From Candidatus Hermodarchaeota archaeon (GTDB taxonomy: Archaea > Asgardarchaeota > Lokiarchaeia > Sigyniarchaeales > SOKP01), in assembly GCA_048885535.1 (NCBI GenBank), contig JBHLLO010000015.1:1-52382 (forward strand): a DNA stretch of 52,382 nt, given 5' to 3'. The notes under the pieces are model-generated. The model ran no database searches. It saw nothing but the letters and a program-made list of their open reading frames with translations, and was not told the origin of the DNA. Every line of letters starts with the position of its first letter. Positions within the stretch are counted from its first letter, which is position 1. A program made the position numbers and the translations under genes. Shown one piece after another: positions 1 through 52,382 of this stretch.

Positions 1-56
1 TAAAAGATGCTGAAAACCTTAGGTTTTGTGAATATTGTGGCTCAAAACTGACTTAA
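1..56 (+). CDS. 3' end of a zinc-ribbon domain protein (partial)
   Basis: Frame from position 3 reads KDAENLRFCEYCGSKLT-stop (TAA 54-56), the second CxxC knuckle of a zinc ribbon. Confidence 0.65.
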   Translation, partial: KDAENLRFCEYCGSKLT

Positions 57-173
57 TATAATCCTTATTTATCATCATATCTCAAAGTCAAATTTAAAAA
101 GAATCATTGCCAGTTAAATTCGAAAAGATATAAATTTTATACATTCTTTAATAAATTAATCTCACCATGCTCA

Positions 174-309
174 GGGGACCTGGTGTAGGTTTACTAAGTA
201 ATATTGCTTAGTATAGCAAAACTCGGTAGCACGGCAGGCTCCAGATCCTATATGCAAAAATGTTCGTGCAGACACCTGTTAGTCGAGGGTTCAAATCCCT
301 CGGTCCCCA
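174..309 (+). tRNA. tRNA-Trp(CCA) with a 37/38 intron (245..273) and a D-loop insertion (~189..221)
   Basis: Acceptor GGGGACC/GGTCCCC+A, D-stem GTGT/GCAC, anticodon stem GCAGG/CCTGT with CT-CCA-G (anticodon 241-243), T-arm GAGGG-TTCAAAT-CCCTC. Confidence 0.9.
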
Positions 310-403
310 TAATTTCTTTTTCCAATTAAATTTTAATTAGTCCTTGAAAAACAACTTCTTAGAAATTTTATTAGAAAGTTAGTATTAGAATATATTAACT
401 TTA

Positions 404-1147
404 ATGATAAATCTCAAACATGAATTACTACAGGATAACATAAGTTTAAAGCAAGCTGAGCAGTTACAAGCTAAATACTCTTCGATACTAAAAAGACAAG
501 AACTAGAAATAGAAGACTTTTTTTCAATAAAAAAGGTGAATAATGTTGTTGGTGTTGATATTTCATACTTTAACCAAGAGAATGAGGAGTTTGGAGTTTC
601 CTGTGCCGTTCTTTGGAGCATTCTAAACAAGAAAGTCATACATTCAGCTTTTTTTAAAGACCAAATTAAATTTCCTTATCATGCGGGTTTTCTGGGTTTT
701 AGAGAATGTAATATATTAGCCCAAGCTATTGCGAAACTCCCAGTAAAACCTGATGTTATTATGTGTGATGGTCATGGATTTATCCATCCAAAAAGATTTG
801 GAGAAGCAGTTCATTTAGGATTAGCTCTTAATATTCCCTCTATAGGTATTGCTAAAAAGCCATTTATAGGTCATTCTAATTGGGTAGAGTTGAAGAGGAA
901 AAAAGCAAATAAAGTACCCATTTTTGCGTCTGATCCATCAGTAATGAAAAATTCAGAATTATTAGGATATGCAATCTGTTTAAATGATAATATGAAACCC
1001 GTTTTTATTAGTAGGGGTTATAAAACAACTTTAGATCTAGCAGTTGATATCGCGTTAAAAACGACTTCAAGTCATAGACAACCTGAACCTATTTATATAG
1101 CTGATCAGTTATCAAGGAGTAAGGTTAAGGAGTTTCTTCATCCTTAA
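404..1147 (+). CDS. nfi: Endonuclease V (deoxyinosine 3' endonuclease)
   Basis: Motifs VGVDISY, FPYHAGFLGFRE, MCDGHGFIHPKRFG, SIGIAK, RQPEP..AD. Confidence 0.93.
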   Translation: MINLKHELLQDNISLKQAEQLQAKYSSILKRQELEIEDFFSIKKVNNVVGVDISYFNQENEEFGVSCAVLWSILNKKVIHSAFFKDQIKFPYHAGFLGFRECNILAQAIAKLPVKPDVIMCDGHGFIHPKRFGEAVHLGLALNIPSIGIAKKPFIGHSNWVELKRKKANKVPIFASDPSVMKNSELLGYAICLNDNMKPVFISRGYKTTLDLAVDIALKTTSSHRQPEPIYIADQLSRSKVKEFLHP

Positions 1148-1236
1148 ATTATAAGATATTTTTATACTAAATTTACGTGAAAGCCTTGTTTCACGAAAAA
1201 TAGAAGATATTAATAAAAAATTAAAAAATAAATAAT

Positions 1237-4200
1237 TTATTTTTGCTCATTTCCACATTTTGGGCAAATTCGAGCATCAGCATCAATCATAAATCCACAA
1301 TATAAACATTTTATGGGTTTTGCGAATTCTTCTTTTTCAGTAGGCTTCTTTTCAATAATAATTACTTCACGTTGCACTATCACTGGAGTAGTAGGTGGTA
1401 TTTTTTGATACTTTTTTTCTTCTTCTTGTTTTAATGCCCTTCTTAAGTCCGATTTTGATGGTCTTTGGGGCTTAGGAGGCTTTGGAGGTTTAGGGGCTTT
1501 AGGAGGCTTTGGAGGGCGAGCTCTTCTCTTCCGTATTAGGAATAAAGCTAAAACAATCGACATTGCTGCGATAAATACTCCAATAGCAACACTTATTATG
1601 ATAATAATACTGAAATCAGGGGGTATATAAGGGGGAATAGATTTTTGAATAATTACCTCTTCGAACACTATATTACCTGCTTCATCTAGAGCATAAAATC
1701 TAATTGTAATAGCGCCAGAAGGAGCAGAATTCCATGCATCTGAATTTATATACCCTGTATATTGTGTTATGTAATAATTATTTACACCTCCATCAATAGT
1801 GTACCATACTACATCAAGATTAGCCTCTACTACAGAAATATTGAAAGCTGGAGGTATTGTTGTAAACTCATTACCGATTAAGGGTGAGTAAATTATAATT
1901 ACTGGATCAGTAATATCCTTGTTAATTGTGACATCCTCGTAACTTAAGCGTCCAAAGGAGTCATTTGCATAGAACCTGATTAAAATTAAGCCTTCCCCCA
2001 ATTTATCCCATTCTGTTTGGTTTATTATTCCTGTAGAACCAGTGAATGTAACATTATTATTGCCACTATCCATTGTATACCAACTAGCATTTAATGAATA
2101 ATCAGTTATATCAATATTAAAGGTAGGTGGATTTTCATTAAAGAAATCATTCATAACTGGGCTATTAATTGTAATAAGTGGAGCTGTTGTGTCTTTGATA
2201 ACAATGACTTCTTCTGAACTTTCACGTCCAAGAGTATCATTTGCATAAAATCGAATACTAACAGGACCATCCAATTGATTGTCCCATTCTGTTTGATTAA
2301 TTGAACCAATCAATCCGGTAAAATAATACTTATTTACTCCATTATCTAACGAATACCATGTCTGATTTAAATTTATATCAATTACTAAAATCTCAAAATC
2401 TGGTGCACCTAAACCTAAAATATCATTTGATTTCGGAGAATTAATAAAGATAACGGGTGGTAAAACATTTATTGAAAAATATCGTTTTATAGATTTATAA
2501 TTAGTTCCTAGAGTGTCATTTCCAAACACTTGAATATTATGTTGACCTTCAGTCGGAATTGGTATTGTAACATTTCCCATTATCGTCTTATTAGCTGATC
2601 CATCTAATGAATACCCTATCCAATCTAAGGTAGTACTATTCTCAGAACTTAGGAGTAAACCTTCATTTAAGTTATCACCTGTACTATAATAATTGTCTCC
2701 CGACCAACCTATTGCATCTATACAGAAAATACCTGATCGAAAGCTATTTGTCCATACTTTAATACGGTCAATATAACCTGAACCAGCATTCATATCTGTG
2801 TTAAGTAAAACCATATCATTATTTATTGTGAAATTTGCTTTACCCAAAGCACAATTAAAATCAAATTTGATATGAATCCATTCATTGTCATTATAGTATG
2901 CACCCGGCACAATTGTCCATCCACTAGAATAACGCCAACTCCACATTCCATCATTATCTGCATCTGCTTGTATTCCGACTTTAATAGAGTCACCTTCATG
3001 CAAACCTATATAACAAGCAGTACTTCCACTTTGTTTATAAAACCAAAATTCTAAATATCCTTTTGTTTGGGGAACAAGGTCACAAGCTCCTTGAGAAAAT
3101 GCAGTTGAACTATCCGGATCGTAAAGTTGAAGCACTTTATTATGTCCATCGTGCTGACTTTTAACGTCAACTAGGCATCCTCCCCCAGATGACTCATCTA
3201 TCCATCCTTTTGGAACACTTCCATCTTTATCATTCTCAAATCCATAAGAGGCAAGATAATAACCACTCATTGATTCTGTGTATGTTATGTTATCGGGGGT
3301 AAGTATTGAAATACTAATCCCTATAGTAAAATATATCATATTAGATGCATACATAGTTCCTAAAGTATTATTTCCAAACACTTGAATATTATGTTGGCCT
3401 TTACTCGGAATTGGTATTGTAACATTTCCCATTATCGTCTTATTAGCTAATCTGTCTAATGAATACCCTATCCAATCTAAGGTAGTACTATTCTCAAAAC
3501 TTAGGAGTAAACCTTCATTTAAGTTATCACCTGTACTATAATAATTGTCTCCCGACCAACCTATTGCATCTATACAGAAAATACCTGATCGAAAGCTATT
3601 TGTCCATACTTTAATACGGTCAATATAACCTGAACCAGCATTCATATCTGTGTTAAGTAAAACCATATCATTATTTATTGTGAAATTTGCTTTACCCAAA
3701 GCACAATTAAAATCAAATTTGATATGAATCCATTCATTGTCATTATAGTATGCACCCGGCACAATTGTCCATCCACTAGAATAACGCCAACTCCACATTC
3801 CATCATTATCTGCATCTGCTTGTATTCCGACTTTAATAGAGTCACCTTCATGCAAACCTATATAACAAGCAGTACTTCCACTTTGTTTATAAAACCAAAA
3901 TTCTAAATATCCTTTTATTTGGGGAACAAGGTCACAAGCTCCTTGAGAATATGAAGTTGAACTATCCGGATCGTAAAGTTGAAGCACTTTATTATGTCCA
4001 TCGTGCTGACCTTTAACATCAACTAGGCATCCTCCTCCATTTGACTCATCTACCCATCCTTTTGGAACACTTCCATCTTTATCATTCTCAAACCCATAAG
4101 AAGCAAGATAATAACCACTCATTGGTTCTGAATAAGTTGTGTTTTCAGGGGTAAGTACTATTATTTCATTAGCATTAGAATTGGGGAAATCATTTTTAGT

Positions 4201-4302
4201 GAATTGAGACATATCGACTGGATATAGGGATTGTGTTATCCCTAAAAGCAGTAAAAAATAAAGGAGAAATATTGAAAACCTTAAAACAATGCCCTTTTTC
4301 AA
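1237..4302 (-). CDS. Large single-pass surface protein: signal peptide, duplicated beta-sandwich (ConA/LamG-like) module, Ig-like repeats, TM helix, Pro/Lys-rich tail, C-terminal zinc ribbon
   Basis: Hydrophobic N-terminus; repeated WYSLD/WYTMD/WYTID...IRFYAND units; TM FSIIIIISVAIGVFIAAMSIVLALFLI; PPKPPKAPKPP; CLYCG...CPKCG. Confidence 0.85.
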   Translation of the reverse strand: MKKGIVLRFSIFLLYFLLLLGITQSLYPVDMSQFTKNDFPNSNANEIIVLTPENTTYSEPMSGYYLASYGFENDKDGSVPKGWVDESNGGGCLVDVKGQHDGHNKVLQLYDPDSSTSYSQGACDLVPQIKGYLEFWFYKQSGSTACYIGLHEGDSIKVGIQADADNDGMWSWRYSSGWTIVPGAYYNDNEWIHIKFDFNCALGKANFTINNDMVLLNTDMNAGSGYIDRIKVWTNSFRSGIFCIDAIGWSGDNYYSTGDNLNEGLLLSFENSTTLDWIGYSLDRLANKTIMGNVTIPIPSKGQHNIQVFGNNTLGTMYASNMIYFTIGISISILTPDNITYTESMSGYYLASYGFENDKDGSVPKGWIDESSGGGCLVDVKSQHDGHNKVLQLYDPDSSTAFSQGACDLVPQTKGYLEFWFYKQSGSTACYIGLHEGDSIKVGIQADADNDGMWSWRYSSGWTIVPGAYYNDNEWIHIKFDFNCALGKANFTINNDMVLLNTDMNAGSGYIDRIKVWTNSFRSGIFCIDAIGWSGDNYYSTGDNLNEGLLLSSENSTTLDWIGYSLDGSANKTIMGNVTIPIPTEGQHNIQVFGNDTLGTNYKSIKRYFSINVLPPVIFINSPKSNDILGLGAPDFEILVIDINLNQTWYSLDNGVNKYYFTGLIGSINQTEWDNQLDGPVSIRFYANDTLGRESSEEVIVIKDTTAPLITINSPVMNDFFNENPPTFNIDITDYSLNASWYTMDSGNNNVTFTGSTGIINQTEWDKLGEGLILIRFYANDSFGRLSYEDVTINKDITDPVIIIYSPLIGNEFTTIPPAFNISVVEANLDVVWYTIDGGVNNYYITQYTGYINSDAWNSAPSGAITIRFYALDEAGNIVFEEVIIQKSIPPYIPPDFSIIIIISVAIGVFIAAMSIVLALFLIRKRRARPPKPPKAPKPPKPPKPQRPSKSDLRRALKQEEEKKYQKIPPTTPVIVQREVIIIEKKPTEKEEFAKPIKCLYCGFMIDADARICPKCGNEQK
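2505..4157. repeat. Near-identical intragenic tandem duplication (852-bp offset; ~2505..3305 and ~3357..4157)
   Basis: Segments match at offset 852; the antisense 60-aa ORFs at 2872 and 3724 are identical. Confidence 0.95.
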
Positions 4303-4480
4303 CTTAAATACCCTTACAATTTTATTTAAATCTAATTTATTTCACAATTAGAGAACATATTTAATAAACATTTTTGTGTATGCTTAATTCATAACATTTG
4401 TTTTGAGTTCTAACAATTCTAGTATTCAATTGAGAAGTTAACAGGGGATAACCTTTTCTTTCCTTCAAATTCAGTACAAT

Positions 4481-5281
4481 TTATTTGAAGTTTAACCTTT
4501 TTTTACACAATCCGACTGCATTTGGATTATTGTCAGTCCCAATCCAACTCCTATTAAGCTTCTTAGCCACCACCAATGTAGTACCTGTGCCACAGAAAAA
4601 ATCTGCTACTAAGTCTCCTTCATTTGAAGAGGCTAATATTATCCTTTCGAGTAATTTTTCAGGTTTTTGGGTTGGATAACCTAAGTATTCTTTGGATCTT
4701 GTAGTCGTTTGAAAAGAATAAATATCATTCCAAACGTCTCCTAATAGATTTCCTGGTCGATCGTCAAGATATTGCTTTCCACCCCTCCGCTTGCGATATA
4801 TTCGCCCATCTTCATCTGTATATCTAAACATTTTTTTTATATAATCTTTTTTGTATGGCTTATATTGTTTATTAAAAGTGAAATTATTTGATTTTGTATA
4901 ATAGAGGATTGTATCATGTTGGCGAACCCATCCTTTTACTTGACTTTTAAAACCTGAAACACTGCTAACATTCCAAATAAGTTCACGTCTGAAGTTGTCT
5001 TTGCCAAAAATTAGATCACATAAAGGTTTTAAATCAAAAACAGCATTAGGATCACAATGAAGATAGAAACTCCCTGTGGTTTTTAGGACACGGTGCATCT
5101 CAATTACTCTTAAATTCATAAACTCTAAATAATCGTCTAAAGAATCCCATCTATCAGAAAATTCTTGATAATCGACCCCACTAAAAAATGGAGGATCAAT
5201 ATAAATTAAATCAATATACTCTGAATCTAGTTCCCTTAAAAACTCTAAATTATCTACTAAGTATACTGAATTTGATTTCAT
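4481..5281 (-). CDS. Site-specific DNA amino-methyltransferase (N4-C/N6-A, beta-type motif order)
   Basis: LIYIDPPF catalytic motif near the N-terminus; YPTQKPEKLLERII and DFFCGTGTT SAM-binding motif near the C-terminus. Confidence 0.93.
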   Translation of the reverse strand: MKSNSVYLVDNLEFLRELDSEYIDLIYIDPPFFSGVDYQEFSDRWDSLDDYLEFMNLRVIEMHRVLKTTGSFYLHCDPNAVFDLKPLCDLIFGKDNFRRELIWNVSSVSGFKSQVKGWVRQHDTILYYTKSNNFTFNKQYKPYKKDYIKKMFRYTDEDGRIYRKRRGGKQYLDDRPGNLLGDVWNDIYSFQTTTRSKEYLGYPTQKPEKLLERIILASSNEGDLVADFFCGTGTTLVVAKKLNRSWIGTDNNPNAVGLCKKRLNFK

Positions 5282-5320
5282 ATGAAGCTTAAATAATACA
5301 AAATTTATATATTATTTATA

Positions 5321-5713
5321 ATGAGGAAAGAACGCTTAAATAAGAAGTTCATGAATGAATTCAAAAATTTGGATTTCTCTCTTATTGAAGAAGAGACGAT
5401 TTATTTAGTAGGATCTGCACGTTTTAAACAATATTTTATAAAAATTGAATCAGTTTTACAAATACTATATAAAAAAATTGTAAATATTTGTTCAATTGAT
5501 GGATTATTAAATAAAGATAAATTTTCAGAAGATGAATGGGAAAAACTGCAATTAATTGCATTAAAAAAATTACACTTTCAAGACGCCATATTAGTTCTGG
5601 ACATAGATAATTATATCGGTAAACATTCAGAAGAAGAACTCAATTACTTTAATAATTACATTAAAAAACCAATTTATTATTTATCAAGATTAACTAGACC
5701 ACAAGATAATTAA
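5321..5713 (+). CDS. Nucleoside 2-deoxyribosyltransferase-like / DUF4406-like protein
   Basis: IYLVGS...DAILVLDIDNYIGKHSEEELNY...KPIYY follows the NDT-like flavodoxin-fold pattern. Confidence 0.55.
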   Translation: MRKERLNKKFMNEFKNLDFSLIEEETIYLVGSARFKQYFIKIESVLQILYKKIVNICSIDGLLNKDKFSEDEWEKLQLIALKKLHFQDAILVLDIDNYIGKHSEEELNYFNNYIKKPIYYLSRLTRPQDN

Positions 5714-5827
5714 TCCAAATTACAAATCAAAAATCTAATAACCTCGTTAGATTTTAAATCTTTTTTAATGATTTAGATATAAATAGTTAAATTATCTAGT
5801 GTTAAGAATTAAGGGTCATTTTCTAAA

Positions 5828-6817
5828 ATGGAATTGTTCCAAGTCTTTTGGGACGACCAAAAGAACCTTTTCCTTGAATTCGAAAAAGATAGTGAAGAGC
5901 AATTAATTTTTCTTCCTAATAAAATAAGATATATGAATCTTCACTTTGAAATCTCTAAACTTATAGATCAGAATGTATTTTCCATCCACCATCCTCTTAT
6001 CGTTTCGATTAAAGAAATCTATCATTCAAATCTATGTTTGTCTTTTTCCCTAAATATAGATGAATTTAGAAATGCAAAAGATCTTCAGATAAGGATAAAT
6101 CGTCTTGTCATCATTTTAAAAAGTGGTCATCGTATAGAATATACATTTACAGAAAGCTTTAATCTATCTGACCTTTGGGTAAACGAAGATTGTTATTCTG
6201 GTTATGCTCTCGAGGATCTAAATTCAAAAAATCGCTATAAACAAAAAGTTACAAAAGAGAGATTATATGAAGAAATTCAGAGGGATTTAAATAATAACCA
6301 AGAAAAGAAAACATTAATCATTGAGAAGCAAAGTATAGAACATACCGTTGACAATAATTCCTTTGCCGAAATGCTAAGAGAAAATAATAATACATTAAAA
6401 ATTATAGCAAATGAGCTAAAAAATCTAACAACTGTCTTGAAAAGTATTTCCTTAGGCAATTTAAATCAAGGTTATTTACCCTCTAGACCTTCAATGCAAT
6501 CAACTAATGATGTCCCTATTGAAAGGAGAAAAACTCCTCCTTCAGCACCAAGAATAATTCAAGGAGGTTCCTCTTCAGCTAAAGTATTAGTTATTAAAGA
6601 AATGAAGGAAATCTTTTTCAAAAATATTGAGAAGAATAAAGATTTTAATGTTAAAGACATTTTGAAACCTTTAACTGACGAAGAATTAAAATATATTACA
6701 TTAAATGAAGAAGAATTGAAGAAGAGAGAAGAGAAAGCTATAGAGAATCAAATTAAGCGAATCAAAAAAGAGCAAGAAGTACCAATGTCTTTAGAAAACT
6801 TAAAAGAGCCAAAATAA
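5828..6817 (+). CDS. Hypothetical protein (globular N-domain, coiled coil, Pro/Ser-rich linker, charged C-terminus)
   Basis: 329-aa ORF with ATG start; no family recognised. Confidence 0.7.
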   Translation: MELFQVFWDDQKNLFLEFEKDSEEQLIFLPNKIRYMNLHFEISKLIDQNVFSIHHPLIVSIKEIYHSNLCLSFSLNIDEFRNAKDLQIRINRLVIILKSGHRIEYTFTESFNLSDLWVNEDCYSGYALEDLNSKNRYKQKVTKERLYEEIQRDLNNNQEKKTLIIEKQSIEHTVDNNSFAEMLRENNNTLKIIANELKNLTTVLKSISLGNLNQGYLPSRPSMQSTNDVPIERRKTPPSAPRIIQGGSSSAKVLVIKEMKEIFFKNIEKNKDFNVKDILKPLTDEELKYITLNEEELKKREEKAIENQIKRIKKEQEVPMSLENLKEPK

Positions 6818-6909
6818 CCATGGGTCAATTAAGAAGAATTTAATAAAAATTTAATTGTGCTAAAAGATTAAATTATAATTAATAGAAATTTACTAACGGA
6901 GGACAAATC

Positions 6910-7686
6910 ATTCTATTAAATTACTTCATTGGTACTGCAGGAAGTGGGAAATCTAATTTAACTGGTCAATTAAAAGATTACATTATAAATAGAGATCCAG
7001 AAATTTATGCTATTACACTTAACCTTGATCCTGGAGTAAAAGTTTTGCCTTATGCTCCAGATATCGATATAAGGGATTACATTGTCCTCGAAGAAGTAAT
7101 GACAGAATATGGATTAGGTCCTAATGGTGCAATGATTTTATCGTCAGATTTGATGGTAAACTACTTAGATGAGATCAAGGATGAGATTGATGAATATAAC
7201 CCCGATTGGATTTTTGTGGACACTGCAGGACAATTAGAGTTATTTGCTTTTAGAGATACTGGTCCTTTAATTGCCAGCTCTTTAGGATTTGGTTCAATAC
7301 AAAGAGCAGTATCATTCCTTTTTGATTCAAATTTAGTACTCAGACCCAATGGATTCATTTCTACTCTCCTTTTAGCAGCATCAGTTCAATTTAGATTCAG
7401 GAAAATCTCACAAGTAAACCTTTTATCGAAAGTTGATTTATTATCTGAAGAACAGATTGAAATGATTGTTAATTGGAGTCAAGATTTTAAAGCACTAGAA
7501 GATTCTACAAATGAACGTGAAAGTGGATTAATACGAGAATTGTCAATGTTAATATCAGAAGTATTTGTACAATTGGGATCAACTTCAGAATTAATACCTT
7601 GTTCAATTAAAGAAGAGAATGGACTTGATTTACTCTTTGGAGCATTACAAAGAATATTTGACTCCGATAAATCAAAATTTTATTAA
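6910..7686 (+). CDS. GPN-loop GTPase (probable ATT start; ORF track starts at 7045)
   Basis: P-loop GTAGSGKS and NLDPG lie in frame upstream of 7045; LGPNGA (GPN loop), DTAGQLELF, SKVD; GGAGG at 6898-6902. Confidence 0.9.
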   Translation: MLLNYFIGTAGSGKSNLTGQLKDYIINRDPEIYAITLNLDPGVKVLPYAPDIDIRDYIVLEEVMTEYGLGPNGAMILSSDLMVNYLDEIKDEIDEYNPDWIFVDTAGQLELFAFRDTGPLIASSLGFGSIQRAVSFLFDSNLVLRPNGFISTLLLAASVQFRFRKISQVNLLSKVDLLSEEQIEMIVNWSQDFKALEDSTNERESGLIRELSMLISEVFVQLGSTSELIPCSIKEENGLDLLFGALQRIFDSDKSKFY

Positions 7687-7744
7687 ATTTTTAATTAATT
7701 TTATTTATATAAAATCTCCCTCCAAAATAAAAAACCAAAATAAA

Positions 7745-8842
7745 ATGAAAATTATTGGACCAATTGCTGGAATAGGCTCACGATTACGACCTTTTACTTT
7801 AAGTAAACCTAAGACATTTATTAATATCGCTGGAAAAACCGTATTAGAGCATATACTGGATAAATTCGAAAACACATTTGATTCAGATACAGAATTAATT
7901 CTTATTGTAGGATACAGAAAAGACCAAATTACTGAATTTGTTAAAAAAAAGTACCAAGATAAATTTAGGTTAGTTTTTAAAGAGCAGATTCCACGTGGAT
8001 ACAATGATGATGTTCCATTTTTTTGGGGTTTAGCAGATGCAGTATATTTGGCTCATGATCAATTCAAAGAACTTCATATTAGTTCTAAAGATGAAGATAA
8101 AAGAGAGGGTGCACTGATTTTCTTAGCAGATATGATCCCTATTGATGAGTTTTCTTACATTATGTACCGCTATTTTGAATCCGATGTGGATGGGATAATT
8201 ACCGTTATGGAAGTTCCTAAAGAAGATGCAAGCTCATATGGAATTGTATCTGTAGATAATAATTTCATTATAAAAAAATTAGTTGAAAAGCCAAAAGATT
8301 ATATCTCGAATCTAGCAATTGCTGGGCCTTATTCTTTTTCTTATTCAGCAACAAAAGCACTTTTCAAACATATAAAAAGTTATCTTGATAAAAAAAATGA
8401 AAACACGAAAGAAATATACTTGACTGACAGTTTGCAAGATTTAGTCGATAATGGCTTTAAGATAGCTGCAGTCAATTTGAAACAAGGTATTCTAGATTTT
8501 GGTAGACCTTCCGAACTTTTAAATGGCAATAAATATCTATTAGAAAACTATTTTACAAAAAAGGAGGACTATAAGAAATCTAATATATCAGTTATAAAAT
8601 CTTTTATAAAAAATCCTGTTTTTATAGATAACAATTCCAAAATTATTAATTCTGTAGTGGGTCCATATGTATCTATAGGTAAATCTTGCAGAATTGAGAA
8701 TTGTATTTTAGAAAATTGTGTAATTGAAAAAAATAATATCCTTAAAAATATCATTTCCAGTAGTTCTATCATTGGAAGTAATGTACGAGTAGAAAATATC
8801 AGTAAAGATAATCTAATAATTGGAGATAAAAGTACTTTTTAA
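7745..8842 (+). CDS. Sugar-phosphate nucleotidyltransferase (glucose-1-P thymidylyltransferase long-form-like) with C-terminal beta-helix
   Basis: MKIIGPIAGIGSRLRPFT..KPK, YGIV, LVEKP, EIYLTD; hexapeptide-like C-terminus; start moved from 7619 to ATG 7745. Confidence 0.9.
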   Translation: MKIIGPIAGIGSRLRPFTLSKPKTFINIAGKTVLEHILDKFENTFDSDTELILIVGYRKDQITEFVKKKYQDKFRLVFKEQIPRGYNDDVPFFWGLADAVYLAHDQFKELHISSKDEDKREGALIFLADMIPIDEFSYIMYRYFESDVDGIITVMEVPKEDASSYGIVSVDNNFIIKKLVEKPKDYISNLAIAGPYSFSYSATKALFKHIKSYLDKKNENTKEIYLTDSLQDLVDNGFKIAAVNLKQGILDFGRPSELLNGNKYLLENYFTKKEDYKKSNISVIKSFIKNPVFIDNNSKIINSVVGPYVSIGKSCRIENCILENCVIEKNNILKNIISSSSIIGSNVRVENISKDNLIIGDKSTF

Positions 8843-8955
8843 ATATCAATATTTTAATAATTAAGAATTTTAAAAAACATTATTTACTTCTTTAAAATAT
8901 ATTTAACTAAGAATCAAAATAAAAATTAATGAAACCAATTTAAGTGTGATGTAAA

Positions 8956-10317
8956 ATGCCCTACAATGTAGCCTTTGATGTTGCACATAAACCTAGAGGG
9001 AAACTTGATGAGAATCTGATTGAAATGAGAGATTTTCTTAATAATAATGGATTTATATGTTATAATTTTTTAGAGACCCCTATTACTCAATTATCTTTAA
9101 AACCATTTGATATTCTAATATTTGTATGTCCTGATTTTGCAAAATTATCGACTATGGAAATAACAGAAATAGTTAATTGGGTAAAAGAAGATGGTGGAGG
9201 ATTGCTTTTATTATCTCATGCAGGGGGTGATAGAGGTAGGAGTAGCAATTTAAGCGAATTAAGTCAAGAATTTGGTATAATATTTGAGAATGATCAGGTA
9301 TTAGATGAGACTTATAACTTAGGTATGGAGAATATGCCAATTATTACATCTTTTATTCCACCACATCCAGTTACTGATGGAATAAGCTCTCTATGCTATC
9401 GTTCTGGCTGTTCTCTCACTATTTTAGGTTCTGCTTTCTCTATAGCATCTTCTAATGAAACATCAGAGCCATTCTCTACTCCGCTAATATGTGTTTCTGA
9501 AGTAGAAAATGGTAGAGTATGTGCAATTGGAAGTTATGAAATGCTTCGCGATAGAGTAAGTGGAGGTTTTAATTATGATGATCATCCAAAATTCATCTAC
9601 AATTTATTTAATTGGCTCCTATCTGATTACAGAATAGATTTACGCTCAAAGGGAGAGATTCCTGATATTACACCTCAACCAGCACAAACTCTTGTAACAA
9701 CACCCGAATATACAACAGAGACTATGGATTCCACATCCCTTAAAAAACAATCACTAGATATCGATTTTTCAATAAAAATAACTAAGAAAGAAGAACTAAT
9801 TGAATTACTAAAAATTTTTCAGAATCAAATTAATAGAATACAGAATACAATAGATAAATTAATTAATTTTTTAGGGGGTACTAGTAACCATCCAGTGCCA
9901 GAGAACTCTTATATTCCTCCTCCTCCAGTTGAACAAGAAAAACCAGAAATTAAACAAGATCTTGGGATATTAGAACCTCCCAAGGATGTTAAACTAACAG
10001 AATTACCACCCAAACCAGATAAATTGCAGAAATCTGGAGCTGATGTGTTTATTGGAGTTCCGTTAGAAGAGAAAGGCGATATCAAACCAGTTCCTAAACT
10101 TAAATCTAAAAAAAAACAAAAGAAAAAAGATTTAATTATAGAGAAAGAAGCTTTAGAGAGTAAACTAAATTCAGTAAAAAATTTATTAGATTTCGTTGAA
10201 AAAAAGCATACGGCAGGAACTATCAACAAGAAAGACTACGAAAAAAGGATAAATCAATTAAAAGCTGATATTAGTAAGACTCAAGAAAGGATTGAGGAAA
10301 TAAATAAATTACTCTAA
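8956..10317 (+). CDS. GIFT/DUF4350 (IFT52-like) domain protein with Pro-rich linker and C-terminal helical hairpin
   Basis: VAFDVAH...PITQLSLKPFDILIFVCP..KLSTMEITEIVNWVKEDGGGLLLLSHAGGD..SNLSELSQEFGIIFENDQV resembles the GIFT domain. Confidence 0.75.
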   Translation: MPYNVAFDVAHKPRGKLDENLIEMRDFLNNNGFICYNFLETPITQLSLKPFDILIFVCPDFAKLSTMEITEIVNWVKEDGGGLLLLSHAGGDRGRSSNLSELSQEFGIIFENDQVLDETYNLGMENMPIITSFIPPHPVTDGISSLCYRSGCSLTILGSAFSIASSNETSEPFSTPLICVSEVENGRVCAIGSYEMLRDRVSGGFNYDDHPKFIYNLFNWLLSDYRIDLRSKGEIPDITPQPAQTLVTTPEYTTETMDSTSLKKQSLDIDFSIKITKKEELIELLKIFQNQINRIQNTIDKLINFLGGTSNHPVPENSYIPPPPVEQEKPEIKQDLGILEPPKDVKLTELPPKPDKLQKSGADVFIGVPLEEKGDIKPVPKLKSKKKQKKKDLIIEKEALESKLNSVKNLLDFVEKKHTAGTINKKDYEKRINQLKADISKTQERIEEINKLL

Positions 10318-10438
10318 TTTTCACTATGTATAAATTTAACAATTCCTTCTATAAGCAGTTTTCTTTAATATGGTTGTTAGATTTAGTTAAAAATAAATGA
10401 AAAAAAAGCGTAGAATTATAATTTAAACATCTATTTAT

Positions 10439-10924
10439 TCAGTGTTTGTGCTCTCCACATCCGCATCCGCAAGTACTAGGAGGATCTGGTTCACAACCGG
10501 TTTCAATAATCTTTATTTTAAAATTTAACACTTTTCCAGCTAAGGGATGATTCATATCAATTGTAACTGATTCTTCATCAATTTCAGTAATTCTTGCGAC
10601 TGAATAGCTTCCATTAGGAGCATCAATTCTCAACATCATTCCTATTTTTAATTCTATATTTTTCGGGAATTTATCTTTACTTATTTTATGTTGCAGTGTT
10701 GGGTTAAATTCTCCATAAGCTTCTGATGGCTGAAGAGTAATTGAAAATTCCTCTCCAACATCTTTTCCAATTACAGCCTTATCAAAACCATCTATCACTT
10801 CTCCAGATCCGACTTCGAACTTTAAAGGAAATCCTTCATTCAAATCAGTACTATCAAAGACTGTGCCGTCTTCTAAACGCCCTTCATATTTCACTTTGAT
10901 TATATCCCCTTTTTTTATCGCCAT
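10439..10924 (-). CDS. slyD: FKBP-type peptidyl-prolyl isomerase (SlyD-like) with Cys/His metal-binding tail
   Basis: VKYEGRLEDGTVFDS, PSEAYG, DMNHPLAGKVLNF; tail CGCGCGEHKH. Confidence 0.92.
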   Translation of the reverse strand: MAIKKGDIIKVKYEGRLEDGTVFDSTDLNEGFPLKFEVGSGEVIDGFDKAVIGKDVGEEFSITLQPSEAYGEFNPTLQHKISKDKFPKNIELKIGMMLRIDAPNGSYSVARITEIDEESVTIDMNHPLAGKVLNFKIKIIETGCEPDPPSTCGCGCGEHKH

Positions 10925-11086
10925 TTTAATCTTATTCCTCTTTTTTAAATAAAATAAAGAAGCAGATAATATAATTAAATTGTTTATAAATTAAAAATGT
11001 ATAGAAATTATTCCTATTATCAATTACTTGATGGTTTCATTGTTAATAAACATCATCTATATTTTATAATAAATTTTTGATTATCC

Positions 11087-11905
11087 TTAAGATTTTGAGA
11101 ATCCTCCATGATGGAATTCGATACTGAAGTCAACTATCTTTTCTTTTAAGCAAAAATTCTTCACTCTTTGTTCTATTAAATCCCACCTTGATTGGTTCAC
11201 TCTAAAATCTTGATACACAGTTAAGAGTGAGGGATAATACTTTTTAATAACTTCTAGAATTCGAGGAATATTATGTGGTCGAAAGTTAAGATTTTCAAAC
11301 ATATATGAATCAGTGTAGGGTCTTGATATTTTAATTATTTCTTGGAAATCTGTCAATTCTGGAAAAAATGGAGATATAAAGGTATATGTTTTAATATTAT
11401 TCTTATGTATTTCTTCCAATGCTTTCAATCTTTCTAATGGTTTGGAAGCCCCTCGCTCAATTAATTTGGAAAGATTTTCATCTAGAGTACTAATAGAAAT
11501 GCCAATTTCGATACTATCAAATTTCTTGAATAAATCAATATCCCTAACAACAAATTTTGATTTTGTAAGAATTGATATTTCGGCATGGGTTCCAATAAGT
11601 TTTTCTAAGATCTTTCGAGTATTTTGATATTTCAATTCTAAAGGAATATAAGGATCCGTCACTGAACTTAATAAAATCCTTTTTCCATCATATTTTTGAG
11701 GTTTTATTTTATCAAAATCATAAGTTTTGATATCGAGAAATTGCCCCCATTTATCCCCCTTATGATCAGTAAACCTAATCATAAATTCTGCATAACAGTA
11801 GATACAACCATGTTGACACCCTATATATGGGTTGATTACGAAATCAACTCCAGGTATATTTGATTTTGTAATTATACTTTTAGCTTCTCGATAATTAATT
11901 TTCAT
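11087..11905 (-). CDS. Radical SAM protein, SplB/Rv2578c-like
   Basis: INPYIGCQHGCIYCYA (CxxxCxxC), SSVTDPY, ILTKS..V.RDIDL. Confidence 0.88.
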   Translation of the reverse strand: MKINYREAKSIITKSNIPGVDFVINPYIGCQHGCIYCYAEFMIRFTDHKGDKWGQFLDIKTYDFDKIKPQKYDGKRILLSSVTDPYIPLELKYQNTRKILEKLIGTHAEISILTKSKFVVRDIDLFKKFDSIEIGISISTLDENLSKLIERGASKPLERLKALEEIHKNNIKTYTFISPFFPELTDFQEIIKISRPYTDSYMFENLNFRPHNIPRILEVIKKYYPSLLTVYQDFRVNQSRWDLIEQRVKNFCLKEKIVDFSIEFHHGGFSKS

Positions 11906-11938
11906 TTTTACAAATTCTAAATAATATATATAAGATTT

Positions 11939-13132
11939 CTAATTTCTAAGATCAGATGGTAAAATGGAATTAACTAAAAGCTTCTTAAAATTCTGAGGAG
12001 ATGGGTGATTTCCAAACTTCTCTTTAATTAAATTTTCTCCATATGCATAATTAAATACATAAGAGGACCATAATGGATGTCTTATTAATTTTAATTGTTG
12101 TTTAATATACTTTTCGGGAACGAGATTAAAATCTAAAGTATATTTTATCAGTTCATCATCGGACCATCCATCCTCATGAGCGTGAATAGCAATATTATTT
12201 AAGATCTTTAACATTTTACCTTGAGATTGATAATAACTAATTATTAGAACTAGATCAAGATTAGAAGGTTCATGGCATAATTCATTTAGAATAAACGAAC
12301 CTTTTTCTTGATCTGTAAATAAAACATCAGCGGCAGTGTTTCCAATACCTTCAGAGATAACTGCTTCAGGAGCAAGGATCAATAAAATACTATTCTCAAA
12401 TCTTTTCTGTTCAATATACAATTTTTGTTCTTTAACTACATGTTCAGTATGATGCCCTGGATATGCTTCATGTGTCAAAAATCTCAAGACACTTACACAA
12501 TCCAATGGTATATCAATATTAATATCAATTCTGGATTTAAATTTTCCTTGATACCAATTATATGCCCCCCATGGTTTGTCCTTAACAAAATCAATAGAAA
12601 TTTCTTCTTCATTAGGAAATAAATCTGGAAATAATTCATATGTTTTTTCACGAATCTTTTTACTAGCTTTTTTAAATATATTTTCTAAATTATTAATTGA
12701 TAACTTATGCTGTTCTCTAAAATCATTAAGGCGATCACTAAGTGCACTGGATCCTTTAAAAATAGAATCTAATTCTGTATATAATTTATAAAATTCTGAA
12801 TCATCAAACAATTCTGGCTTTATATCATATATTTTGAAAACTTTTTCTAAAAAGGGGATTTTTTTTCCAGAAGTTATATTTAAAGAAGTTTCAATAGCTC
12901 TAAGAGTTTTTTTCAAAAATCTCATACGTTCCTCGATGAAATCTTGCTCATCTAATTGACTTTGAAGGTTTTTACAGGACTCTAAAAGAGTATTAGGCGA
13001 GATAAGTTTTTCATTATCAACCAAATCACTTAATTCAGGTGGACCGTAATACGCGTCAACAAATCCTTCAATTAATTTGCCTGTTCGCAAGGCAAGGAGT
13101 AAATAATCCTTTCCAAATTTATCTAATGCCAT
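11939..13132 (-). CDS. DUF885-like zincin metallopeptidase-family protein
   Basis: THEAYPGHHTE motif, ISEGIG, C-terminal YVFNYAYG. Confidence 0.7.
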   Translation of the reverse strand: MALDKFGKDYLLLALRTGKLIEGFVDAYYGPPELSDLVDNEKLISPNTLLESCKNLQSQLDEQDFIEERMRFLKKTLRAIETSLNITSGKKIPFLEKVFKIYDIKPELFDDSEFYKLYTELDSIFKGSSALSDRLNDFREQHKLSINNLENIFKKASKKIREKTYELFPDLFPNEEEISIDFVKDKPWGAYNWYQGKFKSRIDINIDIPLDCVSVLRFLTHEAYPGHHTEHVVKEQKLYIEQKRFENSILLILAPEAVISEGIGNTAADVLFTDQEKGSFILNELCHEPSNLDLVLIISYYQSQGKMLKILNNIAIHAHEDGWSDDELIKYTLDFNLVPEKYIKQQLKLIRHPLWSSYVFNYAYGENLIKEKFGNHPSPQNFKKLLVNSILPSDLRN

Positions 13133-13230
13133 GCTCTATATAGAGTATCTTTTATGGTATATATAAATTATCAAATATTGATCATGACAGATGTGATCAA
13201 GATGAATGTAAGAATAGAAAAAAAGGAACT

Positions 13231-13812
13231 TCAATATGAATAACTTAGAGTAAATTCATATAAAATATCTTCTTTTAAATTTAAAAGAAAATCTGAATTT
13301 AAAACATCGATACTTATTCTCTTCGTTTCCTTGATTTTAAAATTTTCATCTTCTAAGTTCGTGTTATACCAATGTTTTATTAATCCTATTCTTTTAAGCT
13401 TTTGAAATTCTAGCAGATATAATATAAAATCCACCCATTTTTTAAGTTCTTCATCTCGTTCTGAGAGGGTCTTTTTTTGGCTTGTTTTATGAGATTTTGA
13501 CCTTATTTTTTTCATAATCCAATCTTGAATTTGTTCATCAGACCACTTTTTTTTCCTTAAGGATTTTATCTTTTTAGATTTAAGTAATTTCTCATACTCT
13601 TGTAAAGGATTGTTAGATCCAAGAACAGTATCACAATCACAATAATCCTTGGTTGTTCTAAAGTACAATTCTCCATGCCTTAATTGAGATTTTATATTCT
13701 TATTGTTTACAGGAAAAAAATACATGTTAAATTCTTCAAAAATAGGTTTTAAATCTTCTAATTTTGTTCCCTCTGGTAGGGTCGACGTAATATAATAACA
13801 CAAATTAAACAC
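13231..13812 (-). CDS. Hypothetical protein with CDC motif (start may be TTG at MCYYIT)
   Basis: 193-aa ORF; N-terminal Cys plus YCDCDT suggests a metal site. Confidence 0.7.
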   Translation of the reverse strand: MFNLCYYITSTLPEGTKLEDLKPIFEEFNMYFFPVNNKNIKSQLRHGELYFRTTKDYCDCDTVLGSNNPLQEYEKLLKSKKIKSLRKKKWSDEQIQDWIMKKIRSKSHKTSQKKTLSERDEELKKWVDFILYLLEFQKLKRIGLIKHWYNTNLEDENFKIKETKRISIDVLNSDFLLNLKEDILYEFTLSYSY

Positions 13813-13883
13813 AAATGATTTATTGTTAAAATTATGAAAAAATAAATTTAATAGAGATTAACCCGGAATACGACATGATTAAC

Positions 13884-14303
13884 CTACTTAATAACATCAG
13901 TAATAAAACATGTTTCCATTATTTTTACACCTTTAATTTGAGAAATTTTCTCCTCAATTAAAGGATTAAATTGTTCTATTGAAGGAATTTCAACTTTTAC
14001 TAATAAACCACAGTCACCACTAAGTCGCCAGATATCGGTAATTTCTTCAATCTCATTTAATTCTTTCATTATTGTTTTTATTTCCTTAAAATCAGGCTCT
14101 ATTTTTACTGTTGCTCTGGTCTTTGGTTTTGAATTTACAGCGTACTCAATTGTGTATTTCTTAATGATTCCGTCCTCCTCCAATCTTTTAACACGCCTTC
14201 TTACTGTAGCTTCTGTTTTCCCTACTCGCTGACTGATATCATTAAATGAGACTCTACTATTTTCTTTTAATTCCTCAAGAATCTTTAAATCTATTACATC
14301 CAT
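13884..14303 (-). CDS. Lrp/AsnC family transcriptional regulator
   Basis: MDVIDLKILEELKENSRVSFNDISQRVGKTEATVRRRVKRLEEDGIIK HTH; RLSGDCGLLVKV RAM domain. Confidence 0.95.
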   Translation of the reverse strand: MDVIDLKILEELKENSRVSFNDISQRVGKTEATVRRRVKRLEEDGIIKKYTIEYAVNSKPKTRATVKIEPDFKEIKTIMKELNEIEEITDIWRLSGDCGLLVKVEIPSIEQFNPLIEEKISQIKGVKIMETCFITDVIK

Positions 14304-14622
14304 AAGTTTTTCACTCAGTATGTGATATTATTATGCAATTTTTAATATTCTAATTATTAATTGTGATAAATCAATATATATTTTTTTTCTTTTTACTATT
14401 AATTATAATATCCTCATTTCGCGTATCCTTCATTTTGTCGATAACAAAAAAAATTAATGTTGTATTTTTGAATATGATTTATAATCTTCTATCAATTACT
14501 TAATATTTTTTCAAGTTTTTAATCAAATTTAATAGAATCAAGTATTTCTTTATGAATTTTAAATAATATAATTTTGAAAATTAAATTAAAAATTTAAGAA
14601 AAAGTTCATTATTTTTCAAAAT

Positions 14623-16236
14623 ATGTTTTTTCTGGGAATGGATTGTTCAACACAATCATTTACAGCAATTATTATTGATTCCAAAAAGATTATCTTTAGT
14701 GATAACATAATCTTCGACAAAGATTTACCACATTACAATACAAAAAATGGAGTTTATTTTTCCGAAAATGGCAAAAAAGTCCACTCAAATCCTCTTATGT
14801 GGGTTGAAGCATTAGAATTGTCTCTTAAACATATAGTAGAATCTGGGGTTGGATTAGAAGATATAAAAGCAATTTCAGGTTCAGGACAACAACATGGAAC
14901 AATTTACTTAAGTGATGATTTCGAAAATGTACTACAATCATTAAATTTCAAAATATCTTTGAAGGAGCAACTTAAAAATATCTTTACAAGAAAGACTAGC
15001 CCAATTTGGATGGACTCGAGTACTTTTAAACAATGTAAAGAAATCCGCCAAAAATTAGGGGGTTTAAAATCTACTATAAAAATCACTGGCTCAAATACCT
15101 TTGAAAGATTTTCTGGCCCACAGATTAGAAAGTTTTATCAAGAAAATCAAGAAGCTTATTTCAAAACATCATATATCCATTTGGTAAGCTCTTTTATGGC
15201 ATCTATACTACTTGGGGAAAGTGCTCCGATAGATCATGGTGATGGGGCTGGTATGAACTTAATGAATATCGAAACAAAGCAATGGGATAAAAGAGCTCTA
15301 GAAGCTACAGCTCCTAATTTAAAGTCTAAGTTGCCTACACTCTGTAATTCTTATGATGTTCTTGGGAAAATTTCCTCCTATTTTGTAAAAAAATATGGAT
15401 TTTCATCTAACACTCAAATAATTTCTTGGTCCGGTGATAATCCAAATAGTTTAATAGGAGTTGGAATTACCGAAAAAGGAAAAGCAGCAATTAGTTTGGG
15501 AACAAGTGATACCTATTTTGGTTATATGAAAAAACTATATTATAACTTAAATGGAGAAAGCCATGTTTTTGGTGCTCCAACAGGAGATTATATGAGTTTA
15601 ATTTGTTTCAAAAATGGTTCCTTAACTCGAGAGAGAATTAAGAACCTGTATAATCTCTCTTGGAACCAATTTTCTGATATTTTGAGTAAAAGTCCTCCCG
15701 GTAATCATGGTAAAGTTATGCTTCCTTACATCTTCCCAGAAATTGTGCCACATGTATTAGAACCGAGAGTTTATCGTTTTGGATTTGACGAAAATGATGT
15801 TGCTGGAAATGTTCGAGGCGTTATAGAAGCACAGTTTCTTTCTATGAGACTTCATTCAGAATGGATTGAAGAAAAGCCTAACGAGATATATGCAACCGGA
15901 GGCGCTTCCGCTAATAGAGAAATATTACAAATACTTGCTAACATTTTTCATACACCAATAAAGATTTTAGACATTACTAATTCAGCAACATTAGGTGCTG
16001 CGCTAAGAAGTAGGAAATCCTACCTCAATTTTATAGGAAAAGAAATTTCATGGGGAGAAATACTTGACAGGATTATTAGTACACAGATAAGTGGTGTTAT
16101 AAGACCCAAGGAGCAATATAAAGAATTATATAGTGATATGCTTGAAATTTATAGACATTTTGAAGAATATATCTTAAAAGAAGGCAAAAACCCAGAAAAA
16201 TTAAGGCAGAATTTTATTAATAAATATTTCTTATAA
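14623..16236 (+). CDS. Xylulokinase-like FGGY carbohydrate kinase (long, eukaryotic XYLB-type)
   Basis: FLGMDCSTQS, ISGSGQQHG, PIWMDSST, ERFSGPQIRK, GDNPNSL, SLGTSDT, ATGGASAN. Confidence 0.88.
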   Translation: MFFLGMDCSTQSFTAIIIDSKKIIFSDNIIFDKDLPHYNTKNGVYFSENGKKVHSNPLMWVEALELSLKHIVESGVGLEDIKAISGSGQQHGTIYLSDDFENVLQSLNFKISLKEQLKNIFTRKTSPIWMDSSTFKQCKEIRQKLGGLKSTIKITGSNTFERFSGPQIRKFYQENQEAYFKTSYIHLVSSFMASILLGESAPIDHGDGAGMNLMNIETKQWDKRALEATAPNLKSKLPTLCNSYDVLGKISSYFVKKYGFSSNTQIISWSGDNPNSLIGVGITEKGKAAISLGTSDTYFGYMKKLYYNLNGESHVFGAPTGDYMSLICFKNGSLTRERIKNLYNLSWNQFSDILSKSPPGNHGKVMLPYIFPEIVPHVLEPRVYRFGFDENDVAGNVRGVIEAQFLSMRLHSEWIEEKPNEIYATGGASANREILQILANIFHTPIKILDITNSATLGAALRSRKSYLNFIGKEISWGEILDRIISTQISGVIRPKEQYKELYSDMLEIYRHFEEYILKEGKNPEKLRQNFINKYFL

Positions 16237-16264
16237 CTTGTTAGAAATCATAAATTGATATATA

Positions 16265-16468
16265 ATGTCAACTACATCATTTCAAGATTCAAGAAAAAGA
16301 AATATCCTTCTCATAATTGTAGCTGCTGTAATTGTCATTTCTGCAATAACTTTTGTAATAATTTTATTAGTCTTCTACTATTCTCTTTCTTTCAATGGAG
16401 GGGGATGACCATGTGTGATAATAGTTCATTACACTGGAAAATTAATTCCGAATCTAATATGGGTATGA
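16265..16468 (+). CDS. Putative small single-pass membrane selenoprotein (67 aa; in-frame TGA = Sec48 in GGG-U-PC)
   Basis: MSTTSFQDSRKRNILLIIVAAVIVISAITFVIILLVFYYSLSFNGGG-TGA(16406-08)-PCVIIVHYTGKLIPNLIWV-TGA; post-TGA peptide is conserved, with synonymous changes, in the 17275 copy; SECIS-like element follows. Confidence 0.7.
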
Positions 16469-16515
16469 GTCTTGGGAGAAAATTGTAGTCTCAAGAGGAC
16501 CCACCCTGCAAGGGT
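16460..16515 (+). promoter_or_regulatory. SECIS-like element, copy 1
   Basis: TGGG-TAT-GA-G-TCTTGGGA-GAAAATTGTAG-TCTCAAGA-G-GA-CCCA: K-turn with AUGA/GA core, 8-bp helix, A-rich loop; followed by CCC-TGCAA-GGG hairpin. Confidence 0.72.
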
Positions 16516-16671
16516 AAAAGAAAAATGATATTTTTAAGAATTTCTTTTAAAACATAGTTCTAAAAAAACCGCGAATAATTAAGAAGAATTTTCATATAAA
16601 ATCACAAAATATTTATAAACTATCATATTGTTGATCAATCTTAACCTCTTATTAAAATAGGTGTTTTATTT

Positions 16672-17187
16672 ATGGAAAATAGAAAAATCTTATGTCTTAT
16701 AAGTGGAATCTTAACTCTTGTAGCAACATATCTTTTTGCTTGGTTTGCTGTTGATATAGCAGGTACTGATTATTATGGTCATGGTATAGGAGTGATTATG
16801 AGCCTTCCGAATACATTTACAAATGCAGAAACAATAGCTACTATTTGGGGCGTACCTACTTTCGCTATTTATATTGTAGGAGGATGCCTTATATTCTTTT
16901 TATTTTCAGGAATTATAATATTATTGGGATTAAAGTATCGCATATTTGCAATTATAGGGGCAATAATGCCTATCCTTATATCAATCGCTATTATCTCAGG
17001 TCCTTTTAATGCTCCTCCAAATCTTATAGATTATATATCACTATTTTCGAGTGAAACATTAGGAGGATTTCCTCTAAATCTAGCAATTGGACCATCAGGA
17101 TTCGGAGCTTCTGTATCTCTAGGTAATTATTTATTACTTGGAGGAGGAATTTTAGGTATCATTAGTGGATTTCTACCTAAAGAGTAA
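16672..17187 (+). CDS. Multi-pass membrane protein of unknown function
   Basis: 171 aa with about four hydrophobic, Gly-rich helices; GGTG upstream. Confidence 0.8.
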   Translation: MENRKILCLISGILTLVATYLFAWFAVDIAGTDYYGHGIGVIMSLPNTFTNAETIATIWGVPTFAIYIVGGCLIFFLFSGIIILLGLKYRIFAIIGAIMPILISIAIISGPFNAPPNLIDYISLFSSETLGGFPLNLAIGPSGFGASVSLGNYLLLGGGILGIISGFLPKE

Positions 17188-17200
17188 GAATATATATAAA

Positions 17201-17346
17201 GTGGGAAATTGTAAGAAAAGAAATAAATAATCTTAATTTTTTTTACTCTAAACACCTTACTTGATAATACTAATGGAGGAGGACGACCATGTGCATCAAT
17301 AATGCATTATACTGGAAGATTGATAGCAATTTTAATAAGGATATGA
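17201..17346 (+). pseudogene. Decayed paralog of the 16265 ORF (TGA replaced by CGA; TM region largely lost)
   Basis: GTG-GNCKKRNK-stop, then in another frame NGGG-R-PCASIMHYTGRLIAILIRI-TGA, colinear with copy 1. Confidence 0.7.
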
Positions 17347-17392
17347 GTCTTGGGACTTAATTTTAATCTCAAGAGGATCCACCTAATAGAGG
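17338..17392 (+). promoter_or_regulatory. SECIS-like element, copy 2 (loop degenerate)
   Basis: AGGA-TAT-GA-G-TCTTGGGA-CTTAATTTTAA-TCTCAAGA-G-GA-TCCA-CCT-AATAG-AGG; compensatory G-C to A-T pair next to the bulge. Confidence 0.6.
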
Positions 17393-17519
17393 CAAAAGAA
17401 AAATAATACGTTTAAGAATATCTTTTATAGTATGCTTGATTATTATTCTTATTAACAAAACTCTTTTAAATCCTTAAAACCTCTTAAATTAAATCATTTT
17501 GTTAAATGGTGAAAAATTC

Positions 17520-18317
17520 ATGTCAAAAGAGATTCCAGAAGCCGTTAAAGACGCGCTTCGCAATATAGGATTAACCGATTATGAGATTGCAATCTATCTT
17601 ACTCTTATTGTAAAAGGCCCAATGGATGCTCGAGAATTGTCAGAAGCTTCAGGAGTGCCCTACTCACGTATATATAATATTCTCACACAACTGGAAAAGG
17701 AGAAAATGTGGATAATTAAAGAAGAAGAAAGCCGCCCATCTCGCTATTTTGCCAAATCCCCAGATGAGGCCCTAGTCATAGCCAAAAAGCAATATAACGA
17801 CAGTTTTGATAACTTCTCAAAAAATATAATCCACACACTTACACCTATTTATCAATCTCATGATACTCCAATTAAAATTGCACTATATATACATAGGGGT
17901 AGAGATGTATGTATTAATCGGAGTTTAGCACTTATTAATATGGCTAAAACCGCTATTTATTTAATTGCTCCTGAATATGAGTTTTTAGAAGTTTTTCATC
18001 AGGATCTGAAAAAGGCTCGAGCAAGGGGTGTTACAGATATTAGAATTCTAGTGGAAGAACTAGCCTTAAAGGATGACAAGTTCAAAGAACTACTTAATAA
18101 GTATAGTGAAATATCAGAAATTAAGACTCGAGATCAAGTATTTGGAACTGCAATTATCATGGATGAGGGAGAAGATGCTTTCCTTATTTTAACCCAGAAA
18201 ATTTTTAAAAAACTTAGTTATTTTGGAGCGGTAACTGATCATATTGCTTTTGGACCTGCTGCTAATTATTATTTTAGCTACCTTTATGATACCGCTAAAA
18301 TTGCGAGTCTTAAATGA
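17520..18317 (+). CDS. TrmB family transcriptional regulator
   Basis: LRNIGLTDYEIAIYLTL...ARELSEASGVPYSRIYNILTQLE...RPSRYFAKSP; ATG 17520 preceded by GGTGA. Confidence 0.92.
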   Translation: MSKEIPEAVKDALRNIGLTDYEIAIYLTLIVKGPMDARELSEASGVPYSRIYNILTQLEKEKMWIIKEEESRPSRYFAKSPDEALVIAKKQYNDSFDNFSKNIIHTLTPIYQSHDTPIKIALYIHRGRDVCINRSLALINMAKTAIYLIAPEYEFLEVFHQDLKKARARGVTDIRILVEELALKDDKFKELLNKYSEISEIKTRDQVFGTAIIMDEGEDAFLILTQKIFKKLSYFGAVTDHIAFGPAANYYFSYLYDTAKIASLK

Positions 18318-18347
18318 ACTCACTTTTGAATTTATGTTCATTAAGTG

Positions 18348-18602
18348 TTAAAATTTAATTGAAATGGCTTTTTCAGGACATACTTCTACACATTTAAAAC
18401 AACGCGTACAAACAGATGGCCATATAGCAGTAATTTTCCAATGTTGTGGATCATACACATTTTTTTCTTTATATTTTAAATCTTCATGTCTTAGAAAGAC
18501 ACAAGGATCACATACATTAAGACATTTAGCACATTCTCTTGGATCAACATTACCTTCAGGTCCACATTTTGTATAATCAATCTTGATTTTTGTTTTACTC
18601 AC
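18348..18602 (-). CDS. 4Fe-4S ferredoxin
   Basis: C..ECAKCLNVC and CTRCFKCVEVCP; GGTGA before the GTG start. Confidence 0.88.
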   Translation of the reverse strand: MSKTKIKIDYTKCGPEGNVDPRECAKCLNVCDPCVFLRHEDLKYKEKNVYDPQHWKITAIWPSVCTRCFKCVEVCPEKAISIKF

Positions 18603-18610
18603 TTAATCAC

Positions 18611-19483
18611 CTAAAAATGTCCATTAAAACCATGAAATTCTTGTCTTGGAATAAGCTGTAAAGCATCATTTTTACATGCATGTCGACAAACTCCACATCC
18701 AAAGCATTTATCATAATCGACTATTACCCTTTTAATCGATGGGATATAACGTATTGCATTCCATTGGCACATCGCTACACAAGATTTACACCCTTGGCAA
18801 TTATCTTGGTTTAAATTGATGATATATTCCGCTTTAGACATTATCATGAGATCAAAATCATTCCTTAAACGTAGTGCTCCACACTCAGGGCTTTCACAAT
18901 TACATATTGCATTTATATACGGATATGGTTGATACCATACAGTAGATACTAATCCATCTTTATTATGTTGCTCCATTCTTTCTACTGCTTCTTCTGGAGA
19001 TATTCTATGAGCCCTTTCTTCAGGTATAAATCTCGGAAGTTTCTCTAATACTTCTGAAAGCACACCAAAATTGATGCAAGATTGGTAATTTATTCCACGT
19101 TGCATCTTTCGACACATACAGTACGTTTCAACAATCGGTTCTGCCGCAAGTTTTGAAAGAATAATTTGAGCATCCTCCATCGGTATAACTTGCCCAATAT
19201 GGCCATCAGCTCTTATTGGGTTAGGTTTTCTTATTGTTCCGTGGATCATCCTCTCAACAGACCATCTAAGAATCTTTCCAATTAGTGGTATTTGTAATTT
19301 ATATCCTAAACCTTTAGATGATAATCCAGCAATTTTTCTGATGTATACTGCTTCGAAATTTATCCATTGTTCAGTTAAATATTCACGAAAGGTATCTTCA
19401 TCACCAAGTTCCTTAGCGGAATAATTTTTAGCATTCATGTACCATTTCTTCCCTATTCCATGCTTCATACACCATTTACACAT
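18611..19483 (-). CDS. 4Fe-4S binding protein with extra conserved Cys motifs and C-terminal 2x[4Fe-4S] ferredoxin domain
   Basis: MCKWCMKHG start; YCMCR, ICNC..PEC, CQGCKSCVAMC, CFGCGVCRHAC; start moved from 19714 to ATG 19483. Confidence 0.85.
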   Translation of the reverse strand: MCKWCMKHGIGKKWYMNAKNYSAKELGDEDTFREYLTEQWINFEAVYIRKIAGLSSKGLGYKLQIPLIGKILRWSVERMIHGTIRKPNPIRADGHIGQVIPMEDAQIILSKLAAEPIVETYCMCRKMQRGINYQSCINFGVLSEVLEKLPRFIPEERAHRISPEEAVERMEQHNKDGLVSTVWYQPYPYINAICNCESPECGALRLRNDFDLMIMSKAEYIINLNQDNCQGCKSCVAMCQWNAIRYIPSIKRVIVDYDKCFGCGVCRHACKNDALQLIPRQEFHGFNGHF

Positions 19484-19629
19484 CTTAATCAAACCCAATT
19501 TCCTAATTATATATATCAGTAATAGATTAGACTTTAATTTATTTAAATTTTTTAATGTCATCAGATAAGAACTAATTCTCCTAGTTTGAAGGTTAAAAAA
19601 TTTAAGGTTGATAATATTATTAATAGAAG

Positions 19630-20181
19630 ATGTTTTGTCCAGATTGTGGTGAGGAAATAAAAGATTCAAACCAAGAATTATGTAATAAATGTGGAAGAAA
19701 AATTCTATCTTCAAACAAAATTACTAAGCTAAAAATAAATCAAAATGAATATAAAACTCCTTTAAGTCAAAAATTAAAATCGATGCATGCTAAAGTTCTA
19801 GTTAGCCCACAAGAAGCTACTCTAGAACTATATTCAAAAAGATATTTAGCGGATGGGATTATTTCAATAATAATAGCCGCAATATCACTGTTTTGTGGGC
19901 TTATGGTTACTATATTTTCAATATTGATGGAATTATTCTTCCCATTATCCCCTGGGCAATTTATTATTAGAACAATCATATTAATTATTCTTGTAATTCT
20001 TTATGTTATAGGGTTAATATTTGCATTAGCTTCTAGATCAAATAGTAAAAAATTTGAAAGTTTTAACGCTAAAAATGGTACTCAAAAGACAAGAAAAGTG
20101 TTGTGGATAATAGGGATATTTTTAAATTCGATATTCTTAGGTCTTTTCTTAATAATTCTCGTTATTAGCATACTAAACTAG
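19630..20181 (+). CDS. Zinc-ribbon plus three-TM membrane protein (paralog 1)
   Basis: MFCPDCG...LCNKCG followed by three hydrophobic helices. Confidence 0.85.
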   Translation: MFCPDCGEEIKDSNQELCNKCGRKILSSNKITKLKINQNEYKTPLSQKLKSMHAKVLVSPQEATLELYSKRYLADGIISIIIAAISLFCGLMVTIFSILMELFFPLSPGQFIIRTIILIILVILYVIGLIFALASRSNSKKFESFNAKNGTQKTRKVLWIIGIFLNSIFLGLFLIILVISILN

Positions 20182-20305
20182 TTATAATTCTTTTTTAGAA
20201 AAAATTAAAGATTGGTCTATTAAACTTTTAAGAACAATTTTATCGTTTATTCTTATTAAGAGATAAAATATTTAATTATTAGAAAATTTAATAAAAGGAA
20301 ATAAA

Positions 20306-20890
20306 ATGTATTGTCCAAATTGTGGTGAAGAATTAAGAGAAGCAAATCAAAGGTTTTGCAGTCGTTGCGGAAGCAAAATTTCATCTTCAAATGAAATTGT
20401 TGAATTAGAATCGGAACCAATACAAGAACCAATGCCAGTAGTGCAACAATCAAAACAAATATCCTCTGAAATTCCAGTTAGTCCCCAAAAAACACCAATT
20501 AAAGGTGCTGTAGGACGTTATTCGAAAAAAAGTTTAGCTGATGGAATAATTTCGATAGGTATAACTGTCGTAGCTCTTTATTGTACTTTCGTTGTTTTTA
20601 TGGTTGCTAGAACTTTATCGCCTTACCTTCAATTCTTCAGTTGGAATCCTGCAATTCGTCGAACAGTTTTGTTAACGATCTTAGCAGTTATTTATCTTGT
20701 CGGATTAATATTAGCAAATGCTGCGAGATCAAATAGTAAGAAAGCGAGAAGTTATGAATCCGAAAATGGTGTTCGAAAAGCAGGAAACGTATTGGGGATA
20801 ATTGGGACTATAATTAATGCAATAGGCATAAGTACGATCTTGATAATTCTCTTTACTAACATAGTAAACAATTTTTTCATATACTTATAA
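20306..20890 (+). CDS. Zinc-ribbon plus three-TM membrane protein (paralog 2)
   Basis: MYCPNCG...FCSRCG; shares YSK..LADGIISI and RSNSKK..S...NG..K with the upstream paralog. Confidence 0.85.
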   Translation: MYCPNCGEELREANQRFCSRCGSKISSSNEIVELESEPIQEPMPVVQQSKQISSEIPVSPQKTPIKGAVGRYSKKSLADGIISIGITVVALYCTFVVFMVARTLSPYLQFFSWNPAIRRTVLLTILAVIYLVGLILANAARSNSKKARSYESENGVRKAGNVLGIIGTIINAIGISTILIILFTNIVNNFFIYL

Positions 20891-20953
20891 CATTTTTTTT
20901 GAAGATTATTTAGGATTGAAGAAAATAGAATAAAAATTTAATTTAGATAAATC

Positions 20954-21415
20954 TTATTTAAGAAAAGCTCTTCTGCCTAAAAATATGAAAAGTTCTGCTA
21001 ATTCAAATAATGTAAGCGGATAAACTAGCTGGGCCATATCATTTCTTAAATCTTGTTTATTTTTCCCTGCTGTTATCAACTTTTTAATATCTTCGACATA
21101 GTCATCCATGTTTAAGAATAATATTTCTATCTTGTCAGTACCAGTAAGCTCAGCTATTTCTTTATCAAGATGTTTTTCAACTTGATTTAATAAACCAAGT
21201 TTTAATCTAGGGTCTAAATTGTATTTCTTTATTAAACGGTTCATCTCTTCCAAGATAATATTTAAACTGAGATTCCAATCTTTGTTTTCTTTGTATCTTG
21301 GTATTAATAATTCCCCAATTAATGTCTCAAAAAGAGTTTTTGGAACTTTTTCATCAAATTCAAATTCTATTCCACTAGTTAATTTAACCTTTTGAACCAT
21401 GCTGTCCCTCAACAC
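20954..21415 (-). CDS. Hypothetical helical protein (start possibly at MVQKVK)
   Basis: 153-aa ORF; no family recognised. Confidence 0.7.
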   Translation of the reverse strand: MLRDSMVQKVKLTSGIEFEFDEKVPKTLFETLIGELLIPRYKENKDWNLSLNIILEEMNRLIKKYNLDPRLKLGLLNQVEKHLDKEIAELTGTDKIEILFLNMDDYVEDIKKLITAGKNKQDLRNDMAQLVYPLTLFELAELFIFLGRRAFLK

Positions 21416-21680
21416 AATTTTTTTTTATCTTAATAAATAATAGACTATGTTTTTTTTAATGTTTTGGTATCCATAATAAGAAGATGTTCTAGTTTTAAGC
21501 ATAATGAATTAACACTTCATTTATAACTTATTAAATTGTTATAAAACTCTGTAATAAACAAATTACCTATTTTAAGCTAACTGTGAAAAGGTTTAAAGGA
21601 AAATAGTTTCAGGAGAACTGCGGATTAAGGTTAACTAAATTAAACTTCTGAATAATATAATTAAAAGTAAGGAAGTAGGA

Positions 21681-21814
21681 GAATCGGAAACCACGATATT
21701 TTTAAATTTTAAAAAGAGGAGACGATTTATCTAATAACAGGGTTAAGGGTTGAGGTATTTGAGCCTTCCGGCTTTAGGTATAAGAATATATTTTCTATCA
21801 TGGCTTTCCGACTC
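21681..21814 (-). ncRNA. Candidate structured non-coding RNA
   Basis: 18-bp closing helix GAGUCGGAAA(G)CCAUGAUA / UAUCGUGGUUUCCGAUUC whose mismatches are G-U only on the minus strand; internal AGCC-GGAA-GGCU GNRA hairpin; TTTAAATA box about 30 nt upstream. Confidence 0.5.
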
Positions 21815-21970
21815 ATTGTTGATAGTAAAATATTAACTAAGCTAATATTTAAATGTTTATTTTTTCCTAGGACAAAAAGGAAAATATAGAATTATTGAGC
21901 TAGGAATGAAAGGTTATTAAATTGTCATATTATTAGCTAATGTCAATAACTTCCTCTATCTTCTACTAGG

Positions 21971-22798
21971 TTAAATACATAATTGAAACATTTTTCTTCG
22001 AATTTTCTTAAATACTTTATAATCGAGCTGTATGTCGTTTTGCTTAAGCAATTCCATTATTGCATTTAGAATCATATACTCCCCATATCTTTTCTTAAAA
22101 TGTTTAATAATTCTACCTAATTGTTTCTTTGTTTTAATAGTTGTATTAGCAGGTGGGCTTACCTTTTTCATTATTTCTCCTTTTAATATAACTTTTAAAT
22201 TTCTATCATAAAACCTAGCTATTCTATAACCTGAAAATTCAGTACACAATAACTTCCAGCTAGGAATATTTAAAAAATTAGAGCTACGATAAAAGAAGGA
22301 GCTAAATCTGGATTTGAAAATTCCTCTTTTACTTTTATCTAATAATTTAGAAAAATGTAAGGCGAAAGGGGTTGTAATTGAAACATTCTTTTTAGATTTA
22401 ATTAAATTAATGTAATAAACTCGTCCACCATACATTTTATGTAAAAAACCCTCAGTAGGACTTATTTTTATCCTTCTTTCATCTCTAGGTAATTTTGGAG
22501 ATGCAACACAGGTTCCATTCCCGTGTAATATCCACAGCACATAAATTCCTTTTTGATTATAGTCTTTAGTCCTGTTAATTATCTCTTTAACGGTTATAGC
22601 AGAATTTTGAATCTCTATTACAATCTCTTGATTATTGCTCAATTTAAAATGAATATCTGCAAATCTATTACCAAAATATTTTTCGAGAGATTTTTCAACT
22701 ATATCATTACTCTCGTATACTTTTTGATAAATTAATTCTTTAAGAGTTTTATGAATTCCAGATTCTGCGGGTGAACCAATAAATAAGAGATTTTTCAT
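21971..22798 (-). CDS. CoiA-like PD-(D/E)xK nuclease-family protein
   Basis: ESGIHKTLK...SLEKYFGNRFADI...IVIEIQNSAIT.KEIINRTKDYNQKGIYVLWI. Confidence 0.75.
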   Translation of the reverse strand: MKNLLFIGSPAESGIHKTLKELIYQKVYESNDIVEKSLEKYFGNRFADIHFKLSNNQEIVIEIQNSAITVKEIINRTKDYNQKGIYVLWILHGNGTCVASPKLPRDERRIKISPTEGFLHKMYGGRVYYINLIKSKKNVSITTPFALHFSKLLDKSKRGIFKSRFSSFFYRSSNFLNIPSWKLLCTEFSGYRIARFYDRNLKVILKGEIMKKVSPPANTTIKTKKQLGRIIKHFKKRYGEYMILNAIMELLKQNDIQLDYKVFKKIRRKMFQLCI

Positions 22799-22970
22799 TA
22801 TCTTATTTAAGAATTCTAAATCTTTAAATAAAAAAACAACGAGTTCTAGAATTTCCTGTATCTTTTTTTAAGATAGACAAAAATGGAGAAAATTTAAAAA
22901 ATAGAAAGTATATTTCTTCAATACCCTGAAATCCAAAAAAGTAGTACAAATTAAAAGAGGTAAAAGAAAG

Positions 22971-23279
22971 ATGCTTATTATGGTAACTATATGGTATCCC
23001 CCTAGTAAGGCAATAGACATAGGAAAGATATACCTAAAACAACCTAGAAAAATACCTTATATAGCAAAATGGCGTGCATTTAATACAGCTGGTGGTTTAA
23101 ACGGTTATAAGCAATATCATCTAATCTATACCGAGAGAGGAAAAGGTGAAGAAGCTTTACTAGAAATAAACAAATACTTTCTACCATTTATAGAAATTGA
23201 AGGATTTAATATCCAAGTTGAACCCTTAATAGGGGTTTCAGACAGTTATAAAGCAGCTGGGATGAAATGGGAGAAATAA
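22971..23279 (+). CDS. Small hypothetical protein (ferredoxin-like/DUF3303-like fold possible)
   Basis: 102-aa ORF with GAGGT upstream and a T-tract downstream. Confidence 0.75.
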   Translation: MLIMVTIWYPPSKAIDIGKIYLKQPRKIPYIAKWRAFNTAGGLNGYKQYHLIYTERGKGEEALLEINKYFLPFIEIEGFNIQVEPLIGVSDSYKAAGMKWEK

Positions 23280-23291
23280 AAGAATAAAATA

Positions 23292-23306
23292 TTTTTTTTT
23301 TTTTTT
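23292..23306 (+). terminator. Oligo-T tract, probable archaeal terminator
   Basis: Run of about 15 T starting 12 nt after the stop of 22971..23279. Confidence 0.5.
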
Positions 23307-23390
23307 AAGCTAATTTATTATTATCTAGGTTTACACATCATAAATTTACCTATCTGTCTTGAATTATAAAATAAGATTTTCTATAAATAT

Positions 23391-24101
23391 GTGAGAAATA
23401 TGGTGGACAAACATTCACAGAGCTTTTTTGGACAATCAACAGGTTTAACTGTGATCAGTTCTGCAAAGACAGATCCATACATCTTTTTTAAATGTGTTCA
23501 AAAGAAACCTGACGGAAACTGGGAAAAGCCTTCTTCTGGAGAAGGTAAGACCATAAAATGTAGTTTAGATGAAATAATAATGATATTACAAGTTTTAAAA
23601 AGAAAGGAGAAAAGCTGGTCAGGTTTTCATAGCTTTAAGGACGCAAAAACACAAATTTCATTTAAATGGGATGATAAAGTAAATAATAAGTTAAAGATCA
23701 CCATTGGGAAATACTCAAAAATCTTAAATTTTTCTCAAATTGAGTTATTAAGGCTCTTACTAAAACACATACTAAAAGAAAAAATAAAGTATGCTACAAC
23801 CTCGACTATTTTCGAAAAGAAGGAAAAAGTTGGAATAAGAGTAAAAACTAATAAAGATAGCCCAATAATATCATCCAAAACTGAGAGAGATAAATCATAT
23901 TCTAGTGATAGCGCAAGCCAAATTGAAGGTTCGATTAAGAATGTTACCGAAAAGGCTCTTTTTATTGATTTTGATGGAAAAAAGGAAATATGGATCCCAA
24001 AATCAACGATTAAATCTAACTATAACTCAGAAGATACTACTAATCAATTGTTTTTAATTGATGATTGGATTTTAAAGAAAAATAATTTATTGAATAATTA
24101 A
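23391..24101 (+). CDS. Hypothetical protein, possible Whirly/PC4-like ssDNA-binding domain plus small C-terminal beta domain
   Basis: beta-rich N-domain with W..P..G..IKCSLDEI pattern; C-terminal TEKALFIDFDGKKEIWIPKS motif. Confidence 0.55.
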   Translation: MRNMVDKHSQSFFGQSTGLTVISSAKTDPYIFFKCVQKKPDGNWEKPSSGEGKTIKCSLDEIIMILQVLKRKEKSWSGFHSFKDAKTQISFKWDDKVNNKLKITIGKYSKILNFSQIELLRLLLKHILKEKIKYATTSTIFEKKEKVGIRVKTNKDSPIISSKTERDKSYSSDSASQIEGSIKNVTEKALFIDFDGKKEIWIPKSTIKSNYNSEDTTNQLFLIDDWILKKNNLLNN

Positions 24102-24102
24102 A

Positions 24103-25347
24103 CTAATTTTTAATTCCAATACTGCTTTCGAGTTTTGGAAGGAATTTTTCCTCAAAAATAGCCTTAAGATCATTATTATAATCTATCATTTTTTTTGTTA
24201 TTTCGGGATGAGACAATAATTGGATTTCTGCTTTATCATTTTGGTCCCATAACTGATAAGGTGTTTCTTCATAAGGAACAAGTTGTTTTACTTCATCTAT
24301 CCAATTTTGTGGTAATTCATTTTTTAACTCTATATCTAACATTTTTGCGAGAAATAAAGTCCAAGCTCTTGGTACAACATTCATTAGATATCCACCTCCA
24401 CCAACAGCTATCCATCGATTTTGACAATAATCCCGAACACAACTTCGCATTGTTTGAGCTATGTCTCTATAAACTGAGATTGAGAGCCCCATCTGAGTTA
24501 AAGGGTCATTGAAATATGTATCAACGCCCAACTGTGTAAATAATACGTCAGGACTATATAGTTTTAATAATCTTGGAACTGTGAAGCGGAATAATTTCAA
24601 GAACATTCTATTATTTGTGCCTGGTAAAAGTGGAAAATTGATGGAAAATCCCTCTCCTGGACCATCTCCAATTTCATCAATATTACCTGTTCCTGGAAAT
24701 AAAAATCTTCCACTCTCATGAAATGAAATTTTTAATACATTAGGGTCATTATAAAACAACCACTGAACTCCATCTCCATGGTGACAATCAATGTCTAAAT
24801 ATGCAACTCTTATATCTTTTTTCAGAGCTTTTAGATGTGCAATAGCGACAGCAATATCATTGAAGATGCAAAACCCAGACGCTCTGTCCTTTATTGCATG
24901 GTGCATACCTCCTGCGAGGTTAAAAGCAATTTGAAAATCATTTTCCTTCCAAACTAAGTCTGCTGCTGTAATGCTAGCTCCACACACTAATGCAGATGCC
25001 TCATACATTCCCTTAAAAATCGGGTTATCTCCAGGACCTAAACCATATACATATGCTCCTTTCAATGGTGTGTTAATTCCAGGTATAACTCCATTTATCC
25101 TTGAATCATTGGGATTTTTACTTAATTTTGATACAATATTAACGTAATCACTTGCATGTATTCTTTCTATCTCTTCCTTTGTAGCCATTTTAGGTTCTAT
25201 AATTTCTAACTTTTCATTTGACAAGAGTTCTAATTTTTCCATCAAACTGTATGTTAGTTTAAGCCTTAATGGTCTAAGAGGATGATGAGGACCAAAGTTA
25301 TATGCCTGATATTTATCCGTGTAAATTAGTGCAACTTTTCCAACCAT
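24103..25347 (-). CDS. acuC: Histone deacetylase-family / acetoin utilization protein AcuC
   Basis: HPLRPLR, AGGMHHA...ASGFCIFNDIA, YLDIDCHHGDGVQ, SFHE.G..LFPGTG, QLGVD..F.DPL, GGGGY. Confidence 0.9.
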   Translation of the reverse strand: MVGKVALIYTDKYQAYNFGPHHPLRPLRLKLTYSLMEKLELLSNEKLEIIEPKMATKEEIERIHASDYVNIVSKLSKNPNDSRINGVIPGINTPLKGAYVYGLGPGDNPIFKGMYEASALVCGASITAADLVWKENDFQIAFNLAGGMHHAIKDRASGFCIFNDIAVAIAHLKALKKDIRVAYLDIDCHHGDGVQWLFYNDPNVLKISFHESGRFLFPGTGNIDEIGDGPGEGFSINFPLLPGTNNRMFLKLFRFTVPRLLKLYSPDVLFTQLGVDTYFNDPLTQMGLSISVYRDIAQTMRSCVRDYCQNRWIAVGGGGYLMNVVPRAWTLFLAKMLDIELKNELPQNWIDEVKQLVPYEETPYQLWDQNDKAEIQLLSHPEITKKMIDYNNDLKAIFEEKFLPKLESSIGIKN

Positions 25348-25537
25348 GTTAATTATTAAAATGTATTCTCCTATTAATGTTTTCTAACTGTACTTTTAAG
25401 ATTATCAATCCTCAAAACTTTTTGATAATAAAATTAAAAGGAATGAATGGCATTAGCGCAAATACAAAAAATTATATTATATAAATATCATATAAAAAAA
25501 TAAAGTTATTTTAGAATAGATTATCGTAAACTAATTT

Positions 25538-26104
25538 TTGTTAAAGATAATGAGTCAAAGATTTAGAAAGTTTGTACTTAGAGTTGCAAAGGATAATGAA
25601 TTCCAGCCAATTAAAAATAAATTATTAAATTATTTACAAAAAGAGAGTGAAAATAAATATAAAAATTATCCACTTCTTTTGGAATTAATGAGATCTTACT
25701 GGCCACAGTACAAGAGTGGTTCTAAAATCTCACACCTTTTGAAAGATCATCACGAAGAAATTTTTAATTTTTATCTAAATACTATTTTTCCTTTTAGAAA
25801 ACGAGGTTTAAAGTTTAATAATTGTGAAGCTCCAACTCCAGTTGATTTTAAACTAGAATATTATTATCGATACAACGATAAAGAAATAGCTATTATAAAG
25901 GAAATAATGACACAACAAAATATTGAAGGAAAAGTCGAAAGCGTTTTAAAAAGGCTTTTGATTTTTGCAGTCTCATCATTTAGTCCCCTTGTAGAGCAAA
26001 TTTTTGGAAGACCTTTTGCTTTTCAATTTTCTAGTATTGATGCTGATCAACACGATAATGGGGATTGGGAAATTAAAGCAGTTATATCCGCTAGGGAGCA
26101 ATAA
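25538..26104 (+). CDS. Hypothetical protein
   Basis: 188-aa ORF; no family recognised. Confidence 0.7.
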   Translation: MLKIMSQRFRKFVLRVAKDNEFQPIKNKLLNYLQKESENKYKNYPLLLELMRSYWPQYKSGSKISHLLKDHHEEIFNFYLNTIFPFRKRGLKFNNCEAPTPVDFKLEYYYRYNDKEIAIIKEIMTQQNIEGKVESVLKRLLIFAVSSFSPLVEQIFGRPFAFQFSSIDADQHDNGDWEIKAVISAREQ

Positions 26105-26112
26105 GAAATCCT

Positions 26113-26541
26113 TTATTTAGTTAAATAAGATCCTAAATCCATCACTTCACCGTTCCCTTTTTTCACCCGTATCTTACCTTTAATCCCCTTGACTTTTCTC
26201 TCAAGATATATTATAATGTCTAAAGGAATCCTTCTTGGAACTGAACCTCGCTGTCTTATTATTGCAATTAGATAATCTACATTCTGAATTACATCCGGAC
26301 TAACTAATTGATTGAAAATTTGTTGATATACTATTGGTTCTTTTATTTTTAAATCGTTCAGGTGTGAATACGCGTCAGGAGCTAAAACTGTACGTAATAT
26401 AAAATCAATCTTTTCAGTTAATGAGACTACTCTGTTTTTGATAGTTTCCTCCCTCTTTTTTGCTTCCATAAGTGCTTGCATCTTTTTTAATTTGATCTTT
26501 TCTAACTCATGTTCATCATTATTTTTCTTGTTTTCGTTCAT
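26113..26541 (-). CDS. PDCD5-like double-stranded DNA-binding protein (extended)
   Basis: ELEKIKLKKMQAL...DFILRTVLAPDAYSHLNDLKIKEP resembles the PDCD5/TFAR19 pattern. Confidence 0.6.
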   Translation of the reverse strand: MNENKKNNDEHELEKIKLKKMQALMEAKKREETIKNRVVSLTEKIDFILRTVLAPDAYSHLNDLKIKEPIVYQQIFNQLVSPDVIQNVDYLIAIIRQRGSVPRRIPLDIIIYLERKVKGIKGKIRVKKGNGEVMDLGSYLTK

Positions 26542-26579
26542 TTTAAATCCCTTTGATTAAACTAATGAGTTTAATTAAA

Positions 26580-27497
26580 TTAACTATAAACAATTCTCAA
26601 TGCAATATCTAAAGTTCTGATTCCATCTTCTAAACTTACTAATGGTTTCTTATCATAAAGAAAATTAGTGATCTCTCTTTTTAATGGTTCATCTTCCCTC
26701 AAAGGAGTATATTTAATATCTTGTGTTATTGGCCAATCCCCTTGTAAATCAATACCTTTCCGAATGGTAATTTCTTGCGTTATAAAATCAGCAATTATAC
26801 CTCCTATTTCACCATTTACATATATTCTTCTGAATTTAGAAGGTGTGAGCCAGTTTGATTCGATTTGACCTATGGCACTACCAAAATCAAGAACTATAAA
26901 GGCCGCATCTGCATGATCTGTCTCTTTGAAGCACTTCTTGGCACCAAAAACATTGACTATCTTAGCTCCTCCCATTATTTTTTCCTGAAGATAAATATCA
27001 TGAATAGATAAATCAAGTATAACCCCCATATCCCAATTCCTTCTTGGATATAGACCTACTCTTTTTGATGAAATTGAAATAATTTCACCTATCTCGGGCA
27101 AATTTTTCAATAATTTATCAAACACAGGGTTAAACAGCTCAATAAATCCAGGCATAATTCGGAGATCTTTAAATTTTCTAAAGAAAATTAAATCATCTAA
27201 ATTGAGCGCCATTGGTTTTTCCATTAAAATATCTATACCATGCTGCGCAAATTTTTTAGCGATTACTGGAATTTCCTTGGGAGGTGTAACTATACTTACT
27301 GCTGCAATATCCTCGTTTTTGATCATGGTTTCAACTTCACTATAAGTATTAATATCATCATATTCATCTTTAATCTTCTCTAAATTCTTCTTTTCACGAT
27401 CACAAACTCCAACAAGATTAGAAAGATTATGAAAATTACGAATATGTGCTCTACCGAACCAACCTGCTCCAACTACAGCAGTATTCTTTTTTTTCAT
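26580..27497 (-). CDS. Gfo/Idh/MocA family NAD(P)-dependent oxidoreductase
   Basis: AVVGAGWFGRAH, ILMEKPMA, GFIELFNP, DLSIHDI, SNWLTPSKFR. Confidence 0.92.
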   Translation of the reverse strand: MKKKNTAVVGAGWFGRAHIRNFHNLSNLVGVCDREKKNLEKIKDEYDDINTYSEVETMIKNEDIAAVSIVTPPKEIPVIAKKFAQHGIDILMEKPMALNLDDLIFFRKFKDLRIMPGFIELFNPVFDKLLKNLPEIGEIISISSKRVGLYPRRNWDMGVILDLSIHDIYLQEKIMGGAKIVNVFGAKKCFKETDHADAAFIVLDFGSAIGQIESNWLTPSKFRRIYVNGEIGGIIADFITQEITIRKGIDLQGDWPITQDIKYTPLREDEPLKREITNFLYDKKPLVSLEDGIRTLDIALRIVYS

Positions 27498-27650
27498 TGC
27501 ATCTAAATAGATATTTTATAATTTAGAATAATAACTTGTAAAATAAGAATTTTGTGTTGATTAATAACTTAAATGAAGGAATCTCAATTTCTATAGTAAA
27601 AACATTTAATTCCTTTGATATTGATTGGAATTTCATGAAGGAAAAAATAG

Positions 27651-27800
27651 TCCCTCCTCCCGGATTCTCATCCATTCTTATCAGAAAATCAATTTGAGCC
27701 GGGGACCTCACGGTGTCGGCTGACGTATTCTCATTGGCAAAAACCTCAATACGCGATTAAATCTACAGCCGCGCGCTCTGACCAGCTGAGCTAAGGAGGG
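27651..27800 (-). tRNA. tRNA-Tyr(GTA) with a 37/38 intron (27715..27762) and a T-loop 59/60 intron (27665..27692)
   Basis: Acceptor CCCTCCT/AGGAGGG+A (C1-G72, A73), D-arm GCTC-AGCTGGTCA-GAGC, anticodon stem CGCGG/CCGTG, T-stem CCCGG/CCGGG with bulge-helix-bulge CTCA/TGAG and AAT bulges. Confidence 0.92.
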
Positions 27801-28074
27801 ATCTATATCTTCATTTAACTCTACAATTAATAAATAAAAGAAAAAAGGAATTAATATATTTTTTACTATTTTAAATGAGAAATCGCAGTATTATAGGTGA
27901 TTAATAATTAATAAAAATAAATTTTTTCAATCTTTTCATTTTTAATATGTTATACTACATAATATAAAATATTACATTTTCGCAATATTTTTTAAAGAAT
28001 AGTTAAACTAAATATTTAACAATTAATTTTATATATTTAACATTTGTAATGCAACCAAATAAAGTGTAAGTAGC

Positions 28075-28584
28075 ATGAGAGAAGAAACTGACTATGCTGA
28101 AGCATTAGAAGCCTATAAGGACGATCCATACGTTATTGTTGAACCATGGGGCAGAAGTATTGATCACTTAAGATTAACCATTCTTGGTAAAGATGGAACG
28201 CCATATGCGAAAGGACGCTTCATTTTTGAAGTAAAGTTCCCTGAAAATTACCCTTTTGCTCCACCTTATGCTTATGCTGTCACTTTAATGTGGCATCCTA
28301 ATATTGATTCATCAATACCTCCAGGTAAATTAAATATATGCTTAGATTTGATTAATCCTGATCTTGTGGGGAAAGTAGATGCGGGAACAGGAGCTTCTGG
28401 GTGGACTCCAAGTAAAACCTTGACAAATATCATAGAAGCTTTAAAGATGATGATGCATCTAGATCCTCCTTTCTTTAATCCTGGAGATCCCCTAAATCAC
28501 GAAGCAGGCGAGCAATATTTTAGAGCTCTGAAGAAATTCGAGGCTAAAGCTGCTGCTTGGACAAAAAAGTATGCTATGGATTAA
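28075..28584 (+). CDS. Ubiquitin-conjugating enzyme E2
   Basis: GKDGTPYAKGRF...FPENYPFAPP...WHPNID...NICLDLI...WTPS. Confidence 0.95.
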   Translation: MREETDYAEALEAYKDDPYVIVEPWGRSIDHLRLTILGKDGTPYAKGRFIFEVKFPENYPFAPPYAYAVTLMWHPNIDSSIPPGKLNICLDLINPDLVGKVDAGTGASGWTPSKTLTNIIEALKMMMHLDPPFFNPGDPLNHEAGEQYFRALKKFEAKAAAWTKKYAMD

Positions 28585-28804
28585 GGAGTTCTAAATATTT
28601 ATTATTTTCTATTTTTAATTTTTAAGCTAAATCTTTTTTCCTTTCAGAAAGAGATGATCATAGTTTATAAGTAATAATCAGTTAATCTGGATAATTGCAG
28701 TTAGTTGGTAAAGCTTAAAAACAGGTAAATTAGTAAAGTATAAATGAACACTTTGGTTACTTTTATCTTAAAATTCATAAATAAATTTAAGTGGCTTAGA
28801 TAAT

Positions 28805-28993
28805 ATGAGCAAAGGAAGAAATTCTCTATTTATATTGATAATCATCTTCAGTATTCCTACATTTATTATTTGGCCCTACGTTAATGCCTATTCAGCATGA
28901 GGGCAACCAATGACATTTTTCGATATGATCTATGGTGCGTTATGTATTATTGACGCTTTTTTACTAGTGATGTACGCTCTTCAGAGCAGGTAA
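28805..28993 (+). CDS. Putative small two-TM membrane selenoprotein (62 aa; in-frame TGA = Sec32)
   Basis: MSKGRNSLFILIIIFSIPTFIIWPYVNAYSA-TGA(28898-28900)-GQPMTFFDMIYGALCIIDAFLLVMYALQSR-TAA-TGA; SECIS-like element starts 10 nt after the stop. Confidence 0.65.
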
Positions 28994-29003
28994 TGAATAA
29001 TAT

Positions 29004-29063
29004 ATAAGCCGAAAATGCCTATGAGGAAATGCTAGTCATAGGATGATTATCCCCGCAAGGGAT
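29004..29063 (+). promoter_or_regulatory. SECIS-like element, copy 3
   Basis: ATAA-GCC-GA-AAATG-CCTATGA-GGAAATGCTAG-TCATAGG-AT-GA-TTAT-CCC-CGCAA-GGG: same loop consensus, 3' spacing and trailing hairpin as copy 1, with different stem sequence. Confidence 0.65.
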
Positions 29064-29246
29064 TCGGAGATTATTTTTAAAATGTAGAACCAAGAAACAA
29101 AGAATTATGCCATGGATTTAGGGGATTTAAGTATTCAACATTTTCTATATTTTCTTTTAAAGCTATTAATCCTATTCTCCTTTAATAAGTAGAATTGTAT
29201 AAAAATTAATAAACGACTTTAAAAATTAACCTTCTCTAATAATTTA

Positions 29247-30632
29247 GTGAAGAAGTATATGAAAATAAAATCAAAAATATTAATCTCATTAATAACCCTA
29301 GGGATTGTACTTTCACCTTTCATTTCAGGGTATATGAATCTGAACGTAGAACCTATTTCTCAAAATTCAAAATCTAACTATGATAACTTTATTGGTTATA
29401 ACTTTTTGAAAGTCTCAGCAACTTCGGGGAAAATTCATATTAACAATAACTGGACAGCTACAGAGAGCGCTGGAATATGTACAGGAAATGGTTCTTATAT
29501 CGATCCTTATATTATAGAAGATATAATAATTGATGGTGGAGACTCAGGAAGTTGTATATTAATTGAAAATTCCAGAGTTTTCTTTAAAATAGAAAACTGT
29601 ACACTTTATCATTCTGGAGAAACCTATTACAATGTTGGAATCACATTGTCTAATGTCACTAATTCCCAATTAATAAATAACAATGTTTCATTAAACAATG
29701 ATGCTATAAAGTTATATAATAGTCATTATAATTATATTTCGGGCAATATTATAACTGATAACGGCTTTGGTATAATATTAGAGGAAAGTAGTAATAATTT
29801 CTTCTTAGGAAATACAGCTAATAATAATAGTGTGGGAATATATATAGAAAATGGTTATAATTGTACCATTTTGGGAAATTCAATAAACAATAATTCTAGA
29901 TATGGGATTTATTTAAGATGGAGTAATTACAACATTGTTTCAGAGAATACTGTAAATAATAATTCTATTTTTGGGATTTATTTTAGAGAAAGTTATTATG
30001 ATAACATTTCAAGAAATACCGCTAATTACAATATTATATACGGGATTTATCTAAGAGGGTGTTACTATGATTTAATTACAGAGAATACTGCAAATTACAA
30101 TTCAGAACATGGTATATTCTTAGAAAATAGTGTTAGTAGCGAAATTACAGGAAATATAGCAAACTACAACTCTTTTTGGGGAATAGGGGTTTCTTCTGGC
30201 AATAATAATAGCTTTCAAGAAAATTACGCTTATAACAACGATATAGGATTATATTTACAATTTCAGAATACCAATAATATTTCACAGAACTATGCAAATA
30301 ATAATCATAGATATGGGATGCATTTTTTCTTTAGTGATTCAAACGTAATCTCAGGAAATATTGCCAATATCAATAGATATGGGATTTTTTTACAAAGGAG
30401 TGATAATAATATTGTATCAGGAAATACTCTAATAGGAAATATTGAATGCATCTTTGAAGACGAATGTCAAAGAAATTATTTTAGTGATAATGGGGCTTGT
30501 AACTATGGTGAAGGCGAAGAAGGTGGAAATCCTGTCGAAATTTTTATTTATATTTTGAATATTGGTATAGTAGTATTAACAAGTGTAATAATTATCATTT
30601 TCTTTATCTCTAAAAAAAAAAAAATTACATAA
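29247..30632 (+). CDS. NosD/pectin-lyase-like parallel beta-helix surface protein with C-terminal TM anchor
   Basis: Repeated N..GIYL..S..N.I..N units; signal peptide; C-terminal TM followed by KKKK. Confidence 0.88.
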   Translation: MKKYMKIKSKILISLITLGIVLSPFISGYMNLNVEPISQNSKSNYDNFIGYNFLKVSATSGKIHINNNWTATESAGICTGNGSYIDPYIIEDIIIDGGDSGSCILIENSRVFFKIENCTLYHSGETYYNVGITLSNVTNSQLINNNVSLNNDAIKLYNSHYNYISGNIITDNGFGIILEESSNNFFLGNTANNNSVGIYIENGYNCTILGNSINNNSRYGIYLRWSNYNIVSENTVNNNSIFGIYFRESYYDNISRNTANYNIIYGIYLRGCYYDLITENTANYNSEHGIFLENSVSSEITGNIANYNSFWGIGVSSGNNNSFQENYAYNNDIGLYLQFQNTNNISQNYANNNHRYGMHFFFSDSNVISGNIANINRYGIFLQRSDNNIVSGNTLIGNIECIFEDECQRNYFSDNGACNYGEGEEGGNPVEIFIYILNIGIVVLTSVIIIIFFISKKKKIT

Positions 30633-30687
30633 GGTTGTTTGTTTCAGAGTTTTAAAATAAAATTTGAAGAGATAGTTTACTTTAAAT

Positions 30688-31518
30688 TCAACCACGATCT
30701 GGTCCAGCAATAGCAATCACTCCATTTGATTGATTAAAGCTTTTTCCATAAATCATCCTAATTGAAAAAAAATACTCACTAAGTTTAAGATTAGATGCTA
30801 ATCTTAGAGCTATTTGATTTTTTTCAAGTATTCCAATACGAATACTTTTATAATCAACATTGTTAATCAAATTTTGTAGAAGTAGTTGAGGTTCCAGCTC
30901 TTTAGGATCTACAACCCATGGTCCAACCAGTATATGATCCTTTTTTGGAATACCCATTATATAACCCTTCAATTTATCTTTTCGTTTCAAAACATAGCAT
31001 AACTTTGGATGGCGTGAAAATCTCCTTTTTAAAAGGGTTAGTCTACTTCCTCCAAAATGTAATTGGTCCAGCTTTGTCACATATGGTAAATCTTTTTGGC
31101 ACATTAATTGTAATTGAACAATTGGTTTTTGGTTTATCTCTCCTTCTAGTCTGAGTGAACGGCAAACCGGCTTAAAATTGAAGTTTTCATATAGAAAACA
31201 CATTTCTGGAACAGAATCTAGCATTATAGTCTTAACTCCTAAGGATAATAGGTAATTAATTGCGTGTTTTATAAGATTACCACCTTTACCTTGATTTCTG
31301 AATTCTTCTAATACTATTAAATTCCCTATAAATCCAAATGTACCATAATAAGTTGCTGAGATAATTCCTTCAAGAGTTCCGTTAGAATCTGATATAAAGA
31401 ATCCTTTGGGGGAGAATAAGAAAAGTTCTTCTAATTGTTCTTTAGATGTACCCCATCCCTCAATTTCTGTGAGGTAATAAGCGAAATCTAATTCATCTCG
31501 TAAAATATTTCTAATCAT
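30688..31518 (-). CDS. GNAT family N-acetyltransferase (two-domain)
   Basis: FIGNLIVLEEFRNQGKGGNLIKHAI acetyl-CoA motif; LYENFNF; second domain with VGPW. Confidence 0.88.
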   Translation of the reverse strand: MIRNILRDELDFAYYLTEIEGWGTSKEQLEELFLFSPKGFFISDSNGTLEGIISATYYGTFGFIGNLIVLEEFRNQGKGGNLIKHAINYLLSLGVKTIMLDSVPEMCFLYENFNFKPVCRSLRLEGEINQKPIVQLQLMCQKDLPYVTKLDQLHFGGSRLTLLKRRFSRHPKLCYVLKRKDKLKGYIMGIPKKDHILVGPWVVDPKELEPQLLLQNLINNVDYKSIRIGILEKNQIALRLASNLKLSEYFFSIRMIYGKSFNQSNGVIAIAGPDRG

Positions 31519-31579
31519 TTTTTAATAAAGTCTATTTAATAGGATTTTAGAAGGAAAAAATGTAAAACTGTTAGCCAAA

Positions 31580-33154
31580 TCACATATAATTAATTATTAT
31601 ATTATATTTTTTTATATCTGATTCTACTTTTGCTTTTCCTAATGGCGTTAATGTAATTATATCATTATTTCTTATTTTTAGCGAGGTTAATTTAATGTTA
31701 GGATCTTTCATTGAAGGGATATAAGGATTCCAATATATTTCTTTTGAAGCAGGGTTAGTAATCATCCAAAGGATAGGCTCTAGGTTGTAACCAATTATTC
31801 TTAAAGCTTTAAAAATATATCCAATGTCTGCATCAAAAGGGATAACAATTTTTATGTTCTCCTCACCTTCGATTTTACCACAAGCTAAACAATCTTCTCT
31901 TCTTACAATATCAAGATGATCAAATTGACCATATACTCCATTATAGTTAATATAGGGAGGATTCATGGGCGGACCAACATTTCTACCGTGTAGTCTAAAT
32001 AACATCTTTAGAGCTTCTTGGGATTGAATACTTGCTATAACTGAGCTTACTGACTGAATAGCTGCAATTTTATTTCCTAGTATATTTTCCATTTCTTCAA
32101 ATTTATAATCTGGACCGAAAGTCTCATAAATATTATCCTTCCACTCTTGAATCTCCTCAGCATTTAAAGACTCAAGTTTTTCTGGAGGGACATTTTCATT
32201 AAAGACACGTTCTCTTAATTTGTCAAGTTCTTCCATTGCTAATTCTTTTAGCTTTATCACATCCTCATCCATATTCATATCAGGTTTGAAACCATATTTT
32301 TTTTCAAAATCAACCTCCGCTTTTATTACGCAATGGTTCCGATTCCTAGGTAACCCTTTTAAGGTGCAAGCAGCTATCAGTTTATCATCAGCAGGGGGGA
32401 TTGGTACGAGGCATCTGTAGCAAGGAGTTAGATTTAAGAGATTTATAGCATATTTTGTATCAAAATCTATCTCAACTTGTTTTCGAATTTGTTCTCTAAT
32501 AGGTTCAATTTTATTTTGTTTTATTCTTTCAATTTTCTGTTCTAAATCCTCTATTTCTCTTAAAATTTCTTGATATTCCGGAGTCTCAAGTTCCCACATC
32601 TTTCTATCAACAATACTCTCAATTTCAATATTTCTATCTTTATACTCAATTCCAGAACCTTCAGGGATAATAATTTGAACATGACCTTCAAACCCTACTG
32701 TACCACCTTCGATAAGAGGTTTTTTTAATCTCAAACAAATTTTATTTAAATCTAACCTTGCGTTAAAATTATCTAAAGCAGCAATAACAACGTCTGATTC
32801 TTCGTATACTGACATAGGCAATTTTTGGAGCTTTTCAAAATAAAATTCAACTTCCATATACTTATTCATCTCTTTTAAACGCTCAACTGCAACTTCTGCC
32901 TTAGGGCGTCCTTCATCTCCAGGTCTAAATAACATTTGTCTAGATAAATTAGAGGTTTCAACAGTATCTAGATCTACAAGGATTAATTTTCCAATGCCCA
33001 TTAAAGCAAAGTCTTTAGCTATTTCACATCCAAGTGCACCGACACCCACGATCATCAAACATGAATTCTCAAGAGTTTCTTGATCCCAACCGTCGATTAA
33101 TTGTTGCCTTGCATACATACGAGATTTTAAAACATCCTCTTTATTTTCCGTCAT
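31580..33154 (-). CDS. Ubiquitin-activating enzyme E1-like (ThiF/UBA family) with catalytic Cys domain and C-terminal ubiquitin-fold-like domain
   Basis: IVGVGALGCEI, DLDTVETSNLSRQMLF, ALDNFNAR, PCYRC, ACTLKGLPRNRNHCV, CLAC. Confidence 0.92.
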   Translation of the reverse strand: MTENKEDVLKSRMYARQQLIDGWDQETLENSCLMIVGVGALGCEIAKDFALMGIGKLILVDLDTVETSNLSRQMLFRPGDEGRPKAEVAVERLKEMNKYMEVEFYFEKLQKLPMSVYEESDVVIAALDNFNARLDLNKICLRLKKPLIEGGTVGFEGHVQIIIPEGSGIEYKDRNIEIESIVDRKMWELETPEYQEILREIEDLEQKIERIKQNKIEPIREQIRKQVEIDFDTKYAINLLNLTPCYRCLVPIPPADDKLIAACTLKGLPRNRNHCVIKAEVDFEKKYGFKPDMNMDEDVIKLKELAMEELDKLRERVFNENVPPEKLESLNAEEIQEWKDNIYETFGPDYKFEEMENILGNKIAAIQSVSSVIASIQSQEALKMLFRLHGRNVGPPMNPPYINYNGVYGQFDHLDIVRREDCLACGKIEGEENIKIVIPFDADIGYIFKALRIIGYNLEPILWMITNPASKEIYWNPYIPSMKDPNIKLTSLKIRNNDIITLTPLGKAKVESDIKKYNIIINYM

Positions 33155-33331
33155 TTTAAAATGGCAATTTTTAATTAACTTATGAATATATTAACTAATC
33201 AAAAGAATATAAATTCTTTCAGTATTTGATATGGAAAAACATTGAGAGATAAGATTATTAAATTATAATAGTCATTGGAAAATGAAATAATAAATATCAA
33301 TAACAAGATGATTATACATTAAAAGATGGAT

Positions 33332-36300
33332 TCACTTATCTCCTTTTTTAGATATACCCTTTAACATTTTTTTTATTTCATCAGCTTTTTCCTTATCTTT
33401 TGCTAATTGCGCTTCTTCTTCTTTCTTATCAGCAGCTTCTTTGGATCTATTGATTTCCTCCATGAGTTCTTGTTTCAATTTAATTAATTTTGCCATATCC
33501 TTTCTAAAGGACTTGGCTTCTTTTTTCACTAAAGCTTTTTCTTTTTTCAATTTTAATTTCAATTGTTTATCTTGTTCTTTAACTAATTGTGATACTTCCC
33601 CTGCCATATCACTAACTTTACCTATAGTTTCTTGTAATCTTTTCTCTTCTTCTAGAAATCGAAGATTCTCTAATTGCTTTTTACTTGTCAAATCCTCATA
33701 AATCTCTTGTATTTTTGCATTATCTTCTTTTACCTTTTTTTGAAGTAATTTAGTATTTTCAATTTCCTTATTAATAAATTTTGCTTGTTCTGTCCAACCA
33801 ATTTCATTAAATTTCATTAGCGCTTTTTCAAAATTTAAATAAGCACCTTCAAAATCATGATGTATTGCTAAACGCTTTCCTTCATCTATAAGCTTCAAAG
33901 CTTCTTGTTTAATTTGATCAGATTGCTCTCTTTGCTGTATCAGTTGTCTCATCTTGTTCTCTTGTTCCCTTTTTCTTCTTAAATATTCTTCACGTCTCGC
34001 TCTTATCTCTTCTTGGAATTTTTCATACTCCCTTTGCCGCTGAATGCGAACTTGCTCTTCTAATTTTTTCTTTTCAATAAACTTTTTCTTTTCTTCTTCT
34101 AAATCTTTGATTAAGATATTCAGATTATTAATTTCTGGTTCCCAGCCAATCGTTTCAGTTAAAATTTCTCTTGCTTGTATATATAAAGAAATTGCTCTAT
34201 CATAATCTGGCTGTGTTTTTTTAAGGTATGTTCCTGCTTTTTCCAAGAGATTAAAAGCAGCTTCCCTATGACTAAGCTGCTCTTGTACCAATCTTTCTTT
34301 TTCTTCAAGTGCTTGTTTTTGCGCTAATTCTTTATCTCTTTCATACTTTCTCCTATCTTCTATTAATGCTCTTAATTTCTTCTCTTCTTCAATCTCCTCT
34401 AACTTCTTTTTTAGTTTTAATTGTTCCTCTTCCATCTTCTTTTTCTTAAGCTCCTCAACCTTAAATAACATCTGTGTAATGGAATCAGTAGGAAATTTGA
34501 TTTCATTTAAAATTAACATAGCTTTCCTATAATACTTAATTGCATCTTCATAATTCTTATTTATTACAGAAACTTCAGCATCATCTAAAATTCCAAAGGC
34601 TTCTTCCTTCTTCATTTCAGCTTCAGCTCTAACCTTTTCTAATTTTTGGATTTTAACTTCTTTTGTCTTTAACCTTTCTTTTTCTTTATTAATTTGTTCA
34701 GCTAACTTTTTATTAAATTCTTGTTCAGCCTTTTCCTTTTGAATCTTGGATTCTAACTTTCTTTGTTTCTCTAGCTCTTGTTCTCTTTTCTTCTCTTTAA
34801 CTTTTAATATCATTTCTTTTAATGATTCGGTTGGGTATTGAATTTCATTAAGCATTAGTTCAGCACTATGGTAAAATTCAAGAGCTTTATTATATTGAGA
34901 TTTTTTCATAAAATCTTCAGCATATTCTAGAAGTTCAAAAGCATCTTCCTTTCTCTTTTCTACATATTCTTTATAACTTTCTCGTTTTATTAACTCAATT
35001 TGTTTTTGCCTTAATCTTTCAGTTTCAAATTTCATGCTTTCAACAATTTTCTGTTGGAAGAGCTTTTCTTCCTCTTGCTTTTTTAATTTTTGTTGGATTT
35101 CATTTTGTTTTGCTAATTCCTTTTCCCTCTTTTTTTGTTGAATCTTTAAGATTAATTCTTTAATAGAATCAGTTGGAAATTGCAGTTCATTAAGAACTAA
35201 CTCTGATTGATAATAGAGTTCAATAGCTTGATCATACAACCCCTGATTAAATAAACTTTCTGCTTTATCCATTAAAACAAAAACTTCTTTTTTAAGAGAT
35301 TCCATCTGTTTAAATAACTCTTCTTTCTTTTTAATCGCAATACTCTTTGCCCTCAGCCTTGCTCTTTCTTTCTCCATTTGATCCATAAGTTTCATTTCAA
35401 GCTTTTTCTCAGTTTCATACTGTTTTCTTAAGGTTTCCTTTTCTTTAATTTCCCTCCTCTGTTTCTCTTGCTTTTTATTGTCGATATCTAAAATCGTTTC
35501 TTCAATTAATTTTATATAACCTCCTATCCATCCAATATCTTTTAATAAATTCAAGGCTTGTTGGTAAAGCCCTAAAGCATTATTAAATTCTTCTTTTTTC
35601 AGCAAAACGTCAGCTTCTTCTATTAGATTAAACGCCTCTTCTTGTTTAGCGCGACTTTGAGTTGATAATTCCGTCTTTTTTGCAATTAATTCTTGATCTT
35701 TTTCCATTCTTCTATGTTCGATTTGTCTTTGAAGCTTTATTCCTTCAATGAATTTTCTATTTTCTATTTCTTTCTTAATAGCTTCCTCCATTCGCTTTTG
35801 ATTTATTAATTCCTTTTCTTTCCTCTTTTTTTCAATCTCTAGAATAGCGTTATGAATAATGGGGATTTCCTCTCTCCATTGAATTTGTGCAAAAATATTT
35901 GCCACCCTTCTATAAGTTTCAATGGCATCATTAAAATTTCCTAAAGAGAGAAGATTTTGTGCTTCTTCTATTAATTTAAAAGCTTCTCTACGTTTTTCTT
36001 CTCTAAATTCAACTTCTTTTTCTTTCTCTCTTAATTGCAGTGCTCTTTCTTTAAACTTCTCTTTTTGAGATTTTAATCTCTCTACAATCTGTATTTGAAA
36101 ATCTCTTTCCTTTTTCTCGTTCTCTAACTTTTCTTGTAATTCCTTTTGTTTATTAAGGTAAAATTCCCGTTTTTTGTTTTCAATTTCTATTATTACATTA
36201 CCTACAAATTCCACTTCATCATACCATTGGATTTCAGCGAAAATATTTGCTACTTCATGATATATTTCAATTGCTTTTTCAAAATTAGCTTCATTAGTAA

Positions 36301-37060
36301 AATTTTGAGCCTCATTCAATAACCTAAAGGCATATTCCTTCCTTTTTTGTCTATATTCTAACTCCTTCTCTTTTTCTCTTAATTTTATTTCTTTCTTTCT
36401 CAATCTTTCTCTTTCTAATCGTAATTGTGTGGAAATCTTCTCTTGAAATATTTCTTCTTCTTTTTGCCTTTTAATTTCGCTCTGAATATCTTGTTGTTGG
36501 TTTATCTCAAAATCTCTTTTCAATTTTTCTAATTCTTTAATTGATTCTTCAATCAAGGGTAATTCTTCATGCCATTGAATCCCAGCAAAGATATTACCTG
36601 CATTTTGATATGCTACAATAGCATTATCCAAATCCCTCATTCTTATATATTTTTGAGCTTCGTCTAAGGCTGTGAATGCCAATTCTCTCCTTTGTTCAAT
36701 ATATTCCAACTTATCTTGTTCTAACAAGGCATCTATTTCTTTTTGTTTTAACTTTTTACGTTCTTTATGTAAACTCTCTGAAATTTGTTGCTGAAATTTC
36801 AATTCTTCCTTTTGTTTCTCCTCCAATCTCTTCTGAGCCTTAAATTCTTTTTCATTTTGGGTAACTTTCAACTTTTTAACACTAGTGATTGTTGTTTTAA
36901 TCATTGGGATATATGATTCCCAACTTGGACCAAGATCTAAGAGTAATTCTAAAGCATTTTGATATTCTATAATTGCCTTATCAAAATCATGTTTATTTTG
37001 AAGAGCATCATCCGCTTTATCTAAGAAATTAAAAAATTCTTTTTCCTTTCCTAATTGCAA
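33332..37060 (-). CDS. C-terminal part of a giant MIT/TPR-like plus coiled-coil repeat protein
   Basis: Ten ~115-aa units (AF.LL..A......F..AI..Y..A...L..I.W) separated by E/K/Q coiled coils; frame stays open upstream to the A11 run. Confidence 0.85.
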   Translation of the reverse strand: MQLGKEKEFFNFLDKADDALQNKHDFDKAIIEYQNALELLLDLGPSWESYIPMIKTTITSVKKLKVTQNEKEFKAQKRLEEKQKEELKFQQQISESLHKERKKLKQKEIDALLEQDKLEYIEQRRELAFTALDEAQKYIRMRDLDNAIVAYQNAGNIFAGIQWHEELPLIEESIKELEKLKRDFEINQQQDIQSEIKRQKEEEIFQEKISTQLRLERERLRKKEIKLREKEKELEYRQKRKEYAFRLLNEAQNFTNEANFEKAIEIYHEVANIFAEIQWYDEVEFVGNVIIEIENKKREFYLNKQKELQEKLENEKKERDFQIQIVERLKSQKEKFKERALQLREKEKEVEFREEKRREAFKLIEEAQNLLSLGNFNDAIETYRRVANIFAQIQWREEIPIIHNAILEIEKKRKEKELINQKRMEEAIKKEIENRKFIEGIKLQRQIEHRRMEKDQELIAKKTELSTQSRAKQEEAFNLIEEADVLLKKEEFNNALGLYQQALNLLKDIGWIGGYIKLIEETILDIDNKKQEKQRREIKEKETLRKQYETEKKLEMKLMDQMEKERARLRAKSIAIKKKEELFKQMESLKKEVFVLMDKAESLFNQGLYDQAIELYYQSELVLNELQFPTDSIKELILKIQQKKREKELAKQNEIQQKLKKQEEEKLFQQKIVESMKFETERLRQKQIELIKRESYKEYVEKRKEDAFELLEYAEDFMKKSQYNKALEFYHSAELMLNEIQYPTESLKEMILKVKEKKREQELEKQRKLESKIQKEKAEQEFNKKLAEQINKEKERLKTKEVKIQKLEKVRAEAEMKKEEAFGILDDAEVSVINKNYEDAIKYYRKAMLILNEIKFPTDSITQMLFKVEELKKKKMEEEQLKLKKKLEEIEEEKKLRALIEDRRKYERDKELAQKQALEEKERLVQEQLSHREAAFNLLEKAGTYLKKTQPDYDRAISLYIQAREILTETIGWEPEINNLNILIKDLEEEKKKFIEKKKLEEQVRIQRQREYEKFQEEIRARREEYLRRKREQENKMRQLIQQREQSDQIKQEALKLIDEGKRLAIHHDFEGAYLNFEKALMKFNEIGWTEQAKFINKEIENTKLLQKKVKEDNAKIQEIYEDLTSKKQLENLRFLEEEKRLQETIGKVSDMAGEVSQLVKEQDKQLKLKLKKEKALVKKEAKSFRKDMAKLIKLKQELMEEINRSKEAADKKEEEAQLAKDKEKADEIKKMLKGISKKGDK

Positions 37061-37166
37061 TTTTCTTTTTGTTTCATACTGTTTACGTCGAACTTCTGCA
37101 TCTTTAGCAGATTGTATTATCTCCTCCCTTTCTTTGACATAAAAAGTATCTTGAATGTTTTTAATT

Positions 37167-38264
37167 TCATCTTCTCTTTTTTTTTTTCAAGTCTTCAAGG
37201 TTCTCTTCTGTCTTCTGTTTTTCCTTTACATCATTAATAAAATTAATAATTGGTTGTATGTAGGAATCCCATTCAATTGATCTAAAGAGTTCTATTGCTC
37301 TTTGAAATTTTTCAATCGCTTTATCATAATCCTTTTCTCGTTCTAACTTCTTAGCAAAATCAATTAAATTAAAAGCTTCAATTTGAATCTCTTCTTCACT
37401 TCTTTTTCTATCTTCGAACTCAATAATTTTACTGCTGTCTTGTAAATTTGAATCACCATAAAGATACCCTTTTTCTAACTGTGGTTGTGTTTTTAAATTT
37501 TCATAACTCTGTTTTTCATTTCTAAGTTTTTCGATTATAAATTGGATATTTTGTGTTTGATCTTTCCAACCAATAGAATTTAACAACTCAACCGCTTTTT
37601 CATAATTATGAATTGCTTCGTCGAAATTCCTATTTCTCTCATAGAATTTTGCATTATCAATAAAAGTAAATGCATCAGTTTGTATTTTCTCCTGCCTTGC
37701 TTTTTCTTGTCGATATTTTACTAATTGATTTGCTTTTTCAGCAGTCTTTCTTTCACCGAAAGCATCTACTATTTGAGGAGCAACTTGCAGATCTGACGGC
37801 AACTTAATAGGAATATCTTCTTGCCTTGTTACTTTAATTTGATCCTTATCTTTAAGATCAGCAACTTTCAATCTTAAATTTTGAAGCTGAGTTTCCGACC
37901 AACCAGCCTGAGCTAGTAATTCTATAGCAGAGTTATATCGTTCAATTGCACCTTGAAAGATTCCGTCAGATTCTAATTTATTTGCTCTATCTATTAATAC
38001 AAATGCTTGATCCTGCAATTTTTCAACTTGAGCGCTGAATTGTTCATGTTGTAATAATTTTTGTTCTTGGATAAAAGATTTTAACTCCTCTATTCTTTCA
38101 TATAATTCGCTAACCCGATCGATCATATATCCACTCTTTTTAAGATAATCGGCAGCTAATTGATAATTTTCAATAGCTTCCTCAGTTTTTCCTTCTTCCT
38201 CTAACTTCTGAGCTAAATCTAAGAATTTTAGAGCTTCTTGAGCTAAATAATCATTGCTTTGCAT
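37167..38264 (-). CDS. N-terminal part of the same MIT/TPR-like repeat protein (frameshifted at A11)
   Basis: Four units of the same repeat; ends KKKKRR-TGA directly after the T11 run at 37177-37187. Confidence 0.85.
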   Translation of the reverse strand: MQSNDYLAQEALKFLDLAQKLEEEGKTEEAIENYQLAADYLKKSGYMIDRVSELYERIEELKSFIQEQKLLQHEQFSAQVEKLQDQAFVLIDRANKLESDGIFQGAIERYNSAIELLAQAGWSETQLQNLRLKVADLKDKDQIKVTRQEDIPIKLPSDLQVAPQIVDAFGERKTAEKANQLVKYRQEKARQEKIQTDAFTFIDNAKFYERNRNFDEAIHNYEKAVELLNSIGWKDQTQNIQFIIEKLRNEKQSYENLKTQPQLEKGYLYGDSNLQDSSKIIEFEDRKRSEEEIQIEAFNLIDFAKKLEREKDYDKAIEKFQRAIELFRSIEWDSYIQPIINFINDVKEKQKTEENLEDLKKKKRR

Positions 38265-38418
38265 TTTGAAAAAACTTCCTCAAAATTATTATGAAATAGG
38301 AAATGTAATGATGAATAAAAACATAGTTCATCTTTATAATAAATAAAATCCTTTAATCAAATAAATTTTATATATTTAACTTAAATTTTATATCTTTAGC
38401 TTTTATTGAGATTCTGAC

Positions 38419-40368
38419 ATGGAGAATAATGATATACTTGTTGATTTAGAGCCTCTTTCAAGGCGGATCCACTTTACAAAAGAAAAAACCATCTATCAAA
38501 TAATTATCGATTCGGGAATTCAAATTAGGACTTTATGTGGAGGAAAAGGTACTTGTGGAAAATGCAAACTAAAGATTCAAAAAGGAGAAGTTTTTTTTAA
38601 TTCACCTTCTCAAGCAGAAATTAAATTATTAAATCAGCACGAGTTAAAGGAGAAACTAAGACTAGCTTGTCAAATTAAAATTAATCCTGATAAATTAGAA
38701 TTAATAGAAAAATCACCGACACCTCAAATTACTATTTCTTTACCTGAAGAATTATTAATTGAAGATTTTAAGATATTGACTTCTGGGATAGCAAAAGAAA
38801 TTGGACTCTCTCCCAATATAAGAAAAGTTCACATTAGGATTAAAAAAGCATCTTTGGATAATCCTACTCCACTTTTAGATGGAATCCTAATAGCTTTAAG
38901 AAATAAAAATAAACTGAAATATTACAGTGTCGAGTTAGAGGTTTTGAAAAACCTCCCTCTTTTAATGCAAGAGGATAATAATGATTTAGTAATTACACTT
39001 CTAGATGAACATAAAATAATTCACTGTGAGCTTGGAAATACAATTGAGGAAACTTATGGGGTTGCTTTTGACATTGGAACCACCACCATAGTAGGATATC
39101 TAATGAATCTTTATAATGGAAAAACTTATGCAGTGGCTTCAATGCTAAATCCACAAACTGCCTATGGAGAAGATGTAGTTACAAGGATCACGTTCGTTAA
39201 AAATAATGAAGAGGGGCTCAAAACTTTAAACTCAATTGTGGTAGAAGCGCTAAATAAATTAGTATTAAAATTATGTAATGAAGCGAAGATTAATCCAAAT
39301 CAGATATACGAAATTTCTATAGTTGGCAACTCTGTTATGCATCATATATTTCTTGGAATAAGTCCTATAAGTATAGGATTGAGTCCATATGTTCCAGTCA
39401 TTAAACAAGGATTAAACTTTTCTCCTTATGAATTGAATCTAAATACATTTCCTCAGGGAAATGTCTATATATTACCATTAATAGCAGGATTTGTGGGTGC
39501 GGACACAATTGGTGTGATATTATCTTCTAATATAGACAAAGAATCTGATTTAACTTTAGCTTTAGATATCGGTACAAATGGTGAAATAATAATTGGTAAT
39601 AGAAAAGTTTTAGTCACAGCATCTTGTGCCGCCGGATCAGCTTTAGAAGGTGCTCACATCAAAGATGGAATGAGAGCTTCTGGAGGTGCTATAGATTCAA
39701 TTAAGATTGATCCTAAATCCTTTGATGTATCATTTACTACAATAAAGAATAGAAAACCAATTGGCATATGTGGTTCTGGATTAGTCGATGCAGTCGCTGA
39801 ATTATTAAAGTCTAAACTATTGACTCGGAGTGGTAATTTTAACAAAAGCTTAATTGAATTAGACAGATTCCAACAAAAAAATGGAAAATTAGAGTTTATT
39901 ATTGCTCAAAAATATGAAACCTCTAATGGAAGAGAAATCACTCTTTCCCAAAAGGATATTAGAGAAATTCAGATGGCAAAAGCAGCGTTTTTCTCAGGAA
40001 CAAAACTTATAATTGACTATCTTAAAAAAAAATACGATCAAGAATGTAAAATATCACAGATTTTTCTAGCAGGGGCTTTTGGGAATTATATTAACAAAGA
40101 AAGTGCTAAGTTTATTGGAATGATTCCTGATATAAATTCAGATAAGATATTTCAAATAGGAAATGCTGCAGGGATTGGTGCAAAACATTGTTTGATAAAC
40201 AAAGAACTGAGGACAAAAGCTAATATCATGTTAAAAACTATAGACTACTTGGAAATAGCTTTGGAACCAAATTTTCAACGAGAATATACTGAAGCAATGT
40301 ACTTTCCTCATTTTAATTTAAATCTTTTTCCTAGTTTAGAAGCTTATAAAAATATTCCAATAAGATAA
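38419..40368 (+). CDS. ASKHA-domain reductive activator of corrinoid proteins (RACo/AcsV-type) with N-terminal 2Fe-2S ferredoxin
   Basis: CGGKGTCGKC...RLACQ; FDIGTTT, NPQ..YGEDVVTRI, LDIGTNGE, CAAGSALEG, GICGSG, LAGAFG, GNAAGIGA. Confidence 0.92.
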   Translation: MENNDILVDLEPLSRRIHFTKEKTIYQIIIDSGIQIRTLCGGKGTCGKCKLKIQKGEVFFNSPSQAEIKLLNQHELKEKLRLACQIKINPDKLELIEKSPTPQITISLPEELLIEDFKILTSGIAKEIGLSPNIRKVHIRIKKASLDNPTPLLDGILIALRNKNKLKYYSVELEVLKNLPLLMQEDNNDLVITLLDEHKIIHCELGNTIEETYGVAFDIGTTTIVGYLMNLYNGKTYAVASMLNPQTAYGEDVVTRITFVKNNEEGLKTLNSIVVEALNKLVLKLCNEAKINPNQIYEISIVGNSVMHHIFLGISPISIGLSPYVPVIKQGLNFSPYELNLNTFPQGNVYILPLIAGFVGADTIGVILSSNIDKESDLTLALDIGTNGEIIIGNRKVLVTASCAAGSALEGAHIKDGMRASGGAIDSIKIDPKSFDVSFTTIKNRKPIGICGSGLVDAVAELLKSKLLTRSGNFNKSLIELDRFQQKNGKLEFIIAQKYETSNGREITLSQKDIREIQMAKAAFFSGTKLIIDYLKKKYDQECKISQIFLAGAFGNYINKESAKFIGMIPDINSDKIFQIGNAAGIGAKHCLINKELRTKANIMLKTIDYLEIALEPNFQREYTEAMYFPHFNLNLFPSLEAYKNIPIR

Positions 40369-40659
40369 AATTTAATCCTAATGGTCAATGCTAATCAAAC
40401 TTTATGAGTTTCATAAAAGTGTGTTTATAAAATTGTATAAAAATCAAAATAAATCCACGTAAGTTAACTGTATAACCTTTTTTCCTTTAAACATTGTGTA
40501 AAAGTATTTAAGATATAAATTCATTAAAACTTTAACAAGGATAATATAAATTTTTTAAAAAGAATTAAATAAATTCTTAAATAACAATTACGATAATAAT
40601 TTATATACAATTAAATATTTTTTAAATATTATAGCAAATATAATCCAGAAGAGGACTTT

Positions 40660-41187
40660 ATGTCAAGTTTTAAACTAAAAGTATTGCTTACCGGGGCTGC
40701 TGCTGTGGGAAAAACAAGTTTAGTTCAAAGATTCATAAAAAACAGATTTGCCGCTAATTATAAACTTACTGTAGGAGTAGATATTCTAACTAAGGATGTT
40801 GAATTTAGACCAGGAGAATTTGCGACACTTTCAATATGGGATATTGGTGGACAACAGAGATTTGAGTTTATCCGCAGTACCTTTTATAAAGGAGCTGCTG
40901 GTTCTTTATTGGTCTTTGACTTAACCAGAGAACAGACATTCACGGAGACTCGAAAATGGTTAACTGAAATCCGCCAGTTTGCTGGAGAAAATATTCCTTT
41001 TGTGTTAATTGGAAACAAGGCAGATCTACTTGCAGATGTCGGAATAGTTATTGATAAAAACGAAGCAAGATCCTTTGCTGAGAATGAAAAGAGTATATAT
41101 ATTGAAACTTCTGCTAAAACAGGAGAGAATGTTGATCAGGCGTTTACAGAATTAACGAGAAGAATTATTGATTCAAAAATGCAATAA
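40660..41187 (+). CDS. Rab-like small GTPase
   Basis: GAAAVGKTS, YKLTVGVD, WDIGGQ, GNKAD, ETSAKTG; no C-terminal prenylation motif. Confidence 0.93.
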   Translation: MSSFKLKVLLTGAAAVGKTSLVQRFIKNRFAANYKLTVGVDILTKDVEFRPGEFATLSIWDIGGQQRFEFIRSTFYKGAAGSLLVFDLTREQTFTETRKWLTEIRQFAGENIPFVLIGNKADLLADVGIVIDKNEARSFAENEKSIYIETSAKTGENVDQAFTELTRRIIDSKMQ

Positions 41188-41226
41188 ATCTCTATTTTAT
41201 TAATTTGCTTTATCTTTCTGGAAAAG

Positions 41227-42642
41227 CTATTCTTCAATAAAATCTTTATATAAATCAAGATAAATAACATTAATTGCATCAAAAAGACTTTCTTTACTAA
41301 TTACCAATGAAAAATTAAGTTCATCAATACTTTGAGTTAAAGCTTTTACATTAATTTGCTTTTTCTCCAATGCCTGAAAAATTTTAACCTTTGTAAGGTT
41401 ATCTAATACTTTAAAACCAGTAATGTTAATTATTGCTATTTCTTCATCTTTAATATCAAAGAAATCCGTAAAATATTCTGACTTCTTTAATGCTTTTAGT
41501 GCCTTATTCGCATCTTCTTTTTTAACAATAAACGAGGTACTGACTTCAGAGGCACTTTGAGCAACTAAAGATACACTTACATTGTTTTTACTCATTATTT
41601 TAAATATTTTGGCTAATACTCCTGGTACATCAACTAAACTCCCAGAGGTTACTGTAATTATTATAGCATCCTCAACAGCGGATATACCTTTTATAATATT
41701 TTTATCTGTATATCTTGAGATTGTAGTAAAATCTAATTTTTCTAAAGGTTTATCAAAATTTCTAATTTCTAAGGGAATTTGCTTTTTCTCAATAGCTTCT
41801 AAACATTTCGGATGTAAAACCTTTGCTCCAAAGTTTGCTATGTGTTTTGCTTCTTCATAATCTAAGTTCCGAATTAAGGATGCTTTTGGAACATAGTTGG
41901 GCCCTATAGCTAATAGACCATCAACATCCTTCCATAATATTACTTTAATATCCTTGTCATGACCTGTTTCATGAATGGAATGAGCTAATATTGTTGCCGT
42001 ATAATCTGAGCCTCCTCTTCCTAATGTGGTTATATTTCCTATTTTATTTCTCCCTATAAAACCGGTAATACAAACAATGGTATTTTTTTTTGGATTCTCC
42101 AAAAGTGGTATTATCAGTTTCCCTATTCGAGCGTTCGTTAATTCATAAAGGGGATAAGCGTTATTAAAATCATCATTAGTTATAATTAATTTATTTGCAG
42201 GAATAAAAACAGAATCCAATCCTTTACTTATTAGAAATTGGTTCAATATGTATGTTGATACAATCTCACCAAAACTTAATATATAATCTTGATAATATAA
42301 CTCTAATCCAAATTCCTTAATATCAGAAAAAAGATCTTCTAGGTTGCTTAATTTTAAATCAACCCATTCTTTTGTTTTGGAAAACTCTTCAGAATTGTCT
42401 TTAAAAATTTCTTCAATAATATCGAAATGTTTTTTCTCTAGAATCGCCATACTTTTGTCTAATTCTGTTTCGTTACTAACATTTTGAGCCATTTTTAAAA
42501 GGAGGTCTGTTATTCCACTAAATGCTGAAGCTACATAAACTCTTCTTACATTGTCGTAAATCTCTGAAATTTTGAAGATTTTATTAAATGCAATTTTATT
42601 TTTCAAACAACTCCCTCCAAACTTCATGATTACAACTGTCAT
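41227..42642 (-). CDS. lysC: Aspartate kinase
   Basis: MKFGGS, VASAFSGITD, TTLGRGGSDYTA, WKDVDG, FGAKVLHP, two ACT domains. Confidence 0.93.
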   Translation of the reverse strand: MTVVIMKFGGSCLKNKIAFNKIFKISEIYDNVRRVYVASAFSGITDLLLKMAQNVSNETELDKSMAILEKKHFDIIEEIFKDNSEEFSKTKEWVDLKLSNLEDLFSDIKEFGLELYYQDYILSFGEIVSTYILNQFLISKGLDSVFIPANKLIITNDDFNNAYPLYELTNARIGKLIIPLLENPKKNTIVCITGFIGRNKIGNITTLGRGGSDYTATILAHSIHETGHDKDIKVILWKDVDGLLAIGPNYVPKASLIRNLDYEEAKHIANFGAKVLHPKCLEAIEKKQIPLEIRNFDKPLEKLDFTTISRYTDKNIIKGISAVEDAIIITVTSGSLVDVPGVLAKIFKIMSKNNVSVSLVAQSASEVSTSFIVKKEDANKALKALKKSEYFTDFFDIKDEEIAIINITGFKVLDNLTKVKIFQALEKKQINVKALTQSIDELNFSLVISKESLFDAINVIYLDLYKDFIEE

Positions 42643-42744
42643 ATCTTTTGCCTCAAATTATAAAAATTTCTATATTCATTAAGTATTTTAAATAAAAAAT
42701 TAATTGGAGTTAAACCCAAATTAAGGTGAAATCTAGATCTCTAA

Positions 42745-44703
42745 TTAACCAATTTGTTTAAGTAAATCTTCTATTTCTTTAATTTGATTATTAATGTTCG
42801 CTTCAATTTCTCTCAATTTACCTTTTTTATCTTCAAGCTCTTTGGCAGTAATTTCTCCTGTTAATTCTTTCATGTCGAATTCTAATGCCATTTTTGAGAG
42901 ATTTGCTTTTTTTATTTTTAAATCAATAAGAGTTTTTTCCAAATTTGATTTTTGTGGAGATGTTGGTTCTGGAGATGGTGCTTCTTGTTGAATAGTTTCT
43001 ATTGATTCTTCTGAAATTTGTTCTGGAGATACACTTGGGGGAGATCGCATAGGTTTGACTAACTTTTCTGTACCTACATTACCTGTTATGATTTTTGGTT
43101 CAATAGTTTGAGGAGTTTCTTTAATGGGCTCCTCTATTTTGGTAGGAACAACAGGTTTAGGTGGTATTAACGGGGTTTGTGAAGGAGTAGGTTTTAATGG
43201 TGCTGCTTTTTCAGGACTTTCCATCTTAATTTCTTTTTCTGCTTCCTGATTTTTTACTTGACCATAAGGGGAAATTGATAATTTTTCCTTTGCATCTTTC
43301 GGAACAACTGTAACTGTTTTAGGTCTTTGCTTTACCATAAAATCTTCAGGATTTAGATTTAAACCTATTTCATCGGTAGGCGGAGTCACTGAATCTTCTG
43401 GAATAATAGGTTGAATTTCAGCATCAATAGTTCCAGGCACCTCTGGTTCCTTGATAATTTTAGGTTTTAATTCAGGAGGTTTTTCGAGTACCATTGGTTT
43501 TTTAAGATCTGTAACTTTTTCTACAGGTTCTTTAAGTTTTATTGGTGGTTTGAGACCTGCCGGTGGTGTAGATGGTATATCAACTTCTTCTACTTTAGAT
43601 GGAGGTATTCCTAAAGGCTCGGTTTGCTGAGTTTTCGGAGAAGTAGTGGATTGAGGGACTGAAATTTGCTGAATCATAGTTATAATCTTTTGAGATTTTT
43701 CAAAAAATTCTCTCCCTAATGAGTCATCTCCTAATTCTATACATAAATCACTGATTTTTTCAAATAAATTAGCAGCTTTTTCAAATTCAGCATTTTCTAA
43801 TGCTTTTGTGGCCTCTTCTATGTATGTATCTCTTCTTAATAAAGGTTGCAATAATGGAGACACTTCTGCACTCATTTCCAAAATATCAGCAATTATGGTA
43901 ATCATCTTGTCTCTATTCTCAGGATCTTTTGCGATCATAGAGTAAGTTTTTAAAGCTAGAATTTTTTCAATTTGCTCTGGTTTCATAGCGTTTTCTAGAT
44001 CTTGCTTATTTCCAATAACGGCAGTATGTGCATGTGGTGCTTGTTCTTTTATTAATTCGAGGAAAAACTTACTTTTTTCTACATTTTCCAAAGTAGAATC
44101 TGTAATTAATAGAACCGCATCGCTACCTTTAATAAAATTATTCCAAAGATAACTAAATTGTTCTTGGCCGGCAAAATCCCAAAGGTGGAAATGCAGTTTG
44201 CCAATTTTAATTGTAGCTATGTCTCCTGTAATAGTAGGAATATGTTGCATAGGTATTTCTTCTGCTTTGATAAGTCTAGTTATTGTTGTTTTACCCACTC
44301 CTGAAAAACCTACTAAAGATATTTTAGGTCGCAGATTTTTATGAGTTACATCAATTGTGGGGTCAAAAACCTCGAAAGTTTTTTCGTCGTACTTGTGTCT
44401 AATGATATCATCGAATAAATTCAAAAACTCTTTTTTACATTTAATCAATTCTTTCTTAATATTATCGAAATTATCAGTAAGACCCGTGACGAACAAAAAT
44501 ATCAACTCTAATTTTGATTCGGTAATGTAGGATATCCTGTACTTAAAATAATCGTGATAATCTACTTTATCAGTTCCTTTAGCAAAAGCTTCTTTAATTA
44601 AATCAGCAAATAATGTTTTAAAAACCTCGTCTTTAAGAGCCTTCCCAAAATGACGGTAGTAAATCAAATTGTAAGCTTTATATATATAAACTTGACGTAA
44701 AAT
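42745..44703 (-). CDS. Longin-like domain plus small GTPase plus helical (MIT/TPR-like) domain, Pro-rich linker and C-terminal helical hairpin (probable ATT start)
   Basis: (M)LRQVYIY...IYYRHFG...LIFLFVTG longin-like strands; GFSGVGKTT, HIPTI, WDFAGQ, GNKQD; GGTGA at 44710-44714. Confidence 0.85.
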   Translation of the reverse strand: MLRQVYIYKAYNLIYYRHFGKALKDEVFKTLFADLIKEAFAKGTDKVDYHDYFKYRISYITESKLELIFLFVTGLTDNFDNIKKELIKCKKEFLNLFDDIIRHKYDEKTFEVFDPTIDVTHKNLRPKISLVGFSGVGKTTITRLIKAEEIPMQHIPTITGDIATIKIGKLHFHLWDFAGQEQFSYLWNNFIKGSDAVLLITDSTLENVEKSKFFLELIKEQAPHAHTAVIGNKQDLENAMKPEQIEKILALKTYSMIAKDPENRDKMITIIADILEMSAEVSPLLQPLLRRDTYIEEATKALENAEFEKAANLFEKISDLCIELGDDSLGREFFEKSQKIITMIQQISVPQSTTSPKTQQTEPLGIPPSKVEEVDIPSTPPAGLKPPIKLKEPVEKVTDLKKPMVLEKPPELKPKIIKEPEVPGTIDAEIQPIIPEDSVTPPTDEIGLNLNPEDFMVKQRPKTVTVVPKDAKEKLSISPYGQVKNQEAEKEIKMESPEKAAPLKPTPSQTPLIPPKPVVPTKIEEPIKETPQTIEPKIITGNVGTEKLVKPMRSPPSVSPEQISEESIETIQQEAPSPEPTSPQKSNLEKTLIDLKIKKANLSKMALEFDMKELTGEITAKELEDKKGKLREIEANINNQIKEIEDLLKQIG

Positions 44704-44741
44704 TAGGATTCACCATAGAATTTTCATTATTATATCTATTC

Positions 44742-45233
44742 TTAACTTGAAATATATTTTACAAGATCTTTAATAATTGAATATTTTTTTTCCTTAGACT
44801 TTTCTTCTTTAATAACATCTTCAATTTTTTTAATCTCTTTTGAAAAATCAATGACTGAGAACTCATTAATTTCTTTTCCTTTAGATGTTTCTCCAAGAGT
44901 CTTTAAAAATACGCTAATACTTGGCATAAATTTAGCTAAATTAACATCTAAATTTAATTTTGAAATTAAAATTAAATCCTTACTAAATGTGAATAAATAA
45001 TTATAATCTTGGGCCTCAAGGGCAAATGAATTAATTTTTTTTAAATTTAAATCTTTAGCAATATCTTGAGAATTCGCAATAAGAGAAAGAATTTTTTGAG
45101 GTATCACTTTACCTTTAGGAAATTCTTTAATAGCAGAACTAAGTATTATTCCATACTGATTTGCTATTGCACATTGAGAATTTAATTCAGACTTTAATTG
45201 TGAGATAATATTATCGTAATTTATTTCTCTCAT
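44742..45233 (-). CDS. Roadblock/LAMTOR-like domain protein
   Basis: CAIANQYGIILSS...IAKDLNLKKINSFALEAQDYNYLFTFSKDLILISKLNLDVNLAKF follows the roadblock pattern; co-oriented upstream of the GTPase. Confidence 0.6.
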   Translation of the reverse strand: MREINYDNIISQLKSELNSQCAIANQYGIILSSAIKEFPKGKVIPQKILSLIANSQDIAKDLNLKKINSFALEAQDYNYLFTFSKDLILISKLNLDVNLAKFMPSISVFLKTLGETSKGKEINEFSVIDFSKEIKKIEDVIKEEKSKEKKYSIIKDLVKYISS

Positions 45234-45342
45234 GGTTCAAAAATATCCGTTTTGATTTAATAATAGCCTATAATTTATTTATATTTATTTGATGTATAAT
45301 TTTAAGATTCTATAATTATTCTATATTTAATAGAAGATAAAG

Positions 45343-46128
45343 ATGCAAATATTTAAATTTCATTTTATTGAAAAAGAATCAGATATTACTGTTATTTCAG
45401 AATCAGTAAGTGCTATTTTAAGAGCGAAGAGAGAATTTTATCATCAAAGGCGCTTACTAGAAGGATATATATCCCATCATAAAGAATTTCTTACTTCATT
45501 TGTTCCAATAAAAGTTAAAACAGAGTATGAAATAATTGAGTTAATGACTCATGCTGCATTTTTATGTGATGTTGGTCCGATGGCCACCATTGCTGGGGCT
45601 TTAGCAGATTTAATGGTTACCACAATGAAGTCTTATAGTACGGAATTCGAGGTAGCAAAAATCGCCCTAGTAGAAAATGGTGGAGAAATAGCAAATAATT
45701 CAGAAAAAACCATCAAAATTGCCCTTTTTGCAGGAAATAATAAATTGAATATAAACTTGGGATTTTTGATAAAAAAGAAAGATTCTCCAATTGGTATTGC
45801 AACTAGTTCAGCAACCATAGGACATGCAGTTAGTTTAGGTGAAGCAGATGCAGTAACCACTTTTGCTAATAACGCTACTATCGCTGATGGAGCCGCAACA
45901 AAAATTTGTAATCTCGTAAGAGGAACTGATATTGAATCTTCTATTAAGAAAGGTTTAGATGCTGTTGATGATTTAGATGAAGTAAGAGGTGCTTTTATAT
46001 CTAGACAAAATAAAATAGGTATTACTGGAAGAATCCCTGAGATGTTTAAGATAGATGCTGATAAAGAACAAAAATTAAAGAATAAAATTGAATATTGCTT
46101 TCCAGAGGATTTTGAAATTTTTAAATAA
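45343..46128 (+). CDS. UPF0280 / ApbE-like family protein
   Basis: VGPMATIAGALAD, VENGGEIA, GIATSSATIGHAVSLGEADAVT...ADGAATKICN. Confidence 0.88.
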   Translation: MQIFKFHFIEKESDITVISESVSAILRAKREFYHQRRLLEGYISHHKEFLTSFVPIKVKTEYEIIELMTHAAFLCDVGPMATIAGALADLMVTTMKSYSTEFEVAKIALVENGGEIANNSEKTIKIALFAGNNKLNINLGFLIKKKDSPIGIATSSATIGHAVSLGEADAVTTFANNATIADGAATKICNLVRGTDIESSIKKGLDAVDDLDEVRGAFISRQNKIGITGRIPEMFKIDADKEQKLKNKIEYCFPEDFEIFK

Positions 46129-48367
46129 CCCAATAATAGGGAAATTCAATACCATTTTCACTCTTTGAAGATATTACCCTATTTAGATAAACCAAATTGT
46201 AATACTGTGCCAATTCTTCTGCTGATAACCGTTCGTAAACTTCAAATCCAGAAAAAGCCAAATAATTATCATCTAATATCAGGTAAATCTCTAAATTAAG
46301 ATTCTCTTTCATTTGCTGTAATTTATTTGTACCATTTGCATAAAAATGGTCAGCGGGTTTAAAATAACCTTTTGGTTCTTGAATAAAATAATTATTTAAA
46401 TCATCTTTAGGGGAGATACTTCTATTATTTTCATTAAAGGGATAATCATAATATAAAATAACATATGGTATTCCAAATTCACATATCACTAAATTCTTTT
46501 GAGATGTATAGTTTACATACCAATTAAGAGAGTATACTTCACGTCGATATAAACTATACTCTATATCATCAATATCAATCAATTGGTCCGTGAATTGAGC
46601 AAAAAAGCTAAATATAACTATTGCTAGAATAAAAACTTTAAATTTGAGTTTAGTTGTTGATTTCAATTTAACTAATTTATAAACATAAGATATGAATCCA
46701 AATATCATTACAGGGGATAATAATAATAGTATTCTTCCAGACCAAAATTCATTTAAAACAAAAATGTCCAAAGAGAAAGCGCCTAGGTATATTATTGCTA
46801 GCCCCAAAAGCCAAAGTGCTAATGGCTTTCCTTTTGGCTTTTTTTGAAATAAAGTTAAACCCCAAATTCCGAAGAATATCATCGTTAAACTTTCGACAAT
46901 AATAATAGTTTTTGATAAGTTTGCGTGGAAAAGATTTATGTTTAACATAATAAGTAAAATAAGAAAGATTACTAAAAATGATAAGAATAATGGAAAAAGT
47001 AATTTATCTTCCACTATCTTGTAATATCTATACTTCTGTCCAAATATAATTGATTTAAATCTCCCTTTCTCAAAATGAATACCAGATCTCAACTTTAGCA
47101 CCAATAAAAGTCCAATTATTCCTCCAAACACTAATATATACCATGGTAAATCAAAGATATTAAATAATTTCCAATGGGCTTTAATTCCACTAATATTAAA
47201 TAAAGCTATAAATAATCCAAGGCAAACACATAAAATTATGAAGTCAAACCCTCTTTTGTAACTTTTTACAAAGTAAATTAAAAATATTAAAAAAAATGAA
47301 ACTAAATATATTGTTGCAATAAGAGAATGAGTAAATAAAGCTCCAATGTAAATGAATATAATAAGAGAGTAAGTAAAAAGTAGATTAGAAAAGACATCTT
47401 TTTTTGTTGGAGGGTCTTCTTTGATAAAGGCTTCCAATCTACAATAAAGCAAAAAGAAAATATATAAAGATTGTATTGTTGCTAACGCAGTAGGCCAAAA
47501 TTGGTACATCATCGCTCCAAAACCTAATGATGAGAACTCTAGTAAAAAGACACCTAGAAAAGCTAAGTTTCTATCTTTGAAAATACGCCTTAAAATGTTA
47601 TAAGTAATTAATGCTGATATGAAATAGGTATAAAAAGAAAAAAATTTTGCTAAGAGAAAATGCTCAATACCTGAAAAAAAGTTAATCACAGCAGCGAATA
47701 TATGTAAACCCAAAGCACCAAAATAATCATCAGCAGGTAAAAAGCTTAGATTGTTTATTATTTTAGTCATAAATACATGCCACATTGCATCAGTTCCATA
47801 AAAGTAACTAAATCTTACTCCGTTTAGTATTGCTAATAATATTAAAAAAATAATTAGGAGAACTCCAATTATGGGAACTTTTCTCTTAAAATAGTCCAAC
47901 GGAGAAAAGTGCTCATAAAATGACTGTTTATTAAATTGAATTTCTGTGGGTTTTAAGAAACTAATAGATTTAGTACTATTTTCTTTAATGATAATAAATA
48001 AGACTAATGAAAGATAAATAACAAAAATTAGAATAAGAAAGAAAAATCCGTTAATTGGAATTCCAAAAAAATCTCCAATATAAGCAGATAAAATATATAG
48101 AGTCAGATTTGCTATTATCGTTAAACTTAATCGTTCTAGGAGATTGAAATTTTTTTTTCGGATAATAATAAAAAATAAAGGATAAAATGGTAAGAAAATC
48201 ACTATAAAAAATGTACTGAATATAGAGAGAATAGAGGTTATGCCGATTAAATTAAAGGAGGCTGTCAAAAGTGAAATTAAGGATATTGTTAAAACAATTA
48301 ATTGTTTTCTGCTATAAAGAAACAAAATCCCTTTGTTTAAAGTAATCTTATATCTATTCAAAGGCAA
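46121..48367 (-). CDS. Large polytopic membrane protein, probable GT-C fold glycosyltransferase / glycan polymerase-like
   Basis: Many TM helices; loop motif GTDAMWH; adjacent to glycan biosynthesis genes. Confidence 0.6.
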   Translation of the reverse strand: MPLNRYKITLNKGILFLYSRKQLIVLTISLISLLTASFNLIGITSILSIFSTFFIVIFLPFYPLFFIIIRKKNFNLLERLSLTIIANLTLYILSAYIGDFFGIPINGFFFLILIFVIYLSLVLFIIIKENSTKSISFLKPTEIQFNKQSFYEHFSPLDYFKRKVPIIGVLLIIFLILLAILNGVRFSYFYGTDAMWHVFMTKIINNLSFLPADDYFGALGLHIFAAVINFFSGIEHFLLAKFFSFYTYFISALITYNILRRIFKDRNLAFLGVFLLEFSSLGFGAMMYQFWPTALATIQSLYIFFLLYCRLEAFIKEDPPTKKDVFSNLLFTYSLIIFIYIGALFTHSLIATIYLVSFFLIFLIYFVKSYKRGFDFIILCVCLGLFIALFNISGIKAHWKLFNIFDLPWYILVFGGIIGLLLVLKLRSGIHFEKGRFKSIIFGQKYRYYKIVEDKLLFPLFLSFLVIFLILLIMLNINLFHANLSKTIIIVESLTMIFFGIWGLTLFQKKPKGKPLALWLLGLAIIYLGAFSLDIFVLNEFWSGRILLLLSPVMIFGFISYVYKLVKLKSTTKLKFKVFILAIVIFSFFAQFTDQLIDIDDIEYSLYRREVYSLNWYVNYTSQKNLVICEFGIPYVILYYDYPFNENNRSISPKDDLNNYFIQEPKGYFKPADHFYANGTNKLQQMKENLNLEIYLILDDNYLAFSGFEVYERLSAEELAQYYNLVYLNRVISSKSENGIEFPYYWVI

Positions 48368-48433
48368 AAATACATTACTCTTTCTTTTAATTTAAAAAAA
48401 TTTAATGATCTTAAGTTTTATTATAAAACTCTA

Positions 48434-49528
48434 TTAAAATATTTTTTCGTTAATTATGTTAACAATCCTTTTAGAAGTTTTCCCATCCCATTTTTCTATT
48501 TTTTGACCATTTTTATAAGAGTTTGATAGAATTTTTTCCAAACACATTTTTAATATATTGAAATCATTATTGATCAATGTATTTGTACCTTTTTCAATCG
48601 TAATGGGTCTTTCAGTATTCTTTCTTAAAGTTAAAATTGGTATATTGAGAAATGACGCCTCTTCTTGAATTCCTCCTGAATCTGTTAAAATGAATTTTGC
48701 ATGTATCATTAAGTTTAAAAATTCTAAGTAGCCTAATGGTTCAATCAAGATTATATTAGGTTTAATAATTTTATCCTTCAAATTGAATTTCTCCAAACTT
48801 TTCAGTGTTCTGGGGTGAATTGGGAAAACTATTTTCATTTTTGTCTGTATATAGTTTAGCATTTCAAGTACTAATTCGAGATCTGTTCTAGTATCCACAT
48901 TTGAAGGACGATGAATAGTTACTAATCCATACGAATTATCCTCCAATTTTAATTTTTTATAATAATCTTCTTTTTTTGCTTTTTCTAAATTATTAACCAA
49001 ATTATCAATCATGATATTTCCAACAAAAAAGACCTTCTCTAAATCAATTCCCTCTTTTTTCAAGTTATCAAAAGCACTTTTTTCAGTTGTAAACAAATAA
49101 TCAGAAAGCTGATCAGTTAAAATCCGATTTATTTCTTCGGGCATAGTCAGATCGTTGCTTCTTAACCCAGCTTCAATATGAGCGATTTTGATAAATAATT
49201 TTTTGGCAACTAAGGCACAAGCGATAGTTGAGTTGACATCACCAACCACTATCACCAATAATGGTCTATTACTTAGTATAACCTTCTCAAATTCAATCAT
49301 TATTTTTGCAGTCTGAGTTGCATGAGATCCTGAGCCTACATTAAGAAAATAGTCGGGTTCTAGTATATCTAAGGCATCAAAAAATACTTTTGACATGTTA
49401 TAATCATAATGCTGCCCCGTGTGAATTATTTTAAAATCAATTTTTTGATTTCTAAGTTCCTTAATTAAAGGCGCAATCTTCATGAAGTTAGGTCTTGCTC
49501 CTCCTACAATAAATATATCATTACTCAT
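48434..49528 (-). CDS. wecB: UDP-N-acetylglucosamine 2-epimerase (non-hydrolysing)
   Basis: GARPNFMKIAP, HTGQHYD, VGDVNS, HIEAGLRS, PEEINR, TDSGGIQEEA, TERP. Confidence 0.95.
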   Translation of the reverse strand: MSNDIFIVGGARPNFMKIAPLIKELRNQKIDFKIIHTGQHYDYNMSKVFFDALDILEPDYFLNVGSGSHATQTAKIMIEFEKVILSNRPLLVIVVGDVNSTIACALVAKKLFIKIAHIEAGLRSNDLTMPEEINRILTDQLSDYLFTTEKSAFDNLKKEGIDLEKVFFVGNIMIDNLVNNLEKAKKEDYYKKLKLEDNSYGLVTIHRPSNVDTRTDLELVLEMLNYIQTKMKIVFPIHPRTLKSLEKFNLKDKIIKPNIILIEPLGYLEFLNLMIHAKFILTDSGGIQEEASFLNIPILTLRKNTERPITIEKGTNTLINNDFNILKMCLEKILSNSYKNGQKIEKWDGKTSKRIVNIINEKIF

Positions 49529-49663
49529 GGTTTAAAAGCTAGGATTTTTATAATTGAAAATTATTTTTTTTAATTGAAACTACATTTTACTCCTTTTATT
49601 TCTCTAATTTTTTATATTATTAATAATTTCATAGAACTAATTAGAAGCAAAAAGTAAATAATA

Positions 49664-50989
49664 TTGAGTTTATTCAAGAAGATCGGAAGTTTATTGCAGA
49701 ATAAGGTATGGCAGAAACTTTTTGAGAATTTTTTATCTTTATCAGTACTTCAAGGACTGACTTCGCTTGCTGAATTGATCACACTTCCTTATCTAACCAC
49801 GACCTTAGGAGCTAACTATTATGGTCTTATATCTTTTGCTATCTCCTTTATAGCGTTTTTTCAAATAATCACAGAATATGGGTTTGATTACTCAGGAACA
49901 CGTGCGATATCCAAATATCGAGATGAGCCAGAAAAGATACAAAGGATTTATAGTGCAATTAACCTTGTTAAGGTCATCATCTCAAGTATATGTTTTGTAT
50001 TGATAATTATAATTATTTTTATGTTTGAAAGATTTAGACAAAACTCCATTATTTATCTTCTATTATTTGGTTTAATAATTCAAAGCATTTTATTTCCTAT
50101 TTGGTTCTTTAGAGGGATTGAGAAGATGAAATATATTACCATAATTGATTTTATCGGAAAGGTCTTTCTTATTATCGCTATATTCTCATTTATAAATTCA
50201 GAAGTAAATTATGTTTTATATCCTTTTTTTATCTTACTAAATGCAATTTTTATCGGATTAATTGCCCAAATTTTCATATTTAAGAAATATAAGATAAAAC
50301 TCAATAGAAGCTCTTTCAGTGAAATTAAATATCAGTTCTCAAGTGGGTTTTTTATGTTTTTAGTCTATTTTTCTTCAAATATCATTACTAATTTTAATCC
50401 TTTTATTTTAGGTTTACTAGTGGATTATAGCTATGTAGGAATTTTTATGGCAGGTTATAAAATCATCCAGATATTCGTAACAATCATATCATTAATCACT
50501 ATTACAGTATTCCCCCATATCGTAAAAGTAATTTCTGAAAGGAACAATAAGGTAGAGTCTAATACATTTAAATTTATCAAGAAGGTTCTAATTCTAATAA
50601 TTGTAATAGGGTTGTTATCATTTGCTTTTCTTTTTATTTTTGCTGATTTTACAGTAAGTTTCTTATTTGATATTGAGTATAGAGACACAATTAATGTAAT
50701 AAGAATACTCTCAATTGCTCCTTTACTTATTGGAGTTGGTCATACTCTCACACTTCAAATCATGGTTCCTCTAGAATTTGATTCACAAGTTGCCAAAATT
50801 TATGGATTTTCAGCAGTTCTCAATATCATTTTATGTTTTGTTTTTATTCCAATATTTGGATTTTTAGCACTATGTTATATTATTTTAATCATTCGGATAA
50901 TACCTATAGTTCTTTCAATTATCTGGATTAGGAGAAATAAGGATAAATTAAATCAAACGAATTCAATAAATAAGGAAAATACCAGATAA
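49664..50989 (+). CDS. Oligosaccharide flippase (Wzx family)
   Basis: About 12 TM helices; TLPYLTTTLGANYYG, EYGF..SGTR.I, WFFRGIEKMKYI. Confidence 0.9.
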   Translation: MSLFKKIGSLLQNKVWQKLFENFLSLSVLQGLTSLAELITLPYLTTTLGANYYGLISFAISFIAFFQIITEYGFDYSGTRAISKYRDEPEKIQRIYSAINLVKVIISSICFVLIIIIIFMFERFRQNSIIYLLLFGLIIQSILFPIWFFRGIEKMKYITIIDFIGKVFLIIAIFSFINSEVNYVLYPFFILLNAIFIGLIAQIFIFKKYKIKLNRSSFSEIKYQFSSGFFMFLVYFSSNIITNFNPFILGLLVDYSYVGIFMAGYKIIQIFVTIISLITITVFPHIVKVISERNNKVESNTFKFIKKVLILIIVIGLLSFAFLFIFADFTVSFLFDIEYRDTINVIRILSIAPLLIGVGHTLTLQIMVPLEFDSQVAKIYGFSAVLNIILCFVFIPIFGFLALCYIILIIRIIPIVLSIIWIRRNKDKLNQTNSINKENTR

Positions 50990-51057
50990 TTTTGTTTATA
51001 ATAAGATTTTAAATCTATGTATAATTGTTTATAAAAAAATAAACGAATTATTGATTA

Positions 51058-51801
51058 ATGGTCACCACGTTATTAAAGAAAATTAGATCTTTTCAATTAA
51101 GGATTTCCAAATTCAAAAATTTTCTCTTCTTTGCAATCATACACAAAAAATTAAATTTAAAATGGATAGCAAAGAAATTTCTACTTATTTTTAAAATTAT
51201 TGATATAGGGGATAAAGTTGTTCCTTGGATACCCATTAAGGCAAAAATCTGGTTAGATAAAACACTTAAAGCAGATATGATTCTATATGAATTCGGTTCG
51301 GGATTATCAACATTGTATTTTTCAACAAAAGTTAAGAAAGTTATTTCGATAGAGCATAATAAAAAATGGTATAATCTAATGAAAAATGAATTGAAAAGTA
51401 AAGCAATAAATAACTGTGAATATTTTCTGGAAGAACCAGAACTTATCAATGCTAAGAATTCAAGATTAGCTGAAATTGAGTATACATCTGACTTAAAAGA
51501 TTATCAAGGATTCCACTTTAGAAGGTATGTTGAAAATATTGATAGATATCCTGACAACTCTTTCGATGTAGTTTTTATTGATGGGCGGGTGAGAATAGAT
51601 TGCATTTTACACTCAATCAATAAAATAAAAACCGGTGGTTTCTTAATATTGGACAATTCAGATGAAAAGAGATATAAATTAGCTCAAAAAGTTCTTAAAA
51701 GTTATAAGAACTTCAAAATTTTTGATATAGGTCTTTTAAATCCTTATTCTAAATATTCAAAAACCAGTTTCTGGGAAATGACAATTTGGAAAATCAATTA
51801 A
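51058..51801 (+). CDS. Class I SAM-dependent methyltransferase (glycan-cluster type)
   Basis: VPWI, YEFGSGLSTLYF, SIEHN..W, FDVVFIDGRVR, LILDNS. Confidence 0.85.
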   Translation: MVTTLLKKIRSFQLRISKFKNFLFFAIIHKKLNLKWIAKKFLLIFKIIDIGDKVVPWIPIKAKIWLDKTLKADMILYEFGSGLSTLYFSTKVKKVISIEHNKKWYNLMKNELKSKAINNCEYFLEEPELINAKNSRLAEIEYTSDLKDYQGFHFRRYVENIDRYPDNSFDVVFIDGRVRIDCILHSINKIKTGGFLILDNSDEKRYKLAQKVLKSYKNFKIFDIGLLNPYSKYSKTSFWEMTIWKIN

Positions 51802-51942
51802 AATATAGAGAAGAACACGATAAGTTAAATTAATACTTGTGAATTTTTATAAATTCTGTTAATATTTGAATCTGAATTCAATTTTACTAAGATTTTAAAT
51901 CTAAGAATAATAAGAAAACTTATATAATTCCAAATATCGTCT

Positions 51943-52382
51943 ATGAAGATTCCAGAAACTTTAAGAAGGATATTATTTTTTTTTTCGAAATTCTATTGTA
52001 AATTAACTAATAAATTAGAATACCAACTTCAAAAACATTATAAGTTCAATGAAAGAATAATAGAATATCAATTTATATTTAATGTATTAAAAGATATATA
52101 TCCAAAAACTTTACTCGATGTTGGCACTGGTACAACTGCCCTTCCTCACTTACTGAGTAAATCTGGTATTAACGTAACTGCTATAGATAATATTTATGAT
52201 TATTGGCCAAAAGGCATGTTTAATCGCCACTTTCATGTTATAAATAGTGATATCACTAAAGTAGAATTAAATCAAAAATTCGATGTAATAACTTGTATTA
52301 GCGTATTAGAGCATATAAGTAAATTCAATGATGCTATAGATACAATGATCACGTATTTAAAACCTAATGGTCATTTAATTCT
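51943..52382 (+). CDS. Class I SAM-dependent methyltransferase (partial; runs off the window)
   Basis: ATG 51943; NERIIEY, LLDVGTG, FDVITCISVLEHI, LKPNGHLI. Confidence 0.85.
   Translation, partial: MKIPETLRRILFFFSKFYCKLTNKLEYQLQKHYKFNERIIEYQFIFNVLKDIYPKTLLDVGTGTTALPHLLSKSGINVTAIDNIYDYWPKGMFNRHFHVINSDITKVELNQKFDVITCISVLEHISKFNDAIDTMITYLKPNGHLI

Follow-up and report, generated by a model that had tools for sequence, protein, structure and literature searches.

Two likely membrane micro-selenoprotein families served by a eukaryote-like SECIS element in a Lokiarchaeial genome

Introduction

Does a recurring 3′ RNA structure in an archaeal genome mark UGA codons that are read as selenocysteine (Sec), in micro-ORFs that gene callers truncate at that codon? 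The question is raised by a 52,382-nucleotide stretch of DNA (hereafter the window, meaning the whole stretch analysed). An earlier note on it had claimed three copies of one architecture, at positions 16460, 17338 and 29004, with micro-ORFs carrying an in-frame TGA upstream of copies 1 and 3. It took these ORFs for small membrane selenoproteins unrecognised in archaea, and a hairpin that trails the motif for an extra determinant. We confirmed all three copies at these window positions and both in-frame TGA codons. Our analysis indicates that both micro-ORFs are likely to be genuine Lokiarchaeial selenoprotein genes whose UGA is read as Sec via a 3′ SECIS, where Sec incorporation is inferred and has no experimental evidence behind it. 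The relevant features of the window are listed below.

16265..16468, + strand: family 1 gene, 67 codons plus stop; translation gives a basic N-terminus, one TM helix, GGG-U48-P-C50 and a short hydrophobic tail
16406..16408, + strand: candidate Sec codon (UGA) of family 1, codon 48 of ORF 16265-16468; aligned TGA in 20/20 loci
16453..16525, + strand: SECIS copy 1; R1 match 77.1 bits, E 2.8e-14
16672..17187, + strand: gene for a 171-aa membrane protein; no family match; adjoins the family 1 gene in 8/20 loci
17272..17346, + strand: family 1 gene remnant; 58% identity to residues 33-65, no internal stop
17331..17403, + strand: SECIS copy 2, decayed; R1 match 51.7 bits
17499..18317, + strand: TrmB-type transcription regulator gene; Pfam TrmB, E 1.1e-17
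28805..28993, + strand: family 2 gene, 62 codons plus TAA; translation gives helix 1, a turn from U32-G33, and helix 2
28898..28900, + strand: candidate Sec codon (UGA) of family 2, codon 32 of ORF 28805-28993
29004..29072, + strand: SECIS copy 3; R1 match 38.3 bits, E 4.9e-5

Results

Copy 1 opens with a C-stem in which TGGG (16460-16463) pairs with CCCA (16500-16503), followed by a TAT bulge (16464-16466) and a GA (16467-16468) whose partner GA lies at 16498-16499. The upper stem has nine positions (5′ strand 16469-16477, 3′ strand 16489-16497) and carries an apical loop of 11 nt, GAAAATTGTAG (16478-16488), while the trailing hairpin is CCC-TGCAA-GGG (16504-16514; loop UGCAA). RNA folding of the region reproduced these helices. 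For the stretch behind the 3′ GA the earlier note had given only a length of 4 nt; it forms the 3′ strand of the K-turn C-stem. Copy 2 has a layout like that of copy 1 and spans 17338-17392.

The 5′ side of copy 3 consists of ATAA (29004-29007), GCC and GA (29011-29012). Its stem, CCTATGA/TCATAGG (29018-29024 / 29036-29042), encloses the loop GGAAATGCTAG, the 11-nt apical loop being GGAAAUGCUAG, and the 3′ side continues with GA (29045-29046), TTAT and the hairpin CCCC-GCAA-GGG (29051-29061; loop CGCAA). The K-turn register claimed for this copy must be qualified: an outer stem, CCGAA/TTCGG (29009-29013 / 29063-29067), is a competing alternative that is found in relatives too, and the canonical AUGA is absent.

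A covariance model (R1), trained on 19 copies that all come from other genomes, finds eight sites at E ≤ 4.9e-5 in the 3.09-Mb genome to which the window belongs, with the next match at E = 1.42. Three of these sites lie behind VhuD genes (on C50, C18 and C28, each gene with one or two in-frame TGA codons), one behind the gene for a NiFeSe hydrogenase large subunit (on C57) and one behind a zinc-ribbon ORF; copies 1-3 make up the rest. The motif trails every known selenoprotein gene found in this genome, and in other genomes of the genus VhuD precedes 35 of 40 sampled model matches. Recurrence of the three-copy motif is far above chance expectation, with the correction that copies 1 and 2 are paralogues and not independent.

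Alignment of 73 elements reveals paired bases in 90.8% of cells, with changes on both sides in all 15 pairs. None of 500 shuffles equals this value, and slid controls reach 33-50%. The 5′ AUGA is present in 71 elements, including copies 1 and 2 but not copy 3, and the 3′ dinucleotide is GA in 69, among them all three window copies, and AA in the other four. Apical loops are 11 nt long in 67 elements, end in G in 72 and have AAA at positions 3-5 in 70. The lokiSECIS as printed combines AUGA, a 9-bp stem, an 11-nt loop led by A's and ending in G, and GA (PMC4989117); copies 1 and 3 fulfil the nine-position stem and the A-leading, G-final loop of 11 nt. The motif is therefore the published eukaryote-like SECIS of Lokiarchaeia, and as an RNA motif it was already known (lokiSECIS, Mariotti et al. 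2016). At gathering score, the window yields no match to any Rfam family.

A short hairpin follows 3-4 nt past the 3′ GA in 73 of 73 aligned elements. Its loop ends in GNRA in 56 of them, mostly as GCAA or GCGA, and an outer stem encloses both hairpins in the majority of the alignment. Neither the trailing hairpin nor the outer stem is mentioned in the main text of PMC4989117 or PMC11227280, figures and supplements aside. Conservation of the hairpin is thus established, but a role as a determinant, as the earlier note had it, remains no more than possible in the absence of functional data.

The Sec machinery of this genome is complete. It comprises a tRNA-Sec (61 bits), SepSecS (486 bits), KTI12/PSTK (131 bits), an EFSec/SelB-like factor (230 bits, which is 12 bits under the cut-off of the bacterial model) and a SelD that itself carries one TGA and is Sec-containing. 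Otherwise TGA serves as an ordinary stop, terminating 234 of the 1610 frames of at least 250 codons.

Family 1 is widespread. A single-protein search yields matches in 40 of 161 genomes of the class, and a profile search yields matches in 78 of 400 genomes of the phylum, including 37 of the 41 other genomes of the genus. Exactly one in-frame TGA occurs in 55 of 56 six-frame matches at E ≤ 1.2e-5, the lone match without TGA being the window's own copy 2. All 20 inspected loci have the TGA at GG-U together with a SECIS, which lies 51-60 nt downstream, or 102-117 nt in a second genus; in the window gene the UGA stands 59 nt before the AUGA, and the K-turn hairpin lies about 57 nt beyond the UGA. 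The family 1 stop overlaps or abuts the SECIS, and the stop TGA of the window gene (16466-16468) doubles as the UGA of the AUGA core. In 18 of the 20 loci the micro-ORF is situated directly upstream of a TrmB-type regulator on the same strand.

The protein always has a basic N-terminus and a TM helix before the UGA, and this portion is under purifying selection (pN/pS 0.43). All 20 sequences compared share G47, U48 and C50; the Cys stands at +2, shifted to +4 where two codons are inserted, and is encoded by both TGT and TGC. Past the UGA, pN/pS is 0.89, no different from the 0.84 and 0.76 of the wrong frames, and between-group amino-acid identity is 24.8% in frame 0 versus 21.1% and 16.0%. Given this weak frame-0 signal, the tail of 13-19 codons appears to be little constrained apart from its invariant Cys.

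The description of copy 2 needs correcting: it has no UGA and no N-terminal ORF, and its apical loop has degenerated. It is identical to copy 1 at 121 of 156 nt without gaps, yet CGA (17284-17286) replaces the TGA, so that the frame reads ..NGGG-R-PC.., and the TM-encoding 5′ part is missing. The stems are intact, the hairpin loop is AAUAG, and the apical loop, CUUAAUUUUAA, keeps its length but has lost its A-rich start and its final G, making copy 2 the only one of the 73 aligned elements without that G. The remnant sits in the ancestral slot, with the membrane protein gene on one side and the TrmB gene on the other. In the window, the intact family 1 copy is relocated from the regulator, and the copy remaining there has decayed. 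Copy 2 is a remnant of a family 1 gene, likely a dead duplicate.

For family 2, a profile run over 161 genomes returns ten matches, all of which contain the TGA, and the SECIS lies ~106 nt downstream of the UGA. Six residues are invariant in nine sequences (U32, G33, D40, I48, A51 and Y57), and most invariant columns fall downstream of the UGA, where helix 2 follows the pattern ..FD...G...I..A.L.V.Y. Amino-acid identity past the UGA is 41% in frame 0 compared with 27% and 25% in the two wrong frames, with nucleotide identity the same throughout, and family 2 is clearly coding beyond this codon. Homologues of both families thus keep the in-frame TGA and the SECIS, as predicted, whereas the expectation of coding conservation past the TGA held only in part, being clear in family 2 and weak in family 1.

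Neither micro-protein matches any Pfam or NCBIfam family, and neither family appears in the Asgard selenoprotein lists we consulted (the relevant sections, 13 and 14, of PMC11227280 and passages of PMC13188914). The proposal that these are small membrane selenoproteins unrecognised in archaea is supported to this extent. No Cys homologue was found for either family in database clusters or in profile searches of relatives, and the classical criterion of a Sec/Cys pair, which is usual but not obligatory, is therefore unmet. A cluster search gave 61 clusters, of which the 12 examined all end at the TGA or read it as W. A further homologue search gave six matches: four read with W, one fragment and one with Gly at the site, which is possibly a table-25 reading.

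AF2 models family 1 as a helix (6-43), a loop and a second helix (50-66) with a mean pLDDT of 68, the post-UGA tail being of low confidence (pLDDT 52-58), and family 2 as helices 2-31 and 37-59 with a mean pLDDT of 87.7. From hydrophobicity, these models and the positive-inside rule, we infer that both products are helical-hairpin membrane micro-proteins with cytoplasmic charged ends, and that the Sec of each would occupy the turn, across the membrane from the cytoplasm. The family 2 turn opens with [S/A]-U-G. By inference, the GGG-U-x-C of family 1 could possibly form a selenenylsulfide.

Discussion

Among rival explanations, the one that survives best concerns only the window's family 2 gene, which may be becoming a pseudogene in which the AUGA core is lost and UGA mostly terminates. 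Copy 3 is the only one of the 73 aligned elements without a 5′ GA in the canonical place, by look the result of a 3-nt deletion relative to the orthologue (L041/L094), which has AUGA, and its score is the lowest of the eight genome matches. This gene is therefore perhaps poorly decoded. However, its ORF is intact with all invariant residues kept, the loop, 3′ GA, hairpin and outer stem of copy 3 are likewise intact, and an alternative K-turn register is available (ATAA/TTAT as C-stem, GCC as bulge, and GA at 29011-29012). We consider loss of function here unlikely.

A second rival holds that both ORFs simply stop at UGA, yielding peptides of 47 and 31 aa, and that the downstream K-turn RNA serves a different purpose, for example by binding L7Ae to control stability or translation, or as a small RNA of the C/D-box kind. 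In its favour, the family 1 tail has no clear coding signal, public gene calls end at the TGA, and there are faint Rfam matches to C/D-box sRNAs (sR39, E 0.69; sR35, E 3.2). These matches nevertheless fall 40-50 bits short of gathering scores. An archaeal C/D-box sRNA was rejected as a candidate on the same scores (sR35, 10 bits against a gathering score of 60; sR39, 12.3 bits against 50), and copy 1 has no CUGA D box. Moreover, the association of the motif with known selenoprotein genes, including VhuD in relatives, the near-universal TGA of family 1 when only about one long frame in seven is closed by TGA, and the clear coding signal of family 2 beyond the UGA make this rival very unlikely. 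Equally improbable is a family 1 ORF that acts mainly as a selenium-sensing leader, its peptide of little importance, in which Sec-tRNA(Sec) supply governs passage of the UGA and so sets expression of the downstream TrmB-type regulator: the adjoining regulator, the weakly constrained tail and the stop at the SECIS would suit it, but the selected and always encoded N-terminus and TM helix, the invariant post-UGA Cys, and the intact copy lying away from the regulator while the adjoining one decayed all speak against it.

Our preferred explanation is that of two Sec-decoding genes. The genes, the conserved UGA, the SECIS and the Sec machinery are shown, and the decoding steps are inferred. The ribosome would pause at the UGA while the downstream K-turn hairpin is still folded, and this hairpin would guide the EFSec-like factor with Sec-tRNA(Sec) into the A site, either directly or by way of an unidentified adaptor that binds K-turns. 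Translation would then continue past the UGA for 19 codons in family 1 and 30 codons in family 2. In family 1, the ribosome is predicted to melt the SECIS before the terminating UGA inside the AUGA core enters the A site; with the SECIS already melted, this terminal UGA would act as a stop.

The elements share with the lokiSECIS, an Asgard eSECIS-like type I form (PMC4989117; Huang et al. 2024, PMC11227280), the AUGA, nine-position stem, 11-nt loop and 3′ GA or AA. They also share its placement just past the stop codon and behind VhuD, hydrogenase large subunit and, as a type II form, SelD in the same genome. They differ in having the added trailing hairpin and mostly an outer stem, and in serving ORFs beyond the published families. 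Eukaryotic type I SECIS elements resemble them in the GA/GA K-turn core, AUGA, unpaired apical A's and a 3′ location acting on an upstream UGA. In contrast, the upper stem here is shorter, the spacing from UGA to SECIS goes down to 39-60 nt, and the regions around copies 1 and 3 match none of the SECIS families in Rfam even at E ≤ 10. Euryarchaeal SECIS elements (Methanococcales) likewise occupy the 3′ UTR of selenoprotein mRNAs in archaea, but by inspection copies 1-3 lack their GAA_A bulge between two G+C-rich stems. A k-junction is a K-turn with a third helix at its C-stem. The short C-stem, the further helix that follows at once and the outer closing stem give a similar three-helix arrangement here; however, a C-stem of 3-4 bp remains, and the element may be an ordinary K-turn beside a junction, its 3D arrangement being unknown.

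SELENOK and SELENOS are very small single-pass membrane selenoproteins with a Gly-rich stretch beside a near-C-terminal Sec and no thioredoxin fold. The micro-proteins described here are alike in form only, without a detectable sequence relationship. Their Sec is predicted to lie opposite the cytoplasm, and in family 2 it stands between two helices. As the likeliest role we tentatively propose, with rather more doubt than confidence, a selenol that is redox-active or binds metal or chalcogen at the outer face of the membrane. Only topology rules and analogy between motifs support this proposal, and synteny of the micro-ORF loci revealed no redox or metal partner.

A bolder reading can be put forward as a single joint claim, which we judge clearly more apt to fail than to hold. 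In this reading, the three-helix SECIS would serve at least four Sec-only families unknown elsewhere. Its closing stem would hold together the K-turn hairpin and the GNRA-capped hairpin, and the second hairpin would be indispensable for recognition or tertiary docking in an organism that lacks SBP2; no SBP2 is known from archaea (PMC4989117). The families would be the TM-GGGUxC protein, the two-helix [S/A]UG protein (including a three-Sec variant), a 37-aa zinc ribbon with a terminal Sec and a ~160-aa protein with tandem Sec-Sec, and both membrane hairpins would hold their selenol at the membrane's outer face.

Families 1 and 2, which are unrelated to each other, are most likely new families of selenocysteine-containing proteins that gene callers have truncated. 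If the placement of their selenol on the outer face is true, it would represent a role for Sec so far undescribed in archaea.

Micro-ORFs with in-frame UGA and a shared 3′ RNA element

Two micro-ORFs in the window, each containing an in-frame UGA and followed by a SECIS-like RNA motif, are likely to be real and to represent new selenoprotein families that use a known kind of decoding signal, a reading for which there is no experimental evidence. The earlier note had proposed small membrane selenoproteins sharing one 3′ SECIS-like motif. The architecture it described for three copies of this motif held, and all three are real.

Features of the window (U, Sec; TM, transmembrane)
16265-16468: family 1 ORF, reading MSTTSFQDSRKRN, TM helix, ..SFNGGG-U-PC-VIIVHYTGKLIPNLIWV
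16453-16525: SECIS copy 1
17331-17403: SECIS copy 2
28805-28993: family 2 ORF, reading TM helix, ..AYSA-U-GQPMTFFD.., second helix
29004-29072: SECIS copy 3

The stop codon of the family 1 ORF is the UGA of the AUGA core of copy 1. Copies 1 and 2 are paralogues, sharing 121 of 156 nucleotides without gaps, and the copy 2 region is decayed: it reads ..NGGG-R-PC.., with CGA replacing TGA, and its 5′ part is absent. No relationship between families 1 and 2 was detected (hhalign probability 0.7%).

The genome (3.09 Mb, 112 contigs, 30% G+C), of which the window is contig C15, carries the following components of Sec synthesis and insertion. TGA is otherwise an ordinary stop: of 1610 frames that span 250 codons or more, it ends 234. 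The three VhuD/FlpD genes have one or two in-frame TGA each.

Sec machinery of the genome (contig, gene, score)
C73: tRNA-Sec, 61 bits
C73, adjoining tRNA-Sec: SepSecS, 486 bits
C73: EFSec/SelB-like factor, 230 bits
C54: KTI12/PSTK-type kinase, 131 bits
C80: SelD, with one in-frame TGA

The motif is the SECIS element of the organism

The element of copies 1-3 is also present at the 3′ ends of the VhuD/FlpD genes, where it consists of AUGA, a stem of nine positions, a loop of 11-13 nt, GA or AA, four nucleotides and a small hairpin, with an outer stem as well. It is the same element as the lokiSECIS, described by Mariotti et al. 2016 (PMC4989117) as having AUGA, a stem of 9 bp, an 11-nt loop with leading adenines and an ‘ultraconserved’ final G, and GA. 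It is also the same as the eSECIS-like type I model published by Huang et al. 2024 (PMC11227280). The RNA is a member of this known class.

The covariance-model scan that the earlier note had asked for was run with R1, a SECIS model trained on 19 elements exclusively from other genomes (alignment A2), and recovered VhuD and hydrogenase genes along with copies 1-3. Eight matches were found at E <= 4.9e-5, the next best having E = 1.42; this weak match (C34:25782-25850) was rejected on inspection, as it lacks both the core and a UGA-containing ORF.

R1 matches in the genome
Copy 1: 77.1 bits
VhuD, C50: 53 bits
Copy 2: 51.7 bits
VhuD, C28: 43.5 bits
Zinc-ribbon ORF site, C34: 41.5 bits
VhuD, C18: 40.3 bits
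NiFeSe hydrogenase large subunit (..YCULSCAAH..), C57: 38.8 bits
Copy 3: 38.3 bits

Each of the 42 genomes of the genus has three to eight R1 matches. Among 40 sampled matches, chosen below 70 bits and so leaving out family 1, the gene located 5′ of the element is VhuD in 35 cases, a zinc-ribbon ORF in three and a two-helix ORF (..SLVSUEPP..) in one, with one truncated contig. When 73 elements were aligned to R1, 90.8% of cells were paired and both sides varied in all 15 pairs; no shuffle reached the observed value, and slid partners gave 33-50%. Because this alignment was fitted to R1, the structure is somewhat favoured.

In descriptor scans, a loose descriptor returned 1221 sites and is useless at 30% G+C, while a strict one returned 44 sites versus 25-29 in shuffles, with real examples only where AUGA and the trailing hairpin occur together. 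No SECIS family was matched in an Rfam search, and identity as a C/D-box sRNA, suggested by faint Rfam matches, was rejected.

Additional structure in the SECIS

The trailing hairpin has 97.7% of its cells paired in the 73-element alignment, with covariation present. Its loop is mostly of five nucleotides and has a GNRA end in 56 of the 73 elements (GCAA 34, GCGA 19, GUAA 2, GUGA 1), and a similar GCGA hairpin is seen in the SelD type II SECIS. In 46 of 73 elements, versus 17% of cross-paired flanks, an outer stem that closes both hairpins reaches a score of at least 7, a count that rests on a flank test (alignment A5). Its sequence versions are many, among them ACUCCC/GGGAGU, CCGAA/UUCGG, AUCCAAA/UUUGGAU and GCUCGAG/UUCGAGC. 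In family 1 of the window's genus, including copy 1, this stem is weak and rich in A+U. An earlier automatic search for it (mean 5.4 versus 5.0) was dropped, as its hairpin finder entered the outer stem and A+T-rich flanks give chance pairing. We found no mention of the trailing hairpin or outer stem in the text of PMC4989117 and PMC11227280, figures and supplements not being covered.

Copy 2 serves as a natural control for the loop features. Having lost its UGA, it keeps the stems, but the final loop G is gone (the sole case among 73), as are the loop adenines and the GNRA end. We also observed that the C-stem changes on both sides between copy 1 (16460-16463/16500-16503, UGGG/CCCA) and copy 2 (17338-17341/17378-17381, AGGA/UCCA), which might reflect temporary selection on the stem or simply chance. 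Copy 3 lacks AUGA and resembles a 3-nt deletion relative to its orthologue; it may function through the shifted K-turn that the earlier note had described, or it may function poorly.

Distribution and conservation of family 1

A single family 1 protein query matched 40 of 161 genomes of the class, and a profile matched 78 of 400 genomes of the phylum. The latter take in 37 of the 41 other members of the genus and 27 of the 54 genomes from a second one. Beyond the taxonomic family, matches among these 400 genomes were all weak and confined to the TM helix. One in-frame TGA is present in 55 of 56 matches at E <= 1.2e-5, the exception being copy 2 of the window. At all 20 loci inspected the TGA occurs at GG-U, followed by x-C, or by x-x-x-C in one subgroup, and the SECIS lies 51-60 nt downstream of the TGA (102-117 nt in the second genus).

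Gene order is usually FGGY kinase, a 171-aa membrane protein, the micro-ORF and a TrmB regulator, the last being next after the micro-ORF in 18 of 20 loci. In the window, decayed copy 2 occupies the slot before the regulator, and intact copy 1 is found one gene farther upstream.

Public databases hold 61 family 1 clusters, which carry hypothetical-protein labels and come from MAGs assigned to Lokiarchaeota, Promethearchaeota, Hermodarchaeota or Hodarchaeota. Each of the 12 inspected is either truncated at the TGA or has W there, and none has Cys at the Sec site.

Coding conservation after the UGA is a weak point for family 1. Values of pN/pS are 0.43 before the UGA and 0.89 after it, the latter no better than in wrong frames, and frame 0 is conserved just slightly better than the others. 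A rival reading is a restart ORF, with GGAGG before the UGA as a possible Shine-Dalgarno sequence and an ATG or TTG in frame +2; it was rejected on two grounds, namely that conservation is higher in frame 0 than in frame +2 and that the latter contains a stop in group D. In the AF2 model of family 1 the TM helix (residues 6-43) is confident, Sec is held in a Gly loop, and a second helix has low confidence.

Distribution and conservation of family 2

The family 2 profile matched 10 of 161 class genomes, with TGA in every one. Six positions are invariant in nine sequences (U32, G33, D40, I48, A51 and Y57), all at or after the UGA, and post-UGA amino-acid identity is 41% in frame 0, against 27% and 25% when the two alternative frames are read. 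In the AF2 model (mean pLDDT 87.7), two helices form a hairpin whose turn starts at the Sec. An exhaustive HMMER search returned six proteins: the site is W in four and Gly in one, and one is a fragment.

No widely conserved neighbour was found for family 2. A ubiquitin-conjugating enzyme gene (E2; Pfam UQ_con, E 5e-25) lies directly 5′ of it in the window (28075-28584, +), and an E2-homologous neighbour also occurs at one other family 2 locus, L101 (G141:C121:12494-12703, -). The L101 ORF has three TGA in seven codons (..QL-U-G-U-G-G-U-YY..), and the SECIS 3′ of it has AA as its 3′ core. At another locus, L074 (G110:C16), a 73-aa ORF with two helices (999-1220; ..SLVS-U-EPPRS..) precedes a lokiSECIS and could be either a distant family 2 relative or a further micro-protein family.

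Other candidate selenoprotein ORFs

The C34 site is preceded by a 37-aa zinc-ribbon ORF (CxxC...CxxC; locus L051:508-618, +, G000:C34; SECIS C34:23345-23416). It ends ..RFK-TGA, with TAA or TAG immediately following and a lokiSECIS 39-44 nt after the TGA, and three further genomes (L061, L064, L090) share this arrangement. This ORF is a possible selenoprotein with Sec as its last residue.

An ORF of ~160 aa (G000:C58:18208-18693, -) has tandem in-frame TGA-TGA (..QPDVGC-U-U-EKVKERL..), no Pfam match, and a lokiSECIS of 34 bits (L052:180-259, -). Of 47 six-frame matches within the genus, 45 keep two or three TGA; similarity extends beyond these codons, and many genomes have two paralogues.

Proposed mechanism, function and implications

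The genes and their conserved UGA are shown, as are the SECIS and the machinery for Sec. We infer that the SECIS would direct delivery of Sec-tRNA to the UGA, with termination at the following stop. Because the family 1 stop lies within or just before the SECIS, the ribosome would reach it having already unfolded the signal. Basic termini and hydrophobic helices suggest that the Sec-bearing turn is on the membrane side away from the cytoplasm. The role we favour, loosely and without regarding it as the probable one, is that of a selenol at the membrane surface that is redox-active or binds metal or chalcogen; in family 1 a U-x-C selenenylsulfide could conceivably form.

Both proteins fall outside every family described in Pfam and NCBIfam and are not among the Asgard selenoprotein families in the literature searched, including section 13 of PMC11227280; the terms ‘transmembrane’ and ‘small selenoprotein’ do not occur in the passages of PMC13188914 searched. 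Their likeness to eukaryotic SELENOK and SELENOS is one of form alone.

Public gene calls either stop short at the UGA, giving a ‘hypothetical protein’ of 46-50 aa, or take it as Trp, and the candidate proteins are invisible to proteomics databases. Some public pipelines (sets among P0003, P0004 and P0064-P0067) translate TGA as Trp and read across the Sec codon, stop and SECIS, and one JGI label, which looks spurious, names a 47-aa fragment ‘NqrC’.

The published Asgard selenoproteome comprises seven families, all detected through homology to known selenoproteins (PMC11227280), and a 2026 review counts 11 archaeal families in total (PMC13188914). A SECIS-first scan of one genus adds two membrane micro-protein families and two further candidates, all four Sec-only, with no Cys relatives found in the searches made. 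The GNRA hairpin and closing stem offer mutable targets for studying eukaryote-like SECIS recognition without SBP2, and UGA-SECIS spacings of 39-60 nt, together with a stop inside the AUGA core, are relevant to how one UGA is recoded and not the next.

Follow-up and report, generated by a model that had tools for sequence, protein, structure and literature searches.

SELENOK and SELENOS make up the most widespread family of eukaryotic selenoproteins. According to the accessible part of PMC10650576, the family is defined by its architecture: a single N-terminal transmembrane (TM) helix is followed by a segment rich in glycine, proline and basic residues, selenocysteine (Sec) occupies the second or third position from the end, and the proteins adopt a type III topology with a cytosolic C-terminus. 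In Asgard archaea, selenoproteins of the families SelD, FrhA/VhuU, HdrA, FrhD/VhuD, Prx-like, AhpF-N-like and DsbA-like have been described (PMC11227280, PMC4989117, PMC13188914, PMC9723677, PMC11291895, main texts). The published selenoproteomes, as presented in the main texts, comprise seven families in Asgard archaea and eleven in all archaea, all of them found by homology to known families (PMC11227280, PMC13188914), and one of these papers reports no eukaryote-specific selenoprotein family in Asgard archaea. Sec insertion is linked to the lokiSECIS element, which the main text of PMC4989117 describes as an AUGA before a 9-bp stem, an 11-nt loop and a GA after the stem. The first loop nucleotides are mostly A and the last is G, usually preceded by A. 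The element adjoins or overlaps the end of the coding sequence, whose stop codon is often UGA (PMC4989117, main text).

Here, we describe a locus in a 52,382-nt stretch of DNA (hereafter the window), which is contig C15 of a 3.09-Mb Lokiarchaeial genome with 30% GC. Positions 16265-16468 (+) very probably represent a real, hitherto unannotated gene for a 67-residue membrane-anchored selenoprotein with its own Asgard-type SECIS. Like SELENOK/S, the predicted protein is small, has a single N-terminal TM helix and carries Gly next to a Sec in its C-terminal part. Its family is absent from the family lists in the main texts of PMC11227280, PMC4989117, PMC9723677, PMC11291895 and PMC13188914, the supplementary tables of which might list candidates, and in the literature on archaeal and Asgard (Promethearchaeota) selenoproteins we found no report of such a single-TM or selenoprotein K-like protein. 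Among archaeal selenoprotein candidates, it would be the first membrane-anchored micro-protein; it comes without a Cys form.

Gene layout and reading frame

The coding sequence (16265-16468, +; 67 codons plus stop) was delimited from the window sequence together with its orthologues. It starts with the ATG at 16265, and the first 13 residues (16265-16303) are polar and contain the basic triplet R-K-R at residues 10-12. This segment is predicted to be cytoplasmic from the K and R counts of 27 orthologues. A hydrophobic stretch of 26 residues follows (residues 14-39, 16304-16381), which was assigned as a TM helix by its Kyte-Doolittle score and by the AlphaFold2 helix, and then a short linker that closes in Gly-Gly-Gly (16397-16405; at least 90% conserved in alignment A2). 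Directly 3' of the glycine codons lies the in-frame TGA read as Sec, residue 48 (16406-16408), an invariant column. It is followed by the Pro-Cys codons (16409-16414) and 17 further codons for a hydrophobic tail, so that Pro-Cys and tail together span 16409-16465, in a frame that is open in all orthologues. The true stop is the TGA at 16466-16468, which overlaps the ATGA at 16465-16468 and thus lies within the AUGA core of the SECIS. Both this placement of the final stop and the order of elements from R-K-R to the 17-residue tail had been proposed in the initial annotation, and each of these elements could be located in the sequence.

Translation table 11 calls just a 47-residue open reading frame (ORF) at this locus. 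An overlapping ORF of 77 residues in another frame (16255-16488) was ruled out by the orthologue alignment and by the codon-position pattern: the entropies of the three codon positions upstream of Sec (1.08, 0.68 and 1.30) fit the micro-selenoprotein frame and not that of the 77-residue ORF.

We propose that the ribosome would read the UGA at 16406-16408 as Sec, directed by a lokiSECIS of type I that starts 59 nt downstream, and that translation would end at the UGA buried in the AUGA core. The product would be a 67-residue single-pass membrane protein with a basic N-terminus (predicted inside) and one TM helix, beyond which a short acidic, Gly-rich linker, Sec with Cys at +2 and a short hydrophobic tail would follow. 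We regard it as highly likely that Sec decoding at this TGA is real. The explanation as a whole, which combines SECIS-directed decoding, a single-pass 67-residue membrane selenoprotein and a Sec-only Lokiarchaeial family, appears likely as well, if slightly less so than the decoding step.

The SECIS element and the decoding machinery

The SECIS proper (16465-16499, +), delimited by covariance models and covariation, consists of AUGA, a 9-position stem, an 11-nt loop and GA. The ATGA (16465-16468) stands right before the stem, which is formed by one basal G-G position and eight standard base pairs and, together with the loop, occupies 16470-16496. The loop begins with G-A-A-A-A and closes with A-G; at the place where GA or AA is expected directly 3' of the stem, GA is found (16498-16499). 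Among the family loci, the loop is 11 nt long in 44 of 49 and closes with AG in 40 of 49. The stem-loop at 16465-16499 shows all lokiSECIS features printed in the main text of PMC4989117. A second short hairpin (16503-16515, +) lies 3' of the core, and such a hairpin is also present after the FrhD and hydrogenase SECIS elements.

A loose SECIS pattern scan returned 98 sites in the genome; the bare pattern is therefore common and proves little. Among these 98, full architecture is seen, for example, at the sites that immediately follow the three FrhD genes and the NiFeSe hydrogenase gene, and in two of the FrhD genes the stop codon is likewise part of the AUGA. Likeness to the SECIS elements of these accepted selenoprotein genes of the same organism was found in both directions. 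Covariance model R2 was built from 4 elements only (3 FrhD and 1 hydrogenase) of known selenoprotein genes of this genome. When it was run over the whole window with filters off, positions 16457-16523 ranked first with 37.0 bits and an E-value of 1.1e-7, which is a rough value as are all E-values of R1 and R2; five matches had E<=1. In the reverse direction, model R1, built from 27 SECIS elements of the micro-selenoprotein family, scored the element at 16465-16499 with 77 bits on the genome, the three FrhD elements with 49, 42 and 39 bits and the hydrogenase element with 36 bits. In this run, 150 of 3903 first-look candidates were scored, and at least 10 matches had E<=1. A scan of the window with Rfam and tRNA models gave no match.

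The stem is also supported by covariation. In 27 aligned elements, 98% of the cells of the main stem are paired, and both sides have changed in six of the eight pairs. The covariation score is 0.310, compared with 0.158 +/- 0.013 for shuffled alignments (0 of 500 reach 0.310) and at most 0.135 for slid partners. The second hairpin (helix 2) is 81% paired in the same 27 elements and shows little covariation.

The host genome encodes components of the machinery for Sec decoding. It contains a tRNA-Sec (61 bits, above the Rfam cut-off), which ARAGORN calls as well, an adjoining SepSecS gene, a SelD gene whose single in-frame TGA stands in the H-G-U-S-C-K context expected of the active site, and a PSTK-like gene whose score lies below the curated cut-off. 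The three FrhD/FlpD genes contain one or two in-frame TGA codons each.

Two further SECIS-like sites in this genome, outside of the window, were noticed. One with full architecture (G000:C58:18162-18196, -) follows a frame of at least 170 codons with two adjacent in-frame TGA codons after Gly-Cys, and this frame could be another unlisted selenoprotein. The other one (G000:C34:23349-23414, +; R1, 40 bits) lies 31 nt past a small frame that is Cys-rich, resembles a zinc ribbon and is closed by TGA. Within the window, a SECIS-like element at 29004-29070 (+; 36 bits with R1, 28 bits and a rough E-value of 2.6e-5 with R2) has a 5' core that is not a clean AUGA. It is preceded by an ORF of 62 residues (28805-28993, +) with two hydrophobic segments and an in-frame TGA between them; this ORF is poorly conserved, with one weak TGA-containing match in 60 related genomes. 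The window also holds a 300-nt direct repeat with 93% identity (2470-2769 and 3322-3621) and five 68-nt tandem-like repeats (29888-30432).

Distribution of the family and conservation of the UGA codon

The read-through protein was matched in 32 of 36 other genomes of the genus, and 28 of the 29 genus loci that were fetched hold a family member; locus L041 was rejected as a TM-only match inside a long frame. One locus (L037) has no ATG start. In a search at the order level, a profile built from 27 members found matches in 38 of 41 genus genomes. When a wider profile was run against 400 genomes of the phylum, 95 of the 134 genomes from the taxonomic family matched at E<=0.001, including 37 of 41 from the window's genus and 45 of 54 from another genus. 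Genomes from a second family within the class matched as well (3 of 3). Beyond the class, the same 400 Asgard genomes gave just TM-only or Cys-rich matches. None of these (L164-L167 and L173) was counted as a member, as they are either TM-only matches or TM proteins with C-x3-C repeats. Three of them, L165-L167 from other Asgard classes, share the basic N-terminus and the TM helix with the family but have C-x3-C repeats where Gly-Sec would stand, and they match the profile weakly; they may be Cys-rich analogues and are not accepted as homologues.

The in-frame TGA is conserved throughout. In the 400 genomes, 77 of 84 profile matches at E<=1.1e-5 contain it; six of the seven TGA-less matches were inspected, and all six have a TGA just past the aligned stretch. 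At the aligned Sec column, TGA is present in 54 of 54 inspected member loci from several genera, a count that overstates independence, as the loci are related. The Sec codon is the sole invariant column in both alignments (A2 and A4). Orthologues ending in TAA or TAG at this column, or frameshifts downstream of it, would have spoken against the gene, and neither was seen: none of the 54 loci has TAA or TAG there, and the frame is open beyond the TGA. A SECIS-like element follows 43-125 nt after the UGA in 49 of 49 scanned loci. The family proteins are 45-112 residues long.

Not one of the 54 inspected loci has a Cys codon at the Sec column, and we found no Cys-containing homologue among 21 matches in 1.84 billion representative proteins or in the 400 Asgard genomes. 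Cys-containing homologues that align with Sec are usual, though not obligatory, for selenoprotein families. Their absence is unusual for such a family and counts against the selenoprotein reading. Judged by its sequences, the predicted micro-selenoprotein family is Sec-only and lies mainly within one Lokiarchaeial family.

In public protein sets, the family versions are cut at the TGA. A word-indexed search with the read-through protein against 5.8 billion protein clusters gave no match, and a HMMER search of the 1.84 billion representatives retrieved the 21 proteins mentioned above. Of these, twenty are ORFs with a length of 45-95 residues, which end at, or a few residues from, the position before Sec, 17 of them exactly at this position. 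Eight of the short versions were read, and all of them end in the Gly-rich linker just before the Sec position. The remaining match is a 1052-residue repeat protein aligned over a short stretch. Searches of Pfam and NCBIfam yielded no family match, just sub-threshold TM noise.

Membrane topology and the role of the selenol

The best 20-residue window of the TM segment has a Kyte-Doolittle mean of 3.35. AlphaFold2, run with a 27-row alignment, predicts a confident helix for residues 9-42 (pLDDT 81-90; mean pLDDT of the model 70), a loop at residues 43-49 that contains GGG-Sec, and a low-confidence helix at residues 50-66. In the 27 orthologues, K and R residues average 3.9 N-terminal to the TM helix; C-terminal to it, K and R average 0.9 and D and E 1.7, with acidic residues located within the linker. 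From the positive-inside rule alone, we favour an N-in/C-out topology, which would place Sec at the outer membrane face, with some reservation.

A U-x-C redox motif on a membrane anchor had been suggested for this protein. The motif is indeed common: in 49 loci, Cys is found at +2 relative to Sec in 29, at +4 in 12 and at +1 in 2. It is not universal, since Cys stands at -2 or -3 in two loci and is absent near Sec in four, and the redox role is an interpretation. A flexible segment that carries a Gly-flanked Sec and a Cys close to it is the hallmark of a redox-active selenenylsulfide. By this analogy, we tentatively consider the Gly-flanked selenol to be a redox-active Sec or Sec/Cys centre rather than to serve another role, an assignment that may well prove wrong. 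Such a centre would form a selenenylsulfide or, in members without Cys, an intermolecular Se-Se or Se-S bond. Because 4 of 49 members have no Cys near Sec, an intramolecular Sec-Cys couple is not a general mechanism, and these members would need an intermolecular partner.

With the same gene and the same decoding, Sec (together with Cys) could instead bind, sense or hand over a soft metal or metalloid such as Cu, Hg, Zn, Cd or Ni at the membrane. Motifs of the C-P-C type occur in membrane metal transporters and resemble U-P-C, and the varying position of Cys suits chelation as well as redox chemistry. The FeoB-associated Cys-rich membrane protein model (PF12669) describes a similar layout, in which a tiny N-terminal TM segment is followed by Gly/Cys-rich residues; 3 of 27 members match it, far below threshold (E 0.18), and to our knowledge this family has no Sec. 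No match to any family was significant, a metal-transport or resistance gene is never a conserved neighbour, and Sec would be the sole candidate ligand in the four members without Cys. We therefore consider a metal-binding role unlikely, though it is the alternative that survives best.

Translation beyond the UGA codon

In the 28 genus loci, the frame stays open for 11-19 codons past the TGA, up to a stop adjoining the SECIS. Open runs of this length are not rare by chance in DNA of 30% GC. Across the family (49 loci), the tail is 1-61 residues long; the upper value comes from locus L077 (G143:C55), which has no stop before the SECIS and whose frame runs through the element. We calculated dN/dS on both sides of the Sec codon, as proposed along with the initial annotation, pooled over 13 sister pairs. 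The ratio is 0.39 before Sec and 0.61 after it, a sign of weak constraint in the tail, and the codon-position entropies of the tail are almost flat (1.27, 1.08 and 1.32). By these measures the tail seems weakly constrained, and taken alone, its translation would be the weakest link of the proposal.

Three observations point to decoding of the UGA nevertheless. A Cys is retained 1-4 residues past the UGA in 43 of 49 loci, the SECIS would be purposeless unless the UGA is decoded, and all 28 genus loci keep UGA and AUGA 51-60 nt apart, although the length of the tail (11-19 residues) and the gap between stop and SECIS (-1 to 22 nt) both vary, trading off against each other. That the spacing from Sec codon to AUGA is steady while the true stop drifts hints at a spacing constraint in Asgard recoding. 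Short family forms stop one or two residues after Sec. These forms show that the TM helix, the Gly-rich linker and Sec, and not the tail, would constitute the functional core.

The same data bear on the view that the UGA is an ordinary stop, in which case the locus would encode a 47-residue TM peptide followed by an element that is a relic or otherwise used. The public gene calls all terminate at the UGA, and the weak constraint on the tail fits this view. However, the TGA is invariant in all 54 loci, whereas real stops vary: the true stops of 49 loci are TAA in 31, TGA in 15 and TAG in 3, and TGA closes 14.5% of the long frames genome-wide. Moreover, the SECIS has stayed intact and covarying, its distance from the UGA is fixed, the downstream Cys is retained, and there is no other UGA-containing gene upstream that the SECIS could serve. 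An ordinary stop is thus very unlikely, and Sec decoding remains the preferred reading.

Relationship to SELENOK and SELENOS

The resemblance to SELENOK/S had been put forward as one of architecture, with no claim of homology. The architectural part holds, whereas the Pfam models remain unmatched and the predicted topology is opposite. Examined feature by feature, the single N-terminal TM helix is the sole SELENOK/S characteristic seen in the sequence of the window protein. Instead of a Gly segment rich in Pro and positive charges, it has just 3-5 Gly in an acidic linker of about 8 residues, where the SELENOK/S segment is Pro-rich and basic. Its Sec is the 20th residue from the end, with 19 residues following. 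The likeness is closer in sister clades, in which one or two residues follow Sec, which thus is second or third from the end (G-U-C, G-U-G, G-U-G-G). The Lokiarchaeial proteins are predicted to be N-in/C-out, as opposed to type III with a cytosolic C-terminus, and no Cys forms of their family are known.

Common descent, with the family as an archaeal relative or forerunner of SELENOK/SELENOS, would agree with the shared layout (N-terminal single TM helix, Gly before Sec, Sec near the C-terminus), with the Sec position of the sister clades, which is the one given for SELENOK/S in the accessible part of PMC10650576, and with a host that is an Asgard archaeon with eukaryote-like SECIS elements. 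However, the Pfam models SelK_SelG and Selenoprotein_S gave no match at E<=10 for 27 members (among the best 25 of 29 families listed), and SelK_SelG scored above its cut-off in 0 of 41 related genomes, with noise matches that fall off the selenoprotein loci. The opposite predicted topology, the lack of a long disordered region rich in Gly, Pro and basic residues, the restriction of the family to one class among 400 Asgard genomes, and the ease with which short low-complexity proteins converge also speak against kinship, which we regard as quite improbable. Likewise, there is but a slim chance that TM-anchored micro-proteins with a Gly-flanked, near-C-terminal Sec existed in Asgard archaea as the antecedent of SELENOK/S or its closest surviving analogue. 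If true, the antecedent reading would contradict the published statement that Asgard archaea have no eukaryote-type selenoprotein family. The likeness turns the origin of SELENOK/S into a testable question. By analogy, the protein perhaps works like a tethered Sec arm, and we do not count it as a SELENOK/S member.

Gene neighbourhood and the second copy

In all 27 member loci of the genus, the selenoprotein gene directly precedes a TrmB-like gene and shares its strand. Of 55 loci that were fetched by way of their TrmB-like genes, just 16 gave a SECIS match. Both the TrmB-like gene and the FGGY gene are neighbours in this genus alone; in other genera, their place is taken by genes for an ARMT1-like phosphatase, a ParA/NUBPL NTPase, MFS transporters and PGK. 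No conserved neighbour hinting at function was found beyond the genus, and since the neighbours differ between genera, they were rejected as a functional clue.

The window contains a second, degraded copy (copy B, 17272-17346, +), identified by sequence comparison and by the gene order in relatives as a remnant of the 3' end of the gene, with GGG-CGA-Pro-Cys plus tail and without a start codon or TM segment. Its SECIS (17343-17401, +) is degraded and has lost the A-run from the loop; it scores 37.5 bits with R1 and 11.4 bits with R2 (E 0.62, a rough value). Positions 16394-16549 and 17272-17427 are 78% identical. The match starts at the Asn-Gly-Gly-Gly codons: 57 of 75 nt agree in the coding part and 30 of 35 in the SECIS, compared with 29 of 100 just upstream. 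The 25 codons comprise 11 identical, 5 synonymous and 9 non-synonymous ones, including the change from TGA to CGA. The synonymous and conservative codon pairs that had been listed earlier as a sign of translation past the TGA are present, but they are uninformative on this point because copy B, which has CGA at the TGA position and lacks both a start and a TM segment, is a pseudogene.

Five related genomes share the gene order FGGY kinase, 171-residue membrane protein, small selenoprotein gene, TrmB-like gene. As the intact gene of the relatives lies between the genes for the 171-residue and TrmB-like proteins, copy B is at the ancestral site, and by this comparison the intact gene of the window is a displaced duplicate upstream of the 171-residue gene. 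The latter (16672-17187, +), located between the intact gene and the remnant, encodes a multi-pass membrane protein that is 88-92% identical in the five relatives and has no Pfam match.

The conserved position upstream of the TrmB-like gene would suit a selenium-sensing leader, in which decoding or stalling at the UGA controls this gene, but such a role is most improbable, given that the neighbours are unrelated in other genera, that the 171-residue gene and the remnant separate the intact gene from the TrmB-like gene in the window, and that purifying selection acts on the peptide, whose TM helix is conserved.

Comparison with known systems

Homology-based surveys miss small selenoproteins, as this family shows. 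A SECIS-first scan of Asgard genomes would probably reveal more of them; the same genome has other orphan SECIS matches. The UGA-to-SECIS spacings of the family, which range naturally from 43 to 125 nt and stay within 51-60 nt in one genus, are also relevant to the minimal-distance rule that has been put forward for the eukaryote-like Asgard system.

Among the known systems, the decoding signal is closest to that of the Asgard lokiSECIS genes (FrhD/VhuD, VhuU/FrhA, HdrA and Prx-like). These share the 9-position stem, the 11-nt A-rich loop ending in AG, the AUGA and the GA, as well as the placement of the element, which abuts or overlaps a stop codon that is often UGA. The protein itself is unrelated to the known Asgard selenoproteins in that it is membrane-anchored and has neither a thioredoxin nor a hydrogenase fold. 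Animal thioredoxin reductase carries a C-terminal Gly-Cys-Sec-Gly redox tail. The predicted Lokiarchaeial protein resembles this tail in its Gly-flanked Sec, the adjacent Cys and the flexible terminal segment. In contrast to thioredoxin reductase, where it belongs to a flavoenzyme, the segment is anchored by a TM helix, and Sec precedes Cys at a spacing that varies within the family.
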